Notes under the pieces: model-generated
What the model was told of the DNA's origin: nothing
Database searches by the model: none
What the model saw: the letters and a program-made list of their open reading frames with translations, nothing else
Shown: in pieces, positions 1 through 64,000 of the stretch
Position numbering within the stretch: position 1 is the first letter of the stretch
Layout of the letters: the number at the start of each line of letters is the position of its first letter
Source: Candidatus Latescibacterota bacterium
Lineage (GTDB): Bacteria > Latescibacterota > UBA2968 > UBA8231
Reading direction: 5' to 3'
DNA: 64,000 nucleotides
Assembly (NCBI GenBank): GCA_965242865.1
Contig: CBDETK010000013.1
Coordinates: forward strand, 5,536,001-5,600,000
Made by a program: the position numbers and the translations under genes

Positions 1-1
1 A

Positions 2-2101
2 AAAGTTTACGAGAGAAAACCGGAAGCCGTATCGGCACTGGATCAGGCGTTGCGAAACCAGCGTTGGGACATTTTCACACGCATCCGCCAACATCTTTAC
101 GCATTGCATCTAAATGAACAGACTAAGCCTTGGATACGTGAGATGATCCTTGTTCACGAAGATTACGATAAATGGCGTCACCGCTTTGAGTTCCAGCGCA
201 TGATTCGCCTGTCGTGCGAAAAATTCGGCACTGATTTGCTCACTGAGATCGAAAAGGAGCGAATATTTGAGGCCATCCTTAGCGGCCCGTCGGAACAGAG
301 TTCTCGGGACCGGATGGGAGCTCGCTTTACCCAAGGATTATTTGAAGAATGGAAACGCTACTTTCACAGAATGCAACTAAATCCATTTGCTTCAGTACTC
401 TTCAGTAGGTACGACGAATACTTCAAAGAGCTAAATGCGGAAGCGGAAAAACCGATTACGGATGACGACTATGAACCTTATGGATTGGACTATGAATCTT
501 ATGGATTGGAAGGTGCAAAGAGAGTAGAGGAACGCAGTCCAAAGCCTGCTGAAGAACTAGAGAAAATGTCAGATGAGGAAATCCTTTCGTTCTTGAACGA
601 ATGGGAAAGCGTTGGTCACGATCCTGATGAGTGGTGGGTACACATCAATTTTGAAGGACTTGCCCAGACATTTCAGGCATTATTCAAAGAAAGTATAATA
701 TCAGATGAATCACGGCTACATTTTTGGCTCGAAAACTGGAACCAGTTAGCGAGACCTATCTATATTAAGGCGATAGTGTCTGCCATTCACGAGCAAGTAA
801 AACTCAAGCAATTTGACAATCTCGGTCAATGGTTTGATCTCTGCGAATGGGTATTGTCCCATCCCGACCAGCAGGAGGAAGAAGGGGACAATCGCAGCGA
901 TGTATCCAGAGAGCATCCAAGTTGGCAAAGTTCGCGTCAAGCGGTGGGGGATTTCGTCGGGATGTGCCTAGAGAAGGATATCAATGTCCCAATTTCAGGG
1001 CGTCAGCGTCTCGCCTCTCTGTTGGATAAGCTCTGCACCCAATACGACAGGCGACTGGATGAGAATGAGCCCGTTTTTCTGAATCGAGATGATCAACTAA
1101 CCGAAGCACTCAATAATACCCGAAGTATGGCACTGGAGCACTTGGTCAAATTCGGTTATTGGATACGCCGCCAGTTGGAGGATGATCAAGCAGCTACACC
1201 TGAAGTTTTTACCATCCTCGAAAAACGGCTCAATTCAAAATGCGAGTACGCGCTGATGCTGCCTGAATATGCTCTCCTTGGACTGAATTACGGTCGTATC
1301 TGTGGTTTGGATAGAGAGTGGGCGGTTCAGCATAAGAATGATCTTCTTCCGCAAGAGAAACTACCGGCATGGACGGAAGCCTTTGGGAATTTCCTCCGGT
1401 ATAATCGACCATACAAACAGATCTTTGATGTTGTCCGAGACGACATTGAGTTCGCGCTTGAGAACATTGATAAACTCAAAACGGATATTACAGATACTCT
1501 CGGCAAACGCTTGTTTACCTGCTATTTATGGAAATTTTATCCGCTCGCAGGAGACAGCAGCTTGCTGGAAAAATTTTATGAAAAGACCAAGGAAGACAAA
1601 GATCGCTGGTCTCGCTTGTTTAGTTATATAGGAGTTTCCTTGAAAAATAGCGACAACCAACTGGAAGCGAGCCTTAAACAGCGAATCATCGACTTCTTTA
1701 ACTGGCGCTTTGAGAAAAAGGAACCATCCGAACTTAAAGAGTTTACGTTTTGGCTGGAAGCAGAGTGCTTGGACGCCGAGTGGCGTCTGACTTCGTTATC
1801 GAAGATCCTCGATATAAGCGAATCAAAGGATAGAGAAATATACCCACAGATAAGTGTACTACGAGAGATGGTTGAGGATCATACTACCCTAGTCGTAGAG
1901 TGCTTTGCCAAATTGACTGATTTCGCTGTTGAGAATGACGGGAACTTTTATATTCCAACCGATAAAGCGAAACCTATCCTCCAAGCAGGACTAAACAGCG
2001 GCGATGACACGGTACGAGCGAATGCCGAACGAGCTCGCGATAACCTACTTCGATGCGGACGCTTTGATTTTTTGGACATGGAAGGAAAAGCAAATGAATA
2101 A
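2..2101 (+). CDS. Large helical hypothetical protein, C-terminal part only (frame open from the window start); possibly the C-terminus of a defence-associated SIR2/STAND-type protein
   Basis: Frame is open from base 2 (KVYERKPEAV...) through the 683-aa ORF; AT-richer; Trp/Leu-rich helical sequence; sits at the head of a TA/defence island. The family guess is weak. Confidence 0.6.
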   Translation, partial: KVYERKPEAVSALDQALRNQRWDIFTRIRQHLYALHLNEQTKPWIREMILVHEDYDKWRHRFEFQRMIRLSCEKFGTDLLTEIEKERIFEAILSGPSEQSSRDRMGARFTQGLFEEWKRYFHRMQLNPFASVLFSRYDEYFKELNAEAEKPITDDDYEPYGLDYESYGLEGAKRVEERSPKPAEELEKMSDEEILSFLNEWESVGHDPDEWWVHINFEGLAQTFQALFKESIISDESRLHFWLENWNQLARPIYIKAIVSAIHEQVKLKQFDNLGQWFDLCEWVLSHPDQQEEEGDNRSDVSREHPSWQSSRQAVGDFVGMCLEKDINVPISGRQRLASLLDKLCTQYDRRLDENEPVFLNRDDQLTEALNNTRSMALEHLVKFGYWIRRQLEDDQAATPEVFTILEKRLNSKCEYALMLPEYALLGLNYGRICGLDREWAVQHKNDLLPQEKLPAWTEAFGNFLRYNRPYKQIFDVVRDDIEFALENIDKLKTDITDTLGKRLFTCYLWKFYPLAGDSSLLEKFYEKTKEDKDRWSRLFSYIGVSLKNSDNQLEASLKQRIIDFFNWRFEKKEPSELKEFTFWLEAECLDAEWRLTSLSKILDISESKDREIYPQISVLREMVEDHTTLVVECFAKLTDFAVENDGNFYIPTDKAKPILQAGLNSGDDTVRANAERARDNLLRCGRFDFLDMEGKANE
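467..508 (+). repeat. 21-bp in-frame tandem duplication (DYEPYGL/DYESYGL)
   Basis: gactatgaaccttatggattg followed by gactatgaatcttatggattg. Confidence 0.85.
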
Positions 2102-2336
2102 CCGCAAAGAGACCATTATGCGGTACAAAATCGCCCTTCATCAATCTGACGAAGGCTACAGTGTATCGATCCCCGGCTTTCCGGGTTGTTGGTCCGAGGG
2201 AAGAACAAAAGAAGAAGCCCTCGTTAATATCGAAGCCGCCATTCGAGAATATCTCAGCGTCGTAGAAGACCTTTTGCAGGATGCCGAAGTCCGAGAAATC
2301 GAATCACGCGATTCCAGATTCCAGTTTGACCTCTAG
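2094..2336 (+). CDS. hicB: HicB-family antitoxin, copy 1, with an altered C-terminus (no hicA follows)
   Basis: YKIALHQSDEGYSVSIPGFPGCWSEGRTKEEAL..AIREYL motif; near-identical to 4748..4957, then diverges at a deletion junction (2303). Confidence 0.8.
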   Translation: MNNRKETIMRYKIALHQSDEGYSVSIPGFPGCWSEGRTKEEALVNIEAAIREYLSVVEDLLQDAEVREIESRDSRFQFDL

Positions 2337-2354
2337 TCGGGAATATACTATACT
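2326..2354 (+). promoter_or_regulatory. Sigma70-type promoter TTGACC-N17-TATACT upstream of the DUF5131-TcmP gene
   Basis: ttgacc 2326-2331, 17-bp spacer, tatact 2349-2354. Confidence 0.75.
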
Positions 2355-2452
2355 TGTGTTCAGTTATCCGTTGCGAACCAGATGGATGCTACTCAGCTTG
2401 TGCATAACATCCGTTCGTCAGTAAATGCAGAATGGACACGGGAGCCGTCGGC

Positions 2453-4132
2453 ATGTCTCGCAAAAGCACCATTGAATGGACCAACAGCACTTGGAACCCG
2501 GTCACTGGTTGCACAAAGGTGAGTGCGGGATGTGACCATTGCTATGCCGAACGCCTTTCCGAGCGCTTTCGCGGCGTCAAGGGCCATCCTTTTGAGACCG
2601 GCTTTGATCTCACCCTTCGGCCCGAGCGTCTCGAGCAACCCCTGCGCTGGCGGCGTCCACAACTCATCTTCGTCAATTCGATGAGCGATCTTTTTCACAA
2701 GAACATTCCCACCGAGTACATCGCCCGCGTATTCGACACGATGGAACGCGCCGATTGGCACATCTATCAGGTGCTCACCAAGCGCAGTTCGCTGATGCGC
2801 GATTTCGTCTATCAGCACTACCGGGGACGAGCCGCGCCCCCGCATATCTGGCTCGGTGTCTCCATTGAAAACGCCGCGGCCATGACGCGCCTGCGGCACT
2901 TGAAACAGACCAATGCCTCTGTGCGCTTCGTCTCGTTCGAGCCGCTGCTCGGCCCCCTCGGCGCGGTGAATTTGGAGGGCATTCACTGGATCATCGCCGG
3001 GGGCGAGAGTGGGCCGGGTGTGCGCCCGATGCGAATAGAGTGGGTGCGATCCTTGCGCGACCAGTGCCAAGCCCAGCGCGTCGCCTTCTTCTTCAAGCAA
3101 TGGGGCGGGCGCACCCCCAAAACGGGCGGCAACACGCTCGACGGACGCCAATGGCTGGAATACCCGCGAGTGGAATCTGAACAGCAATTTGGCATGCCGT
3201 TACAAGTGGCTGGTGCGCCGACAGACGATGGGAACGATCTGCCCGACGTTGGCCCTTGGGCGCGGGAGAAACTAACGTGTCTCCGCAAATATCTCCACGC
3301 CTATACCACCATTCTCAGTAAGCAGCGGATATTCAAAGGATACTTCTACATTGACGCCTTTGCTGGACCGGGAACGCTTAAAATTCGCCAGCAGCAAACG
3401 GACGATCCCAGTCAGAAGTTATTACTTGAGGTCTCTAATCATATTATGCAAGATGCAGGTAAGGCCGAGTACATTAGCGGCTCTCCGCGTGTCGCGCTTG
3501 AATTAGAAAAACCCTTTACGGACTACGTATTCATTGAAATTGACGAACAGCGTCTAGATCGACTCAACGCTCTAAAGAATCAATACAAGGGTTCAAATAG
3601 ACGAATTCACCTCCGCAAGGAAGACTGCAATGACTATCTGCACAGATTACTAGATCGAAATCAGACTTATTGGAAGCAATGGCGCGGTGTGATCTTTCTC
3701 GATCCCTTTGGCATGCAGGTCCCGTGGGAAACCATTGCCGCAATAGGCAAGACCAAGGCCATTGAGATTTTCATAAACTTTCCCGTGGGCATGGCCATTC
3801 AACGTTTGCTCAAGAAAAGTGGGCAGTTCACGACGAAAGAACGCAACAAGCTCGACCAATACTTCGGAACCAGTGAATGGTACGATCTGCTCTATCAAAA
3901 CAAACAGAGCTTGTTTGGAGAAAACATCACCAAGATACAAAGTTCCGGCGATATTCTCGTGCGGTGGTATCGCAAACGGCTCAAGAGTGTTTTTCCCTAT
4001 GTTTCCGCCGCAAGAGAAATTCAAAGCACCAATAATCGTCCTCTATACTACCTCATTTTTGCAGGACCAAATAAAGCAGGTGCAAAAATCGCGAATGATG
4101 TGTTGCAACAGGGCGCGAGGCGTATTCAATAG
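2453..4132 (+). CDS. Fusion of DUF5131 (phage Gp37/Gp68, three-Cys radical-SAM-like) with three-Cys-motif partner TcmP (SAM-methyltransferase-like)
   Basis: N-half: TIEWT..TWNPVTGCTKVSAGCDHCYAE, IFVNSMSDLFH, LTKR, SFEPLLG, GGESG, FFKQWGG. C-half: VGPWAREKL..YL.AY, YIDAFAGPG, GSP, FLDPFG, YYLIFA. Single uninterrupted frame. Confidence 0.85.
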   Translation: MSRKSTIEWTNSTWNPVTGCTKVSAGCDHCYAERLSERFRGVKGHPFETGFDLTLRPERLEQPLRWRRPQLIFVNSMSDLFHKNIPTEYIARVFDTMERADWHIYQVLTKRSSLMRDFVYQHYRGRAAPPHIWLGVSIENAAAMTRLRHLKQTNASVRFVSFEPLLGPLGAVNLEGIHWIIAGGESGPGVRPMRIEWVRSLRDQCQAQRVAFFFKQWGGRTPKTGGNTLDGRQWLEYPRVESEQQFGMPLQVAGAPTDDGNDLPDVGPWAREKLTCLRKYLHAYTTILSKQRIFKGYFYIDAFAGPGTLKIRQQQTDDPSQKLLLEVSNHIMQDAGKAEYISGSPRVALELEKPFTDYVFIEIDEQRLDRLNALKNQYKGSNRRIHLRKEDCNDYLHRLLDRNQTYWKQWRGVIFLDPFGMQVPWETIAAIGKTKAIEIFINFPVGMAIQRLLKKSGQFTTKERNKLDQYFGTSEWYDLLYQNKQSLFGENITKIQSSGDILVRWYRKRLKSVFPYVSAAREIQSTNNRPLYYLIFAGPNKAGAKIANDVLQQGARRIQ

Positions 4133-4279
4133 AATCGAGCGCGGCACCGAGTTGCTTTTATCGACAGTTCACGACACGGAGAAAACCCTGCTTGAGTTTG
4201 GCGCGTGGTTGTCGAGCCCGACCCAGACGACGAGACCCTTGTCATTGTAACCGCATATCCGAAAGAGGTGTTCCCATGA
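4133..4279 (+). pseudogene. Remnant of a DUF4258-like toxin
   Basis: Frame VWRVVVEPDPDDETLVIVTAYPKEVFP* is preceded by an in-frame TGA; its stop overlaps the DUF2283 ATG (ATGA). Confidence 0.55.
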
Positions 4280-4545
4280 AATCCATATCCTTGCAGATCA
4301 CCTATCGAAAGGGCAAGCCCTTCGCGGCTTATATTTACCTCGCTTCCAAGCATAGACAGAAAAGTGTACGCACGAAGCAGGTGACACAAGACCTCCTCAT
4401 TGACTACGCCGAGAATGGTGCGCCTATCGGGATTGAAATCCTTTCACCCGGAGACGTGCATGTAGATGAAATCCAGCGCGTTTTTGAACTTCTAGGTCTC
4501 GATAAACCGGCATCAGCGGAGTTAGAGCCACTCAGAGCGGCCTAA
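4276..4545 (+). CDS. DUF2283 family protein (putative antitoxin)
   Basis: AAYIYL...TKQVTQDLLIDYAENGAPIGIEIL motif. Confidence 0.75.
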   Translation: MKSISLQITYRKGKPFAAYIYLASKHRQKSVRTKQVTQDLLIDYAENGAPIGIEILSPGDVHVDEIQRVFELLGLDKPASAELEPLRAA

Positions 4546-4747
4546 CTGTTCTTCTCATCTCTGTGGTGGTTGTGCGATGCTCATGCAAAGACGGATGGAG
4601 GGGTAAACCATCTGTTTTGGCTACTACTGAATCACACCTTATGGAAGAAACAGCAGAGAAAGCGAACCGTGGGTGAGGTTTGGGGTCTTGTAAACAACGA
4701 CGACATCCGCTCGTCACTTATCGGCGACGCACGAAAAGGAAAGACAA

Positions 4748-4969
4748 ATGAATAACCGCAAAGAGACCATTATGAGGTATAAAATCGCCCTTCATCAATC
4801 TGACGAAGGCTACAGTGTGTCGATCCCCGGCTTTCCGGGTTGTTGGTCCGAGGGAAGAACAGAAGAAGAAGCCCTCGTTAATATCGAAGCCGCCATTCGA
4901 GAATATCTCAGCGTCGTAGAAGACCTTTTGCAGGATGCCGAAGTCCGAGAAATCGAACTGGCTGTATAA
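4748..4969 (+). CDS. hicB: HicB-family antitoxin, copy 2 (intact)
   Basis: HicB motif, 73 aa, directly upstream of hicA. Confidence 0.85.
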   Translation: MNNRKETIMRYKIALHQSDEGYSVSIPGFPGCWSEGRTEEEALVNIEAAIREYLSVVEDLLQDAEVREIELAV

Positions 4970-4971
4970 AC

Positions 4972-5184
4972 ATGCCCAAGATTCCGGGTATCAACCATCT
5001 TAATGCGGTGCGAGCTTTGGAAAGAGCAGGTTTTCGCATTGCACGTCAGGGCAAGCACATCGTCATGACCGATGGAGTGCGTATTCTGACTGTTCCAAGA
5101 AACAATCCTGTTAATGCCTTTACTATGGGGGGTATTGTAAGGGACGCAGGATTAACCGTTGAAGAATTTCGTGCCCTTTTGTGA
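4972..5184 (+). CDS. hicA: HicA-family mRNA interferase toxin
   Basis: VRALERAGF...RQGKHIVM...LTVP...IVRDAGLTVEEF. Confidence 0.9.
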   Translation: MPKIPGINHLNAVRALERAGFRIARQGKHIVMTDGVRILTVPRNNPVNAFTMGGIVRDAGLTVEEFRALL

Positions 5185-5294
5185 TGGATGGCTTCGACCC
5201 GGTATTTATAACACTATTTCAACGATATTTCGATCATCCAAAAACGCAACGGGTTCTGCTTCTCTGCCGTTTTCCCACATCACGCGATTCCAGC

Positions 5295-5323
5295 TTGACC
5301 TCTGGTCGGGAATATACTATACT
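5295..5323 (+). promoter_or_regulatory. Second copy of the TTGACC-N17-TATACT promoter, now upstream of the AAA ATPase
   Basis: Duplicate of 2326-2354. Confidence 0.7.
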
Positions 5324-5482
5324 TATGTTCAGTTATCCGTTGCGAACCAGATGGATATCAGCGGAGTTAGAGCCACTCAGAGCGTCCTAACTGTTCTTCT
5401 TACTTTATTCCCTTGATACGGTAACGGTTGTACGTTAGTGTAAAATAATCTGGAGAATCCTAATAAGCGAGGATCCAAAGCC

Positions 5483-6526
5483 ATGTTGAAACGTTTGCAG
5501 ATACAGAATTTCCGCGGCTTCAACGCGCTCGAAATCAACCCATTGAGCGGCATTAACCTCATTGCTGGCAAAAATAATTCCGGCAAGACCAGCTTACTCG
5601 AAGCAATTTTTCTGCTCGCTGGCGGCGGAAACGCACAACTGGCCGTAAATGCTAATGTTATCCGCGGAAGAGAAAAAGATAGAGCTTCGGTGAGAGATTT
5701 CTTCTGGAAGCAGATCTTCTTCAATCTTGACATGGAACAGTCCATTAAAATTGAAGGGGAACATAAGTCGCATGGTCGATTCGCCTTGGAAATCGTATCG
5801 GAGCAGCAGCCCACCACTGAAATTACTCTTGATAGTACGGACGGAGTTTCGGCAACGAATCTTTTTGACGAACGTGCGCTCATATTCCAGTATAGCGATC
5901 CTTCTGATCAAAAAATTAAAAACCATATACGTATTAAGGGGCAAGATCTTGAGATCCAGCAGCCTGCTACAAACGTTCCATTCCCTGCGGTAATTCTCTT
6001 GTCTCGGACTAGAAACCCCCAAGAATATGCGACGCGACTTGGACTATTGAGAAGACAAAAACAGGGTGATCTCCTCTTAAAAGCACTCCAGGTCGTCGAG
6101 CCGAAGCTACAGAGCATCGAAGACAATTCCTCCAGCGGCACACCCATGATCTGGGGAGATATCGGGTTGTCCGAACTCGTGCCACTGCCAGCAATGGGCG
6201 AAGGCATGACCCAGCTAGCCCGGCTGGTTTTGGCCATAGCTACCGTACCGAACGGCGTCGTTTTGGTAGATGAGGTTGAAAACGGCATTCACCACTCAGT
6301 GCTACCCGATGTCTGGCGAGCCATTGACGAAGCGGCCAAGCAGTTCCACACGCAGATATTTGCGACCACGCACAGTTTTGAGTGCATAGAAGCAGCGCAT
6401 CAAGCACTGGGTCCTGACGGCTTTCTCCTACACCGGCTTGAAGCCCGCGACGCGGAAAATCGCTGCGTTACCTTTAAGCCAAATGGAATCAGTGCCGCGC
6501 TTCGACACGGGTTTGAGGTGCGCTAG
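5483..6526 (+). CDS. AAA_15/AAA_21-type ABC-like ATPase (defence-associated)
   Basis: IQNFRGF, Walker A GKNNSGKT, MGEG signature, Walker B VLVDEVENGIH, ATTHS, C-terminal FEVR. Confidence 0.85.
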   Translation: MLKRLQIQNFRGFNALEINPLSGINLIAGKNNSGKTSLLEAIFLLAGGGNAQLAVNANVIRGREKDRASVRDFFWKQIFFNLDMEQSIKIEGEHKSHGRFALEIVSEQQPTTEITLDSTDGVSATNLFDERALIFQYSDPSDQKIKNHIRIKGQDLEIQQPATNVPFPAVILLSRTRNPQEYATRLGLLRRQKQGDLLLKALQVVEPKLQSIEDNSSSGTPMIWGDIGLSELVPLPAMGEGMTQLARLVLAIATVPNGVVLVDEVENGIHHSVLPDVWRAIDEAAKQFHTQIFATTHSFECIEAAHQALGPDGFLLHRLEARDAENRCVTFKPNGISAALRHGFEVR

Positions 6527-6528
6527 AT

Positions 6529-6701
6529 ATGCGGCAACAAGCAGCAATCAAATCGGCAATCCAGCTCCTCGTTGAGGGCAATGATCAGCGCAATTTTCCG
6601 TCGGTGTGGCGGCAAAGAATGACTACTGGGATTTGGACCACAGCGTCTTCAGCACGGTCCGCGATTTTTTACAAATGATAGATCCAACCGACTCAAAGTA
6701 A
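6529..6701 (+). pseudogene. Internally deleted DUF3226 (TOPRIM-like) partner gene
   Basis: N-terminus IQLLVEGNDQRNF is joined out of frame at ~6597 to C-terminus SVGVAAKNDYWDLDHSVFSTVRDFLQMI. Confidence 0.7.
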
Positions 6702-6766
6702 GTGTCGCGTACGTAGCTTCCTACCAGTAACGTAGCGCGTCCGCAAAATGCCGAGGTTTTAGACTG

Positions 6767-8431
6767 ATGAAGAGAATACGTGGAATAGTGCGCTCAAGCG
6801 TGTGCCTCTTAGGGCTCGCGCTTCCCAGTGCCGCCCAAGACGAGCTAGTGCTCGCCCAGATACAAAACCGACCCATCGCGGTCGGGGAGTTCAAAAATTA
6901 TGCCGCGCGGATTCCCCCAGCCTACCGGATGGGCAAGACCGGCATGGAGGCCGACCGGATTCTACTCAATGGCCTGATCGACAAAAAGCTCCTGCTCGCC
7001 GAAGCGGAACGAGTTGGCATTGGGGACGAACCGGAATTTAAGCGCAAGGTCGCGCAATTTGCCCAAGACCAAGCCGTCCGGCTCTACCGAAGCATTGAGA
7101 TCGACCAACGGATTTCCATTGCCGAAGAGGAGCTGATGCAGCACTACCGGGATTCGCACCGCGATAGAGCGCTGCGCTACGCGGGTATCTTGGTTGCGAC
7201 TCGAGACGAAGCGGTCGAGCTGCTCGACGCGCTAGCGACGGGAGCTGATTTCCGCCAACTGGCCCGGCAACACTCGCTCTACGAGGCGACGCGGGACCAA
7301 GGCGGGGATGTGGGAAAGTATTATGCGATTGACGACACGGCGCCACCGCTCCGAAGCATTTTTTCCCTGCCGGTCGGCGAGGTTTCCGAACCGCTGCCGT
7401 GGGGGGGCGACCCGCCGCGCTACGTGATCGTCAAGGTTTTAGACGAGGCCCCGGTCGCCTTTCGCGAGGTCGCTCCGTTTGTCCGCGAGGAGGTGTTCGC
7501 GCAAAAGCGCGCCCAGCGCGCCCAAGCTCTGCGCGACTCGCTCCGCGCCCAGTACGCGCCGCAAATTCACTACGACAAGATAGACCGGCTGCTGCTGCGT
7601 CTAGCGCGGTCGTCGGCAGAGCGGGCGACAACACCCGCAGAGGGCGCAGAGGTGTTGTGCCGCTACAATGGCGGGGCGCTCACCATGGACGATTTCGTCC
7701 TGCTCGTACCGGAGAAAGAAGAAGGGTATTCGCGCGATTACGAGCGCGACTGGATCGTCGATTACCTGCGGGATGCGGCCATCCCCAATCGGATGTTTTT
7801 TGAAGAGGCCCGCGCCAAGGGGCTAGACCAACATCAAGTGATCCGCACGGCCGTGGCCAATAAGCGCAGCGATATGCTGGTGAGCACCTTGCGAAAGCGA
7901 GCGGTGGAGGATCGGCTGCCGCCGGTCACCGAGGCCGAGGCGCGCGCCTTTTACGATCAAAACCCCGAGAAGTTTCAGGGCTTTGAGACCTTAGTCACCA
8001 CCGAGATTCTGGTCGCCTTTAAGGAGCAGGCCCACAGTCTGAAAGAGGAATTGTTGGCCGGGGCCGATGCCGTGCAACTGGCTAGGGACTATACGATTCG
8101 CCAAGACCGAGCACACCACGAGGGGCGGTTGGTCTTGAGTCCGGTCGGGCTATACCAAGAGCTCTACAAAGTGGCCAAAAATTTGCAGGTGGGGGATGTG
8201 GGGGGGCCGGTAAAGGTGCGAGAAGGCTATTCGGTGTTTAAGGTGGTGGAGAAGCAACCGGCCCCCAAGAAGCCTTATCACGTTTTTTCGCAGCGCCGGG
8301 CGCGGGCTTACGTGAAAATTGCCCGTTCACAAGAGGCGTACGTGCAGTACATGCGCGGGTTGCACGAGCAGTATGCGGTCGAGATTTTCGAGGATACCTT
8401 GCTGAAAATTCAGGACGCGACGGGGGAATGA
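6767..8431 (+). CDS. PpiC/SurA-type peptidyl-prolyl isomerase (two rotamase domains), secreted
   Basis: Signal peptide; GADFRQLARQHS..QGGDVG; GDVGGPVKVREGYSVFKV. Confidence 0.8.
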   Translation: MKRIRGIVRSSVCLLGLALPSAAQDELVLAQIQNRPIAVGEFKNYAARIPPAYRMGKTGMEADRILLNGLIDKKLLLAEAERVGIGDEPEFKRKVAQFAQDQAVRLYRSIEIDQRISIAEEELMQHYRDSHRDRALRYAGILVATRDEAVELLDALATGADFRQLARQHSLYEATRDQGGDVGKYYAIDDTAPPLRSIFSLPVGEVSEPLPWGGDPPRYVIVKVLDEAPVAFREVAPFVREEVFAQKRAQRAQALRDSLRAQYAPQIHYDKIDRLLLRLARSSAERATTPAEGAEVLCRYNGGALTMDDFVLLVPEKEEGYSRDYERDWIVDYLRDAAIPNRMFFEEARAKGLDQHQVIRTAVANKRSDMLVSTLRKRAVEDRLPPVTEAEARAFYDQNPEKFQGFETLVTTEILVAFKEQAHSLKEELLAGADAVQLARDYTIRQDRAHHEGRLVLSPVGLYQELYKVAKNLQVGDVGGPVKVREGYSVFKVVEKQPAPKKPYHVFSQRRARAYVKIARSQEAYVQYMRGLHEQYAVEIFEDTLLKIQDATGE

Positions 8432-9445
8432 ATGGCTCGTTGGCGATTGGTTGGCGCGTCGGCCTTGAGCGTCGCCCTTTGGGGCGGCTGTCAGGAGGGC
8501 GGTGGAGTTGGGTCGGCTGAGGCGATAGCGATTGGGTCGCAGGAGGAGTTAGACGCTTGGGCAGGGACGCAGCCGGAAGCCTTTGTGGTGCAGGGGGATT
8601 TATTGCTAGAGGATGCGTATTTGAGCAGCGTGGCGTCGCTGCACAAGCTGGTCGGCATAGAGGGCGATTTCGCCATTCGGAACAATGGAACCCTGATCGA
8701 CCTGCAGGGGCTGGACAATCTCGGCTATGTAGAAGGAGATTTCCGCATTCTCGCCAACGGCTTGGTCGCACTAAAGGGGCTGGAGCGGCTAGCGCGCGTG
8801 GAGGGAAATTTCGAGATTAGTTGCAATTTTTTGCTGCGCGATCTAGCCGGGCTAACAGCACTCCGGCGCGTCGGCGGCCATCTGTTTGTCGATGCCACGA
8901 CCGAGCTGCTTCACCTAGAGGGGTTGAGCGGGCTGACCCACGTGGGAGGCAGCATCAAGATCAGGGATAACAAGGCCCTGCGCGATTTAGAGGGGTTGGG
9001 CAGCCTCTCAGCGGTTGAGGGGGATTTGCTGCTCATATTCAATGGCGCGCTCAAAGACCTGCGGGGTTTGAATGGGATTGCGGCGATTAAGGGCGGCTTG
9101 ACTGTGGACGGACATCCCGCCCTCGAGCGTTTGGAGGGGTTGAATGCACTGGCCGAGGTCGGGGGTGCTTTGAGCATCAACCGCAACCAAGCCCTGCAAA
9201 ACCTCGATGGACTGGACAATCTCAAGCAAGTCGGCAAAAGCCTCTACATTGGCGGCAACCCGCTCTTGAGCAACTTGGACGGGCTGGCCAAGCTGGGCCG
9301 AATCGGCGCCGGTGAGCGAGACTTGATGATTGTGGAGCGGAACCCTTCGCTGCCCATGCGCGCTGGGTACGCGCTCGCCGCGCAACTCGGATTGGCCGAG
9401 CATCAGTTCATCGTCTTTGACAATTTGGCGGCCCGTGCGCCGTAA
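8432..9445 (+). CDS. Receptor L-domain/LRR-like lipoprotein
   Basis: Lipobox-like LWGGC; repeated L.GL..L..V.G.L.I..N units. Confidence 0.8.
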   Translation: MARWRLVGASALSVALWGGCQEGGGVGSAEAIAIGSQEELDAWAGTQPEAFVVQGDLLLEDAYLSSVASLHKLVGIEGDFAIRNNGTLIDLQGLDNLGYVEGDFRILANGLVALKGLERLARVEGNFEISCNFLLRDLAGLTALRRVGGHLFVDATTELLHLEGLSGLTHVGGSIKIRDNKALRDLEGLGSLSAVEGDLLLIFNGALKDLRGLNGIAAIKGGLTVDGHPALERLEGLNALAEVGGALSINRNQALQNLDGLDNLKQVGKSLYIGGNPLLSNLDGLAKLGRIGAGERDLMIVERNPSLPMRAGYALAAQLGLAEHQFIVFDNLAARAP

Positions 9446-11258
9446 AACGCTCTTCCGCCGATTCCATCCCAGCCGATCGGTCCTGTGCTCCCTACTCGCC
9501 GTTTCAGCTTGCTATGGGGCCGCGCTCTGCGTCCTCGAAAAACGCGGCTTTTGGATCACGGACAACGCCAACAAATTCCTCCAGGTCCAAGCCTTAGCGA
9601 ACAGTCGCTACACAGACTTTTCCATCCCTTGGCCCGGGCAGGTCGTCGATCCAGCCTTCGCGTACAACCCCCTGCCTTACTATTTCACGCACGTTGAGTC
9701 CGGCACACTCTATTCCGTCTTCTCGCCGGTCTTTGCCCTGATCTCGGCCTTGTCTTTCGTCCATTTGGGGCACTGGGGGCTTTATCTGTTGCCGGTGCTC
9801 TCCGCGTTGGTCATGCTGGCCGGCTTGGCCCAACTGGCGCGGTTGGTGGCTCCCCGAATTGCGGTCGGGCACGTCGCGGTCCTCACGGCCGGGCTTTGCA
9901 CGCCGGTATTCTTCTACAGTCTCGCCTTCTGGGAGCACACCCCGGCGATTTGCTTGGGGATTTGGAGCGTGCGCTACCTGTTGCAGTTTCTCGCAGACTC
10001 CGCCCCCAAGCATCTATGCTTGGGCATGGTCGCGGCCGGACTATCGGTTTACTTCAGAGACGAGTTCTATTTGCTGTGCCTCGTGCTGGCCCTAGCCACC
10101 GCCTTTTACGCCCGCGCCAGCAGCTTAAAAATCCTCGTCTCGTCGGCCCTGCTCCTCTTCGCTTCCCTGCTGCCCCTCTGGGGGTTCCAATGGCTGACCA
10201 TCGGCCATCCGCTGGGGTATCATTTGAGTACGCACCTATCCACGGCGGCCGACTGGGTCCACCATCTCGCGGCGCGGCCGAGGGTGTTTTACAACCTCTT
10301 CGCCGCGTCCAACCCGATTCCCGCGCTGTCCCTCGTCCTCGCCCTTCCGTTCATCCTCGCCTTTGTCCTCAGCCCGCGCTTTGCTGCCCCGGCATTGCAA
10401 AAAGCCGTGCCCGCGTACAGCGCGGTGGCCCTGCTAAGCGCCGGTTTATCTCTCGGGGGCTATTTCTTCTCGGCGAGCCCGATCGACTACATGCTCAAGT
10501 CGTCCAATGCCCTGTTTGCCGCGGCCCCCTTTGTCGCCCTCGCCTTTTTGCGCTCGGCCGATTCCGACTTCCACCCTTTTAGACGCTGGATTTGGCTCGT
10601 CGCCTTGAGCTTTGCCGCGCTCTACGCCTTGGCCGCCCCCAAAGTGGGTTCCATGGGCATCCACTGGGGCAACCGCTACTTTCTGCTCCTCTATCCGCTC
10701 TTCGCGGTCTTAGCGGCCGGAAACTTGGTGGATTGGTTTACTACCCGACACCAGCCGCCCGCCTTCCCGGGATCGAGGGCCTCTTGCCCTCGTCGAGGGC
10801 GAGAGGCCCTCGATCCCGGACGCAAAACAAGGGTCGCGTGCTTATTCGATTGGCTAAAAGGCCGCTGGCCCGGCGTCCTCTCGGTGGGGGCTGTGCTGGC
10901 CTTGAGCTTGGCCGCCCAAGGGTATGGAATTTCGCTTCTCGCGCAAAAGAAAGCCTTCTCCCATCGCCTCAACAGGGAGCTGCGCCAGCGCAGCGAAGAG
11001 GTCGTCATCACCAACCTGCGCTGGGTTCCCCACGCCCTGTGCAGCGAATTTTACCAAAGGCCCTTCTTTTACGTCGCCACCCCCAGACACTACGAGAGCC
11101 TGTTGCAACGCCTTTCAGAGCAGGGGTACAAGTCCTATCTTTTTCTCACCCAGCACCGCGGTGGCCCGCGGCAACCCATCGTCGAGGTGGACGATGGGTC
11201 CCTGAACTTTTTCGAGCTACAGTTTTTTTCGGAAAAACTTCCGCCCCCTAGACTATAG
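9436..11258 (+). CDS. Multi-pass membrane GT-C-fold glycosyltransferase-like protein (start uncertain)
   Basis: Many TM segments; WITDNANKFLQ, YSLAFWEH, FRDE, WGNRY motifs. Confidence 0.65.
10767..10819. repeat. 53-bp near-perfect palindrome (REP-like) inside the glycosyltransferase CDS
   Basis: ccgggatcgagggcctct...agaggccctcgatcccgg; homologous to 17682-17733 in opposite orientation. Confidence 0.85.
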
Positions 11259-11382
11259 CAGTCCTACATCATTCAAGATCGTTCAAGACTGGATTCCCGC
11301 GTTCGCGGGAATGACGACTCATCGACAAAAAAGATGGCGACGATGAACATTCCGTGCTTTCAAGTCATTTAGGACAGTTATA
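11254..11382. mobile_element. MITE family A (IS630-type ends, TA target duplication), copy 1
   Basis: TA-TAGCAGTCCTACATCATT ... CATTTAGGACAGTTA-TA; highly similar to 25467-25584; left end matches the IS630 end at 48769. Confidence 0.85.
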
Positions 11383-13043
11383 TGACGAGGCTCGTAGCGA
11401 AAGCGATGTACGCGCTAGTAAGCGGAGGCTTCATCCTCCTAAGTACGGCCCTCCTAGCGGCCCAACCCCTGCCCACTCAGTTCGTCGACCGCGCCGCGGC
11501 CCTCGGCATCACGGCCCGCAACGTTTCGGGCAGCACCCAAGAATACATCGTTGAAACCGCGGTGGGTGGCTCGGCCTTTTTCGACTACGACAGCGACGGC
11601 GATGTCGATCTATACGTCGCCAACGGCTCCCGCTTTGAGGGGTTTCCACCGGGCCAAGCCCCAACCAACCACCTCTACCGCAATCAAGGGGATCGCTTTA
11701 TCGACGTCACGACCGCGGCCGGGGTCGGCGATACGAGTTGGTCTATGGGCTGTGCGGCTGCCGACTACGACAACGACGGCGATCTGGACCTGTACGTGAC
11801 CAACTTAGGCCGCAATACCTTCTACCAAAATCAGGGCGATGGCACTTTTGCGGAGGTTGCGGAAAGAGCGGGCGTCGGGGACGACCGTTGGGGCGTTGGC
11901 TGCGCTTTTGGCGATGCCGATTTAGACGGCTATGTCGATCTGTACGTGGCCAATTACATCGACTTTTCGCGGGACTATCGCTCGACCGTTCCCTGCGTGT
12001 GGAAGACCGTTGATATTTTTTGCGGCCCGCGCGGTTTGCTGCCGGCCGGCGATGTGTTCTACCACAACCGCGGCAACGGCACTTGGGCTGACCGCAGCGA
12101 GGAAGCCGGCATTGCCAGCGCAAAGTACTATGGGTACGGAGTCGCCTTTGGCGATTTCAACCGCGATGGCTGGCCCGACGTTTTCGTCGCCAACGACTCG
12201 GCCCCTAACAATCTGTACCAGAACCAAGGCGACGGGACCTTTGTCGATGAGGGCCTTAGCGCGGGCGTGGCCTATAGCGGGGACGGCACCGAACAGGGGT
12301 GCATGGGCGTCGCGGTCGGCGACTACGACAACGATGGCTACTTCGATATTTTCGTCACCAACTTTGAAGGCGAGTACAACACCCTCTACAAAAACCAGCG
12401 CGGCCTGTTTTTTCTTGACGTATCCTTTGTATCCCAGATTGCGGCGCGGGGCATTCCCGAGGTGGGATGGGGCGCGGGGTTTTTCGACTTTGACAACGAC
12501 GGCGACCAAGACCTGTTTGCGGCCAATGGCCACACCTACCCGCAAGCCGACTTGCCCCATACCAACAGCCGGTACGCCCAGCCCAACTTCCTCTACCAAA
12601 ACTTGGGCGACGGCACCTTTGCCGAGGTTGCGGCGCGCGGCGGCTCGGGCTTGGCCGTAGTCGAGGTGAGCCGAGGGGCCAGCTTTGCCGACTACGACCG
12701 CGACGGCGACATGGACCTCTTCGTCTTAAACCTCAACGGCACGCCCAATCTCCTGCGCAACGACCGCGGCCACGAGGGCAACTACCTGCAAATCGCCACC
12801 GTAGGCACCCGCAGCAACCGCGACGGCATTGGCACCCGAATCGAAATCAGTGCGGCCGGCACGCGCCAAGCCGCTGAGGTGCGCAGCGGCACCAGCTTCC
12901 TCTCCCACAGCGATCTCAAGGTCCACTTTGGTTTGGGCACTGCTGCCAGCGCCGACAGCGTCGTCCTCCACTGGCCCAGCGGCACGGTCCAGACGCTGCA
13001 CGCGGTCGCGGCCAATCAGGTCCTAACCGTGCGCGAGCCTTAG
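11382..13043 (+). CDS. CRTAC1-family protein (FG-GAP repeats + ASPIC/UnbV)
   Basis: Repeated DYDNDGDLDLYVTN; C-terminal NRDGIG...HFGLG...WPSG. Confidence 0.9.
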   Translation: MTRLVAKAMYALVSGGFILLSTALLAAQPLPTQFVDRAAALGITARNVSGSTQEYIVETAVGGSAFFDYDSDGDVDLYVANGSRFEGFPPGQAPTNHLYRNQGDRFIDVTTAAGVGDTSWSMGCAAADYDNDGDLDLYVTNLGRNTFYQNQGDGTFAEVAERAGVGDDRWGVGCAFGDADLDGYVDLYVANYIDFSRDYRSTVPCVWKTVDIFCGPRGLLPAGDVFYHNRGNGTWADRSEEAGIASAKYYGYGVAFGDFNRDGWPDVFVANDSAPNNLYQNQGDGTFVDEGLSAGVAYSGDGTEQGCMGVAVGDYDNDGYFDIFVTNFEGEYNTLYKNQRGLFFLDVSFVSQIAARGIPEVGWGAGFFDFDNDGDQDLFAANGHTYPQADLPHTNSRYAQPNFLYQNLGDGTFAEVAARGGSGLAVVEVSRGASFADYDRDGDMDLFVLNLNGTPNLLRNDRGHEGNYLQIATVGTRSNRDGIGTRIEISAAGTRQAAEVRSGTSFLSHSDLKVHFGLGTAASADSVVLHWPSGTVQTLHAVAANQVLTVREP

Positions 13044-13157
13044 CAAGCGGTCTTAACACTCCTGTTGCTTTTGGCTCGTCTTGCCTGACGACGCTAGAGG
13101 TCATTCCCGCGCAAGCGGGAATCCAGAAAAGGACCCAGCCGAATCAGAGAACGCTTC
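13043..13157 (-). mobile_element. MITE family B (IS5-type ends), degenerate copy, TTA target duplication
   Basis: Reverse-complement homolog of 17743-17876; TTA at 13040-42 and 13158-60. Confidence 0.75.
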
Positions 13158-13169
13158 TTAGCAACCAAC

Positions 13170-15101
13170 CTACCACCGCGTCACCACGGCATCCCACCCG
13201 GCCAGCAAATCCACCGCCATCCACAGACCCGCACTGCTGACTTGGCCCAGCACCATGCCGAGAAAGAAGGGCCGCAGCCGGCGAAAGAGTGTAATGCCGC
13301 CGTACTTCAAGGCGAGCCATTTTGCCAGCCAGCCCAGCGCCATACTCGACCAAGCGAAAAACATCACGTAAGTCCCCCCCACCGGCAGGCCGATCGGGTG
13401 AATGGGCCACCACAAGAAGCGGTGGCGCAGGTACAACAACAAAAACATCAGCCCGGCCCCCAAGCCGGTGAACGCGCCGCGCGGCCCCCAAAAATTCCAG
13501 TCGGCCACCGGATTGAGTTGGTTGGCCACCATGTCGTTAAACGTCCAGCGGCCCATAATGCTGTAAAACCAGTAGTGTAGATTGACCCCGCCGTAGGTGT
13601 ACGCGATGGAAAGGACCGTCCAAGCGGACGTGACCAAGCTCACGGCAATGGCCAGGAGCAACGCCCAAAAGAGCGGCGGTCGGCGCGTCCCAACAACCTC
13701 GGCCAGCCGGGTGCTGTTGGCCGCGGCCGCCATGACGGTCGTGCGAATGTCCCCGGCCCAGCCGTTGGCAAACCCGAGCACCGTCAGCCCTTGCGGCCCA
13801 ATGGGCGCGGTGCCCAGCGCATTGATCGCAAAGGCGGTGGGCGTCATCTGCGCTCGGCCATACCCCATGCCTCCCTCGGCGACGATGCGCGTCAAACCGA
13901 CGAAGACCACAAAGGCGATGGCGAGCAACAGCAGGGCCGCTCCCACCGGCAGTCCCGCGCTTTTTAGCCACACTACCGCGTAGAGGAAGGCCCCGAGCAG
14001 GAGCCACACGGCCTTGCGGTAGGAGAGCATCGTCCCCGCGTCCGCCCGCGGTTCCCTTTTCCACGCCCCGACGACGATTCTTTTGAGGTGCCGCCGAGCG
14101 GTCCACAAGCAGGCCGCGACCAGGGCGATCAACGCCCCCATGGCCTGCTGGGCGGTTGCGATGGACCCTTCGGTGTGCATCAGCCGAATTTCTGCAATGC
14201 TGAAGCCGAGGGTGTTGAAAAGGCCCAACTGGAAGAAGTTGAGCAAGTAGAAAAACCACAGACTAAAGGAGACCTCTAGGCTCAGGAAGTACGTCAGGCC
14301 GAGGACGATAAACCACAAGTTGAACAAGACGCCCCGCATATCGTGAAACACGGTCAGTTGGGTTGACAGCTCAATGGGGGGAACAAAGGGATAGTACTTG
14401 TGCAGGGCATTGATTCCCAATAGGACGAAGGGAATGGCAAATCCCAACCACATCAGCGGTTCCTTGAGAAAGGGATTGACCGCTGAGGGCCGGTCGTCCT
14501 CGTGGATCATGTACAGGGGCAACTGGACGAGCGGAAAGATCAAGCGCTCGTTGCGGGCCCATTGTTCGTGGAGCAGGGCCGACAGGGCGATCATCATCAA
14601 ATAGAGCGCGACCAAAAAGGAAGCCCACGCCAGCAGGGGCACCAACCACGCGCCCCAAGGGATGGCCGCCTCGTGGGGCAGCCCTTCGTAGAAGTACTTG
14701 ATCGCCATTGGGTCTTGCGGCGCCAGCCACGGCTGGATGTACGGGTGGAGCAGCTCGGCCCAGTTGTTTTCGGGCGTCGCGTAGTAATAGACGCCGGCCA
14801 AAAAGGGGACCAATTGAGCCGTGACCCCGGTGGAGGGAATGGCCGAAGCCGCGATCATCATGGCGTAGATCACCACCAACTCCCGGGCCGACAAGCTCCA
14901 CTGGCGTCCGATCCACTTGAGCGGAATGTTCACCAACAGCAGGAGAAAGAGGAGGAAGATCGCGCTCAGGGCGATGAAATCCCCGGTCCAATCGAGGGTT
15001 CCCATCACCAAGAGGCCGTAGGGAAAAACCGCGTTGATCGCCACGGCCATCAACGCGCCGACGAACAAGGCCCGATTGTCGCTGGCGACGAATGGGTTCA
15101 T
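13170..15101 (-). CDS. DUF6785/DUF6784-type multi-pass membrane protein (putative transporter)
   Basis: ELVVIYAMM, QWARNERLIFPLVQLP, RIVAEGG, WWPIHPIG, KYGG..LFRRLRPFFLG. Confidence 0.75.
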   Translation of the reverse strand: MNPFVASDNRALFVGALMAVAINAVFPYGLLVMGTLDWTGDFIALSAIFLLFLLLLVNIPLKWIGRQWSLSARELVVIYAMMIAASAIPSTGVTAQLVPFLAGVYYYATPENNWAELLHPYIQPWLAPQDPMAIKYFYEGLPHEAAIPWGAWLVPLLAWASFLVALYLMMIALSALLHEQWARNERLIFPLVQLPLYMIHEDDRPSAVNPFLKEPLMWLGFAIPFVLLGINALHKYYPFVPPIELSTQLTVFHDMRGVLFNLWFIVLGLTYFLSLEVSFSLWFFYLLNFFQLGLFNTLGFSIAEIRLMHTEGSIATAQQAMGALIALVAACLWTARRHLKRIVVGAWKREPRADAGTMLSYRKAVWLLLGAFLYAVVWLKSAGLPVGAALLLLAIAFVVFVGLTRIVAEGGMGYGRAQMTPTAFAINALGTAPIGPQGLTVLGFANGWAGDIRTTVMAAAANSTRLAEVVGTRRPPLFWALLLAIAVSLVTSAWTVLSIAYTYGGVNLHYWFYSIMGRWTFNDMVANQLNPVADWNFWGPRGAFTGLGAGLMFLLLYLRHRFLWWPIHPIGLPVGGTYVMFFAWSSMALGWLAKWLALKYGGITLFRRLRPFFLGMVLGQVSSAGLWMAVDLLAGWDAVVTRW

Positions 15102-17620
15102 TGGCGCGGCTGCCGACTGAGTTGCTCGGCCAGCAATCTGAAGAAATAGGCCGACGAGCTATCCGCGGGATTCGCCTGCAGGGCGCGCTGATAAGCCCTT
15201 GCTGCGGCCCGGTCGCGGTTTTGCAGCCGCATGATGTCTCCGGTTAGCGCGTGTTCTCCAGCCTTGAAGTACGCCTCCACCTGTTGCCGCACGGGAGCAG
15301 AGGGGGTCGTCAGCAGCGCCAGAGCCGAGGTGCGGTGCGGCGCCAAATCCTCCAATACCTCCCACGAGCCGCTGGCGTAGCCCCGCGGACTGACAAAGCT
15401 GATGTGGGGATGGTCGTCGGTGTTGAGCGGGCCCTCGCCCACATAGCGTCGCAGGGCGCGCTCGTCCAGCACGAGGCTGTTCAAGAGCGCGAACACATCC
15501 CCCAAGTCGATGTTCTCCAAGCTGCGCTGCACCCGCCGCGGCGTCATGTTCTCTCGGAGCCGCTCCCAATCAATCGCCAGCGGCTGCATGGTTCCCACCA
15601 TGATCGAGTAGTTGTTTGAGTGCCACAAGGTGGCGTGGGGAAAGACTCGCTGAAAGGTCCGCACAATGGTCTTGTAGTCGTCGGGAGGCAGGCCGTGAAA
15701 GGGCAGCCACTGCGCCATGATCCCGTCGGCGCTCAGGTGGGCGCGGCACAGCTCGTAAAACTCCTTGGTGTAGAGCACCCAGCTGTCGGCACTCGTCGGA
15801 TGGGTGGCGTCCCCGGTGATGACTTGGTAGGTGTCGCGGCTGGAGCGCAGAAAGTTGCGGCCATCGTCGATCACCAGTTCGACATTCCACGCCGTCGGAT
15901 TCTCCAAGACGTGGTGATTAAATTCGCCAAAGTGCGACCGGGCCGCGTCGATCACCTCCGGCACCAACTCAACGCAGGTGATGCGTCGCGGCTCGTACTG
16001 GGCCGCGGCCCCCAAGGCGATGCCGCCGCCCAAGGAGACGACCAACACCGCTTGCGGGTCGGGATGCAGGAGCAGGGGCAGATGGCCCAGCAGGCGGAAA
16101 ATTTGCAGGGAGCTGTAATCGGTCGGCACCTGCCCGCCTCCATTGAGGGCCATTTTGCGGAAGCCATCGGTTTGTCGCTCAACCGTGATGACGCCTTCGG
16201 CCCCCTCTTGGTAAAACACCAACTCTCGGTTGGCGGCCGCTGGCTCGGCAATGCGCCGCAGCACATCCGAGGGGACTAAGACCAGCAGCAGGGCCAAACC
16301 GGCCGCCCCACTCCAGACCCGCCACTGGCGTTGCTGGCTAACTAGGGCGACGGTTAGGCCCACCAAGCCATTCAGCCCCGCCAAGACCTTGACGCTCCAC
16401 TCGGTCCCCAGCAGCGGAATCAGCACAAACCCCGTCGCAAAGGCCCCCCCAACCGCGCCCAAGCTGTTGACCGCACCTATATCCCCGATGCCGCGCCCTA
16501 GACTCGTTAGGTGTCGCGTGTAGATTTGGCCGACCAGCGGAAAGATACCCCCCATCGCCAAGGTCGGCGGCAACATGATGGCAACGGCCGTAAAAAACAC
16601 CCCGGCCCTCGACACCCACCACGAGTCCGCCCGCTGGATCGGCTCCACGAGCGCGGGTACATGGGCAAAGGCCAACACGGACAGGGCGCCGCACGCGCCG
16701 ATCAAAAACTGGCCCCAGACAAAGAGCGACAGCAGGTTGACCGGCCGCGTAAGCAGCCGACTGCCCAGCCATCCTCCCGCGGCCAGTCCACTCAAAAAGG
16801 CCACCAAGACGATGCTGAACTCGTAGTGCGAATTAAAGGAAAAGCTCACCATCAAGAGCCGCATCCACGCCACTTCGTAGCCGAGCGCGGCAAAACCGGA
16901 GAGCGCGAAGCCGGCCAATACGCCCCACAGGACGCGGTTGGAGTGCGCGGTCTTTTTTACCGCCTCCTCAACGCCGACAGCTCGTTGGCTCCCCCACAGC
17001 CAAGCCGCGACCGCCACCGAGAAATTGACCGCGGCGATGGCTTGGGTCGTTCCCCGCAGCCCCAGCCCTTCCATCAGGCCGAAGGTCGCGGCCAACACGC
17101 CGACGACCGCCCCTAGCGTGTTGACCGCATAGAGTTGCCCGACCCGACCGCCCACCCGGCCCAGCCGCCGCACCGCAAATTTGGCCGCGACCGGCAGGGT
17201 CCCCCCCATCAGGGCCGTGGGGATCAAGAGCAGGGCAAAGCACAGGCCGAAGCGGGCCAAGGAAAAGAGATAGAAGTTCCCCTGTAACCCCACCAAAGCT
17301 CCGTAGGCAGTGCCCAAGTTCGCACTCATGCTGGGAAAGAGCAGGGCAAAGAGACCAATGCCGACTTCTAGCGCGGCAAAAACCCGCAGCGGGTGCTTGC
17401 AGCGGTCAATGCGCCGCCCCAACACATAGCTGCCCAAGGCCAGCCCCGCCATGAAGGCGCTGAGCACGGTGCTAGTCGCCAGTAGGGTGGTGCCGAAGAC
17501 GACGGTCAGCATCCGCGCCCACACGACCTGATAGACTAAACTGCTAACCCCCGAAAAAAAGAACAGGACCAAGAGGACCTTTTGTTCAGACCGCTCCAAG
17601 TCCCGGTCGCGTTCTTCCAC
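15098..17620 (-). CDS. Fused MFS-like membrane domain/spermidine synthase-like SAM-dependent protein
   Basis: FFFSGVSSLVYQVVW.R, LYAVNTLGA, LLLHPDPQAVLVVSLGGG, VELVPEV, DDGRNFL, LYTKEFY. Start placed at GTG 17620 because the upstream ORF extension is repeat DNA. Confidence 0.8.
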   Translation of the reverse strand: MEERDRDLERSEQKVLLVLFFFSGVSSLVYQVVWARMLTVVFGTTLLATSTVLSAFMAGLALGSYVLGRRIDRCKHPLRVFAALEVGIGLFALLFPSMSANLGTAYGALVGLQGNFYLFSLARFGLCFALLLIPTALMGGTLPVAAKFAVRRLGRVGGRVGQLYAVNTLGAVVGVLAATFGLMEGLGLRGTTQAIAAVNFSVAVAAWLWGSQRAVGVEEAVKKTAHSNRVLWGVLAGFALSGFAALGYEVAWMRLLMVSFSFNSHYEFSIVLVAFLSGLAAGGWLGSRLLTRPVNLLSLFVWGQFLIGACGALSVLAFAHVPALVEPIQRADSWWVSRAGVFFTAVAIMLPPTLAMGGIFPLVGQIYTRHLTSLGRGIGDIGAVNSLGAVGGAFATGFVLIPLLGTEWSVKVLAGLNGLVGLTVALVSQQRQWRVWSGAAGLALLLVLVPSDVLRRIAEPAAANRELVFYQEGAEGVITVERQTDGFRKMALNGGGQVPTDYSSLQIFRLLGHLPLLLHPDPQAVLVVSLGGGIALGAAAQYEPRRITCVELVPEVIDAARSHFGEFNHHVLENPTAWNVELVIDDGRNFLRSSRDTYQVITGDATHPTSADSWVLYTKEFYELCRAHLSADGIMAQWLPFHGLPPDDYKTIVRTFQRVFPHATLWHSNNYSIMVGTMQPLAIDWERLRENMTPRRVQRSLENIDLGDVFALLNSLVLDERALRRYVGEGPLNTDDHPHISFVSPRGYASGSWEVLEDLAPHRTSALALLTTPSAPVRQQVEAYFKAGEHALTGDIMRLQNRDRAAARAYQRALQANPADSSSAYFFRLLAEQLSRQPRQ

Positions 17621-17681
17621 GCTGAATGCTCTGGTTAGTGGTTGGTGGTTAGTGGCCTTACTGCTTGTTCCCGTTGCGCCT

Positions 17682-17733
17682 GGGATCGAGGGCGTCCCGC
17701 CCTCGACGAGGGCAAGATGCCCTCGATCCCGGG
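17682..17733. repeat. REP-like palindrome, second copy of the 10767 family
   Basis: gggatcgagggc...gccctcgatccc. Confidence 0.8.
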
Positions 17734-17742
17734 AGGCTCTAA

Positions 17743-17876
17743 GAAGCGTTCTTAAAACTAGGGTTTCGGTCTCTGATTCGGCTTGGTCCTTTGCTGGATT
17801 CCCGCTTGCGCGGGAATGACCGTACGAGTCGTCATGCAAGACTAGCCAAAAGCAACATGAGTTTTAAGAACGCTTC
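17743..17876 (+). mobile_element. MITE family B (IS5-type ends), intact copy, TAA target duplication
   Basis: Perfect 17-bp TIR GAAGCGTTCTTAAAACT; TAA at 17740-42 and 17877-79; TIR matches the IS5 element at 62671 in 15/17 positions. Confidence 0.9.
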
Positions 17877-19828
17877 TAAGGTTCCTCGGCGGTGAGTCGC
17901 TGGTTGGTCTGGATCGGGCCGTCCCAGGTCTGCACCTGACCCGAGGGCCAGCGCACCGTTAGGCGATCCACCGCCGTCGCCGTCCCCAAGCCAAAGTAGA
18001 GTCCCCAAGCACTCTGCGACAGATACCCGGACTGCCCATCCTGCACTTGGGTATATACCTGATCCCCGGCTCGTACTGCGACCACTGCGCCCAACCCATC
18101 TCGGTTCGACGATTTCCCCACCAGCACCACTTCCAAGTAGCGCAACTCCGTCTGCCGCTGACTTAGGTCGCTGAGCAAGACCTGCGGCACGCCATTGAAC
18201 TCGTTGGTCACAATGTCGAGATCGCCATCGCCCTCCACGTCGAACAGCGCGGACGAGCGCGTCCCCAAAGCGCCGTACACCAGCAAGCCGCCCTGTTGGC
18301 CCTCGCAGTTTTTGTGCTCCCGATCCGCCCCATCGCAGTCGAGGGCGAACCACGGCTGCGCGGTCCGACCGTGGCGGCGCGGCTCCACCCCTAAGACGAA
18401 CTCGCTGTCGAGGAAACCGCGCCCTCGGTCGTTGAGCAAGACGGTGTTGATGCCGTAGCGAAAGGGGTAATTCATGCTCGCCGCCACGAACACATCCTGC
18501 CAGCCATCGGCGTTGAGATCGCCGCTGCTCACCCCCCACGGCCAATAATTCTCCGCGCCGATTAGGTCGGAGATTTCTTCAAACCGCCCCTCGCCTATAT
18601 GGTGGTAAAAGGCGTTGCCGAAGATGCTCTGCCCGTCGCTCCGCAAAAAATCTTCTGGATACTGCATGTACGCCTTGAGCTTTTCGTCCCAAGGCCCGAC
18701 CGGCTGACTCATGTCGGAGTGCATGTCCGAGATGAAGAGATCCAGCCGGCTGTCGTTGTCGTAGTCGAGGGCCTTGATCCCCATCGCTCCCCACGGCGTT
18801 TTGGGGAACAGCACCCGGCTCTTTTTAATGAAATGCTGCCCGGCCGCGTTTTCGTAGTAGGCGTCGTGCCCCTGCATGTTGAGCACGTAGAGGTCCTGCC
18901 AGCCGTCGCCGTTGAAATCCACCGGACTGGCGTCGCCCGACCAGCTCGAATCCAACAACCCCACTTGGCGGGAGACCTCGGCGAACACCCGCTGCCCCAG
19001 ATTTTTGAACAACGCGCTCTGCTCGGCGCGCTCGGGCTTCAAATGCCCAGAGAAGGCATCCTTGAAACCTCGGTAGTACTGATAGGTCGCCCCCTCCTCC
19101 AGCCGCGTGGGATCGACCGCGGCCGTCCGCTTTTCGTCTTGGGTGTAGATTCCCACATTGGTCACAAACAGGTCTAGCAACCCATCGTTATCGTAGTCGA
19201 AGAACTCACCGGACGACGAGTGCGCCTGCCAGCCCGTGCCCGAATGCTCGGTTGCGTCCTCAAAGCGGCCAGCCCCGTCGTTGACCAAGAGCCGATTGCC
19301 CAACCGCACCGCGGTCGCGTACAGATCGATGTCGCCGTCGTTGTCAATGTCGCCAAACGACGCGCTGACCCCGATCCGGTCGGCCAGCTCCAGACTCGAC
19401 GTAGTGTGGTTTGCAAACCGCGCTCCCCCGAGATTGCGCCACAACTGATTGCTGCCCACTTGGGTCGTAAAGTAGAGGTCGTAGCGTCCATCGCCATCCA
19501 CGTCCCCCACCGCCAGCCCATTGCCGTGGTCGTAGTGGACCGGGATGTGGTCCTTGCCCGAATCCGCCACCACCCGATTGCGAAACGCAATGCCGCTGGC
19601 TGCGAGTTGGTCGGTAAAGGAGAAATCGCAAAAGACCGCGTAGGCTTGGGCGGCCTCCAACTGGGCTTGCTGGCGACGCGCCAACCAAGGAGGCTCGACG
19701 ATGGCGGCCGGCTCGGGAAAGGGCTTGAGCAGGGTTGCCGACCGGTCGGATTCAGCGCGGGCAATGGTTGAGGGAGCGAGCGCGAGAATGCACAGCGCAG
19801 TGAGAAAAGCCGCCTGACAATTGGACAT
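17876..19828 (-). CDS. CRTAC1-family protein (FG-GAP + ASPIC/UnbV)
   Basis: Signal peptide from MSNCQAAF; DVDGDG/DYDNDG repeats; NRDGLG...YFGLG...WPSG. Confidence 0.9.
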   Translation of the reverse strand: MSNCQAAFLTALCILALAPSTIARAESDRSATLLKPFPEPAAIVEPPWLARRQQAQLEAAQAYAVFCDFSFTDQLAASGIAFRNRVVADSGKDHIPVHYDHGNGLAVGDVDGDGRYDLYFTTQVGSNQLWRNLGGARFANHTTSSLELADRIGVSASFGDIDNDGDIDLYATAVRLGNRLLVNDGAGRFEDATEHSGTGWQAHSSSGEFFDYDNDGLLDLFVTNVGIYTQDEKRTAAVDPTRLEEGATYQYYRGFKDAFSGHLKPERAEQSALFKNLGQRVFAEVSRQVGLLDSSWSGDASPVDFNGDGWQDLYVLNMQGHDAYYENAAGQHFIKKSRVLFPKTPWGAMGIKALDYDNDSRLDLFISDMHSDMSQPVGPWDEKLKAYMQYPEDFLRSDGQSIFGNAFYHHIGEGRFEEISDLIGAENYWPWGVSSGDLNADGWQDVFVAASMNYPFRYGINTVLLNDRGRGFLDSEFVLGVEPRRHGRTAQPWFALDCDGADREHKNCEGQQGGLLVYGALGTRSSALFDVEGDGDLDIVTNEFNGVPQVLLSDLSQRQTELRYLEVVLVGKSSNRDGLGAVVAVRAGDQVYTQVQDGQSGYLSQSAWGLYFGLGTATAVDRLTVRWPSGQVQTWDGPIQTNQRLTAEEP

Positions 19829-19967
19829 GTTATCGCAATCTCGTGAGAAGGGCGTCAAGAAAGCGGCATTTACCCGCTCTGTCAAGAGAGTGCGCCTTGC
19901 CGCCCCGTCGGCGCGTTGGATATTATGGAACGCTCGCAAAGCCAATGTCCCGAAGCCTTCACACGCC

Positions 19968-22505
19968 ATGGTCCGCCCTCGTCTTCTCCTGCTGCTCCTG
20001 CTGGTTCCGCTGCCCGCGACTGCCCAATACGAAGTGACCATAGAAGGCAAAGCCTACCAACTCGTGCTCGCCCGCGATCTCGTCGCGGCCATCCAACGCG
20101 CCCCGGCCGATACCGTCCTCGAATACAATCGCCTCGTGGTGCAGGGGCCGCTCGACTGGACCGGCCACACCCTGAGCGCGGCCCTCGCCTTTGCGGATGT
20201 GCGCTTTACCGGCCCCGTAGTCTTAGAACGCGCCGTTTTTCTCCAGCCGATGCACTTTGTTCGCGCCCATTTTGAGCAGGGGCTCTCCCTGCTTGAAACC
20301 CGCCTCAACCGCGGGTTTTCTTGCCGCGACTGCCGCATAGAGGGCCAAGCCAATTTCAACCGGACCTTGCTCGCCGATACCGTGGATTTTTCGGCCACCC
20401 AGTTTTCGGCTGCGGCCCTTTTTCAGCAGACCCACTTTGGCGGCGCAACCACCTTTGAACGCGCCAAATTTGAGGGCGCGACCTATTTCGACCGGGCCAC
20501 CTTCGCCCGCGCCGCCCTTTTTCGGGATGCTTCCTTTGCCGACTTGGCTTCCTTCAAAGAAGCGGTGTGGCAATCGACCGCGTCCTTTGCCGGGGCTCGC
20601 TTTGGCGCGGACGCCCTGTTCGCGCAAACCCGCTTTGCCAACCCCGCTGCGTTCGCCTCGGCTTACTTTGGCGGCGCAGTTCACTTCGAGCGCGCTGATT
20701 TCGCGGCTGCGGTCACCTTCCGCCGCGCTGTCTTTGGCGGTCCGGCTCGCTTTGGCGGTGCCCACTTTCGCGCCGCAGCGTTCTTTGGCGACAGCCGCTT
20801 CAAGCGGGCGGCCACCTTTGCTGGCGCGACCTTTGCCCGGCCTTTCCAGCCCAGTGCCGACTTTAGCGTCGCCCCGGACTTAGCCGATGTGACCGCTCCG
20901 CTCATCAAGGTCGCAGTCCGCCCGATTCCACCGCTGGCCCCGGCCGCCCCTAGCTGCGACCCGATTCAGTTGGCCGATGTCACCCAAGCGGCCGGCCTCA
21001 ACTTTGAGCACTACAACGGCTTTTCGGGCGAATACTACTACGTCGAAACCTTTGGCGCCGGGGCGGCGTTCCTCGACGCGGATGGCGATGGCTGGCTCGA
21101 TCTCTATCTGGTCAACGGCGCGCCCCTGAGCGGCGAACGCCCCGACCCAATTCCCGTCAATCGCCTGTACCGCAACACGGGGGCCGGCGGTTTCGCGGAT
21201 GTGACCGCGGGCTCGGGGACCGGGCACCCCGGCTACGGCATGGGCTGCACGGCCGGCGACTACGACGCCGATGGGGACGTGGACCTCTACGCGACCAACG
21301 TTGGCCCCAACCTCTTGCTGCGCAACGAGGGCCATGGGCACTTTGCCGATGTGACCGCGGCGGTCGGCGGGGGCGATGCTCGGTGGGGCACCAGTTGCGG
21401 CTTTCTAGACTACGACCTCGACGGCGATTTGGATCTCTACGCGACGAACTACGTAGAATTTGACCGGCAAAAAAACAGGGTCTGCGCTGAGGGCGGAATC
21501 CGCTCCTATTGCGAGCCAAAATTTTACGAGCCGGTCCGCGATGTGCTCTACCGCAACGAGGGCGGCCAATTCCGCGATGTGGCGTCCGCGGCGGGAATCA
21601 CCCACGAGGGGCGCGGCTTGGGCGTGGCGTTCTCGGATTACGATCTCGACGGCGACACCGACCTGTACGTGGCCAACGACGGCACCATGAATTTCCTCTA
21701 CCAAAACCAAGGAGGGCGCTTTGCCGAGGTCGGCCTCTACGCCGGCGGACGCTACAACGAGGACGGCTTGGCCGAAGCCGGCATGGGGGTAGAGTTTGGG
21801 GATTGGGACAACGACGGCTTCCAAGATATTTTCGTAACCAACTTCGCCCACGAGACCAATACCCTGTACGGCAACGATGGGCAGGGGCAATTCTACGACA
21901 TCACCCAACGCGCCGGCCTAGCCGAGTGCAGCTACAAACCGCTGGGCTTTGGCACCAATTTCCTCGACTACGACAACGACGGCGACCTCGACCTCTTTGT
22001 CGCCAACGGCCACGTCATGGACAAAATCGCTCAGGTCCACCCGGACCACGCTTACCCGCAGCCCAATCAGGTGCTGTGCAACCAGCGGGGAATCCGCTTT
22101 GCCGAGGTCGCTGCTGGGGGCCTTCCCGCGCTCGCGGCCGCAGCCGTAAGCCGCGCTTCGGCCACGGCCGATTACGACAACGACGGCGACCTCGACCTGC
22201 TGGTGACCAATGTCGCTGCTGTCCCCAACCTCCTGCGCAACGACCGAGGCAACCGCCAGCACTATCTGACGATTCACTTGGAAGCTCTCGGAACCCGCGT
22301 CGCGGTGACAGCCGGTGGGCAGTGCCAAGTCAAGGAATACCAGTCGGGCGGTAGCTATCTTGCGAGCAGCGACCCTCGGCTCCACTTTGGCCTAGGAGCG
22401 GCCACCTCGGCCACGGTCCAAATTCACTGGCCCGACGGCACGGTGCAGATCATGGAAAAAGTGGCGGCCAATCAGATCATCTCCATAATTCAATCCAAAC
22501 CCTGA
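19968..22505 (+). CDS. Pentapeptide-repeat domain fused to a CRTAC1-family FG-GAP/ASPIC-UnbV domain, secreted
   Basis: Signal peptide; F..A.F pentapeptide run over about 270 aa; Pro-rich linker; DYDxDG repeats. Confidence 0.85.
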   Translation: MVRPRLLLLLLLVPLPATAQYEVTIEGKAYQLVLARDLVAAIQRAPADTVLEYNRLVVQGPLDWTGHTLSAALAFADVRFTGPVVLERAVFLQPMHFVRAHFEQGLSLLETRLNRGFSCRDCRIEGQANFNRTLLADTVDFSATQFSAAALFQQTHFGGATTFERAKFEGATYFDRATFARAALFRDASFADLASFKEAVWQSTASFAGARFGADALFAQTRFANPAAFASAYFGGAVHFERADFAAAVTFRRAVFGGPARFGGAHFRAAAFFGDSRFKRAATFAGATFARPFQPSADFSVAPDLADVTAPLIKVAVRPIPPLAPAAPSCDPIQLADVTQAAGLNFEHYNGFSGEYYYVETFGAGAAFLDADGDGWLDLYLVNGAPLSGERPDPIPVNRLYRNTGAGGFADVTAGSGTGHPGYGMGCTAGDYDADGDVDLYATNVGPNLLLRNEGHGHFADVTAAVGGGDARWGTSCGFLDYDLDGDLDLYATNYVEFDRQKNRVCAEGGIRSYCEPKFYEPVRDVLYRNEGGQFRDVASAAGITHEGRGLGVAFSDYDLDGDTDLYVANDGTMNFLYQNQGGRFAEVGLYAGGRYNEDGLAEAGMGVEFGDWDNDGFQDIFVTNFAHETNTLYGNDGQGQFYDITQRAGLAECSYKPLGFGTNFLDYDNDGDLDLFVANGHVMDKIAQVHPDHAYPQPNQVLCNQRGIRFAEVAAGGLPALAAAAVSRASATADYDNDGDLDLLVTNVAAVPNLLRNDRGNRQHYLTIHLEALGTRVAVTAGGQCQVKEYQSGGSYLASSDPRLHFGLGAATSATVQIHWPDGTVQIMEKVAANQIISIIQSKP

Positions 22506-22514
22506 TCCAAGGAG

Positions 22515-24494
22515 TTGCCGATGATCACCAACTCCCCCGTACTCGGGCTCTTCGCCGCCCTGCTAATGCTGGGCGCGGCCTGTTCCCCAAGCCCGGATGA
22601 CGACGCCTTAGAAAAGCACCTTCGCCTCACCCGCCAAAACCCCACCGCGCCCCCTGCGTACTACAACTTGGCCGTAGCCTATACGCAAGCCGGTCGCTAC
22701 GACGAAGCCCAGCGCAATTACGCCAAAGCACTCGACCTCGATCCAAACTATGCCCTAGCCCACGATGGCTTGGGGCTTTTGGCGCAACGGCGCGGGGCCT
22801 TAGAAGAGGCCGCGGCCCACTTTCAAAAGGCCCTTGACCTCGACTCCACCTTGGCCTCGACGAGCAATAATCTGGGCAACATCCACTACCAGAAAGACTC
22901 TTTAGAAAAAGCGGTCGCGGCGTATCGAGCGGCCGTGCGCCAAGCACCCGAGCACATTGCGTTCTACATCAATCTCGCCCGCGCTTTACGAGATCGACGC
23001 GAACTGGACCAAGCGGAGGCAGTCTTGTTGCAGGCCGTTGACCGCGACCCATTTTCTCGGGAAGGCCATGCGGCTTTGGGCCATCTGTACGCGGAAAGTT
23101 TTCGCATTGAAGCCGCGATAGCCGCTTACGGCGAGGCTCTCCGCATCGCGCCGAGTGCCGACCTCCACATCCGCTTGGGAGATGTCTATACCCGCGTCAA
23201 AAAACTGGACGAGGCGATCCGCGAGTACGAAAGCGCCTTGGAATTGGATCAAGACAACGCCGAAGCTCGCTACAAGCTGGGGGCGATCTACGCCAGCTAT
23301 CAGCGCGTCCCCGAAGCCGTGGCGTGGGCCGAAAAAGCCGTCGCCCTCGATCCGACCCAGACAGCGGCCCTACAACTCTTGGCGCGGCTATACGCCAACC
23401 AAGGCTCGTACGACCAAGCCGAAAAAGCCCTGCTGCAAGCCATTGAGGCCGCTCCCAACGCGATGGAAGCCCGCAGCGAACTGGGGGCGCTCTACATCCG
23501 CCAAGCCCAGTACCAAAAGGCCGAAGCCATCTTAAAAGAAGCTGTGGCCCTGGATCCGCAGCACGGCGAATCGCGGCGGCAGTTGGGCCTGCTCTATGGC
23601 GACTTGAATCGCCCCGCGGAAGCGGCCCAGATGCTGCGCCAAGTGCTCGAAATCGATCCCATGCACCCGGAAGCTCACTACAACTTAGCCAACGTCTTGC
23701 TCGCGCTGGGCCAAGCGACCGAGGCCGAGCGCCTGCAAAACCGCTTTGAACGCCTCGTGCGCCTCCACAACCACATCGACCAGTTGCAGCAGATGCTAGC
23801 CGCTACCCCGGCCAACGCCGAAGCCCGCTGGCGTCTGGCACGTGCTTACCTCATGCTCCAGCAGTGGGAAAAAGCCGAAGCCCAGTACCGCTTTCTGCTC
23901 TCCAGCGCGCCGACCCATTTGGAGGCGCGTCTCCAGTTAAGCGGCCTCTACGCCCAGCGCGGCAAATTCGCCAGTGCGCTGCGGGTGTGCCAAGAGGCCC
24001 TAGCGCACAGCCCCCCGGACTCGGCCCTCTATAAAATCTACTTCGCGCTCGGTCATCTCTATCACGCCGAGGGCCGCATTGAGGAGGCCGAAGACGCCTT
24101 AGAGCGCACCTTGGCACTCGCGCCTACCCACGCCCAAGCCTATAACAATCTGGGCAACATCTATCTAGCAAAAGACGAGCTCCAACGGGCGGCTACGGCC
24201 TACCAAAAGGCCCTTGAGGTCGCGCCCGATTTTGCCGAAGCCCACTACAACTTGGGCCGCCTCTACGCCCACCAGAACGCGCCGGCCAAGGCTGCACGCC
24301 AGTACCAAGCCGCCCTGCGGACGGATTCTACCTACGCCAGAGCGCATTACGCCCTGGGCGTTCTCTACCAAGAGGCCGCGCAACCCGGCCGCGCCATCCG
24401 CGCGTACGAGCATTTCCTCGCGCAGTGGCGGGGCGACCCGCGCCTCACCCAATCCGCCCAAGCGGCATTGGCGCGGCTTACCGCTTCCGAGTGA
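22515..24494 (+). CDS. Long TPR-repeat lipoprotein
   Basis: Lipobox LGAAC; many TPR units (AYYNLA..Y...G.Y.EA...Y.KAL.LDP). Confidence 0.9.
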   Translation: MPMITNSPVLGLFAALLMLGAACSPSPDDDALEKHLRLTRQNPTAPPAYYNLAVAYTQAGRYDEAQRNYAKALDLDPNYALAHDGLGLLAQRRGALEEAAAHFQKALDLDSTLASTSNNLGNIHYQKDSLEKAVAAYRAAVRQAPEHIAFYINLARALRDRRELDQAEAVLLQAVDRDPFSREGHAALGHLYAESFRIEAAIAAYGEALRIAPSADLHIRLGDVYTRVKKLDEAIREYESALELDQDNAEARYKLGAIYASYQRVPEAVAWAEKAVALDPTQTAALQLLARLYANQGSYDQAEKALLQAIEAAPNAMEARSELGALYIRQAQYQKAEAILKEAVALDPQHGESRRQLGLLYGDLNRPAEAAQMLRQVLEIDPMHPEAHYNLANVLLALGQATEAERLQNRFERLVRLHNHIDQLQQMLAATPANAEARWRLARAYLMLQQWEKAEAQYRFLLSSAPTHLEARLQLSGLYAQRGKFASALRVCQEALAHSPPDSALYKIYFALGHLYHAEGRIEEAEDALERTLALAPTHAQAYNNLGNIYLAKDELQRAATAYQKALEVAPDFAEAHYNLGRLYAHQNAPAKAARQYQAALRTDSTYARAHYALGVLYQEAAQPGRAIRAYEHFLAQWRGDPRLTQSAQAALARLTASE

Positions 24495-24618
24495 GCAGGT
24501 TTTCCGCTTGACCCGTCCCCTTGTATGCCCGAATTTTCGCCCCATGCCCACTTGCGAGCCGGGCCGGACGAGAAAGCGCGGCCTAGCGTTAGCTACCCAA
24601 AAAGAAATGAGGACCGCC

Positions 24619-25389
24619 ATGAAAACAGCCTGCGCCGGTATTTTCCTAGTCGCGCTGCTGGCCACCCAGACCGCAGCGTTTTCGCAAACCGAGTTTCACT
24701 TGCAGTACGGCAACCACAAGAATCCATTCTCGAGAGTCTCCCACGAGACCTTCGTATTTACCGTGCAACAGGCGGCGGCATGGAAATGGGGGGAGAGCTT
24801 CTTCTTTATCGATTACCTCACCGACGATGCCCGCGACGACTTCAACGACCGAGATTTCTATGGCGAGTGGTATCCAACCCTGAGTTTCGGCAAGCTGGCC
24901 AACAGGGAATTGCGCGTCGGCCCCATTCGGGATTTTGCCCTGATTGCCGGGGTCAACCTCGGCGGCGACGCCAATGTCGTGAAGTACCTGCCCGGGTTGC
25001 GGGCCTCTTGGGACCTGCCGGGATTTTTATTCTTGAATACGGACCTGTCGGCCTATATCGACGCCAACACCGGCGTCGCGGCTGGCGGTGCTCCCCAAAC
25101 CGACAACGGCTTCATGGTCGACGTCAGTTGGGCCTTGCCCTTCAAGGTGGGCAATCAGTCGTTGGCCATCGTCGGCCACGCCGAGTACCTCGGTGCCCTC
25201 ACCGACGAATCTGGCAAAACCGTCAAGGGTTCCATGCTCGCTCAGCCGCAGTTCACTTGGGATCTGGGCAAAGCACTCGGCGCCCCCCATCAGCTCATGG
25301 TCGGCATCGAATACCAGTACTGGCTCAACAAGTTGGGAACGGACGAGGACGAGAGCACGGCTCAGTTGCTGCTGGTATGGCGTCTCTGA
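24619..25389 (+). CDS. Tsx-like/DUF5020 nucleoside-specific outer-membrane channel
   Basis: Signal peptide; WKWGESFFFID, FYGEW, AQPQF.WDLG, VGIEYQYW.NKLG; upstream of a nucleobase permease. Confidence 0.75.
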   Translation: MKTACAGIFLVALLATQTAAFSQTEFHLQYGNHKNPFSRVSHETFVFTVQQAAAWKWGESFFFIDYLTDDARDDFNDRDFYGEWYPTLSFGKLANRELRVGPIRDFALIAGVNLGGDANVVKYLPGLRASWDLPGFLFLNTDLSAYIDANTGVAAGGAPQTDNGFMVDVSWALPFKVGNQSLAIVGHAEYLGALTDESGKTVKGSMLAQPQFTWDLGKALGAPHQLMVGIEYQYWLNKLGTDEDESTAQLLLVWRL

Positions 25390-25466
25390 AGTTTTTCCCT
25401 CTTTGTGCTTTTTATGCCTCTTGTGGCCATCTACTTTGAAGTAGGGCTAAGTTTCCCGGGCAATGA

Positions 25467-25584
25467 TATAGCAGTCCTACATCATTCAAGACTGGATTCC
25501 CGCGTTCGCGGGAATGACGCCTCGTAGCAAAAAAGACGGCGTCGATGAACACTCCATGCTTTCAAGTCATTTAGGACGGCTATA
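25467..25584. mobile_element. MITE family A (IS630-type ends), copy 2
   Basis: TA-TAGCAGTCCTACATCATT ... CATTTAGGACGGCTA-TA; contains ctggattcccgcgttcgcgggaatgac. Confidence 0.85.
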
Positions 25585-25613
25585 TACCCCGCAACCTGAT
25601 CGAAAGAGACGAA

Positions 25614-27344
25614 ATGGCGAGAGCAAACGAAAACATTCGCTACGAGCCGGACGAGCGCCCCCCCCACTCGGTCGCCGCTGGCGTCGGCTTTCAGGCTGCG
25701 GTGGTCATCATCGCGCCGGTGGTGCTCAGCGCGGTCATTATTGGTCGGGCGGCCAATCAGCCGGAGAGCTACCTGACGTGGATCGCCTTCGCGGCCCTGC
25801 TGGTCAGTGGAACGAGCACGATTCTACAAGCGGCCCGGCTCGGGCGGGTCGGGGCCGGGCACGTGCTCATTATGGGCACCTCTGGAGCCTTCATCGCGGT
25901 CTGCATCACGGCCTTGGTGAAGGGCGGACCGTCCCTGATGGCGAGCCTGATCGTGGTGTCGTCGCTGTTTCAGTTTGCGCTGGCCGCCCGGCTTTCACTG
26001 CTGCGCCGGATTATCACGCCGGTGGTCGCCGGCACGGTGATCATGCTCATCGCCGTCACGGTCATGCCGATCGTGTTCGACTTGCTGGAGGACGTGCCCG
26101 AAGACCTGTCGTCGGCCGCGGCGCCGGCCACGGCCGGGGCGACGCTCGCGACGCTTGTGGCGTTGGCCCTGTGCGCTCCGGTGAGTTGGCGATTATGGGC
26201 ACCGCTCATCAGCATCGTGGTGGGCTGCGCGGTGGCCGCCCCGTTTGGCCTGTACGACATTCAGCCCGTACTCGAAGCGTCTTGGATCGGTTTTCCCGCT
26301 AACGAGTGGCCGGGGTTGGACCTGAATTTTAGCGCGGAGTTCTGGGCGTTGCTGCCAGCGTTTGTGGTCGTCACCATGGTTGGCGCGATCGAGACCATTG
26401 GCGACGGCGTCGCCATTCAGCGGGTCTCACGGCGTCGGCCGCGGGCCACTGATTTTCGCCTAGTCCAAGGCGCACTCAACGCCGATGGCATGGGCAACCT
26501 GTTGTCCGGGCTGATCGGGACGCCCCCCAATACGACTTACTCTAGCAGTATATCGCTCGCCGAACTCACCGGGGTCGCCGCGCGCCGCGTCGGGGTGTAC
26601 GTCGGGGCCATCTTTGTGGTGCTGGCCTTATCGCCCAAGGTGACGGCCCTCCTGATCGCCATTCCCAATCCCGTCGGGGCGGCTTATGTCACCCTGCTAA
26701 TAGGTCTGCTTTTCGTGCAAGGGATGAAATTGATCGTTGAGGACGGTCTCAATCACCGCAAGGCCACGGTGGTGGGGCTGTCGTTCTGGCTCGGCGTAGG
26801 CTTTCAGAATCAGGTGATTTTCGCCGACTTGCTGAGCGGGACGTGGGGCACTCTGCTCGGCAACGGCATGACCGCTGGCTGTCTTACGGCGATTGTGTTG
26901 ACCGCATTCATGGAGCTAATGGCTGCGCGTCGCCGACGCCTAGAGGTCGAGTTAGCCAGCACCTCCATGCCCAAAATCGACGAATTCCTCCGCGCCTTTG
27001 CCGCGAAAGTCGGCTGGGACGATGCGGCGACTGAGCGGCTGCGCGCCACCGGCGAAGAGACCTTGGCGATTCTGACCCAACAAGCGGGAGACGATGCGGC
27101 CGCGCACGGCCGGCACTTGATCCTCACCGCACGGCCGGCCGAAGGGTCGGTGGAGTTGGAGTTTTTGGCCGCGGTCGCCGGAGAAAATCTCGAAGATCGG
27201 CTGGCGTTCCTGAGCGAACAGCCCGAGATACTAGACGAAAGCGAGGTTTCGTTTCGCCTGTTGCGGCACTACGCCTCTTCGGTGCGGCACCAGAAATACC
27301 ACGACCTAGACATCATTGCGGTGCAGGTCGAGCGCGCGCCTTAA
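25614..27344 (+). CDS. NCS2 (xanthine/uracil permease) family transporter with an extra C-terminal soluble domain
   Basis: YEPDERPP, MGTSGAF, ITPVVAGTVI, IETIGD, GALNADG, TTYS. Confidence 0.85.
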   Translation: MARANENIRYEPDERPPHSVAAGVGFQAAVVIIAPVVLSAVIIGRAANQPESYLTWIAFAALLVSGTSTILQAARLGRVGAGHVLIMGTSGAFIAVCITALVKGGPSLMASLIVVSSLFQFALAARLSLLRRIITPVVAGTVIMLIAVTVMPIVFDLLEDVPEDLSSAAAPATAGATLATLVALALCAPVSWRLWAPLISIVVGCAVAAPFGLYDIQPVLEASWIGFPANEWPGLDLNFSAEFWALLPAFVVVTMVGAIETIGDGVAIQRVSRRRPRATDFRLVQGALNADGMGNLLSGLIGTPPNTTYSSSISLAELTGVAARRVGVYVGAIFVVLALSPKVTALLIAIPNPVGAAYVTLLIGLLFVQGMKLIVEDGLNHRKATVVGLSFWLGVGFQNQVIFADLLSGTWGTLLGNGMTAGCLTAIVLTAFMELMAARRRRLEVELASTSMPKIDEFLRAFAAKVGWDDAATERLRATGEETLAILTQQAGDDAAAHGRHLILTARPAEGSVELEFLAAVAGENLEDRLAFLSEQPEILDESEVSFRLLRHYASSVRHQKYHDLDIIAVQVERAP

Positions 27345-27508
27345 GAAGCGGTCTGCAAACTCTGGTGGACTACTTCTTGAAGTCCGTCGCGCTGTTTTTT
27401 CTTTTAGTGTTTACCTTCGGACTACTGCACTGGCAGTCTCAGTACTTTGTTGACACTCTCGAAATTTTAGCCAGATATTCCCAATGGTACAAACCGGAGG
27501 CGATTGCT

Positions 27509-27787
27509 ATGTCCGATCTGAGTGACCGTGTAGGTCGTATAGAGGGGGAACTCAATCATCTAGCGACAAAATCGGATTTGGTCCAGGTGGAGGCCGAGGT
27601 GAAGGCTGAGTTGGCCGAGGTGAAGGCTGAGTTGGCCGAGGTGAAGACTGAGTTGCTTGTGCAAATAGCTTCAATCGAAGGGCAACTGAGTATCTTGATT
27701 TGGGCGATCCCTATCGCTGTTGCTATTGTTTCTTTACTTATGCAGTGGGCCGCTCCCTATCTGTTTCAGCGTAAGAGCCAGACATAA
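27509..27787 (+). CDS. Small coiled-coil protein with C-terminal TM anchor (DUF1640/CCDC90-like)
   Basis: GGAGG RBS; LATKSDL motif; heptad repeats; hydrophobic tail. Confidence 0.7.
   Translation: MSDLSDRVGRIEGELNHLATKSDLVQVEAEVKAELAEVKAELAEVKTELLVQIASIEGQLSILIWAIPIAVAIVSLLMQWAAPYLFQRKSQT
27593..27655 (+). repeat. 3 x 21-bp tandem repeat encoding AEVKAEL heptads
   Basis: gccgaggtgaaggctgagttg x3 (one mismatch). Confidence 0.9.
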
Positions 27788-27906
27788 GGACAAGGCGGTT
27801 GACGTAATGAACGAGACGATGGTTAAGCATTTCACATCAGGCAGGGGTCTTGCTGTGGGGCAAAACCCTGTTGGGTGCTTGGAATCGTCGTCAAATTTAA
27901 TGTGTC

Positions 27907-27948
27907 GTAAGTCCTTGAAAAACAACGACTTACCCCCCCCCCCCCCCC
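27907..27948. repeat. Imperfect palindrome GTAAGTC-cTTG...CAAc-GACTTAC followed by a C16 homopolymer
   Basis: Directly visible; C run at 27933-27948. Confidence 0.85.
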
Positions 27949-27960
27949 GAAAATTCTCCG

Positions 27961-28206
27961 CTAGCACCAAGCACTAAACGCTCTACTTTTCTGCATCGGC
28001 CGACGGATCGTGCGCGGCTGTTGGGCGTCGCGTCGGTCTGGCCGCACGATCCCAAGCGCACGCGACCGTGCGGCCTTTATGATCTAGCACTAAGCACCAC
28101 ACTCTCCACTTCTCAGCATCGGCCGACGGATCGTGTGCGGCCATTGGGCGTCGCGTCGATCTGGCCGCACGATCCCAAGCGCACGCGACCGTGCGGCCTT
28201 TATGCT
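27961..28206. repeat. Two tandem 123-bp direct repeats with internal stems
   Basis: 27961-28083 and 28084-28206 align with few mismatches. Confidence 0.9.
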
Positions 28207-28424
28207 GATCCACGTTTACTGCACGACCCCCGCAACCCGTCTGCCAAAAACCGAGGGCGGAATCTCCTCGCCCCGGACGCCGCCAGAACACTAGCAAAGA
28301 CGCACCCAAAGCAAGGGGCGCGTACTGAGTGCTCCAAGCATAGCCCTAGGGCTAACTCCGCCTCTTTGGGTGCGTCATGCCTCTCTTCCAATCTCCACAC
28401 CATATCCATACAAAGGAGCGAAAA

Positions 28425-30179
28425 ATGTCTTTGTTGAAATCGACAAAAACCCTGCTTGCGTTCGTCCTTTTGGGCGTCGTCGGCACTTGGATCGGCTGCT
28501 CAGACTCCGCGCCGGTCGCTTCTCGGCCAGCGGGCAAAGCCACCTGTTCCTTATGCGAATTCTTGGGCGACGACACCTACACCGCTACCGACGGGCTGCC
28601 CGCCCCGGAAAGCCCTGATACCACCCAGACCGACGCCGAAGCCGACAGTACACAAGCCGAGACCGACGCTGACGCCGATAGCACTCAATCGGCCACCGTG
28701 GAGTTTGCCGACGCCAATCTGGAGCGGGCGGTGCGAGAGGCGTTGGACCGCCCGTCAGGGCCGCTGACCCCGGCAGACTTGGCGGCCCTAACCGAACTCG
28801 ACGCGAGCTACAAAAACATTGAGAGCGTGGCCGGCCTCGAACACGCAACAGCACTGACAACGCTGTATCTGCGGGGCAACGCGATTACCGACGTGCAGCC
28901 GTTGGCCAGCTTGACCAACCTTCAAACGTTGTCGCTGTGGGGCAACAAGGTGGCGGATGCGAGTCCGCTGGCCAGCCTGATCCGCTTACGTACGCTGGAT
29001 ATGTGGGGCAACGCGATTACCGACGTCAGTCCGTTAGCTCGCCTAACGAACCTGCAATTTCTCCAGCTAGGGGACAACGCGATTGCGGACGTGAGTCCGT
29101 TGGCGAGCCTGACGAACCTGCGATGGCTGGGCGTGATGGAAAACGCCCTCAGCCAGCACGCAGCCAACCAACAACTCGCCGCCGCGATAACAAGCGGCCT
29201 CCGCGTCGTAGCGGTACTAGAAAAATACCCCCGCGTCGAAACCGTCCAAGTCTATCCAGAGCTGCCGGAACCGACATACGCACGCCCCGCCATATACTTC
29301 ACGGACGATGACAGGGGATCATATACAGATGAAAATGACAGACAGTCTCGGATTTGGCGTGCCAACTTGGATGGCACAGGCGACCAATCCTTCGTCCTCC
29401 CTGTAGAATATGCTGAAGGACCTTTTGGACCCGAAGCCCAAGGAAGTCATCCAACAGGCATCGCGGTGGATGTGGTGAACAGAAAGATATACTGGACGGA
29501 CGGGGTCCTAAGCGCTTCGATACGGCGTTCCAACTTGGATGGCAAAGGCACGGAAACCCTCGTCTCGGGATTGGGGACGACAGCGGGCATCGCGCTGGAT
29601 GTGGAGAATGGAAAGATATACTGGATGAATGCGGATACTCTTGGGTCTTTCAACTTGGAGGACAGAGACCGCCAAAACCTCGTCATCGATGACTTGAATG
29701 AGCCAGCCAGCATCGCGCTGGACGTGGAGAATAGAAAGATATACTGGACGAACTGGGGCGAAGATAAGATTGAGTATGCCAACTTGGATGGGGATGGCGG
29801 TGTCTCAAGCCGCCAAGAATTCCTTGCGAGTGCTATGAATGGCGATCCGGCCGATTGGGCATCGGGCCTCGCGCTGGATGGGGTGAACAGAAAGATATAC
29901 TGGGTGACTTACTCGCGCGATTCGATGGATTCGGATCGGAGCAAAATTATGTGGGCCAACTTGGCTGGGGATGGCTCATTGGATGGGGGCGCCCAAGACT
30001 GCATCACCACGGGGTTGACGACGGCATGGGGCCTCGCGGTGGATGCGGCGGGCGGAAAGATATACTGGGTGGACAGGGCCGCGCGGACGGTTGGGCGCGC
30101 CAACTTGGATTGCTCAGAACAAGAAGACATCATCACGGGGTTGCGATTTCCACTGTACATCGCGCTGGGTGTTTGGTAG
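28425..30179 (+). CDS. Lipoprotein with internalin-type LRRs and an LDL-receptor class B (YWTD) beta-propeller
   Basis: AAGGAG RBS; WIGC lipobox; FADANLE.AVR cap; L..L.L.GN.I.DV.PLA.L repeats; GIALD...KIYW(T)D repeats. Confidence 0.9.
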   Translation: MSLLKSTKTLLAFVLLGVVGTWIGCSDSAPVASRPAGKATCSLCEFLGDDTYTATDGLPAPESPDTTQTDAEADSTQAETDADADSTQSATVEFADANLERAVREALDRPSGPLTPADLAALTELDASYKNIESVAGLEHATALTTLYLRGNAITDVQPLASLTNLQTLSLWGNKVADASPLASLIRLRTLDMWGNAITDVSPLARLTNLQFLQLGDNAIADVSPLASLTNLRWLGVMENALSQHAANQQLAAAITSGLRVVAVLEKYPRVETVQVYPELPEPTYARPAIYFTDDDRGSYTDENDRQSRIWRANLDGTGDQSFVLPVEYAEGPFGPEAQGSHPTGIAVDVVNRKIYWTDGVLSASIRRSNLDGKGTETLVSGLGTTAGIALDVENGKIYWMNADTLGSFNLEDRDRQNLVIDDLNEPASIALDVENRKIYWTNWGEDKIEYANLDGDGGVSSRQEFLASAMNGDPADWASGLALDGVNRKIYWVTYSRDSMDSDRSKIMWANLAGDGSLDGGAQDCITTGLTTAWGLAVDAAGGKIYWVDRAARTVGRANLDCSEQEDIITGLRFPLYIALGVW

Positions 30180-30327
30180 GCATGGAGGTTCACCTGCCCG
30201 GCTGGCATGGCGTTGAGGCGACGGGCTAAAGCCGAGCGGGAAGGACAGCGACCGCCTCTACGGCTTGTTCAAAACGACCCAAGGTAGAATTTGCGGAGCA
30301 GACCGCTTCTAACCCCCTCCGAACCCA

Positions 30328-31380
30328 TTAGAAGGTGCGCCGGACGAGAAAGTCGAGCATCTCGCCCAGCATGTCGCGCGCGGGGTTGGCCGGAAGCCGC
30401 GCGAGGTGCGCCCAGCTCTCTTCGGCCTTCTGCTCGCACACCCGCTCGACGTAGCGGTCACATTCGTAGTGCTCGACCAAGGCGATGACGCGCTCGATCT
30501 CAGCGACCGTGTTGCGCTGCCGCTCTTGGTGCAAGATCGCCAGCACTTCCGCGCGCTCGGCCGCCGTGCATTTGCCCAACAGGTCGATGATGATCAAGGT
30601 CCGCTTCCCCTCGGCAATATCCCCACCCCGCTCCTTGCCGTAGGCCCCGGAGGTAATCCCGGGTGCAGACCCGGCGTCTTGCTCGGAAGAGCGCATGTTC
30701 AGCAGGTCGTCGCGGAGCTGGAACGCGATGGCCATGGCCTCGCCAAAGTCGCCGATACCAGCGCGCAACTCCGCGTTGGCGCCGGCGATAATCGCCCCGG
30801 CCGTACACGGCCCCCGGCCAGTGTACCACCCGGTCTTTTTGCGCAACATGGTCATAAACTCGGCCTCGCTGGGAATGTAGCGATGGCGAATCCAGCCGAC
30901 GTCATACGCCTGCCCCTCAAACGTCTCGCACGAGCCGCGGATCATCTCGTCCATCAAATCGAGCGCGACCTTTGCTCCCAACCCCTCGCGGTTCGCGCAG
31001 AGGATTTCAAAGACCTTGGCGTATAGGGCATCGCCGACGTTGATGGACAATGGGATGCCGTGCAGCTTGTGCAAACAGGGCTTGCCGCGCCGCAGCTCGG
31101 AATCGTCTTCAATGTCGTCGTGGACCACGGCAAATGACTGAAACATCTCAAAGGCCACGGCCGTCCGCATGGCTTTCTTCACGTCGCCGCCGCAGGCTTG
31201 GCACGCCAAGAGCACCAGCACCGGGCGAAAGCGCTTGCCGCCGCGCTCCGGGTAGTCGCGCATCAGCCGATATAGAAATGCTTCGGGCTCGCGCACGACG
31301 AGGAACGACAGCAGCTCCTCTTCTAGCTTTGGAACGTAGTGGTGCAAAAATTGGCGCAAGCCTTGGACAACCGCAGCCAT
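30328..31380 (-). CDS. Polyprenyl (GGPP/FPP) synthetase
   Basis: GGKRFRP, HDDIED..ELRRG, KKT, FQLRDD, DIAEGK. Confidence 0.9.
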   Translation of the reverse strand: MAAVVQGLRQFLHHYVPKLEEELLSFLVVREPEAFLYRLMRDYPERGGKRFRPVLVLLACQACGGDVKKAMRTAVAFEMFQSFAVVHDDIEDDSELRRGKPCLHKLHGIPLSINVGDALYAKVFEILCANREGLGAKVALDLMDEMIRGSCETFEGQAYDVGWIRHRYIPSEAEFMTMLRKKTGWYTGRGPCTAGAIIAGANAELRAGIGDFGEAMAIAFQLRDDLLNMRSSEQDAGSAPGITSGAYGKERGGDIAEGKRTLIIIDLLGKCTAAERAEVLAILHQERQRNTVAEIERVIALVEHYECDRYVERVCEQKAEESWAHLARLPANPARDMLGEMLDFLVRRTF

Positions 31381-31408
31381 GTTCAGCCTTTCGTCGGGAA
31401 GGGCGCAT

Positions 31409-31993
31409 CTACCATCGGGGGCGCTCCACTTGCACCTCGGGATGCGAGACAATTAAATGCCATATAACGGCTTGGAAGGATTCCGTCAGCGGCGTGACCG
31501 CATCCGGGGCGACCGTCGGCACAATCGCGCAGGCGTCCGCGACTTGGGCCGTAAAGCCGCCATCTCGCCCGACGATGCCGCAGATTTTGGCCCCGACCTC
31601 TTGGGCGAACTCCAGCGCGGCCACCAAGTTGACGCTGGTGTTCAGCGGGCGATTGCCCCCGCCGACCGACAAGATCAAGACCAGATCCCGTTCGTTTAAG
31701 CGGCTGCCCTTGAGCCAGTTGGCCAAGCTGGTGTCCCAGCCCTCGTCGTTGATGCGGGCCGTCAGCTCCGAGACGTTGTCCGTCGGGGCATAAGCCTCAA
31801 TGCCGGCCAGCTTGCGAAAGTCGTTGACCGCGTGGCTGGCATTGGCCGCGCTGCCCCCCACGCCGAGGATAAAAAGCCGCCCCCCGCGCTGACGGGTCTC
31901 CACGCAGAGCCGCACCATCGCTTCGATCGCATTGCGGTCGAGCTGCTCAATGACTTGAGCGGCCGCGGCCAAGTACTGTTGGCTGTAACTCAT
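31409..31993 (-). CDS. gmhA: SIS-domain D-sedoheptulose-7-phosphate isomerase
   Basis: LGVGGSAANASH, TARINDEG, LSVGG, ESFQ..IWH. Confidence 0.75.
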   Translation of the reverse strand: MSYSQQYLAAAAQVIEQLDRNAIEAMVRLCVETRQRGGRLFILGVGGSAANASHAVNDFRKLAGIEAYAPTDNVSELTARINDEGWDTSLANWLKGSRLNERDLVLILSVGGGNRPLNTSVNLVAALEFAQEVGAKICGIVGRDGGFTAQVADACAIVPTVAPDAVTPLTESFQAVIWHLIVSHPEVQVERPRW

Positions 31994-32001
31994 GGGCTGG
32001 C

Positions 32002-32751
32002 TCACAGGCTGTAGCCGGCCGCCGTGGCATCCGCGTAAAAGGTCTGCACCGTGTCCAGCGAGAATTGGCCCAGTTCCTTGCCCAAGGTCGGCAGCTTTTT
32101 GATGATGTCGCTGGTACAGGTGATGATGTGGCAGCCGATGCGGTCGGCTTGGACGACATTGTACACTTCGCGGGGGCTGGCCCAGATGAGCTCGGCGCGA
32201 GGATTGGGCGCGAGCAGCTCGACCGATTCGGCCATGACCGGCATGTAGTCTAGCCCGGCGTCGGCGATGCGGCCGGCAAAGACCGACACGCAGCACGGTG
32301 CTCCGCCGGCGACCGCGGCCGCCACTTCGCGCACTTGCTCGAGCAGAAAAATCGCGGTGACGTTCACCTTGACCCCGTCGTGCGACAGCCGCTGGACCAA
32401 GTCGTAGCTAACCTCGCCTTGGGTGTTGCTGACGGGAATTTTGGCGTACACGTTTGAGCCCCAAGTGGCGATCTCGCGGGCTTGGCGCTCCATGTCGTCG
32501 AACTCGTCTGAAAAGACTTCAAAGGAAATGTGGCGGTCGGGAATGGCCGCGACGATGTCGCGGGCAAAGGCCCGGTAGTCGGTGACGCCGGCTTGGCGCA
32601 TCAAGGTGGGATTGGTCGTAAAGCCAGCCACCAGTGGATTGGCATAGCTGGCCAACATGCTAGCGCGGTCGGCCCCGTCGGCAAAAATTTTGACTGCGAG
32701 GTCGGCGGCGGTTTTTTCGGACGCGAGCACTTGGGAAGTGCGGGTGGTCAT
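32002..32751 (-). CDS. tal: Transaldolase (short type)
   Basis: IFAD, GFTTNPTLM, SFEV, YAKIP, VNVT, SVFAGRI, WASPR. Confidence 0.9.
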   Translation of the reverse strand: MTTRTSQVLASEKTAADLAVKIFADGADRASMLASYANPLVAGFTTNPTLMRQAGVTDYRAFARDIVAAIPDRHISFEVFSDEFDDMERQAREIATWGSNVYAKIPVSNTQGEVSYDLVQRLSHDGVKVNVTAIFLLEQVREVAAAVAGGAPCCVSVFAGRIADAGLDYMPVMAESVELLAPNPRAELIWASPREVYNVVQADRIGCHIITCTSDIIKKLPTLGKELGQFSLDTVQTFYADATAAGYSL

Positions 32752-32982
32752 GGTCTAGCTCCTTTAGATTCGCGGTATGCTTACGACACCAAGGCGGGAC
32801 GCAGAAAAGGCGGCCGCAAAGGAGGGGTCGTGTGCTTGGGTCTGTTAATAGTAAAGATAAAACGCGCAGCCGAAAAATTGGGGCGGCCCACGTGCGGTGC
32901 GGTTGGCAATCGTAAAACGCGTGTCGTATAATTACAAGCAACCGCTGCATCTCACTCGCCATCCATAAGTAGAGGCACTGCG

Positions 32983-34422
32983 ATGAAATACCAATGGGCA
33001 CTGGTCGGTTTGCTAATCGCCTCCACCGGCTCTATAGCCGCTGAGCTCTCGCTGCAAGAGTGCATTGACTTGGCCCTGCAAAACAACTTGCAACACCAAA
33101 GGGACCAACAAACGCTCGCCAGCAGCCGCTTTCAGCTAACGTCGGCGCGGGCGCCCTTTGCCTTTAACGTGAACGCCGACGCCACCGTCCCCAGCTTTAC
33201 CGGGCTGAGCGATACCCAAGAAAACATCGCCCTCGAAACCCGAGTCCGCGAAGAGAGTTCCGACATCTTGTACGCGGGCAATCTGCGCATGACCCAGCGC
33301 CTGCGCCACCTCGGCCAATTCACCCTGAACTCGTCGGCCCTGCGCCGCGACTTCTCGTCCAATCGCCGCGCCAACTTCCTCGACTATTCCGGTTCGACGC
33401 GCCTTTCCTACGAGCGCGACATCCTCGGCCAGCCCAGCGAGGAGATCGCGCTCAAGCGGGCCGAGCACGGCCTGCAAAGCGCCCGCCTCCTCCTCGACCG
33501 CCAGCGGCTCCAGCTAGAGGGGCAAGTCATCGACGATTACTACGATTTGGTACAGAGCGTCCGCGAGCTCGAAATCGAACAACAGCGCCTGACCCAGTCG
33601 CGCGCCAATTTGGAGCTGGCGCAACGAAAATTTGAGGTCGGCCTCATCGCCGAAGTGGAGGCCCTGCGCTTACAGGTGGAGATGCTGCAGGCCGAGGCCA
33701 CGTACGACCAAGCCCAAACCAATATCGAATTGCGCCGCGACATTCTCCGCGAGACCTTGGGGATCGACGTGTGGGCCCCGCTCGAAATCGACACCGAGGT
33801 CCAGTACGAGATTCACCCCATTGACGCCCAACGCGCCCTCGAAATTGGCTTGGCGCGCCGCACCGACATGAAACGAGCCGAAATTTTTGCGGAAATCCGC
33901 GCCTTGGAGCTAAAAGATGTCCGCCGCCGCAATGGCATGAACGCGACTTTTGGCGCCAACGTCAGCATGCGGGGGCACGGCGACGAAATCGGCGCCATCC
34001 GCGACAATTTTGAGCGCAATCGCTGGGGCGTCGAGCTGCGAGTAACCCTGCCCCTGATCGACAGCGGCCAGCGGCGGGCGGCCGTCGGCCAAGCGCGCAT
34101 CGCCTTGGAGCAAAGCCGCATCACCCGCGAGCAGCAGCGCCGCCAGATCATCCAACAGATCCGCGACGCCACGCGCCGCGTCCACGAGGCCGAGCGCCAG
34201 ATTGACCTGCGCCAAGCCGCCCTCGAATTTGCCCAGCGCACCTACGACGTCGAGCAGAGCCGCTTTGAGCTCGGCTTGGCCGACAGCCAGCAGTTGCTCC
34301 AAGCCCAAGGCAATTTGACCCAAGCCCAGATCAACGCCCTAGGCGCGGTCATCGGCTACCAGCGCCAGCTCAAAAACGCACGGCTCGCGACCATGGCCGA
34401 GCTCAAAGAACTGGCGCCGTAG
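32983..34422 (+). CDS. TolC-family outer-membrane efflux protein
   Basis: LSLQECIDLALQNN; RKFEVGL; two OEP repeats. Confidence 0.85.
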   Translation: MKYQWALVGLLIASTGSIAAELSLQECIDLALQNNLQHQRDQQTLASSRFQLTSARAPFAFNVNADATVPSFTGLSDTQENIALETRVREESSDILYAGNLRMTQRLRHLGQFTLNSSALRRDFSSNRRANFLDYSGSTRLSYERDILGQPSEEIALKRAEHGLQSARLLLDRQRLQLEGQVIDDYYDLVQSVRELEIEQQRLTQSRANLELAQRKFEVGLIAEVEALRLQVEMLQAEATYDQAQTNIELRRDILRETLGIDVWAPLEIDTEVQYEIHPIDAQRALEIGLARRTDMKRAEIFAEIRALELKDVRRRNGMNATFGANVSMRGHGDEIGAIRDNFERNRWGVELRVTLPLIDSGQRRAAVGQARIALEQSRITREQQRRQIIQQIRDATRRVHEAERQIDLRQAALEFAQRTYDVEQSRFELGLADSQQLLQAQGNLTQAQINALGAVIGYQRQLKNARLATMAELKELAP

Positions 34423-34436
34423 CCACCCCCCAATAC

Positions 34437-34480
34437 AAAGGCGGCCCAAGCTGCTCAACGCACGCTCGGGCCGCCCTTTT
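34437..34480. terminator. Probable bidirectional intrinsic terminator
   Basis: aaa-ggcggccc...gggccgcc-ctttt between convergent genes. Confidence 0.6.
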
Positions 34481-34502
34481 GCTAACGCGCCGCTTTAAGT
34501 GC

Positions 34503-34991
34503 CTAGCGGTCGTCTTCTGAATCCATCAGCGGATGCGAGAACTCTTCTATGTCCTCGCCAAACATCCGCCGCGGGCGCAGCCGGGTATAGGATGGAATCC
34601 GGTGTTGCTCCTCGGCCTCCTGACAGGACACGCACAGCCGCGCCGTAGGCAGTGCCTCCAAGCGCGGCTTGGGAATAAACGGACAGGTCTGGCACAGGTT
34701 TAAGGGCTTTTCGAGGCAGGCTTCGCACTTGCCGTACGTCGTGCTGTCCAGCTTCTCAAGCGCCAGCGTGACCTCCTCCAACTCGCGGCGCTCGGTATCG
34801 CCCAGCGCGACCAACAGCTCCATGGCGCCCGCCTCAACCGCTCGGTCGAGGTCGTCGGCCTTGGGGTCTTGCAGTTCGTCAATCTCGTGCTCGGTGCCGT
34901 CCAAATCGCTGAGCAATTCAGCGCGACGCACCAAGAGCTTCTTCTTTATTCGCTCTCGATCTCGCTTGTTGAGGGCCATCTTTTTGGCCAT
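34503..34991 (-). CDS. TraR/DksA C4 zinc-finger protein
   Basis: DxxDxA tip (DDLDRA); ALEKL...YGKCEAC...RLEALPTARLCVSC. Confidence 0.85.
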   Translation of the reverse strand: MAKKMALNKRDRERIKKKLLVRRAELLSDLDGTEHEIDELQDPKADDLDRAVEAGAMELLVALGDTERRELEEVTLALEKLDSTTYGKCEACLEKPLNLCQTCPFIPKPRLEALPTARLCVSCQEAEEQHRIPSYTRLRPRRMFGEDIEEFSHPLMDSEDDR

Positions 34992-35022
34992 AGCTCCCTT
35001 CTCCTTTAACCGGCTCTACCGT

Positions 35023-36774
35023 TCAAATGCCCGCGGGCTGCAAGCGAAAAACCGCCGTGCCCAACGGGCCTAGCTCGGCCGCGAGCCGTCCGTTGGCCAG
35101 CGTTGGGTCCGCTCGGCCGTGGAGTGCTTCGGCTCGTCGCATCGGCGGCAAACCGGCTAGACGCAAATCGAGCCGCCGCGGCTCTTCGGCGACATTGACG
35201 GCAAACACGTAAAAATCGCGGTTGTATTCTCTGACTGCCACTTCGACCTCGCCACCCGCCGGTTGTGCCTCCAAGCGGTGCTCCTCCTGCAAGAGCACCG
35301 GCCCTAATTCGGCGAGCTCGGCCGCGAGGTCCTGCACTTCTCGCCACAATTCCAAGGGCTGAATGTGGCGTTCGTTTTCTTGGCAATGGCGGTAAAACAA
35401 CACGCCCTTGGCCCCTCCGACCACCCCTTGGTAGATCATGTTCCGCAACTCGGTCGCCGTCGGCGAGCGCGGCCAGTGTTCCACGCCGCCAAAGGCTTGG
35501 GCTACCAACCAGACGGGCTTTCGGTCCAGCGAAGTCCAGCGCGCCTGCTGCATGGAGTCGCGCACCCGGCTGATGGGGTAATTCGGGATCGGATAGACGT
35601 CTATGGCCAGAATATCGCTGGCCCCGGCATACGTCGCGTATAGCTTCGGCCGGTTGTTGACCAAATAGGCCGGGTGGTACGGGTCGCGCTTCCGCACGAG
35701 CTCGTATATGGCCTCGGCCGCGGCCGGTGCCATCTTGGTCTCGCCCGGCTCATCGACGATGTACCAAGCGAGCAGTGCTGGGTGCTGGCGATACCGCTCG
35801 ACCAGGGCGGCAATGGCCCGATAGTCCGGCTCGGGCTGTCGCCGCGCGTACTCGGTCAGCTCCAGCAGGATGTACATCCCGGCCTCGGCCGCCTCGTCCA
35901 TCAGCGCGGCAATTTGTTCGCCGCGCAACTTGTAGAAGTAATCCCCGGAATTGAAGTGTAGCCGGCGCATGGGGGCGAGAATGTCCGCCCGCAGCCAGTA
36001 CAGGCCAATGGGAAAGAACGGCTCGCCGTCGATGAGCAAGGACTGGCTGAACTGGTCGATTTTTACCTCTCTTGCGGCTGGCGCGAATTTCTCGCAGGGC
36101 ACGACGAGTGAATCGGCCCCGCCGACCGGGTCCTGCCATTGCGCCGCCAGCCAGTAGCGCCCCTCGGGCAAATTGTAGGCGTCAAAGGCCCCGGCGACCT
36201 CCTGCCCGACCACGTTTACCTCCACGCGCTCTAAGACCTCGATGCCGCGCCGCAATTCGACCGTCGCGGGGATGGGGGTATGGCCGTGGCGATTGCGCCG
36301 CAGCCGGAAGCGAATCGCATCCTCTACGGTGTAATACGAGCGATCGGCCGAAAATTCCCAAGCGGGCCGCGCCAACAGACGCCACTCGGCCTCGTGGATG
36401 GGCGCGTCGCGCGCGGGATCGCGTAGCCGCAGGGACGCGCGGTGAACGCCCGCCTCTTCCAACCGATAGGGCAGCGCGTAGCGCACGAGCCGCCCCCGCG
36501 GCACTTGCAACCGATGCTCGTCCGTGCGCTGGACGCCCGCAGGGGTTTCCCACTCCAGTGCCGCTAGCAGGACGTGCGAACCAGTACCCGGCCTAAACAA
36601 CTGCAAGTCGAGCAGGTTGTCGCCAACTACGGGGAGCTGTTCTTGGATGATCTGGACCGTGGGCACTCCGGGCGTCGTCTTAGGGGCCATTTGCCCGCAA
36701 GCGCTTAACAGGGCCAACAGGGCAAAGCAAAAGGGCCGAGAGACAACGCCCCTCGGCAGCAATCGCCCGTTCAA
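35023..36774 (-). CDS. Lipoprotein with a glycoside-hydrolase-like TIM barrel
   Basis: LSAC lipobox; IDGEPFFPIG, HPALLAWYIVDEP, DPYHP, D.YP, QAF. Confidence 0.65.
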   Translation of the reverse strand: MNGRLLPRGVVSRPFCFALLALLSACGQMAPKTTPGVPTVQIIQEQLPVVGDNLLDLQLFRPGTGSHVLLAALEWETPAGVQRTDEHRLQVPRGRLVRYALPYRLEEAGVHRASLRLRDPARDAPIHEAEWRLLARPAWEFSADRSYYTVEDAIRFRLRRNRHGHTPIPATVELRRGIEVLERVEVNVVGQEVAGAFDAYNLPEGRYWLAAQWQDPVGGADSLVVPCEKFAPAAREVKIDQFSQSLLIDGEPFFPIGLYWLRADILAPMRRLHFNSGDYFYKLRGEQIAALMDEAAEAGMYILLELTEYARRQPEPDYRAIAALVERYRQHPALLAWYIVDEPGETKMAPAAAEAIYELVRKRDPYHPAYLVNNRPKLYATYAGASDILAIDVYPIPNYPISRVRDSMQQARWTSLDRKPVWLVAQAFGGVEHWPRSPTATELRNMIYQGVVGGAKGVLFYRHCQENERHIQPLELWREVQDLAAELAELGPVLLQEEHRLEAQPAGGEVEVAVREYNRDFYVFAVNVAEEPRRLDLRLAGLPPMRRAEALHGRADPTLANGRLAAELGPLGTAVFRLQPAGI

Positions 36775-37541
36775 GGCGACCTGCCGGCTTGCTCGGTCCC
36801 GAGCGAACGCAAGCGGTCCCTGAGCGAAGCGGCCAACTCGAATCGCTCGGTCTCAACGGCGGCCTGCAAGTCAGCCGTTAGCTGCTCGCGCAAGGTGCGC
36901 GGCCGACTGCTCTCCACCTCGCCTTCCCACTCGCGCAAAAAGAGCAACTCAGGGCACTGGTCGAGCTGGTCCAATTGACCAATTTTGGCGAGGAACGCCT
37001 CGATCTCGGCGATGCCCCGGCGAATCTCGGCGAGCGCCTCGGCGTGGTTTTCGGCTTCTAGACAGGCCAGTGCCCGCGCTTGCACTCGATGGGCGGTGAC
37101 AAAGACGCGGTATTGTTCGGCGAGCTGGCGGTCTTCGTCCTCTTCGGCGCATTCGTAGCACAAGTCGAGGATGGCGAGGTTGTGCATGGCGTCCTCTTCG
37201 GCTCGCTCGTATTCCTTGAGTTCAAAAAAACCGATCCGCCGCCAGTAGTATTTCATGGCCTCTTGGGCCAACTCGGAACAATCGTCGTGCGAGAGGCTAA
37301 AGGTGCCCGGGCCGTGTGCTCTTTCCCAATCGCGTTGCTTTTGGCAGTAGTAATCCAGCAGCGACCCATAGCCGTGTGGACGGAGCGCGTCGGGACGGCC
37401 CCGCCATTCGAGCTGCATCAGGCCCAGATCCATGCGGATTTGGAGCTTTGCACTGCCGTTGCCGCCGCGTATTTTGCGCACGTTCAACTCGCCTGGGGCG
37501 TACTTCCAATCGCCGAGGATCGGGCCGATATCGCTTTCCAT
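36771..37541 (-). CDS. UvrB/UvrC (UVR) motif-containing protein
   Basis: LQIRMDLGLMQLE..GRPD; C-terminal LQAAVETERFELAASLRD. Confidence 0.8.
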   Translation of the reverse strand: MESDIGPILGDWKYAPGELNVRKIRGGNGSAKLQIRMDLGLMQLEWRGRPDALRPHGYGSLLDYYCQKQRDWERAHGPGTFSLSHDDCSELAQEAMKYYWRRIGFFELKEYERAEEDAMHNLAILDLCYECAEEDEDRQLAEQYRVFVTAHRVQARALACLEAENHAEALAEIRRGIAEIEAFLAKIGQLDQLDQCPELLFLREWEGEVESSRPRTLREQLTADLQAAVETERFELAASLRDRLRSLGTEQAGRSP

Positions 37542-37691
37542 GGACTGTGCTTGGCTTTTAGGCCGGGGTAGCAGGCGAACGAAGCGTCCGCGCACCTCGC
37601 CCGCAACGGGGTGAGCCTATTGAGTATGTGGTGATTTTTCTTTTCGGTTGGGAGCCGTTTTATAATATGCGCTGGGCATACCCTTGTCAAC

Positions 37692-38540
37692 TTACGGACC
37701 GGCGGCTGTGGAATCGACTGTTACCGGCTGCGGAGCACTGGTGATTTCGCTTATTATGGCCAGCAATTCCTTCTGCAAGGTCGGGCTTACGCGCAGGCTG
37801 TCTAGGTAGTTTTCAATGACCGGAATGGCGGCGGTCCCCACGGCCGCGATCGCCTCATGGGTTAGGGCGCGTTCTTCGGGCGTGGGGTCGTATTCCATCT
37901 GCATAGGCTCGATGGGCGTGCCGAACATGCTCACTCGGGGCTGCCCCCCTTCCCCAAAGGGATCCAATCCTATGTTTGGATAGCGTCGCTGGCCGGCCGT
38001 GGAATCGGCGTCGAGCGGGCCATAAGGGCCGTAGGGAAAGGGGCGCTCCTCGCCGGTGAACACGCCCCGTCGGGTTCGCTGCTCAGTGCGGAGCGCGAGT
38101 AGGTCGTAGTAGCCGAGGGCATTCACCAAAATTTCGGCCGCCTTGGTCCCCCCCATCTTTCCGAGCGCTTCAATCGCGGCCATCCGCAGCTCGGCGTCGG
38201 CCGTATTGAGCGAGCGATCGAGCAACCGCCCTATATCCGGGGCTGCGTCTTGGTCGCCGATCGCGCCCAGCGAGCGGAGCGCGTCCTGCTTGAGCGTGGT
38301 GCGCTGCTCGTAGTCTTGGAGCGCCATTCTCAGCACGGGCACGGCGCGCGGGTCGCCGATCTCCCCGAGAATGCGCGCGGCCTTGCGCCGCGTGGCGTAG
38401 GGATAGTCTTGGCGGGAGACGATCTCCATGATCCGGTCTAACTGGGCGTGGTCGCCCTCCTGATAGAGCGCGTGCATCTGGTTGACATTCGTGCAACCTA
38501 AAGGGGCCAAAACGACCACTAAAAGCGCGATTCCATACAT
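37692..38540 (-). CDS. HEAT-repeat lipoprotein
   Basis: PLGC lipobox; R..AA..LGEIGDPRAVP.L repeats. Confidence 0.8.
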   Translation of the reverse strand: MYGIALLVVVLAPLGCTNVNQMHALYQEGDHAQLDRIMEIVSRQDYPYATRRKAARILGEIGDPRAVPVLRMALQDYEQRTTLKQDALRSLGAIGDQDAAPDIGRLLDRSLNTADAELRMAAIEALGKMGGTKAAEILVNALGYYDLLALRTEQRTRRGVFTGEERPFPYGPYGPLDADSTAGQRRYPNIGLDPFGEGGQPRVSMFGTPIEPMQMEYDPTPEERALTHEAIAAVGTAAIPVIENYLDSLRVSPTLQKELLAIISEITSAPQPVTVDSTAAGP

Positions 38541-38644
38541 GGCTGTCCTCCTCTGTCCTCCCCTTGCTGCAAAGCGGGCTTTCCTCTATACTTGCAAACT
38601 GCAAACTGCAAATTTCCCACTGCACAGCAACAGCAAAAACTCCA

Positions 38645-39436
38645 GTGAACGCCCCACAAACCCACAACCGCCAACCCATTCCCGGCATTAAAGATACACT
38701 GGCCATCGCTAGCGGCAAGGGCGGCGTCGGCAAGTCCACGCTCTGCGCCAACTTGGCCGTGAGCTTGGCCGGCCAAGGGCTGCGGGTCGGCGTACTCGAC
38801 GCCGACATCTACGGCCCCAACATCCCGGGCTTGCTCGGTCTCGCCGGGCGACCCACCGCGGAGGACGGCCGCATCCAGCCCTTGGCCGCGCACGGGCTCA
38901 AAGCCATTTCCATGGGCTTGCTAATGGACCCGGGCACCCCGGTCGTGTGGCGCGGCCCCATGCTGGCCAAGATGACTCATCAGTTCCTCTTCAATGTCAC
39001 TTGGGGCGAGCTCGATTTGCTGCTCATCGACTTGCCGCCCGGGACCGGGGATGTGCAAATCACCCTGACCCAAGTGGCCCCGTTGACGGCCGCCTTGATC
39101 GTCACCACGCCCTCGGCCATTGCCCTCGAAGACGTGCGCCGCGGCGTTGAGATGTTCCGCCAGACCGAGGTGCCCATCGTCGGCCTAATCGAAAACATGA
39201 GCTATTTCCACTGCGACCGCTGCGGCCATGCGGACCCCATCTTTGGCACGGGTGGGGGCCGCGCCACCGCCCGCCGCTTGGGCATTCCCCATCTGGGCGA
39301 AATCCCGCTCGACCCGCTCGTCCGCCACCAAGCCGATGCGGGGGCGCCGGTCGTGCGATCGCATCCCCAAGCCGAGGGCAGCCAAGCCCTCGCGCACCTC
39401 GCCACTGCCATCGGCGCGTACTTCGAGCACCGATGA
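38645..39436 (+). CDS. apbC: Mrp/NBP35 Fe-S cluster carrier ATPase
   Basis: ASGKGGVGKST, DADIYGP, DLPPGTGD, ENMS..CxxC. Confidence 0.9.
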   Translation: MNAPQTHNRQPIPGIKDTLAIASGKGGVGKSTLCANLAVSLAGQGLRVGVLDADIYGPNIPGLLGLAGRPTAEDGRIQPLAAHGLKAISMGLLMDPGTPVVWRGPMLAKMTHQFLFNVTWGELDLLLIDLPPGTGDVQITLTQVAPLTAALIVTTPSAIALEDVRRGVEMFRQTEVPIVGLIENMSYFHCDRCGHADPIFGTGGGRATARRLGIPHLGEIPLDPLVRHQADAGAPVVRSHPQAEGSQALAHLATAIGAYFEHR

Positions 39437-40443
39437 GCCGCGTCCAAATCGCCTGCGTTGGCGCGGGGTATTGGGGCAAAAACCTAGTGCGCGTCTTCCG
39501 CGAGTTGCCCGACGTGCAGCTGCGCCACGTTTGCGACGCCAGCTCGAACATCCGCAGCACCATCCAGCACCAGTTCCCAGCAGTCCCAGTCACCGCCCGT
39601 TACGACGAGGTGCTCAACGACGACGCGCTCGACGCAGTGGTATTGGCGGTGCCGGCCTCGGACCACTACGAATTGGCCCGCCGCGCCCTAGCGCACGGCA
39701 AGCACGTGTACGTCGAAAAGCCCATGACCCTCAACGCCACCACAGCGGCTCACTTGGTCGAATTAGCCGCCGAGCGGGACCGGGTGCTCATGGTCGGGCA
39801 CCTGCTCAAGTACCACCCGGCCGTGCAAATGCTGCATGGTTTGATAAGGGAAGGGGCGCTGGGCGACTTGTACTATTTGTACTCCCAGCGCGTCAACTTG
39901 GGCATTGTCCGTAGCGACGAAAACGCCCTGTGGAGCTTGGCGCCCCACGACATAGCGGTCATCCTGTACCTGCTCGGCCAAGAGCCGGACGCCGTCAGCG
40001 CCCGCGGCGAGTGCTATTTGCAAGCCGACATCGAAGACGTGGTCTTTGCCAATTTGCACTTTGCCGATGGCAAGATGGCGCAGATGCAACTCTCTTGGCT
40101 CGACCCGCACCGCATCCGCCGCCTGACAGTGGTCGGCAGCCGCAAGATGGCGGTGTTTGACGACGTGGAGAGCACGGAAAAGGTGCGCATCTACGACAAA
40201 TCGGCTGAGCGGCCCCAATACGACTCGTATGGCGATTCCATCGCGCTGCGCTTTGGCGATGTCGTCATTCCGCGGCTGCAAATGGCCGAGCCGCTCAAGC
40301 TCGAATGCCAGCACTTCGCCGAGTGCGTGCGCACCGGCCAAGTGCCGCGCAGCGATGGCCGCGACGGGCTGCGCGTCGTGCGCGTCTTGGAGGCGGCCCA
40401 GGCGTCGCTGCGCCAAGCCGGGGCTCCCGTGCCGCTGCGCTAG
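39433..40443 (+). CDS. Gfo/Idh/MocA oxidoreductase
   Basis: GAGYWG, HVYVEKP, LAPHD. Confidence 0.9.
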   Translation: MSRVQIACVGAGYWGKNLVRVFRELPDVQLRHVCDASSNIRSTIQHQFPAVPVTARYDEVLNDDALDAVVLAVPASDHYELARRALAHGKHVYVEKPMTLNATTAAHLVELAAERDRVLMVGHLLKYHPAVQMLHGLIREGALGDLYYLYSQRVNLGIVRSDENALWSLAPHDIAVILYLLGQEPDAVSARGECYLQADIEDVVFANLHFADGKMAQMQLSWLDPHRIRRLTVVGSRKMAVFDDVESTEKVRIYDKSAERPQYDSYGDSIALRFGDVVIPRLQMAEPLKLECQHFAECVRTGQVPRSDGRDGLRVVRVLEAAQASLRQAGAPVPLR

Positions 40444-42632
40444 CGCACGGTAAATTCCGAGCGAACCTCGGCTTGGTTGCCGCTCATGTCCCGCACCCTC
40501 AGCACCAAGCGGTGCGCGCCCGGCGGCAAATTTTCCGCCCAATGCCCATACACGCGCCCGGCTTCTGGATCGTATTCGGCGATCAGCGGGCGTCCGTCGA
40601 GCTCAAACTCGATGTCCTCTTCCCGCCCAATGCCCGAGCCGGAGTCGCGCACCGCGCCGCGAATTTCTGGGCGCGGGCCAACGACCGCCCCTTGAGCCGG
40701 CTGCAACCCGCCAATTTGGGGCGCTTCGAGGTCCGCCAACAGCGCGTAGCGGCCAAAGCGACGCACCCGCGCCACCACCTGCCGCGCCCCAGCGTCCCAC
40801 TCGTTGCTGACGAGCGTCCACTTTTCAGGGGCCACCTGTCGGTAGATGCCCAGTTTTTCCGGCACCAGGGAGCCGCGGTCGTAGCGCAAGCGCAGCTCGA
40901 CCTTGTGGTCAAAGCTGAGCTCAGGCCCCAAGGCAAATGCCGGCCCGGCTTCGACTAAAGCGGCGGGCACCTGCGGCTCAAAGGCCACAACTTGGGGGAA
41001 AAACGGCGCGTACGCGCTCGCCACGGCAAACCCCAATTCGACCGTGCCGTTGGCGTAGCGTAGCTCGGCCGCAGCTCCCGGCTTCACGACCTGCCGGTCG
41101 AGGGCGACCCTTTGCACGGCGGCCTTGCCCGCGCGCAGCAAAACCGGCCCGGCGGCCGGGTCGCTCGGATCGAGCGGCACCACGGCCCGGAACTCGCGCA
41201 AGCCGGTCTGGCGGGGATTGATAGTGGCGGTGCCGGCGCGGACCAAGGGCGCCGCGCTAGGCACTTGTGAGTAGCGCAGCACGAGCTCCACAAAGTCCGG
41301 GTGGGCGCGGCGGTCCAAGGAAAAGCTCGGCGCAGCAGCCCCGTCATCGGGCAGGCGACAGACGGCAAAGGCGGCGACGCCGGCTGGATCCCGCGCCCGA
41401 ATTCGCCAGTAGGGGGCATTCCGGTGGATCCGCCACTTGAGCGGCCCGGAGCGGCTCTGCCGCCGATCGACGCGCCGCCACGTCTGGCCATCGCGCGAGC
41501 TGGCCAATTCTACTTCCACCAGCGGATCGTCCGCATCGGTTAGCTCGGCCTCGATAAAAATTCCGTCGGCTTCCGTTGCGATCCGCGCCCCGGCCAAGGC
41601 CGGCGGCTCATCGACCATCAGCCTAAAACGCGCTCGGCTCTCGTTGCCGTTGACATCCGCGACTTCGACTTCGACTTCGTGCAGCCCCTTGGCCAAGTTC
41701 AGCATTCCATCGCCCGGCCCTTGGTAGAATTCGAGGCGATTGCCCGGCTGGCGGCACAAGTTGTAAAAGCGACTCACCCCGCCCTTAAAGGCTGCGCGCG
41801 GCCGGTCCAAGTACATCTGGTGCATGTCGCCGTACCCAACTCGCTCGTAGCGCGCCGCAAAAACCGGGTCGCCGTCCACGTACAAGGCCGCGCGATAGGG
41901 GGCTAGTTTGTTGGGGGCGGCGTCGGCGCGATCGTACATCAACGCGCTGATGCTCACCGGAGAGCGCACCTGCACGGTCCGCTCCCCAATGAATTCCCCC
42001 CGGCCCGCTTGCCAGCCCAAGCGCAGCACGTACGGATCGTGCCCGCCCTCGACTTGGGCCGTGCGCCCATGCGGCGCGATGGCCACTCGTTGCACGGTCG
42101 GCGCAATCGTGTCGGCGATGGAAAACCCGTGCAAGAGGGGATTGATCGCCACGTTGTCTGCGTCGCGCAGCTCTAGGTGCAAGTGGGGCGGGCCGGCCCC
42201 GCTCTCGCCACTCCACGCGATAACCGCGCCCCCGACCACTGGAATCTCCCCGGCCTCAAAGTGCAAATCCACGCTGTAGCGGCCGCGCTGCTTTTGCGCT
42301 TGCGCCACGCGCTCGGCCACGGGCGCGGCAAAGCGCTCTAAGTGGGCATATACCACCGTGCGACCATCGGCCAATTTCTGGTACAAGGCCCGGCCATAGC
42401 CCCAAGGCGAGGTCCGCGCTCGCCAGATATAGCCGTCGGCTAGGGCCTGAATGGGGTGGCCGGTCGCGCCCCAAGTCTTGAGGTCAATGCCGGCGTGGAA
42501 GGCCCGGGCACGCGATTCGCCAAAGGTGGAAGACAAGGCGGGCGCGATTCGCAGCGGCCAGCTGAGGGCCGCCTCTTGCGCGCTCGCCGCCGGCCCCGCG
42601 ACCACCCCCAATAAGAGCATCCATTTAACCAC
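40440..42632 (-). CDS. M23-family metallopeptidase, secreted
   Basis: STFGE.R..FHAGID, YAHL, PHLHLE. Confidence 0.85.
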   Translation of the reverse strand: MVKWMLLLGVVAGPAASAQEAALSWPLRIAPALSSTFGESRARAFHAGIDLKTWGATGHPIQALADGYIWRARTSPWGYGRALYQKLADGRTVVYAHLERFAAPVAERVAQAQKQRGRYSVDLHFEAGEIPVVGGAVIAWSGESGAGPPHLHLELRDADNVAINPLLHGFSIADTIAPTVQRVAIAPHGRTAQVEGGHDPYVLRLGWQAGRGEFIGERTVQVRSPVSISALMYDRADAAPNKLAPYRAALYVDGDPVFAARYERVGYGDMHQMYLDRPRAAFKGGVSRFYNLCRQPGNRLEFYQGPGDGMLNLAKGLHEVEVEVADVNGNESRARFRLMVDEPPALAGARIATEADGIFIEAELTDADDPLVEVELASSRDGQTWRRVDRRQSRSGPLKWRIHRNAPYWRIRARDPAGVAAFAVCRLPDDGAAAPSFSLDRRAHPDFVELVLRYSQVPSAAPLVRAGTATINPRQTGLREFRAVVPLDPSDPAAGPVLLRAGKAAVQRVALDRQVVKPGAAAELRYANGTVELGFAVASAYAPFFPQVVAFEPQVPAALVEAGPAFALGPELSFDHKVELRLRYDRGSLVPEKLGIYRQVAPEKWTLVSNEWDAGARQVVARVRRFGRYALLADLEAPQIGGLQPAQGAVVGPRPEIRGAVRDSGSGIGREEDIEFELDGRPLIAEYDPEAGRVYGHWAENLPPGAHRLVLRVRDMSGNQAEVRSEFTVR

Positions 42633-43299
42633 GGTCGTCCTCGTATCTGTGTAGGGCCATGCAGTCCGGGGCCACTTCGAGAAAGTGGAAGGGCTTTTCG
42701 GTCCAAGCCCCGGTGTTGAAGTAGCACCGGCCCTGCCGTTCAATCGCCATGGCCGCATGGGTGTGCCCGCAGACGATGGCTTCAACCCCCTCCTGCCGCG
42801 CCACGCGCAGGGCGTTGCGGGCCACGTGCTTATTGAGTATCCGGTAGAACAAAGGCCACTTCTTGGCGTACTCGGCCACGTGGGCATCGCGGCCGCCGAG
42901 CCAGATGCGGCAACAGTGCAAGCAGCGGAAGGCCCACTTGAACACCGGGTGCCGAGGCATCAGGCGGTCGAGCCGATGGCCGTGAACCACGAGCAACCGC
43001 TGGTCGAGCCGCCAGCTATCGACAAAGCGGATCTGCCCGGGATCGGCCAGCTTGAATTGGGCATCGTGGTTGCCGTACACCCAGATTACGGGCCGAGATT
43101 GCGACTCGCTCACGAGACGCTCCAGCACGGCCCGATGCGCGTCGGGCAGGGCGCGGCCCGGCTCATCTATGACGTCGCCGTTGAGCACGAGCGGCACTCC
43201 TTTGGGCAAGGCATCGAGCCAAGCCGAAAAGTTGCGGTGGTAAAAGTACGCGGATCCGAGGTGTAGATCGCTGACGATGAAGCAGTGTGCGACGCCCAT
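42625..43299 (-). CDS. Metallophosphoesterase (UDP-2,3-diacylglucosamine diphosphatase-like)
   Basis: SDLHLG, LNGD, GNHD, HG, GHTH, NTG.W. Confidence 0.85.
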   Translation of the reverse strand: MGVAHCFIVSDLHLGSAYFYHRNFSAWLDALPKGVPLVLNGDVIDEPGRALPDAHRAVLERLVSESQSRPVIWVYGNHDAQFKLADPGQIRFVDSWRLDQRLLVVHGHRLDRLMPRHPVFKWAFRCLHCCRIWLGGRDAHVAEYAKKWPLFYRILNKHVARNALRVARQEGVEAIVCGHTHAAMAIERQGRCYFNTGAWTEKPFHFLEVAPDCMALHRYEDDRG

Positions 43300-43330
43300 G
43301 TTCCTTATTGTATAGGTTATATTGAGTTTG

Positions 43331-44782
43331 ATGAATAAACAGAGAACCCCTCCGCCGCGCAAAGCAGCCTTACAGGTCCTGCTCCAGTACATCGGCCGCC
43401 TGCTGCCCAACGACCAAGAGCGGGCGGCCTTTTACCAATGCGCCCAGACGCCTCCCCCGGCTTCGCTGCGCTTAAACGCGCTGCAAGCCCAAGCGCGCCC
43501 CCTGCGCCTCCACTTGCACCAGCGCGGCCAAAGCGTGCCTTGGTGCCGCGAGGGCTTTGCCCTGCCGGATGGCAACGCCCGCCTCGGCCAGACCATTGAA
43601 CACGCGCTGGGCGCGTATTACGTCCAAGCCAAGGCCCCGATGCTGGCCGTTGAAGTCTTGGCCCCCCAGCCCGGGGAGCGCGTCCTCGACCTGTGCGCGG
43701 CCCCTGGGGGCAAGGCCACCCAGATTGCCGCGCACATGCAAAACAGCGGCCTGCTGCTGGTCAACGAAATGCAGCGCAAGCGCGTGCCGGCCCTCGTGGG
43801 CAATTTGGAGCGCTGTGGGGTGGCCAATCACGTCTTAACCCAAGCCCCGGGCACCCTGCTGACTCGTTACTTCCCCAACTTTTTCGACCGCGTCCTCGTC
43901 GATGCACCGTGCTCGGGCGACGGCATCGTGCGCAAAGACCAGAACATGCTCGCGTATTGGTCGCCGCAAGACGCCCAACGCCTCGCCCAGCAACAGATCG
44001 GCCTGCTGCGCGCCGCTTATGCCATGCTCCGCCCTGGCGGCACCCTCGTGTACTCGACCTGCTCGCTATCGCTGGAGGAAAACGAAGCGGTGTTGTTGGG
44101 GGTTTTGCGCCGCTACGGCGACGATGTCGCCATCCTCCCCATCCCCGCGGTCGCGGAGCGGCCCTTGCCCGCGGCGCTGGCCAGCCAGTTCCCGGCCGAG
44201 TTCGCCGGCTGCGCCCGCATCTGGCCCCACCGCCACGACACCGAAGGAGCTTTTGTCGCCTGCCTCTCCAAACGCGCCCCGACGCCAAGCCCGGAAGACG
44301 CCCCGGCTTGGGATGTTTCGACGATCGATGCGGCCGCGACCGAAGCTCGCCGCGCCATTGAAAGCCGGTGGGGCGGCACCCTGCCCTGCCCCGCAGACCA
44401 GATATTCACCCTCGGCAACCGCCACTTGTGCCGGCAACCGGCCCTCGGCCCGGCCCTCCAAGCGCAGCTGCCGCACTTCGTCCGCAGCGGTATGAAGGCG
44501 GCCCGCTGCCACAAAGGGTACTACTACCTGTCCCAGCAAACCGTCGCTCTGTGGGGGCATCGCATGCAAGGCCCCAGCGTCGAATTGAGCTGGCCCCAAC
44601 TACAGGACCTATTCAAGGGGCGTCCGATCGAGTGCGACCCGCCCCTGGGTCTCAAGGGCGAGATTTTCTGCCGCTTTGGGCCGTGGACGGTCTGCCGCGC
44701 CATCGCCCGCGAACAAGGCCGCCGGCTCGAAGGCATGCTGCCGCGTGCGTTGTTCCGCGCCAATTTGGAGCGGCTGGTGTAG
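43331..44782 (+). CDS. RsmB/NOP2 (RsmF-like) RNA m5C methyltransferase
   Basis: VLDLCAAPGGK, DAPCSG, YSTCS, ENE. Confidence 0.9.
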   Translation: MNKQRTPPPRKAALQVLLQYIGRLLPNDQERAAFYQCAQTPPPASLRLNALQAQARPLRLHLHQRGQSVPWCREGFALPDGNARLGQTIEHALGAYYVQAKAPMLAVEVLAPQPGERVLDLCAAPGGKATQIAAHMQNSGLLLVNEMQRKRVPALVGNLERCGVANHVLTQAPGTLLTRYFPNFFDRVLVDAPCSGDGIVRKDQNMLAYWSPQDAQRLAQQQIGLLRAAYAMLRPGGTLVYSTCSLSLEENEAVLLGVLRRYGDDVAILPIPAVAERPLPAALASQFPAEFAGCARIWPHRHDTEGAFVACLSKRAPTPSPEDAPAWDVSTIDAAATEARRAIESRWGGTLPCPADQIFTLGNRHLCRQPALGPALQAQLPHFVRSGMKAARCHKGYYYLSQQTVALWGHRMQGPSVELSWPQLQDLFKGRPIECDPPLGLKGEIFCRFGPWTVCRAIAREQGRRLEGMLPRALFRANLERLV

Positions 44783-44793
44783 CTGGTGTAGGG

Positions 44794-45408
44794 TTATCGC
44801 GCCGGTCCCGACCACGGGGGGAAGAGCTGGTGTTCAATCCCCAGCACATTGCAGATGCGGCCGGCGATAAAATCGCCCAAATCGTCCAAGGTCTGCGGCT
44901 TTTGGTAAAAAGCTGGCATGGCCGGCAGAATGACGGCACCGGCCTCGGCTGCGACCGTCATATTGCGCAACTGAAGCAGGTTGAGCGGGGTCTCGCGCAC
45001 CACCAGCACCAGCGGCCGCCGCTCCTTGAGGCTGACGTCGGCGGCCCGCTCAATCAGGCTCGCAGACGCCCCCCGAGCAATGCTAGACAGCGTCTTGACC
45101 GAACAAGGCACCACCACCATCCCATCCACCAGCACTGAGCCGCTGGCGATCTGGGCCGCTAGATCGCCGGCGTTGTACTCGTGCAGGGTGCCGGCTTGGG
45201 TCGCCTCCCCATAGCACCGCGTTACAAACGCGCGCACGCTCTCCTCGCTGGGGCGAAAGCCCAATTCTTCGACGAGCAGGTAGCGCCCGTACTTGGACAG
45301 GACTAGATGTACTTGGTGGCCGCCGATCAGCAGGGCGCGCAGCAGGCGGCCGGCGTAGAGCGCACCGCTGGCCCCGGTGATGCCGACGACGATCTGCTTG
45401 CCGCTCAT
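44794..45408 (-). CDS. ubiX: Flavin prenyltransferase
   Basis: GITGASG, IASGS, PCS..TL, LKERR.L.LV.RETP, PAFY..P. Confidence 0.92.
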
Positions 45409-47387
45409 GACGCGCCCTTGCGGCCTTGGCGGCCGGCTTCGAGGGCGGCGACAATCGCTTCCACGTCATAGACGCAACCGCCCCAGGTGCCGCCGCCGGC
45501 GTTTTGCAACGCCGCCCACAGCCGCGTGTCGTCGGGCAGTTCTGCTTCGGGCGCGAGGTCTGGGCGCAAGGCGCGCTCGGCGAGCACTCGCTGGCCTTTG
45601 GCCGCGCCAAATTCCTCGCCCGCGCAGCCGACCAAGTCAATGCGTCCACGCAGGTTGCGGCAATCGATTTCAATGGCGATTAAGTCGCCGTCCCGCAGCT
45701 TGCCAATCGGGCCGCCGGCCAGGGCCTCTGGGCCGATGTGCCCGATGCAAGGGCCGGACGAAAAGCCCGAAAACCGCGCGTCCGTCAGCAGGGCTACGCG
45801 CTTGCCAATATCCGTGTATTTGAGCGCGATCGTAACCTGCGCGACTTCCTCCATGCCCGTGCCCATCGGGCCGCAGCTCATCATCACCAAGACGTCGCCC
45901 GGCTCAATTGCGCCGGCCTTGATCGCGGCAATGGTGTCGCGCTCGGTGGTAAAGACCTTTGCCGGTCCGGTGTGCCGATAGACCCCTTGCGCGTCCAGCA
46001 GCGCAGGGTCGATGGCCGTGCTTTTGACGACCGCGCCTTCGGGCGAGATGTTGCCAACCGGGAAGCAGGTGGTGCTGGTCAGGCCCTTGGCGCGGGCGCG
46101 GTCGGCGTCCATAATCACGGCGTCCGGGTCGATCCCGTCTAGCGTTTGCAGCGCGGCGCGGAAGCGGTGCCGGCGAGGCGCACTCTCCCACCAGTCGAGG
46201 TTTTCGCCCAGCGTCCGGCCGGTAACCGTCATCGCCCCTTCCTCCAAAAGCCCCAAGCGGCGCAGGTGCAACATGACCTCTGGCACGCCACCGGCCAAAA
46301 AGGCGCGCACCGTGACGTGGAACTCGGGGCCGTTGGGCAGCACATCGACCAAGCGCGGCACCGCCCGGTTAATCCGGTCCCAATCCTCCACCGCCGGTCG
46401 CTTTAGCCCGGCTGCGTGGGCAATGGCTGGTACGTGCAAGATCAAGTTCGTCGAACCGCCAAAGGCCGCGTGGACCACCATGGCATTGTGCAGCGCCCGC
46501 TCGGTGACCAATGCTTGCGAGCAAATGCCGGCCGCCTCCAGCACCATCAGCGCCCGCGCCGAGCGCACGGCCATGTCGAGCCAGACCGCTTCGCCCGAAG
46601 GGGCCAGTGCCGAATGCGGCAGCGACAGCCCCAGCGCCTCGCCCACGACTTGGGTCGTAGCCGCAGTCCCCAAAAACTGACAGCCGCCCCCCGGCGTGGC
46701 GCAAGCTCGGCAGCCGAGCACTTGGAAATCGTCAATGTCCAGCTCGCCGCGCGCCAGCCGCGAACCCGCCGACTGGATCGCGCCGGCATCCTCGCCCTCT
46801 TCCGGCGGCAGGGTCACCCCGCCGGGCACGACAATGACCGGCAGGTCGGGCGTCCCGGCTAGGGCCATGAGGACCGCGGGCAATCCCTTGTCGCAGGTCC
46901 CCACGCCCATCACGCCGCGCCGCGTTGGCAACGAGCGGATCAAGCGGCGCAGGAGCATGGCCGCGTCGTTGCGATACGGCAGGCTATCGAACATGCCCGT
47001 CGTGCCCTGCGAGCGGCCATCGCACGGGTCCGAGCAATAGGCGGCAAAGGGAATGCCGCCCCGGCGGTGGATTTCCTCGGCCGCGGCTTCCATCAGCAGG
47101 CCGATTTCCCAGTGGCCGGTGTGGTAGCCCAAGGCGATTGGCCGGCCATCCGGGGCGCGGATGCCGCCCTGTGTGCTGACGATGAGGAATTCTCCGCGGC
47201 CCAATTCAGCGGGGTTCCAGCCCATGCCCGCGTTTTGGCTGTAGCCAAAGATGTGCCCGCTCGGCGCTTCTACCACTTGCTCTATGGTCAGCGGCAGCTT
47301 GCCGCTGGGGCCGGGAGCGCGGGTGCGGACCTCGTAGATCGCCTCGTCGGTCTCGCCGACGATTGCTGCAAAGGAATCAGTATTCAT
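45405..47387 (-). CDS. YjhG/YagF-type sugar-acid (D-xylonate) dehydratase, IlvD/Edd family
   Basis: [33 protein letters not shown]. Confidence 0.85.
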
Positions 47388-47403
47388 GCGGCCTCGTTGG
47401 ACT

Positions 47404-48420
47404 TTACCAGCCCTCTTCGCGGACTTGGATTTTCTTTAGCAGGGGACGCCACCAGGCTTCGTGGTCGCGGTACCAGTGGACCGTATCGCGGAAGCCTTGG
47501 GCAAAATCGACTTGGGGTTCCCAACCCAACTCGGTGCGGATTTTGGTCGAGTCGAGCAGATAGCGGCGGTCGTGCCCGGGCCGATCCTCAACGTAGGTTT
47601 TGTGCGCGGCGTCCATCCCCAAGGCGTCGAGGATGAGGTCCGCAATGGTTTCGACGTCTTTTTCTACGCCGCTGCCCACGTTGTACGTGTGGCCGATCTC
47701 GCCTTTCTTGAGCACGAGGTCAATGGCCCGGCAGTGGTCGTCCACGTGGAGCCACTCGCGGCGGTTGTGGCTCGATTTGTACAGCGGCATCCTCTGGCCA
47801 GTGAGCAGGCGGACGACAAAGAAGGGGATGACTTTTTCGGGGAATTGGTAGGGGCCAAAGTTGTTGGCGCAATTCGACAGGGTCACGGGCAGGCCAAAGG
47901 TGTGGCTGTAGGCGCGCACGGCCAGATCTGCGGCGGCCTTGGCCGCGTTGTACGGGGTTTGCGGTCGGTACGGCGATTCCTCGCTAAAGGACTCGTCCGC
48001 GTCGAGGGCCAAGTCGCCGTACACTTCGCAGGTGGAAATGTGGTGGAAGCGCGGCACTTGGGCGTCGGCCGCAGCCTGCAACAGCTTTTGCGTACCCACG
48101 ACGTTGGTCTGAAAAAAGGCCGAGGGGTTGACAAGGGCCAAGCTGTTGTGCGATTCCGCGGCAAAGTTGACTACGTAGTCCGGGCGATGGACCGCGAAGA
48201 GGTGGCGAGTCAGGTCGGCGTTCTGAATGTCGCCGCGGACAAAGGTATAGCGGTCGCCGTAGCTTGCTTTCACGTCCGCGAGGCTGGCCAAATTGCCGGC
48301 GTAGGTGAGCAGGTCGTAGTTGACAACGCGGTCGTCGGGATAGGCCGATAGCCAGTAGCGAATGAAATTGGAGCCGATGAAGCCGGCGCCGCCGGTGACG
48401 AATAGGGTTCTAGGCAGCAT
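47404..48420 (-). CDS. rfbB: dTDP-glucose 4,6-dehydratase
   Basis: [43 protein letters not shown]. Confidence 0.92.
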
Positions 48421-48631
48421 AGGCGATGACTTCCAGCTCAGCGGCTTCATCCGTCTGCTCGAGTAAATTCTCAATCTTTTCCATGACTGGATCCTCAATA
48501 GAGAACTCAGGGCAATTGGTGCATTCCAGCACAGGTAGCCTCTTGATCACGACAATACTAGTCGGCCCAAGGCGGAAGGGCAGGTCTGAAATGGTCAGCT
48601 CTAAGCGTCCTCCACAAACATGACACTTCAC
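48410..48631 (-). CDS. YgiT-type zinc-finger protein (MqsA-like antitoxin N-domain)
   Basis: KCHVCGG...VVIKRLPVLECTNC. Confidence 0.8.
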   Translation of the reverse strand: MKCHVCGGRLELTISDLPFRLGPTSIVVIKRLPVLECTNCPEFSIEDPVMEKIENLLEQTDEAAELEVIAYAA

Positions 48632-48770
48632 GATGATACTCTCCGTGTTTTTAGGTCTGGCAACCATTCTAGTTTGCTCGGTCGGTATGTGGTCACGATC
48701 CGGACGTTTTTATCTTTTACGTCCGTCGCGAAAAGAATATGATAACATTCTCCTGCATGTTCAGTGTATA
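48628..48770 (-). pseudogene. 3' remnant of a DUF4258 toxin, cut by the IS630 insertion
   Basis: ...HILFATDVKDKNVRIVTTYRPSKLEWLPDLKTRR; stop overlaps the YgiT start; abuts the IS630 end at a TA. Confidence 0.7.
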
Positions 48771-49398
48771 TAGCAATCCTACATCATTTAAGAGATACTG
48801 TATATTGCTGTAACTTAGGGAAATGGAAGTATTTTTTTCGCCGAATTCCCTTGACAAACAGGTCTTTGATCGGTTCAAAGCTTGTGGTCCACGAGGCATG
48901 GGTACGCACAAAAGTCTTCCCTTTTAACCAAATATCTTCGACCGGATTTTCTTGCGGTGTATAAGGGGCCAATCGCATACAGCATACCTTCCATTGCTCC
49001 GGTGGTCGGTTCGCTTGTATGGTTTCGAGAACGGTGCGCATGGCCTGTTGACGATGATAGGAAGCCCCATCCCAAAAAATCAATAACCGTTGACCGGGAC
49101 GACGCTGTTGTATAGAGCGTATAAAGTCCACCGTATGCTGCGAATTAGCCTGCGGATAGCTTTGCATGAGGAAGGTGCCTTTAATCACATCCAAAGCCCC
49201 ATAATAGGTTTGGCGTTGGCGTTCGTTTTCAATACATACCCTACGCCGTTGACCGCGTCGTCCCCAAGCATATCCACAAGCATCACCCCAGTGTAGGTGC
49301 GACTCGTCGACGAAAAAGGCACTGAGGTGCCCCCTTGGAGTGCCTCCTTATACACGGCTAGTTTTTTTTATCTCGGCTCGCCGTGCGATCCCCGGACG
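48771..49398 (-). mobile_element. 5'-truncated IS630-family element (DDE_3 transposase pseudogene)
   Basis: FVDESHL, WDGASYH, APYTPQENPVEDIW; A8 slippery run; extra frameshift in a G run; end TA|TAGCAATCCTACATCATT. Confidence 0.85.
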
Positions 49399-50241
49399 CT
49401 ATGTTAGATTTCGTACGTTCTCTTCTAAATCGTCCTCCGAGTCCTCATACCAAAAGTGAATCTTGAGGCCGAGTAGTTCGGCAGTCGAGTCGAGGAACTT
49501 CAAACGGGTGAGGAACCATTCTGTCCCAGCACCGCGTTCTGAGTTCTTGAAGTGATCGGCGGCCTCCAAGTGGCTATGAATTTTCTTTTCGACTTCCGCT
49601 ATGTCCATGCCGTTTGAGCCGACATATACCCGCAGCAAGTCGGGCGATTCGGGTAGTGCTGTGCTTCTTTTTTGTTGCTGGAAGTGCTTGATGGCGTCTT
49701 TTTCGGACATACCCACTTTCAAGTATGTCCGATCATCTGCTCCTTTTCTCTTAGCAGGCTCAACCGGTCGATTGAAGTAGTGGGGCAGCACGTACACGTA
49801 TATCCCCGGAATCATCTCTTTCTCGACAGCACTCGTTTGCCGCTCGAGTCTTCGTTCCTCCTTTTTCCATAGATCAGGATCATTTGCCTGATGCTCGCAG
49901 TTAGCTGCCCGCTTCTCAATCTCGTCGACGGTTTCAGGGGAGAGGGACGCCTCGTGGCGTTCTGCGAAACCTCGGAGGGTCGATGCGCACTGTCGAGCGA
50001 TTGACGGAGAACTTGGCACTTTACCCTCCTCAATTGCTTTTATGAAATGCCGATTGTTGTAGACAAATCCTGCTGTCCCAACATCTAGCTCTTTCGCGAT
50101 CTCGTTCGCATTCAGCCCCTTCTGATGGTGTGTCCATACATCGCCGAGCCGTGTTTCATCCTGACTAAGCGCATCTTTGACTTCTTCCAGATACTTATCT
50201 TTAGCACCGGTAGCTTCCTGCTGGGTCGATTCTTCGGCCAT
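49399..50241 (-). CDS. GIY-YIG/T5orf172-like nuclease-domain protein with an N-terminal HTH-like segment
   Basis: GIYVY...LKVGMS...E..IH..L...GTEWF; GLNANEIAKELDV. Confidence 0.75.
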   Translation of the reverse strand: MAEESTQQEATGAKDKYLEEVKDALSQDETRLGDVWTHHQKGLNANEIAKELDVGTAGFVYNNRHFIKAIEEGKVPSSPSIARQCASTLRGFAERHEASLSPETVDEIEKRAANCEHQANDPDLWKKEERRLERQTSAVEKEMIPGIYVYVLPHYFNRPVEPAKRKGADDRTYLKVGMSEKDAIKHFQQQKRSTALPESPDLLRVYVGSNGMDIAEVEKKIHSHLEAADHFKNSERGAGTEWFLTRLKFLDSTAELLGLKIHFWYEDSEDDLEENVRNLT

Positions 50242-50345
50242 GATGAACCTCCTCTTTGATTTGGTTGTTTTATTACGGCCTCTTTCCGTCGTAATATAGG
50301 CGCACAATAATAGACGCACAAGCGCGGCCCAGCCAATCGCGTCGC

Positions 50346-50755
50346 CTGCTTGACGCTCCCTTTTCACCGCCCTATACTAGCCGCTCGGTAATTCAGTAAA
50401 ATCAACTGCTTATCACCCAAGAGGAGCGGCTACAATGATTCATTTAGGGGCCAATTCAGTGCTCTTTGCCGGATTCGATTTGGAAACGGCGATGCGCCAT
50501 ATCCACCTCGCTGGCTACGATGGCGTCGAGCTGGCGGCGATCAAGGGCATGTGCGAGCACTTGGAGTTGGACAACTGGTCGGCGCAGGCCAGCCAAATCA
50601 AAGAGCTGGCGGAAAAATACGAGCTAAAATTGCTGGCGATGGAAGAGGCCGCGCTCGACGAAGAGCGCCTGATGCGGGCGTTTGCGGCGGGTGCTGAAAT
50701 CGGCATTCCCGTCGTCAACGTCGGCCCGGGGGGCAAAAGCGACGTGGAGGCAGAT
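50346..50755 (+). repeat. 410-bp direct repeat, copy 1 (promoter + 5' end of the isomerase gene)
   Basis: Matches 53739-54148 with 8 mismatches counted by eye. Confidence 0.92.
50435..50755 (+). pseudogene. Truncated duplicate of the sugar-phosphate isomerase gene
   Basis: First 107 aa identical to 53828..54628; then reads into antisense uvrA. Confidence 0.85.
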
Positions 50756-51025
50756 GGCCTCTTCCAAGCGGCGGTCTTCGCGCTGGCGGAGAATCAAGCG
50801 ATCTACCACGACTTCGATGGTGTGGCGGCACTGGCGTGCGTACGCCGACAGCGAGGTGACGTAGCGGTGCTGCCCTTCGGCGTACAGGGTGTCAAAGGCC
50901 AGCGAGGACTTGCCCGAGCCGGAGACGCCGGTGAAGCAGATCAGTTTGTTTTTAGGGAGGGTGAGCTGGACGTTTTTGAGGTTGTGGACGCGGGCACCGC
51001 GGACGACGATATCTTGGGTTTCCAT
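50756..51025 (-). pseudogene. uvrA: uvrA fragment with internal deletion
   Basis: [10 protein letters not shown]...[32 protein letters not shown] joined to [10 protein letters not shown]. Confidence 0.85.
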
Positions 51026-51174
51026 GGCTTCGTGTAGCGCGAGGGGCGGGGAACGAAAACAAAGAATATACTATACGAATGTGCAGCGGGCAAGCGGTGG
51101 GATGCGGATAGACGGCTTTGATCTAAAGGTAGTGCTGTGTATCAGACACTAGGGGCTGAGTGTCTTAGACCGCA

Positions 51175-52419
51175 CTATCCGCTACTGGCACCCTTCTTGA
51201 TCCCCCGCACGTCAGCGATAAAGTCTTCCAAAGTGTTGAGATGCGGCCGGACAGAAGCCGGAAATTTATCGGCCAGACGAGTCGGAATGACCAGTTGCAC
51301 TCCAGCGTCTCTCATCTCCCGAAACTGCCCTTCCGAAATCCCTTCTTGCAGGGTCAAAAGGTGCTTGCGCTGTATGCGATCAGCTTCGTTGAGAATCTGA
51401 CGCCAACGGTCTTTGCAAGTGGTCTTGACCGCGAGCATTCGCAGCCGTGATTCCGGGAATGCCCTATCTTTGTAGGTTTCCGCCGAAGGAAATAGAAAGT
51501 CGGGACGGCGGCCCGGTTCGGCTTCTTGCTGATACGCAAAATCGCGATTTTCGCGCAGCCCTTCCTCCATGAAGATCGTTCGTACATGAAGCTCAAGCGA
51601 CCGTCCCGAACGCGACTTACGGCGTTGGAGGATAGTCTGCGCCCGGGCGGTGAATTCATCCATACTGTCAAACCCTTCCCTAACTGCCGGAAGTTCCACC
51701 GCTTCCTCAACGCTGCGGAACAACTCGAACTCACAGCCCCGACGGCGTAGCAACCGGTCATCAGGACTGACGGATAAGTCTGGCCGCAACTCGACAGTCT
51801 TATCAATGAGTTCCATTCCAGTCGGAAATGTTTTCAGCCACTCTGGGGGAATTTCGCTAGGATTCAGCCAGCAACTCGCTGGCGTTTCCGCGGTAAATTT
51901 GAAGAGGTTTAGATGGGCTGAATAATGTGGCGGCCAGATCGTCCACTTGCCGGGTTCTACGGGGCCAATGCGATCTTCAACTAATTCTTCTTCGGTTTCG
52001 CAGCGACAGACCCACACATAGCACTCCATCGCCGTGCCTTGCTCATCCAAGGAGAACGCGAATATGCTCAACGCGCCCGTGTTACTTGGATTGAGCAGTG
52101 CCGATTGGGAACCGCCGAAATTAGTTAGGCGAGTCTCATTGCGCGTACCATTATGGAATTTGTTGTTGTACCAAATAGCCCGGACACATCGGTGAGCAGC
52201 ATGCGAATCAATACAGAGGTCGAACCAAACATCCGGGTTTCGGGTTTCCGGTCTATTAAGTTGAGGAAACATACCAAACAGAAAACCCTTTGGAATGTAT
52301 GGACCGGCTTGATGAGTTCCGTTGGCTAGAGTGTCGTTTCCCGACAGGCGTTTTGCATACCAGATGGAGTTGGGATTAGAATGCTTGTCGAGCCAATTTC
52401 TCAGATCAGTCGGGGCCAT
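51175..52419 (-). CDS. EcoRII-like type II restriction endonuclease (effector N-domain + catalytic C-domain)
   Basis: KRLSGNDT...HQAG.Y, YNNK...TRNE.R.T, RRKSRSG.SLE.H, PDFLFP, KTTCKDRWRQILNEA. Confidence 0.9.
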   Translation of the reverse strand: MAPTDLRNWLDKHSNPNSIWYAKRLSGNDTLANGTHQAGPYIPKGFLFGMFPQLNRPETRNPDVWFDLCIDSHAAHRCVRAIWYNNKFHNGTRNETRLTNFGGSQSALLNPSNTGALSIFAFSLDEQGTAMECYVWVCRCETEEELVEDRIGPVEPGKWTIWPPHYSAHLNLFKFTAETPASCWLNPSEIPPEWLKTFPTGMELIDKTVELRPDLSVSPDDRLLRRRGCEFELFRSVEEAVELPAVREGFDSMDEFTARAQTILQRRKSRSGRSLELHVRTIFMEEGLRENRDFAYQQEAEPGRRPDFLFPSAETYKDRAFPESRLRMLAVKTTCKDRWRQILNEADRIQRKHLLTLQEGISEGQFREMRDAGVQLVIPTRLADKFPASVRPHLNTLEDFIADVRGIKKGASSG

Positions 52420-52460
52420 TTTACCTTGCCGTATCCCGCCATATCGTTGCTCAACCGCCC

Positions 52461-53615
52461 TTACCCAAAGAGAGGCAACCGCATTGGGCGCAACGCCCTG
52501 TCGCCATCTTCTTCGATGCCTAGCCAAGGCGCAATGAAACGCGCTAGGGCCTCGACGCATGGGATGGCTACCGCATTTCCGAATTGCTTATAGGCTTGCG
52601 TATCGGAAACCGGGATCACAAATCGGCTTTCGCGTGGCTTGTCAAAACCCATGAGCCTCGCACATTCCCGCGGCGTCAAGCGACGCGGGTTTTGCCGCTC
52701 GCGTTTCACGAGAATTTCGGAGCCATCCTTATAGTAGCGGGCCGAGAGGGTGCGCGCTCTATCTTCTGGGCCAACAAGCCCGAAACCGAAACCATTGCCG
52801 GCCGCCCGGTGCTTTTCAGCATACCGCTGAAGATAGCTCCACAGGTGGTTGGAGAGCGTGTACTTGTCGGAGACCTTTGCTTTTGGTCCTAGCGTGTATG
52901 GACTTTCAGCGGGTTCGCTGCCGTCTTCAGGGTGTAGAACCGCCTTGAGCCGTGGTCCCTTGAGCGGGTCGGGAACAACAAAATCGTTAAAAGAAAACAG
53001 GTTGGGATCGCGGAAGCCGACAATGAAAATCCGCTCGCGGTGTTGTGGAACCCACGAACGGGCATCCACGACCTTTGAGTGAACCTGATATCCCAACTCA
53101 TCGGTTAGTGCCCGGTGGATTACGCGAAATGTTCGGCCCTTATCGTGATTGACTAGATTTTTGACGTTTTCGAGAAAAAAAGCATGGGGCCGATGAGCCT
53201 CAATGATCCGCGCCACATCAAAAAAAAGTGTTCCCTGTGCTTCGCAACGGAACCCGTGCGGCTGCTTGAGCGCATTTTTCTTTGACACGCCCGCGATCGA
53301 AAATGGCTGGCACGGGAAACCCGCCAGCAACAGGTCATGTGGCGGAATTTTATCTATTGGGACCTGTGTAATGTCCCCAGCAATCTCGTGATCGCAGTCG
53401 TAGTTGGCTTGGTAGGTGCGTTGGGCGTACTTGTTCCACTCACTGGTGAATACGCACTTTCCGCCCAACGGCTCAAAGCCGCGGCGCATCCCGCCAATAC
53501 CAGCGAACAAGTCGATGAATCTAAAGGCCGGATGGCTTGGAGTTCTCGACTCAATCGACAAGGCGGTCTGCTCTTTTTGCGGTTTGCCAGCGGATTTATT
53601 CTCAATAGGCGGCAT
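52461..53615 (-). CDS. dcm: Dcm/M.EcoRII-type DNA cytosine-5 methyltransferase (start uncertain)
   Basis: [61 protein letters not shown]. Confidence 0.92.
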
Positions 53616-53742
53616 GATAATGGGAAACCTTTCTGGATTGCTTTCCGTGCCCGTCTTAGCGGCGGCGGAATGGAGGGAACCGGCCACATTCAATTAAATA
53701 GACCAACCGCCAAACCCCGTCAAGCACGCTCCCGGCATCTGC

Positions 53743-53771
53743 TTGACGCTCCCTTTTCACCGCCCTATACT
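53743..53771 (+). promoter_or_regulatory. Sigma70-type promoter TTGACG-N17-TATACT (also at 50350-50378)
   Basis: ttgacg ctcccttttcaccgccc tatact; GAGGAG RBS downstream. Confidence 0.75.
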
Positions 53772-53827
53772 AGCCGCTCGGTAATTCGGTAAAATCAACT
53801 GCTTATCACCCAAGAGGAGCGGCTACA

Positions 53828-54628
53828 ATGATTCATTTAGGGGCCAATTCAGTGCTCTTTGCCGGATTCGATTTGGAAACGGCGATGCGCCATATCCACC
53901 TCGCTGGCTACGACGGCGTCGAGCTAGCGGCGATCAAGGGCATGTGCGAGCACTTGGAGTTGGACAACTGGTCGGCGCAGGCCAGCCAAATCAAGGAACT
54001 GGCAGAAAAATACGAGCTAAAATTGCTGGCGATGGAAGAGGCCGCGCTCGACGAAGAGCGCCTAATGCGGGCGTTTGCGGCGGGTGCTGAAATCGGCATT
54101 CCCGTCGTCAACGTCGGCCCAGGGGGCAAAAGCGACGTGGAGGCAGATTTCGACCAGCAGGTCGCGCTGTTGGGCAAAATGGCCGATAGGGCGCACGACC
54201 ACGGCGTAACGCTGTGCGTCAAGGCGCACGTGGGGCAGTGCATCTACGACACGCCGACCACGTTGCGGGCGCTGGAGCGCATTGACTCGCCGGGGTTTGG
54301 CGTGGATATGGATCCGAGCCACATCCATCGGGCGGGGGAGAATACCGTAGAGGCACTGGCGGCGGTTATTGCGCGGGTCAAGCACGTGCATATCCGGGAT
54401 TGCGCGGTGGCAGCCGGCGGGCCGGGCGAACCGGAGTCGCAAGCGTGTGGGCGGGGCGACATCGACTTGTTCGGGTACGTCAGGGTGCTGCACGAATCCG
54501 GCCTAGATGTGGCGGCCAACTTGGAAGTGATCGGCGCCAGAGCATACGACTTGGGGCAGGTGGCGACGATTGCGGCCGAGAGCCGAGGGTATTTGAACGC
54601 CTGCTTGCGAGCGTGCGGTGCCCGTTAA
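53828..54628 (+). CDS. Sugar-phosphate isomerase/epimerase (AP_endonuc_2 TIM barrel)
   Basis: AGYDGVEL, DMDPSH, HVHIRD, G.GDID, LE. Confidence 0.85.
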   Translation: MIHLGANSVLFAGFDLETAMRHIHLAGYDGVELAAIKGMCEHLELDNWSAQASQIKELAEKYELKLLAMEEAALDEERLMRAFAAGAEIGIPVVNVGPGGKSDVEADFDQQVALLGKMADRAHDHGVTLCVKAHVGQCIYDTPTTLRALERIDSPGFGVDMDPSHIHRAGENTVEALAAVIARVKHVHIRDCAVAAGGPGEPESQACGRGDIDLFGYVRVLHESGLDVAANLEVIGARAYDLGQVATIAAESRGYLNACLRACGAR

Positions 54629-55166
54629 ACGCGCCTTTGTCGCCATCCGGCTGCCAGCGGCCTTGGGCACGTTGAGCGACGCGATGCGACCGTGGTGGCC
54701 AGCGCAGGGCGTGGCTTGGGTGCGGCCGGAAAACCTCCATCTGACGTTGCGCTTTCTCGGCGCGGCTGAGGACGCGCAAATCGCTGCGCTGCGGAAAGGG
54801 CTGACCGCGGTTGCCGCCCGGCACGAAGGGTTTGTCGCGTCTATTGAGCAAAGCGGCTGTTTCCCCAATCGCGGCCGACCGAAGGTTATTTGGGCTGGCG
54901 TGGGGGACGCGGCCGGCCGGTTGGGCGCGTTGCAACGGGATGTTGAAGCGGCGGTATGCGCCGCGGGTTGGGCGCGGGAGGAACGGGACTTTCGCCCGCA
55001 CGTGACGCTCGGCCGGGTGCGGCCCGGGGGACGCCCGCCAAGCAGCAAGTGGAGCGGCGACCTGCCGCGATTGCCGGTTCCAGTCGAGGCGGTGGAGTTG
55101 CTCGAAAGCATCCTCGAGCCGACCGGGGCGGTGTACCGGCCTCTGCACCGAGCGGTGCTATTATAA
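54618..55166 (+). CDS. thpR: RNA 2',3'-cyclic phosphodiesterase
   Basis: RAFVAI, ENLHLTLRFLG, FRPHVTLGR (two HxT motifs). Confidence 0.9.
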   Translation: MPVKRAFVAIRLPAALGTLSDAMRPWWPAQGVAWVRPENLHLTLRFLGAAEDAQIAALRKGLTAVAARHEGFVASIEQSGCFPNRGRPKVIWAGVGDAAGRLGALQRDVEAAVCAAGWAREERDFRPHVTLGRVRPGGRPPSSKWSGDLPRLPVPVEAVELLESILEPTGAVYRPLHRAVLL

Positions 55167-55927
55167 TGCCCGGCCGACCCTACATCCTCGCCGAGACCAA
55201 TTGGCAGACCGTAGCGCAAACCCCGTACGAGGTGGCGATCCTGCCGTGGGGGGCTACGGAAGCCCACAATTACCACCTGCCCTATTCGACCGACGTGGTG
55301 CAGTGCGACGAAATCGCGGCGGCCGCGGCCGGCATCGCTTGGGAGCAGGCCGCTCAGGTCATCGTCTTGCCGACCGTGCCCTTTGGCGTCAACACCGGCC
55401 AACTCGACATCAAGCTGGACCTCAACCTCAATCCCTCGACCCAACTCGCGGTACTGCAAGATTTGGTCGAGGCACTCGCCCATCAGGGCATCCCCAAACT
55501 GCTCATTGTAAACGGCCACGGCGGCAACGATTTCAAGCAGATGGTGCGGGAGTTGTTGCCGCGCTATGCGGTTTTTATTTGCTGCATGGATTGGTATCGC
55601 ATCGTCGATACCGGGCTTTTTGCGGCCGGCGGCGACCACGCCAACGAAATGGAAACCAGCCTCATGCAGTACTTGCGACCGGATTGGGTGCGGCCCCTGT
55701 CCGAGGCGGGTAGCGGCCGCGAGCACAAGTTCAAGATCGCCGCGCTGCGGGAAGGCTGGGTCTGGACCCAGCGCGATTGGACGCAGGCGACCGACGACAC
55801 CGGCATCGGCGACCCGCGCCAAGCCACCCCGGAAAAGGGCCGCCGCTGCTTGGAGCAAGTAGCCGCCCAACTCGCTGCGTTTTTGGTCGAGCTCGCCGCG
55901 GCCGACCTAACCGACCTCTACGAATAG
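55166..55927 (+). CDS. Creatininase family protein
   Basis: LPWGATEAHNYHLPYSTD, NGHGGN, HANEMETS. Confidence 0.9.
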   Translation: MPGRPYILAETNWQTVAQTPYEVAILPWGATEAHNYHLPYSTDVVQCDEIAAAAAGIAWEQAAQVIVLPTVPFGVNTGQLDIKLDLNLNPSTQLAVLQDLVEALAHQGIPKLLIVNGHGGNDFKQMVRELLPRYAVFICCMDWYRIVDTGLFAAGGDHANEMETSLMQYLRPDWVRPLSEAGSGREHKFKIAALREGWVWTQRDWTQATDDTGIGDPRQATPEKGRRCLEQVAAQLAAFLVELAAADLTDLYE

Positions 55928-55931
55928 GGCC

Positions 55932-57008
55932 GTGCAGTTCTACGCATTCGTCGCCCCTGGGCTAGAGCCAATCGCCCAACGAGAAATCGCAGCGCGGTTG
56001 GGGGGCCAGCGGCAGGGCCAGCAGCGCGGCGTGGTGTTCTTTGACACGGACGCTCCGCCGCCGGATTTGCTCGCCCTGGGAACGACCGAGGATGTATTCG
56101 CGCTGGTGGCGCGCGGTCCGGTGGCCGCGGTGCGCGAGGGTTTGGCGCAGGCCGGCACCCTCGTCGCTGAGTCGCCGCTCTTTGCCGAGGCTGTGGCCGC
56201 GCATCGCCGCGCTCGCCCCAAGCGGATCAAGCGCATCACCTACCGAATTGTGGCCCAGCGTCGCGGCGGGCAGCAGCGCTATGCGCGTCAAGAGATGCGC
56301 CGCGCCTTGCAGCAAGCCGTAGCGTGGCGTTTCCCGCGCTGGAAAGACCGGGCCGAACACGCCCTGTTGGAGGTGTGGGGCTTGGAGGCCGGCGGCGAGC
56401 TGCTGTGCGGGGTGCGCCTTTCCGACGAGACCATGCGCCACCGCACCTACAAGGTCGCGCACGTGGAGGCTTCGCTGCGGCCCACAGTGGCGCGGGCCTT
56501 AGTGCTGCTATCCGAGCCAGCCGACGGCGACGTCTTTCTCGATCCCATGTGCGGAGCGGGGACCATCCTCATCGAGCGGGGGTTGTGCGGCCGCTACGCC
56601 CAACTCTTGGGCGGCGACCTATCCCCGACCGCGGTCGCGGCCACTCGCACGAACATCGGCCGGCGCTACCAGCCGATCGCCATCCGCCAATGGGATGCGC
56701 GAAATTTGCCCTTGGGCGCCGGCAGCGTCGATCGGGTGGTGTGCAACTTGCCCTTTGGCAAAAAGATCGGCGAGCCGCACGCGCTGCGGCCGCTCTACGA
56801 GGGGTTTGCCCGCGAGGTGGCGAGGGTGCTAAAGCCCGGGGGCGTGGCCGTGTGCCTGACCAGCGAGCGCACGTTGCTGGCCGAAGCATTTGGCGCGTGG
56901 CCGGCACTGTATCTGGAGCGCGTGTGCCCGGTCGAGGTGCTGGGGCAGCGGGCGTTTTGTTGTAAATTGAAGAAATCTCATCAAACCAAAGGAGATTGTC
57001 ATGGCTGA
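55932..57008 (+). CDS. THUMP-domain RNA methyltransferase (UPF0020/Trm14-like)
   Basis: PGLE, ASLRPTVA, DPMCGAGTILIE, NLPFG. Confidence 0.8.
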   Translation: MQFYAFVAPGLEPIAQREIAARLGGQRQGQQRGVVFFDTDAPPPDLLALGTTEDVFALVARGPVAAVREGLAQAGTLVAESPLFAEAVAAHRRARPKRIKRITYRIVAQRRGGQQRYARQEMRRALQQAVAWRFPRWKDRAEHALLEVWGLEAGGELLCGVRLSDETMRHRTYKVAHVEASLRPTVARALVLLSEPADGDVFLDPMCGAGTILIERGLCGRYAQLLGGDLSPTAVAATRTNIGRRYQPIAIRQWDARNLPLGAGSVDRVVCNLPFGKKIGEPHALRPLYEGFAREVARVLKPGGVAVCLTSERTLLAEAFGAWPALYLERVCPVEVLGQRAFCCKLKKSHQTKGDCHG

Positions 57009-57789
57009 TTTTACGGGCCGAGTAGTAATCGTAACCGGCGGCGCCAAGGGCATTGGCGCGGGGATTTCGCGGGCGTTTGCCGGCGAGGGAGCGCAGGTCG
57101 CGGCGTTGGACATCAACGCGGAGGCCGGCGCGGCGTTGGCCGAGGAAGAGGGCCAGATCCGCTTTTTTGCGGCCGACGTTTCAAACGACGAGGTGTGCGC
57201 CCAGACCGTGCGGCAGATCATCGACGATTGGGGCCGCATCGACGTGTTGTGCAACAACGTCGGCATCCAGCCCGTGCCCAGCTATTTGCCGGCGCACGAG
57301 TTGCCGGTGGAAATGTGGGACCGGATCATCGACGTCAACCTGAAGAGCTTTTTCCTGATGGCGCGGCATTGCCTGCCGCAGATGATGGAGCAGCGCAAGG
57401 GCGTCATCATCAACACGGCCAGCGTCCAAGGTTTGCAGTCGGCTTCGATGGTTTCGGCGTATGCCGCCAGCAAGGGCGGGATCATCTCCCTGACTCGGCA
57501 ACTCGCGCTCGACTACGCCCAGTACGGGGTGCGGGTTTTAGCGGTCAATCCGGGGGGCATCCAGACGCCGTTGGTCGATGAGGTTATCGAGGCATTCGGC
57601 CACGAGCGCGAGCAGTTCTTTGAGGACTACGCCAAAATTCATCCGCTCGGTCGCTACGGCCAGCCGGCGGACATCGCCAACGCCGTGCTGTTTTTGGCCA
57701 GCGACAAGGCAGCGTTTATGACCGGCGAGAACGTCTGCGTTGACGGCGGGTTGATGGCTAAGGGCGCGTGGGCCGAGGTTGAGGAGTGA
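57001..57789 (+). CDS. SDR-family oxidoreductase
   Basis: TGGAKGIG, NNVG, YAASK. Confidence 0.92.
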   Translation: MADFTGRVVIVTGGAKGIGAGISRAFAGEGAQVAALDINAEAGAALAEEEGQIRFFAADVSNDEVCAQTVRQIIDDWGRIDVLCNNVGIQPVPSYLPAHELPVEMWDRIIDVNLKSFFLMARHCLPQMMEQRKGVIINTASVQGLQSASMVSAYAASKGGIISLTRQLALDYAQYGVRVLAVNPGGIQTPLVDEVIEAFGHEREQFFEDYAKIHPLGRYGQPADIANAVLFLASDKAAFMTGENVCVDGGLMAKGAWAEVEE

Positions 57790-57802
57790 GAAAGCGGGGC
57801 CG

Positions 57803-58132
57803 CTAGACTGCGACGACCCGCTGGCGTCCCTTTGCGTCTTTGGCTGGCGTAATGCGAATCTCGACATTGCGATTGAGCCGATTGAGCAATGCAAACAGCC
57901 GTTCCACGCTGAAACGGTCGAAATCCCCGTTCTTCAGCCGCGACACATCCGCCTGATCCACGCCGAGGAGTTTTCCAGCCTCTGCTTGCGTCAGTTTCCG
58001 TGCCGCGAGAATGCGGTAGATCTCAACGGCGAGATCGGCTTTCAATAACGCGCGTTCCGCTTCTGTGTCGGGAAATCCAATGTCCTTAAACACGTTCCCA
58101 GTACTTCGCTCAAACCGGATGTTTTCACTCAT
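57803..58132 (-). CDS. HigA-like HTH (XRE/HTH_37) antitoxin
   Basis: STGNVF.D.GF; LTQAEAG..LGVDQ..VS.L..G...FS.ERL. Confidence 0.85.
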   Translation of the reverse strand: MSENIRFERSTGNVFKDIGFPDTEAERALLKADLAVEIYRILAARKLTQAEAGKLLGVDQADVSRLKNGDFDRFSVERLFALLNRLNRNVEIRITPAKDAKGRQRVVAV

Positions 58133-58499
58133 TTTCTGCCTCCAGCATTCGTGCCCTGTTCAACCGTTGTCGAATCAAGTCAATTTCCTTTTTCGGAGTT
58201 CTGCTGCCACGAGTGGACTTCTTCTGGAATGCGTGAAGCACATAGATGGTCTCGCTAATTCTAACGGCATATACGGCGCGATAGGTGTCCGTGTCGTAAC
58301 GGGCGACAATCTCCAACACGCCCGAATCGATCCCACGCAATGGTTTTGCCTTTGGATGTTTCTCTCCCTGCTGAGCAAAACGCAGAGCTTCACCGATGAG
58401 TCTCCGCGTAGCTTGGGGAAAGCTCCGAACTTGTTCACGAGAATTCCCAATCCATGTTACGTCTCTCACGGCTGCATTCAAAATGCCGCCTTTCTCCAT
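58125..58499 (-). CDS. RelE/HigB (Gp49-like) toxin
   Basis: KPLRG...GVLEI...TYRAVY...IYVLHAFQKKS. Confidence 0.85.
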   Translation of the reverse strand: MEKGGILNAAVRDVTWIGNSREQVRSFPQATRRLIGEALRFAQQGEKHPKAKPLRGIDSGVLEIVARYDTDTYRAVYAVRISETIYVLHAFQKKSTRGSRTPKKEIDLIRQRLNRARMLEAENE

Positions 58500-58581
58500 T
58501 TATGGTAAACTCACCATACTTAATAATTCATAATTTTGACCGATTGCGGCGACCAAGTCAACGCTTTTTCAGCTTAGAGGA

Positions 58582-61500
58582 ATGGATATGCCCGGCCAAC
58601 TGTTCACTCATTATTTTTTGACCGACGGCATAAAGGCCACGGCCGAGTGGCAAGCGTCTTGCGCTCAGCCGGAGGCGTTTGCTGCGTTTCGGGACGGCGT
58701 TGCTCGGCGTCTCGACGCGCTCAGCCGTTCCCAAGAGCCTAACGAAGCGGCGACCGAGCAGGACTTGATCCGTCCGGTTTTGGCGTTGCTCGGCTGGGTT
58801 GATTATCTGCCGCAGCAGAGCGGAGCGGGCAATGAGGACATTCCCGATCACCTGCTTTTCGCCGACGCCGACGCCAAGCAGCAGGCCGCGGCCGAGCGCA
58901 ATGCCGGTGCGCGCCTTAGCTACGCGGCGGTCGTTGCAGAGAGCAAACGCTTTGGGCTTTCGCTCGACAGCCGGGAGCGGAGCGGGTCGCCGCACGGGCA
59001 AATCCTCCGGTACTTGGCGACGGCTGAGATCGCGTCGGAGGGACGCGTTCGCTGGGGCATCCTGACCAATGGCCGGGTCTGGCGGCTCTACGACTACCGC
59101 GCCCGACCGCGAGCCAGCGGCTACTTTGAAGTCGATTTGGGCGAATTGCTCGCGCCCGGCAGGGAAGACGATCTCCGCGTCTTTCACCTGCTGTTTTGCC
59201 GTGCGTCCTTCGCGCTCCAAGCTGGGGCCACGACCACGTTCCTCGAAGCGGCGTTGGCCGAGGGACGTCGCTATGAGGAACAGGTCGCGCAAGACCTTTC
59301 TGGGGTGGTGTTTGAGCGCGTGTTTCCCCGTCTCGTCGATGCGCTAGCTGAGGCGTCGGGGCAAAGCCTCGCCGAGAGCCGGGATGCCGCGCTGATTTTC
59401 CTTTACCGCTTGCTGTTTGTGCTCTACGCCGAAGACCGGGGGCTGCTGCCGGTCAACGACGGTCGTTACGACGACTATGGCCTGCGGAAACGAGTGCGAG
59501 ACGACATCGTGCGGCGGATGGCGACGAACGACACGTTCTCGGCCAAGTTCACCCTCTACTACGACCACTTGGTCAATCTTTTCAGAATCATTGAAGAAGG
59601 CGACGAGTCCATTGGGCTGCCGCCTTACAACGGCGGGCTGTTCGCGGCGGATGCCGCGCCGCTATTGGAAACCACTCGCCTCGCCGACGCGCCCCTCGCG
59701 CCGATCATCCATGACCTGAGCCACGTCGAAGGCCGCTTTGTCAACTACCGCGACATGTCCGTGCAACAGCTTGGCTCGATCTACGAGCGGCTGCTGGAGC
59801 GCGAGCCAGTGCGCACCGACGGCAACATTTCCATTCGTCTCAATCCCTACGCTCGCAAGGACAGCGGCAGTTTCTATACCTCGCAGGAACTGGTCGATCT
59901 GATCGTCGAGCGGACCTTGCGACCGCTGGCCGACGAGCGGCTCAATGCTTTTGCAAAAAAGGCGGCGGCGCTCCAAAGCGACCGCCGATCCAAGCAGGAA
60001 CGGCGCGTTGAGCTTGAGCGGTTTGATCCGGCGGTGGCTGTTTTGGACCTCAAGGTCTTGGATCCGGCCATGGGCAGCGGCCACTTCCTCGTCACGGCCG
60101 TAGATTTCCTGTCGGACTACATCGCCGAGTTGATCGAGCGCGTTCCCGCGGTTCCCGAATGGCTCGACGGCGAGTACACGTCGCCGCTGGTGGGGCGCGT
60201 GGCGGCAATTCGGGACGACATTCGCCAGCGAGCCACCGCATCGAATTGGGTCTTGGACGAGGCTCAGCTTACCGACCAAGCCATCATTCGCCGCATGGTG
60301 CTCAAGCGTTGCATCTACGGGGTTGACAAGAATCGGCTGACGGTCGAGTTGGCCAAAGTGTCGCTGTGGCTGCACAGCTTTACGGTGGGTGCGCCGCTGT
60401 CTTTCCTCGACCACCACCTGCGCGGCGGCGACTCGCTGGTCGGCTTGCGGGTGCGCGACGCCACCGATGAGTTGCATCGGCTCGGTGGGATGTTCGCTGG
60501 CAGTGCCATTGCCGGGGCGGAGATGGCCACCGAAGGGATGCAGCGCATTGAGGAGATGTCCGACGCGGATGTGGCCGAGGTGCAGGCGTCTGCCGCGCTG
60601 TTCGACGGGGTGGAGAAGACGACCGCCGACCTTCGCGGCTTGCTCAATTTTTTGTGCGGTTGGCGTTGGCTGACGGCTGGCATGAAGAAGCAGGAACGCG
60701 ATGCGTTTGAGGGGCCGCTGGGCACGACGATCGGCCAGCATCCGGCGGATGCGTATGAGCTATTGGCGCGTGGGCCGGAGGACGACGATGCGCGGTTTGC
60801 CGAGTTGTGGCACGCGGCGCGAAAAATTGCTAACGAGGAAGGCTTTCTGCATTGGGAGGTGGCCTTTCCCGGGGTGTGGCATCAATGGCAAGACCGCTGT
60901 CCGCAGGGCGGCTTTGACGCGGTTATTGGCAATCCGCCGTGGGATCGCATCAAGTTGCAAGAAGTCGAGTGGTTTGCCAGCCGCGCCCCGGAACTCGCGC
61001 TAGCGCCGACAGCGGCGGCGCGACGAAAAGGCATTCAGAATCTGCGCGATCAGAGATCGTCTTTGGCGGCTGAGTTCGACGCAGCCAAGGAACGAGCCGA
61101 CACGCTCGGGCGCTTGGTTCGGGCGTCTGGCGATTATCCGTTGCTCAGTGGCGGCGACATCAACCTCTATTCGCTGTTTGTCGAGCGGGCGATGAGCCTG
61201 ATTAAGCCGGATGGCTTTGTTGGCTTGTTGACGCCGTCGGGCATTTACGCCGACAAGACCGCGGCCCGGTTTTTCAAGTCGGTTTCGACCAAAGGTCAAG
61301 TGGGCGGTCTGTTCGATTTTGAGAACAAGAAAATTTTCTTCAAGGATGTTCACGCTTCATTCAAATTCTGCGCCCTCATCTTGGGCGGCGAGGAGCGCCG
61401 ATTCGACCAAACCGAATGCGCGTTCTTCCTCCACGACACGAAAACAGTCCACGACGAGGACCGCTGCTTTCCGCTGACGCCGGACGACTTCGCCCGCGTG

Positions 61501-62550
61501 AATCCGAATACTAACACCGCGCCCGTGTTCCGCCGCCGGAAGGACGCGGAGATCACGCGATACATCTACGAGTGGCATCCAGTATTGGTGAATCGCTCGG
61601 GAAGAAAAGAGCGCAAGGTGTGGCCGGTGAAATACACGCGTATGTTCGACATGGCGAATGATTCTCACCTCTTCAGAACGGCTGAACAGCTCGATGCGGA
61701 AGGTTTTTATCCCGTTGAGGGCAACCGCTGGAAACGGGGCGAGGAGCTGTATTTGCCGCTGTATCAAGGCCGGATGATTTGGCACTTTGACCACCGCGCC
61801 AACTCGGTTCGCGTCAACCCGGAGAGCACACACAACCCGTACCTCAGCGAGGAAGTAACCCAAGCGCAACACGCCGACCCCCGGTTCCTGCCCCAAACAC
61901 AGTATTGGGTGCCAGCTCACAACGTAGAGGCGGCTTTGCCCCAAAGTCGCGGGTACGCCTTGGGCTTCCGCGACATCACCAATCCTACAAATGAGAGAAC
62001 AGTCATTGCTTCCATCGTCCCATGGGCGGGGTATGGAAACACTATTCCTCTACTCCTCAGTGCCGACCCCTTGGCCACCGCGTATCTCATGGCCAACCTG
62101 AATGCGATATGTGTGGACTTTGTTGCAAGACAGAAGGCTCAAGGTACGCACCTGAATTGGTACATCCTCGAGCAACTCCCCGTTATCGCTCCCGACGCGT
62201 ACGACCAAAAATTCGGCCCCACAACCGCCCGCGACCTCGTCCGCGACCACGTCCTCCGCCTCACATACACCGCCCACGACATGGCTCCTTTCGCCCGCGA
62301 CCTCGGCTACGATGGCGACCCCTTCGTCTGGGACGAAGAGGAACGCCGCCACCTACGCGCCCGCCTCGACGCGCTCTACTTCCACCTCTACTGCTTGTCA
62401 CGCGACGCCGCCGAATACATCCTCGACACCTTCCCCATCGTCCGCCGCGACGACGAAGCCGCCTTCGGAACATACCGCACCCGCGATATGACGCTGGCGT
62501 ACATGAACGCGCTCGCCGCGGGGGATACGGAGACGAAGGTCGCGGTGTAG
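58582..62550 (+). CDS. Type IIG restriction-modification enzyme (Eco57I-like; nuclease + N6-adenine MTase + TRD)
   Basis: IPD..L...ESKR, LTNG..WRLY, GSIYE.LL, DPAMGSGHF, GNPPW. Confidence 0.9.
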   Translation: MDMPGQLFTHYFLTDGIKATAEWQASCAQPEAFAAFRDGVARRLDALSRSQEPNEAATEQDLIRPVLALLGWVDYLPQQSGAGNEDIPDHLLFADADAKQQAAAERNAGARLSYAAVVAESKRFGLSLDSRERSGSPHGQILRYLATAEIASEGRVRWGILTNGRVWRLYDYRARPRASGYFEVDLGELLAPGREDDLRVFHLLFCRASFALQAGATTTFLEAALAEGRRYEEQVAQDLSGVVFERVFPRLVDALAEASGQSLAESRDAALIFLYRLLFVLYAEDRGLLPVNDGRYDDYGLRKRVRDDIVRRMATNDTFSAKFTLYYDHLVNLFRIIEEGDESIGLPPYNGGLFAADAAPLLETTRLADAPLAPIIHDLSHVEGRFVNYRDMSVQQLGSIYERLLEREPVRTDGNISIRLNPYARKDSGSFYTSQELVDLIVERTLRPLADERLNAFAKKAAALQSDRRSKQERRVELERFDPAVAVLDLKVLDPAMGSGHFLVTAVDFLSDYIAELIERVPAVPEWLDGEYTSPLVGRVAAIRDDIRQRATASNWVLDEAQLTDQAIIRRMVLKRCIYGVDKNRLTVELAKVSLWLHSFTVGAPLSFLDHHLRGGDSLVGLRVRDATDELHRLGGMFAGSAIAGAEMATEGMQRIEEMSDADVAEVQASAALFDGVEKTTADLRGLLNFLCGWRWLTAGMKKQERDAFEGPLGTTIGQHPADAYELLARGPEDDDARFAELWHAARKIANEEGFLHWEVAFPGVWHQWQDRCPQGGFDAVIGNPPWDRIKLQEVEWFASRAPELALAPTAAARRKGIQNLRDQRSSLAAEFDAAKERADTLGRLVRASGDYPLLSGGDINLYSLFVERAMSLIKPDGFVGLLTPSGIYADKTAARFFKSVSTKGQVGGLFDFENKKIFFKDVHASFKFCALILGGEERRFDQTECAFFLHDTKTVHDEDRCFPLTPDDFARVNPNTNTAPVFRRRKDAEITRYIYEWHPVLVNRSGRKERKVWPVKYTRMFDMANDSHLFRTAEQLDAEGFYPVEGNRWKRGEELYLPLYQGRMIWHFDHRANSVRVNPESTHNPYLSEEVTQAQHADPRFLPQTQYWVPAHNVEAALPQSRGYALGFRDITNPTNERTVIASIVPWAGYGNTIPLLLSADPLATAYLMANLNAICVDFVARQKAQGTHLNWYILEQLPVIAPDAYDQKFGPTTARDLVRDHVLRLTYTAHDMAPFARDLGYDGDPFVWDEEERRHLRARLDALYFHLYCLSRDAAEYILDTFPIVRRDDEAAFGTYRTRDMTLAYMNALAAGDTETKVAV

Positions 62551-62670
62551 GCGATTTAGGCGGCTATTGACCAGTGTTATAGTGATTTATAATATGTACT
62601 TAGGTCTCTCGGCCAATAACTAAGAGAAACCCCTGATAATGTTTCAAAAGGGAATTATATAGATACCTAA

Positions 62671-63594
62671 GAAGCCTTTTTAAAACTCCTTTTTTGCTTG
62701 GATTTGACGTTGGCGTACTCACCGCACCCCTTCAGGTTTCGCCTAAGACCCCTGAACGAAAGGTCTCCGATGAGTACGCCCTATCAATATCCGACCGACC
62801 TAACAGACGCGCCATGGCAGCGGCGGTCTCCCCTCGTACCCTCTCGTCGTTGGCGTCGGGGGGGTCCGGGTCGTCCTCCCCGTACTCTACGTTTGGTGCT
62901 CAATGGGATCCTCTATCGAGCTAAAACCGGCTGTCCGGGGCCGATGCTACCGCCGACGTTTGGCCCTTGGCAAACAGTGTATGGATACTTCAACCGCTGG
63001 CGACGAGCCGGACCCTGGCAGCGGATGTTGGACGCCTTGACCCGCCAACAGCGCACCCGACAAGGCCGCCGGCCAACCCCTTCGGCCGGCGGCATCGACG
63101 CCCAGCGTGTCAAGACCGCCACGCAAGGCCGAGCTATAGGGTACGACGCCGGGAAACGGGTCAAAGGGCGCAAACGCCACCTGTTCGTCGATAGCCAAGG
63201 CTCGATCCTACAAGGCAAGGTCACCGCCGCCGATGGCTCCGACGCCGACGGCTTAAAGGCCCTGTTGAGGGACTATTTCTCCGCTGGCGTCCAACGGCTG
63301 AGAAGCGTGTGGGTCGATGCCGGCTACCGAGGGGAGGCACTTAACGCATGGGGCGCCAACTTAAAAAAAACCTATAAAATCCGATTGGAGGGCAGCGAAA
63401 AACCACGCCCCGGCTTTACCCTACTCAAGCGCCGATGGGTCGTAGAACGAACCTTTGCTTGGTTGGGCAACTATCGTATCCACGCCAAAGATTATGAGAT
63501 CGTAACCGACAATAGCCAAGCCTTTATACACATCGTTATGATCCATCTGTTGCTCAAGCGAAAAAACAAAGAAAAAGAGTTTTAAAAAGGCTTC
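62671..63594 (+). mobile_element. IS5-family insertion sequence (924 bp)
   Basis: Perfect 18-bp TIR GAAGCCTTTTTAAAACTC; TAA duplicated at 62668-70 and 63595-97. Confidence 0.92.
62770..63585 (+). CDS. IS5-family transposase (some conserved residues look substituted)
   Basis: YPTDLTD, GYDAGKRVKGRKRH..VD..G, WVDAGY, RWVVERTFAW. Confidence 0.88.
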   Translation: MSTPYQYPTDLTDAPWQRRSPLVPSRRWRRGGPGRPPRTLRLVLNGILYRAKTGCPGPMLPPTFGPWQTVYGYFNRWRRAGPWQRMLDALTRQQRTRQGRRPTPSAGGIDAQRVKTATQGRAIGYDAGKRVKGRKRHLFVDSQGSILQGKVTAADGSDADGLKALLRDYFSAGVQRLRSVWVDAGYRGEALNAWGANLKKTYKIRLEGSEKPRPGFTLLKRRWVVERTFAWLGNYRIHAKDYEIVTDNSQAFIHIVMIHLLLKRKNKEKEF

Positions 63595-63786
63595 TAAGCA
63601 TTGTAAATCGGCACTTCAAAAGACGAATCCGCCCCGTGATCGGGCTGCGAGTTTTGGCAAATTTTGTTCAAATGTTCAAAATTTGCCAAATTTTGGACTG
63701 TGGTGTGAGTCACACCCACCGCATCCGCGATCACTTGCTGCGTATAACACGCCAAGAACAGAGCCGCTTAGACAACTATATAAGCC

Positions 63787-63897
63787 CCAAAAATTGTGAT
63801 GCTCCACAGCTTCGTGAAGAAGTCTCAAAAGACACCCAAGAAAGAGCTTGAAACCGCAAGAAAACGACTGTCAGAATTCAGGGCTTCTCAAAATTAG
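63787..63897 (+). pseudogene. C-terminal remnant of a RelE/Gp49-like toxin
   Basis: KIVMLHSFVKKSQKTPKKELETARKRL; no intact N-terminus seen. Confidence 0.65.
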
Positions 63898-63908
63898 GAG
63901 GAATTAAG

Positions 63909-64000
63909 ATGATGACGCACAAAGAATTGATCGCAAAAATGCGGGCGCAGCCCGAATACAAAGAAAAGTATGATGAAGCAGCACCCGAATTTGAATTGCT
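63909..64000 (+). CDS. Probable HTH antitoxin, N-terminus (runs off the window)
   Basis: AGGAGG RBS; MMTHKELIAKMRAQPEYKEKYDE..PEFEL. Confidence 0.6.
   Translation, partial: MMTHKELIAKMRAQPEYKEKYDEAAPEFEL

Follow-up and report, generated by a model that had tools for sequence, protein, structure and literature searches.

Transposase-less cassettes that carry passenger genes between insertion sequence (IS) ends are known as mobile insertion cassettes (MICs) (PMC3129680, PMC4337579). MIC231 of Bacillus cereus is mobilised by the transposase of IS231A (PMC4337579). The TALE MICs of Xanthomonas, bounded by TnXax1 inverted repeats, carry type III effectors of plant pathogens, are often plasmid-borne, and depend on a Tn3-family transposase with a 5-bp target-site duplication; their authors proposed the use of alternative ends (PMC4337579). 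Passenger genes also travel with IS ends in transporter IS (tIS), which encode their own transposase, and in composite transposons, which are bounded by two whole IS copies (PMC3129680). LRR and LDL-receptor class B domains have been reported in Poribacteria, which are sponge symbionts (PMC3909097). Sponge symbionts are rich in eukaryote-like repeat proteins, and the route by which such families expand has seldom been shown.

Here, we describe a 2965-bp segment (27345-30309) of the 64-kb stretch of DNA that was analysed (the window), in which such a route can be read: a MITE-framed, transposase-less cassette with an LRR-YWTD lipoprotein gene, present about thirty-fold in one lineage. The segment has IS-family terminal inverted repeats (TIRs) at both ends, no transposase, unrelated passenger genes, and a cognate transposase present elsewhere in the genome, and is a probable member of the known MIC class. 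The mechanism has precedents in Bacillus and Xanthomonas; new are the host, the cargo, and the scale.

The segment resembles MIC231 in its IS-type inverted repeats, passenger genes, missing transposase, and cognate IS elsewhere; its TAA flanks may represent a target duplication typical of the IS, as in MIC231. Its ends belong to the IS5 family with a TNA target, whereas those of MIC231 are of the IS4 family; it is framed by a MITE that has a central hairpin; the family numbers about 30 diverged copies in one genome; its cargo is a eukaryote-like LRR-YWTD lipoprotein; and its mobilisation in trans is predicted from sequence. The TALE MICs are similar in placing host-interaction repeat proteins on transposase-less cassettes, in their many solo-inverted-repeat copies, and in their homogeneous right and variable left sides (PMC4337579). 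The cassettes described here differ from them in being chromosomal, in residing in a sponge-associated bacterium, and in encoding predicted surface lipoproteins. Unlike a tIS, the segment encodes no DDE transposase, and its ends are stretches of MITE sequence, 24 nt and ~75 nt long, instead of whole IS copies (PMC3129680). The eukaryote-like proteins of Poribacteria have the same types of domain as the present cargo, are likewise predicted to lie at the cell surface, and likewise come from a sponge habitat. The accessible text of that report makes no link between such genes and IS or MITE ends (PMC3909097). Full-text searches of a limited collection listed no paper whose title or abstract ties eukaryote-like proteins of sponge symbionts to MITE or MIC ends.

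Ends of the segment

The segment is flanked by TAA on each side. The 12-mer GAAGCGGTCTGC is located at 27345-27356, and its reverse complement at 30298-30309; a repeat search extends the arms to 13 nt (27344-27356 and 30298-30310) with 100% complementarity. The exact 12-mer occurs twice in the window and 22 times in the 6.0-Mb genome, and 18 of the 22 printed contexts, read by eye, run on as IS- or MITE-type ends after a TNA-like triplet. Past the 12-mer, the left arm continues with AAACTCT and the right arm with TCCGC followed by AAATTCT; therefore, the 5-bp indel between the arms is real.

The left flanking TAA (27342-27344, plus strand) is the stop codon of a permease ORF (25614-27344), and homology to the permeases of congeners stops at 27343, within 1-2 bp of the left TIR. 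The left terminal repeat (27345-27368, plus strand) is an X-type MITE end that retains the first 24 nt of a ~47-nt X part. The right end (30236-30309, minus strand) is a Y-type MITE half including the terminal repeat in its type-B variant, which has TCCGC after the 12-mer. It is followed by TAA (30310-30312, plus strand), a 15-bp spacer, and the stop codon of a polyprenyl synthase gene (30328-30330, minus strand), where congener homology picks up again at 30328/30329. In silico excision of the segment with one TAA leaves 15 bp (30313-30327) between the two stop codons. A 135-bp MITE (17743-17877) and a 927-bp IS (62671-63597) in the window have the same GAAGC termini and TAA flanks. Such IS5-family MITEs also require a transposase in trans, but they are short and non-coding, whereas the segment is 2965 bp long and contains two genes.

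The cassette ends are two halves of a ~133-bp MITE related to a 931-bp IS of the IS5 family. The genome contains both end types as well as small X...Y MITEs. The cassette copy with anchor 1175471 follows the MITE over the 47-nt X part and departs from it there; in the right parts of cassettes, the MITE sequence resumes at the central hairpin. The left end of the segment is identical to the left end of the 931-bp IS in 18 of the first 20 nt, and the right ends have the first 11 nt in common (manual counts); the type-B end has five additional bases relative to the IS terminus. Two copies of the 931-bp IS, 100% identical, lie outside the window on the 5.6-Mb contig C13 (2853142-2854072 and 3345909-3346839), one flanked by TAA/TAA and the other by TTA/TCA. 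The element contains DUF4096 and DDE_Tnp_1 domains in two ORFs of 167 and 124 aa and matches NF033580 (IS5 family). IS5 elements of the IS427/IS1031-like subgroup are ~0.9 kb long, have two overlapping or adjacent ORFs with frameshifting, and insert at TNA with a 3-bp duplication. The 931-bp IS may belong with them; its size, two ORFs, and the TAA/TAA flank of one copy fit, and the flanks of its second copy are unequal. Several MITE and IS end pairs have unequal flanking triplets (CTA/TTA, TTA/TAA, and TTA/TCA).

A sequence-only reading of the window had described the segment with its TAA flanks, perfect TIR, and 5-bp indel, the GAAGC and TAA features common to the MITE and IS in the window, the 15 bp left on removal, the missing transposase, and the cargo detailed below; all of these agree with the window sequence, ORFs, and Pfam domains. 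Its assignment of the ends to IS5-family elements and MITEs is supported by the matches to the 931-bp IS, whose two copies also provide a cognate IS5-family element. The IS at 62671, with which it had compared the ends, does share GAAGC and TAA, but the closest source of transposase is the 931-bp IS.

Cargo of the segment

The segment contains two genes with a start signal, neither of which encodes a DDE or other transposase domain. The first (27509-27787, plus strand) encodes a small coiled-coil protein of 92 aa with a C-terminal hydrophobic segment. It is preceded by a sigma-70-like promoter match, TTGACA-18-GATATT (27450-27479, plus strand), which is a consensus match. Its most likely start is the ATG at 27509, with GGAGG 11 nt upstream, and not a GTG within the TIR. 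The gene contains three units of a 21-bp repeat (27592-27654), and its product scores above threshold with no Pfam family. In a blastn search of the genome, 27369-27795 has one paralog, which covers the gene only and stands alone at C13 1612177-1612416. The small gene looks like captured cargo duplicated from this paralog.

A family-specific conserved 5′ block (27796-28081, plus strand) follows, and the homology of other copies starts exactly at 27796. The block contains a short hairpin that precedes a C16 tract (27933-27948). A 123-bp tandem duplication (27961-28204, plus strand) is composed of two units, 27961-28081 and 28084-28204, which are 91% alike and contain a GC-rich hairpin each. The duplication was not seen in other copies of the family, whose one unit aligns to both units here. 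An Rfam candidate in 27300-28500, Atu_L6, was discarded as a single weak match found at a permissive threshold (19.4 bits against a cut-off of 100), and a terminator scan between the genes returned nothing convincing.

The second gene (28425-30179, plus strand) encodes a putative lipoprotein of 584 aa. Its signal peptide closes with a lipobox-like WIGC, and it also has an acidic linker, LRRs of the internalin type, and repeats of the YWTD / LDL-receptor class B type. Pfam matches are to LRR_4 (2.5e-29) and Ldl_recept_b (5.4e-19); partial matches to internalins are all below the cut-off. The closest proteins found with the LRR-YWTD lipoprotein are paralogs from the same genome, 56-87% identical among the matches listed.

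Copies across the genome

The part of the segment from 27796 to 30312 is repeated about 30 times in the genome at 80-94% identity (blastn), and the copies are dispersed across contig C13. The family homology of the present copy begins only at 27796; the usual left part of the family is absent and is replaced by the 24-nt end and the captured small gene. Both ends are present in four of the 30 copies, three flanked by TAA/TAA and one by CTA/TTA. Besides the present copy, these are C13 891246-893989, 1849832-1852364, and 1921095-1923536, which are LRR-YWTD copies as well; the absence of other cargo-bearing pairs, which the sequence-only reading had set as grounds for its refutation, is therefore not observed. 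Copies 891246 and 1921095 have a common derived left-end fusion within different flanks, each TAA/TAA. Two further copies have truncated Y ends, and 16 of the 30 have no inward-facing end recognisable by the criterion of this analysis. In 8/30 copies, family homology extends exactly up to a type-B terminus, behind which lies TAA or TTA; in this count, the present copy is taken from its end pair, as the homology scan ended at the 123-bp duplication.

Left ends are heterogeneous, of at least three kinds, and the left sides are crowded with nested or abutting MITEs. The best match between copies is 96% over a 165-bp block and at most 92% over the gene. No copies are near-identical, and there is therefore no sign of recent transposition. 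The LRR-YWTD genes have a conserved N-terminal and a divergent C-terminal half.

We compared the family with 20 genomes of the genus, which are only ~87% identical at orthologous genes. The comparison does not give the order in which events separating these genomes from the present one took place. The 20-nt type-B motif has 17 matches in this genome and none in the 20 congeners, with two mismatches allowed. Fourteen of the 17 are inward-facing ends of LRR cassettes or fragments, two lie on elements abutting a cassette, and one is unrelated. The 5′ block has 33 matches here and 0-3 per congener. Judged from these sequence matches, the expansion of the cassette family is confined to this lineage.

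Congeners without the insert provide evidence that the family moved as a unit at three loci other than the present one. At copy 891246-893989, G013 and G011 have a single TAA exactly at the start of the left TIR and lack the insert; for the copy at anchor 2789619, the terminus of the right TIR coincides exactly with a single TAA in G031; and at copy 1921095-1923536 with its abutting MITE, G031 homology restarts at one TAA past the MITE terminus, with 138 bp between the collinear flanks in G031 vs 2632 bp in G000. In each of the three cases, one junction is imperfect, with 44 additional bp on the right in one, no left TIR or target duplication in another, and 22 unmatched bp on the left in the remaining one. 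The empty site that had been proposed as a check was thus found for relatives of the segment and not for 27345-30309 itself.

Gene order in congeners and public reads

The permease and polyprenyl synthase genes are adjacent in none of the 11 congeners that carry both, and an empty site of the form permease-TAA-synthase is present in none of them. The earlier proposal of an insertion into a permease-synthase intergenic site is not supported by this gene order. The two genes are at least 1.08 Mb apart in all eight single-contig genomes among these 11 and on different contigs in the three fragmented ones. Another gene follows the permease in 3/3 genomes examined, and another follows the synthase in 5/5. 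In the present genome, the ancestral neighbour of the synthase is at C13 422462, beside a half MITE, and that of the permease, at C13 2154605, has a truncated cassette copy 1.2 kb away.

Dispersed copies coincide with gene-order breaks at three of the five loci compared, namely the present copy and those with anchors 2613186 and 4747851; the loci of 891246-893989 and anchor 2789619 are without a break. The flanks of anchors 2613186 and 4747851 are at different loci in congeners, and for that reason no empty site can be read there. A simple reciprocal exchange between a cassette at the permease and a cassette at the synthase was considered and rejected, since the expected partner junctions were not found. 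The sequence beside the old neighbour of the synthase (C13 422326-422413) is a Y-type half MITE and not the X end that a two-element exchange predicts, and no TIR is present upstream of C13 2154605. No set of reciprocal recombination products could be recovered for the present copy, so a hybrid origin by recombination stays an inference.

Public short-read runs labelled sponge metagenome contain the arrangement. Contigs of runs X6 and X7 bridge 26846-27621, and with it the left junction, as well as the junction at 27796, at 100% identity. A contig of run X9 bridges 26846-27829 with 24 differences and represents a strain diverged by ~2.4% with the same junctions. In X6, X7, X1, and X9, contigs of up to 18 kb begin at 30283, a position 27 nt before the right end of the segment, and continue into the synthase gene. 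The depth of run X1 is zero over 27408-27608 and 0.75 over 27207-27407. No contig of the four runs skips the cassette or forms an empty-site joint, joints with short sides (20-30 nt) inside repeats being left out. The permease-cassette-synthase arrangement is real and, as it is also found in the ~2.4% diverged strain, older than the strain divergence.

Origin of the permease-synthase copy

The segment is probably a member of a lineage-specific MIC family of ~30 copies, located at a point of rearrangement, and not a clean insertion. The founder may have been a ~133-bp MITE derived from the 931-bp IS, whose central hairpin would have been replaced by ~2.3 kb of cargo comprising the 5′ block with its variable poly-C tract and the gene for the LRR-YWTD surface lipoprotein. 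We infer a transposition step in which the cassettes were moved in trans, most likely by an IS5-family DDE transposase that would insert at TNA, mostly TAA, and duplicate the target. The present copy appears to retain functional-looking ends, with the Y end complete and the X end kept over 24 nt, and its original left part may have been replaced by the duplicated gene for the small coiled-coil membrane protein. The order permease-cassette-synthase would have arisen when the chromosome was rearranged at the element, as related species have the two flanks separated by more than 1 Mb. Most likely, two dispersed MITEs or members of the family recombined; it is unlikely that the cassette simply inserted between genes that were already neighbours. 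Of the trans-mobilised IS5 cassette proposed in the sequence-only reading, the ends, the missing transposase, the cognate IS, and the other end pairs stand. Its clean insertion at this site is not supported, because the left part of the family is absent, TAA/TAA agreement is expected by chance for 27% of random end pairs from the same family, and the genes are non-adjacent in congeners.

A less likely alternative is that the 2965-bp unit transposed once and whole into a TAA between permease and synthase genes already joined by an earlier, unrelated rearrangement. The perfect TIR of 12 or 13 bp, the TAA/TAA flanks, the 18 of 20 positions matching the IS left end, the collinearity of the LRR gene and right end with full copies elsewhere, and the end of congener homology 1-2 bp from the left TIR all agree with such an event. 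However, it requires both rearrangement breakpoints to coincide with the later insertion site, in a pair of genes adjacent in 0/11 congeners, and the 27% chance agreement reduces the weight of the flanks; the lack of an empty-site joint in the contigs of four public runs is a weak argument in the same direction. A false join by the assembler through the multi-copy repeat is highly improbable: although a ~30-copy repeat does connect regions far apart in all relatives examined, its copies differ by at least 6% and are hence distinguishable. Contigs of X6 and X7 bridge the left and 27796 junctions without a mismatch, the diverged strain of X9 has the same junctions, and long contigs of four runs connect the right end to the synthase.

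We consider it improbable that the LRR-YWTD genes owe their number to segmental duplication and gene conversion instead of transposition, with MITE ends arriving as independent TAA insertions and those of the present copy being unrelated remnants. Sixteen of 30 copies without recognisable inward-facing ends, heterogeneous left sides crowded with MITEs, the lack of near-identical copies, and a conserved N-terminal beside a divergent C-terminal half, which fits recombination-driven evolution, would be expected from such a history. On the other hand, the type-B end is a shared derived feature almost confined to cassettes (14/17 matches being cassette ends), its terminus marks the exact limit of family homology in 8/30 copies, and the copies are dispersed over C13. 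Moreover, at three loci a TIR terminus corresponds to a single TAA in congeners that lack the copy, and the left-end fusion of 891246 and 1921095 recurs within different TAA/TAA flanks.

Returning to the MIC family with a rearrangement at this copy, we tentatively speculate that eukaryote-like surface proteins of a sponge symbiont expand and diversify by way of IS5-family MICs. A MITE may have captured an LRR-YWTD gene with a slippage-prone poly-C control region, reached ~30 copies in a burst within one lineage, and seeded rearrangements; the present copy would then be a second capture of cargo, with the small membrane protein gene enclosed by the old right end on one side and a surrogate end of 24 nt on the other. 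The predictions are mobilisation in trans by the 931-bp IS, presence/absence polymorphisms with TAA junctions, and a link between poly-C length and expression. A phase switch at the poly-C tract was considered and not adopted, the evidence for it being variation in length between paralogs; the tract has a length of 5-20 across the 30 copies.

Organization of the segment

The 2965-bp segment at 27345–30309 is bounded on the left by a TAA triplet (27342–27344) followed by GAAGCGGTCTGC (27345–27356), and on the right by the reverse complement of GAAGCGGTCTGC (30298–30309) followed by TAA (30310–30312). The terminal arms form a perfect 13-nt pair in a repeat search of the window. The window contains exactly two occurrences of the terminal 12-mer GAAGCGGTCTGC and the 6.0-Mb genome 22, of which 18, read by eye, are preceded by a TNA-like triplet and run on as IS or MITE ends. 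The Xan_ur_permease gene uses the left TAA as its stop codon, and 15 bp lie between the right TAA and the stop codon of the minus-strand polyprenyl synthase gene.

The segment is composed of a small gene (27509–27787, ATG at 27509) encoding a 92-aa coiled-coil protein with a hydrophobic tail and no family above threshold, a hairpin with a C16 tract (C16, 27933–27948), a tandem duplication with a 123-bp unit found by the repeat search, and a putative lipoprotein gene of 584 aa with LRR_4 (2.5e-29) and Ldl_recept_b (5.4e-19) domains. The segment contains no transposase. The window sequence and the repeat and domain searches confirm the sequence-only reading of a TIR- and TAA-bounded, transposase-less segment with cargo, and its MITE at 17743 and IS at 62671 both match their description. 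The small gene contains a threefold 21-bp in-frame repeat (27592–27654) that is absent from its paralog, and the acidic linker of the lipoprotein contains a twofold 33-bp repeat (28624–28689).

Misassembly was ruled out, as the junctions are bridged by public contigs. Contigs from short-read runs X6 and X7 bridge 26846–27621 at 100%, a contig from run X9, from a strain with 24 differences, bridges 26846–27829, and contigs in four public runs reach from 30283 into the synthase gene.

End types and related insertion sequences

A genome-wide scan identified 54 ends of the segment's kind, which belong to two types: X, running on into ...AAACTCTGGTGG, and Y, running on into ...CTTGGG...GTTGAACAAGC. 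In the type-B variant of the right end, TCCGC directly follows the 12-mer; 14 of the 17 genomic matches to the 20-nt type-B motif, with two mismatches allowed, are the cassettes' own ends. Small X...Y MITEs of 133–209 bp are present, for example at 2224650–2224782 of C13, the 5.6-Mb genome contig.

The nearest match for the cassette ends is a 931-bp IS, the termini of which are almost the same as the cassette and MITE ends. Its two copies (C13 2853142–2854072 and 3345909–3346839) are 100% identical to each other, with TAA/TAA flanking one and TTA/TCA the other, and fragments of it are also found in the genome. The IS contains two ORFs, with DUF4096, DDE_Tnp_1 and NF033580 (IS5 family) matches. 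It is likely the parent of the cassette and MITE ends and, since its termini match the cassette ends most closely, a likely candidate helper element. The 927-bp IS at 62671–63597, present in three genome copies (100, 96 and 95% identity), is a different relative with only 65% identity to the 931-bp IS, and thus two related IS5-family lineages coexist in the genome. Ultra-short elements of 26–29 bp combine one IS-type end with the final 5 nt of the opposite end, and might be footprints of excision or minimal derivatives left by deletion. One lies at ~1210–1240 of a locus extracted from congener G005 (L020), exactly at the synthase stop, and one at C13 ~1111239–1111270, abutting a cassette of the source genome.

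The cassette family

The part of the segment from 27796 to 30312 recurs ~30 times in the genome at 80–94% identity (blastn of the segment). The copy at C13 anchor 1175471 has a full 47-nt X part followed by cargo, and shows the putative founder design. On the right, all cassette ends return to MITE sequence at the central hairpin. From these two features, we infer that the cassette is a MITE with its middle replaced by ~2.3 kb. Both inward-facing ends are present in 4 of 30 copies, only the right end in six, only the left end in four, and neither, by our own criterion, in 16, two of which have truncated Y ends. The left sides vary and contain nested or abutting MITEs.

At least 24 copies retain an open reading frame longer than 500 aa; between copies, the gene is conserved in its N-terminal half and divergent in its YWTD half. 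Within the family-specific 5' block (27796–28081), the poly-C tract ranges from 5 to 20 C across 30 copies (27933–27948 here and 29 others) and may be a slippage-prone control element, ~360–480 bp upstream of the start codon.

The small coiled-coil/TM protein family has 14 tblastn matches in this genome. A second member (C13 4997884–4998072), directly upstream of the LRR cassette copy at anchor 4997789, adjoins two tRNA-like genes and lacks TIRs. By eye, the pairing of small-protein gene and LRR cassette in two cases looks non-random. The loci noted for this protein family are 27509–27787, C13 4997884–4998072 and C13 863350–864570.

Mobile insertion cassettes (MICs) are described as IS inverted repeats enclosing passenger genes, without a transposase, moved by a cognate transposase (PMC3129680). 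TALE effector genes of Xanthomonas are described as spreading as MICs with solo inverted repeats and variable left sides, in a paper that also cites MIC231 as a MIC (PMC4337579). LRR and LDL-receptor class B domains are reported on predicted surface proteins of Poribacteria, which are sponge symbionts (PMC3909097). Among the papers listed by full-text literature searches, none ties such sponge-symbiont genes to MITE or MIC ends in its title or abstract.

Dispersal of the family

Comparison with congeners reveals TIR-precise breakpoints at three loci. At copy 891246–893989, G013 and G011 have one TAA at the left TIR start; on the right side, 44 extra MITE-like bp are present in the source genome. 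At the copy at anchor 2789619, G031 has one TAA where the right TIR terminates; on its left side, the insert has no TIR and replaces 8 bp. At copy 1921095–1923536 with its abutting 162-bp MITE, G031 homology restarts at a single TAA past the MITE terminus, with 22 bp unmatched on the left. This locus (C13 1921095–1923701) is a head-to-tail array of a remnant end, the cassette and the MITE with a single TAA between each, which suggests repeated insertion into the TAA next to an end already present. The same derived left-end fusion occurs in copies 891246 and 1921095, in unlike flanks, with TAA/TAA at each. The 5' block has 33 matches in this genome versus 0–3 in each of 20 congeners, and the type-B motif 17 versus 0. 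Together, the breakpoints, the common fusion and these counts support dispersal by transposition in this lineage. Since copies differ by at least 4–6%, the burst is old.

Probable rearrangement at the flanks of this copy

Family homology in this copy starts exactly at 27796. In place of the usual ~230 bp to the left, and of the X part except for 24 nt, it carries unique DNA with the small gene. The only genomic paralog of 27369–27795 covers the gene alone (C13 1612177–1612416, blastn) and is stand-alone, with its own terminator and without TIRs.

The sequence-only reading proposed insertion of the whole unit, by IS5 transposase in trans, between the permease and synthase genes, and predicted an empty site in relatives. 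No such site is demonstrable: in the 11 of 20 congeners with both genes, the two were not found next to each other, being 1.08 Mb or more apart in all eight single-contig cases and on different contigs in all three fragmented genomes. The gene now at C13 2154605 comes after the permease in 3/3 genomes examined, and that now at C13 422462 comes after the synthase in 5/5. In the source genome, the former is 1.2 kb from a truncated cassette and the latter adjoins half a MITE. The TAA/TAA flanks of this copy prove little, because equal triplets are expected in 27% of cases for two independent ends of the family. Two other cassettes (C13 2610771–2613338 and 4747587–4750200) lie at synteny breaks, with flanks mapping to different loci in five congeners, and the family often coincides with gene-order breaks. 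Because of these two cases, and because the flanks of this copy are not neighbors in any congener compared, we infer that the permease-cassette-synthase arrangement is the product of a rearrangement at the element; its reciprocal junctions could not be rebuilt. The initial interpretation is partly supported: the family consists of IS5-type MICs, the cargo of which is host-interaction-like, and this copy appears to be a modified member located at the junction of a rearrangement. The synthase stop is a repeated target in the genus: G005 carries there a 29-bp remnant with the same 12-mer, and G012 and G013 another insert of ~90 bp.
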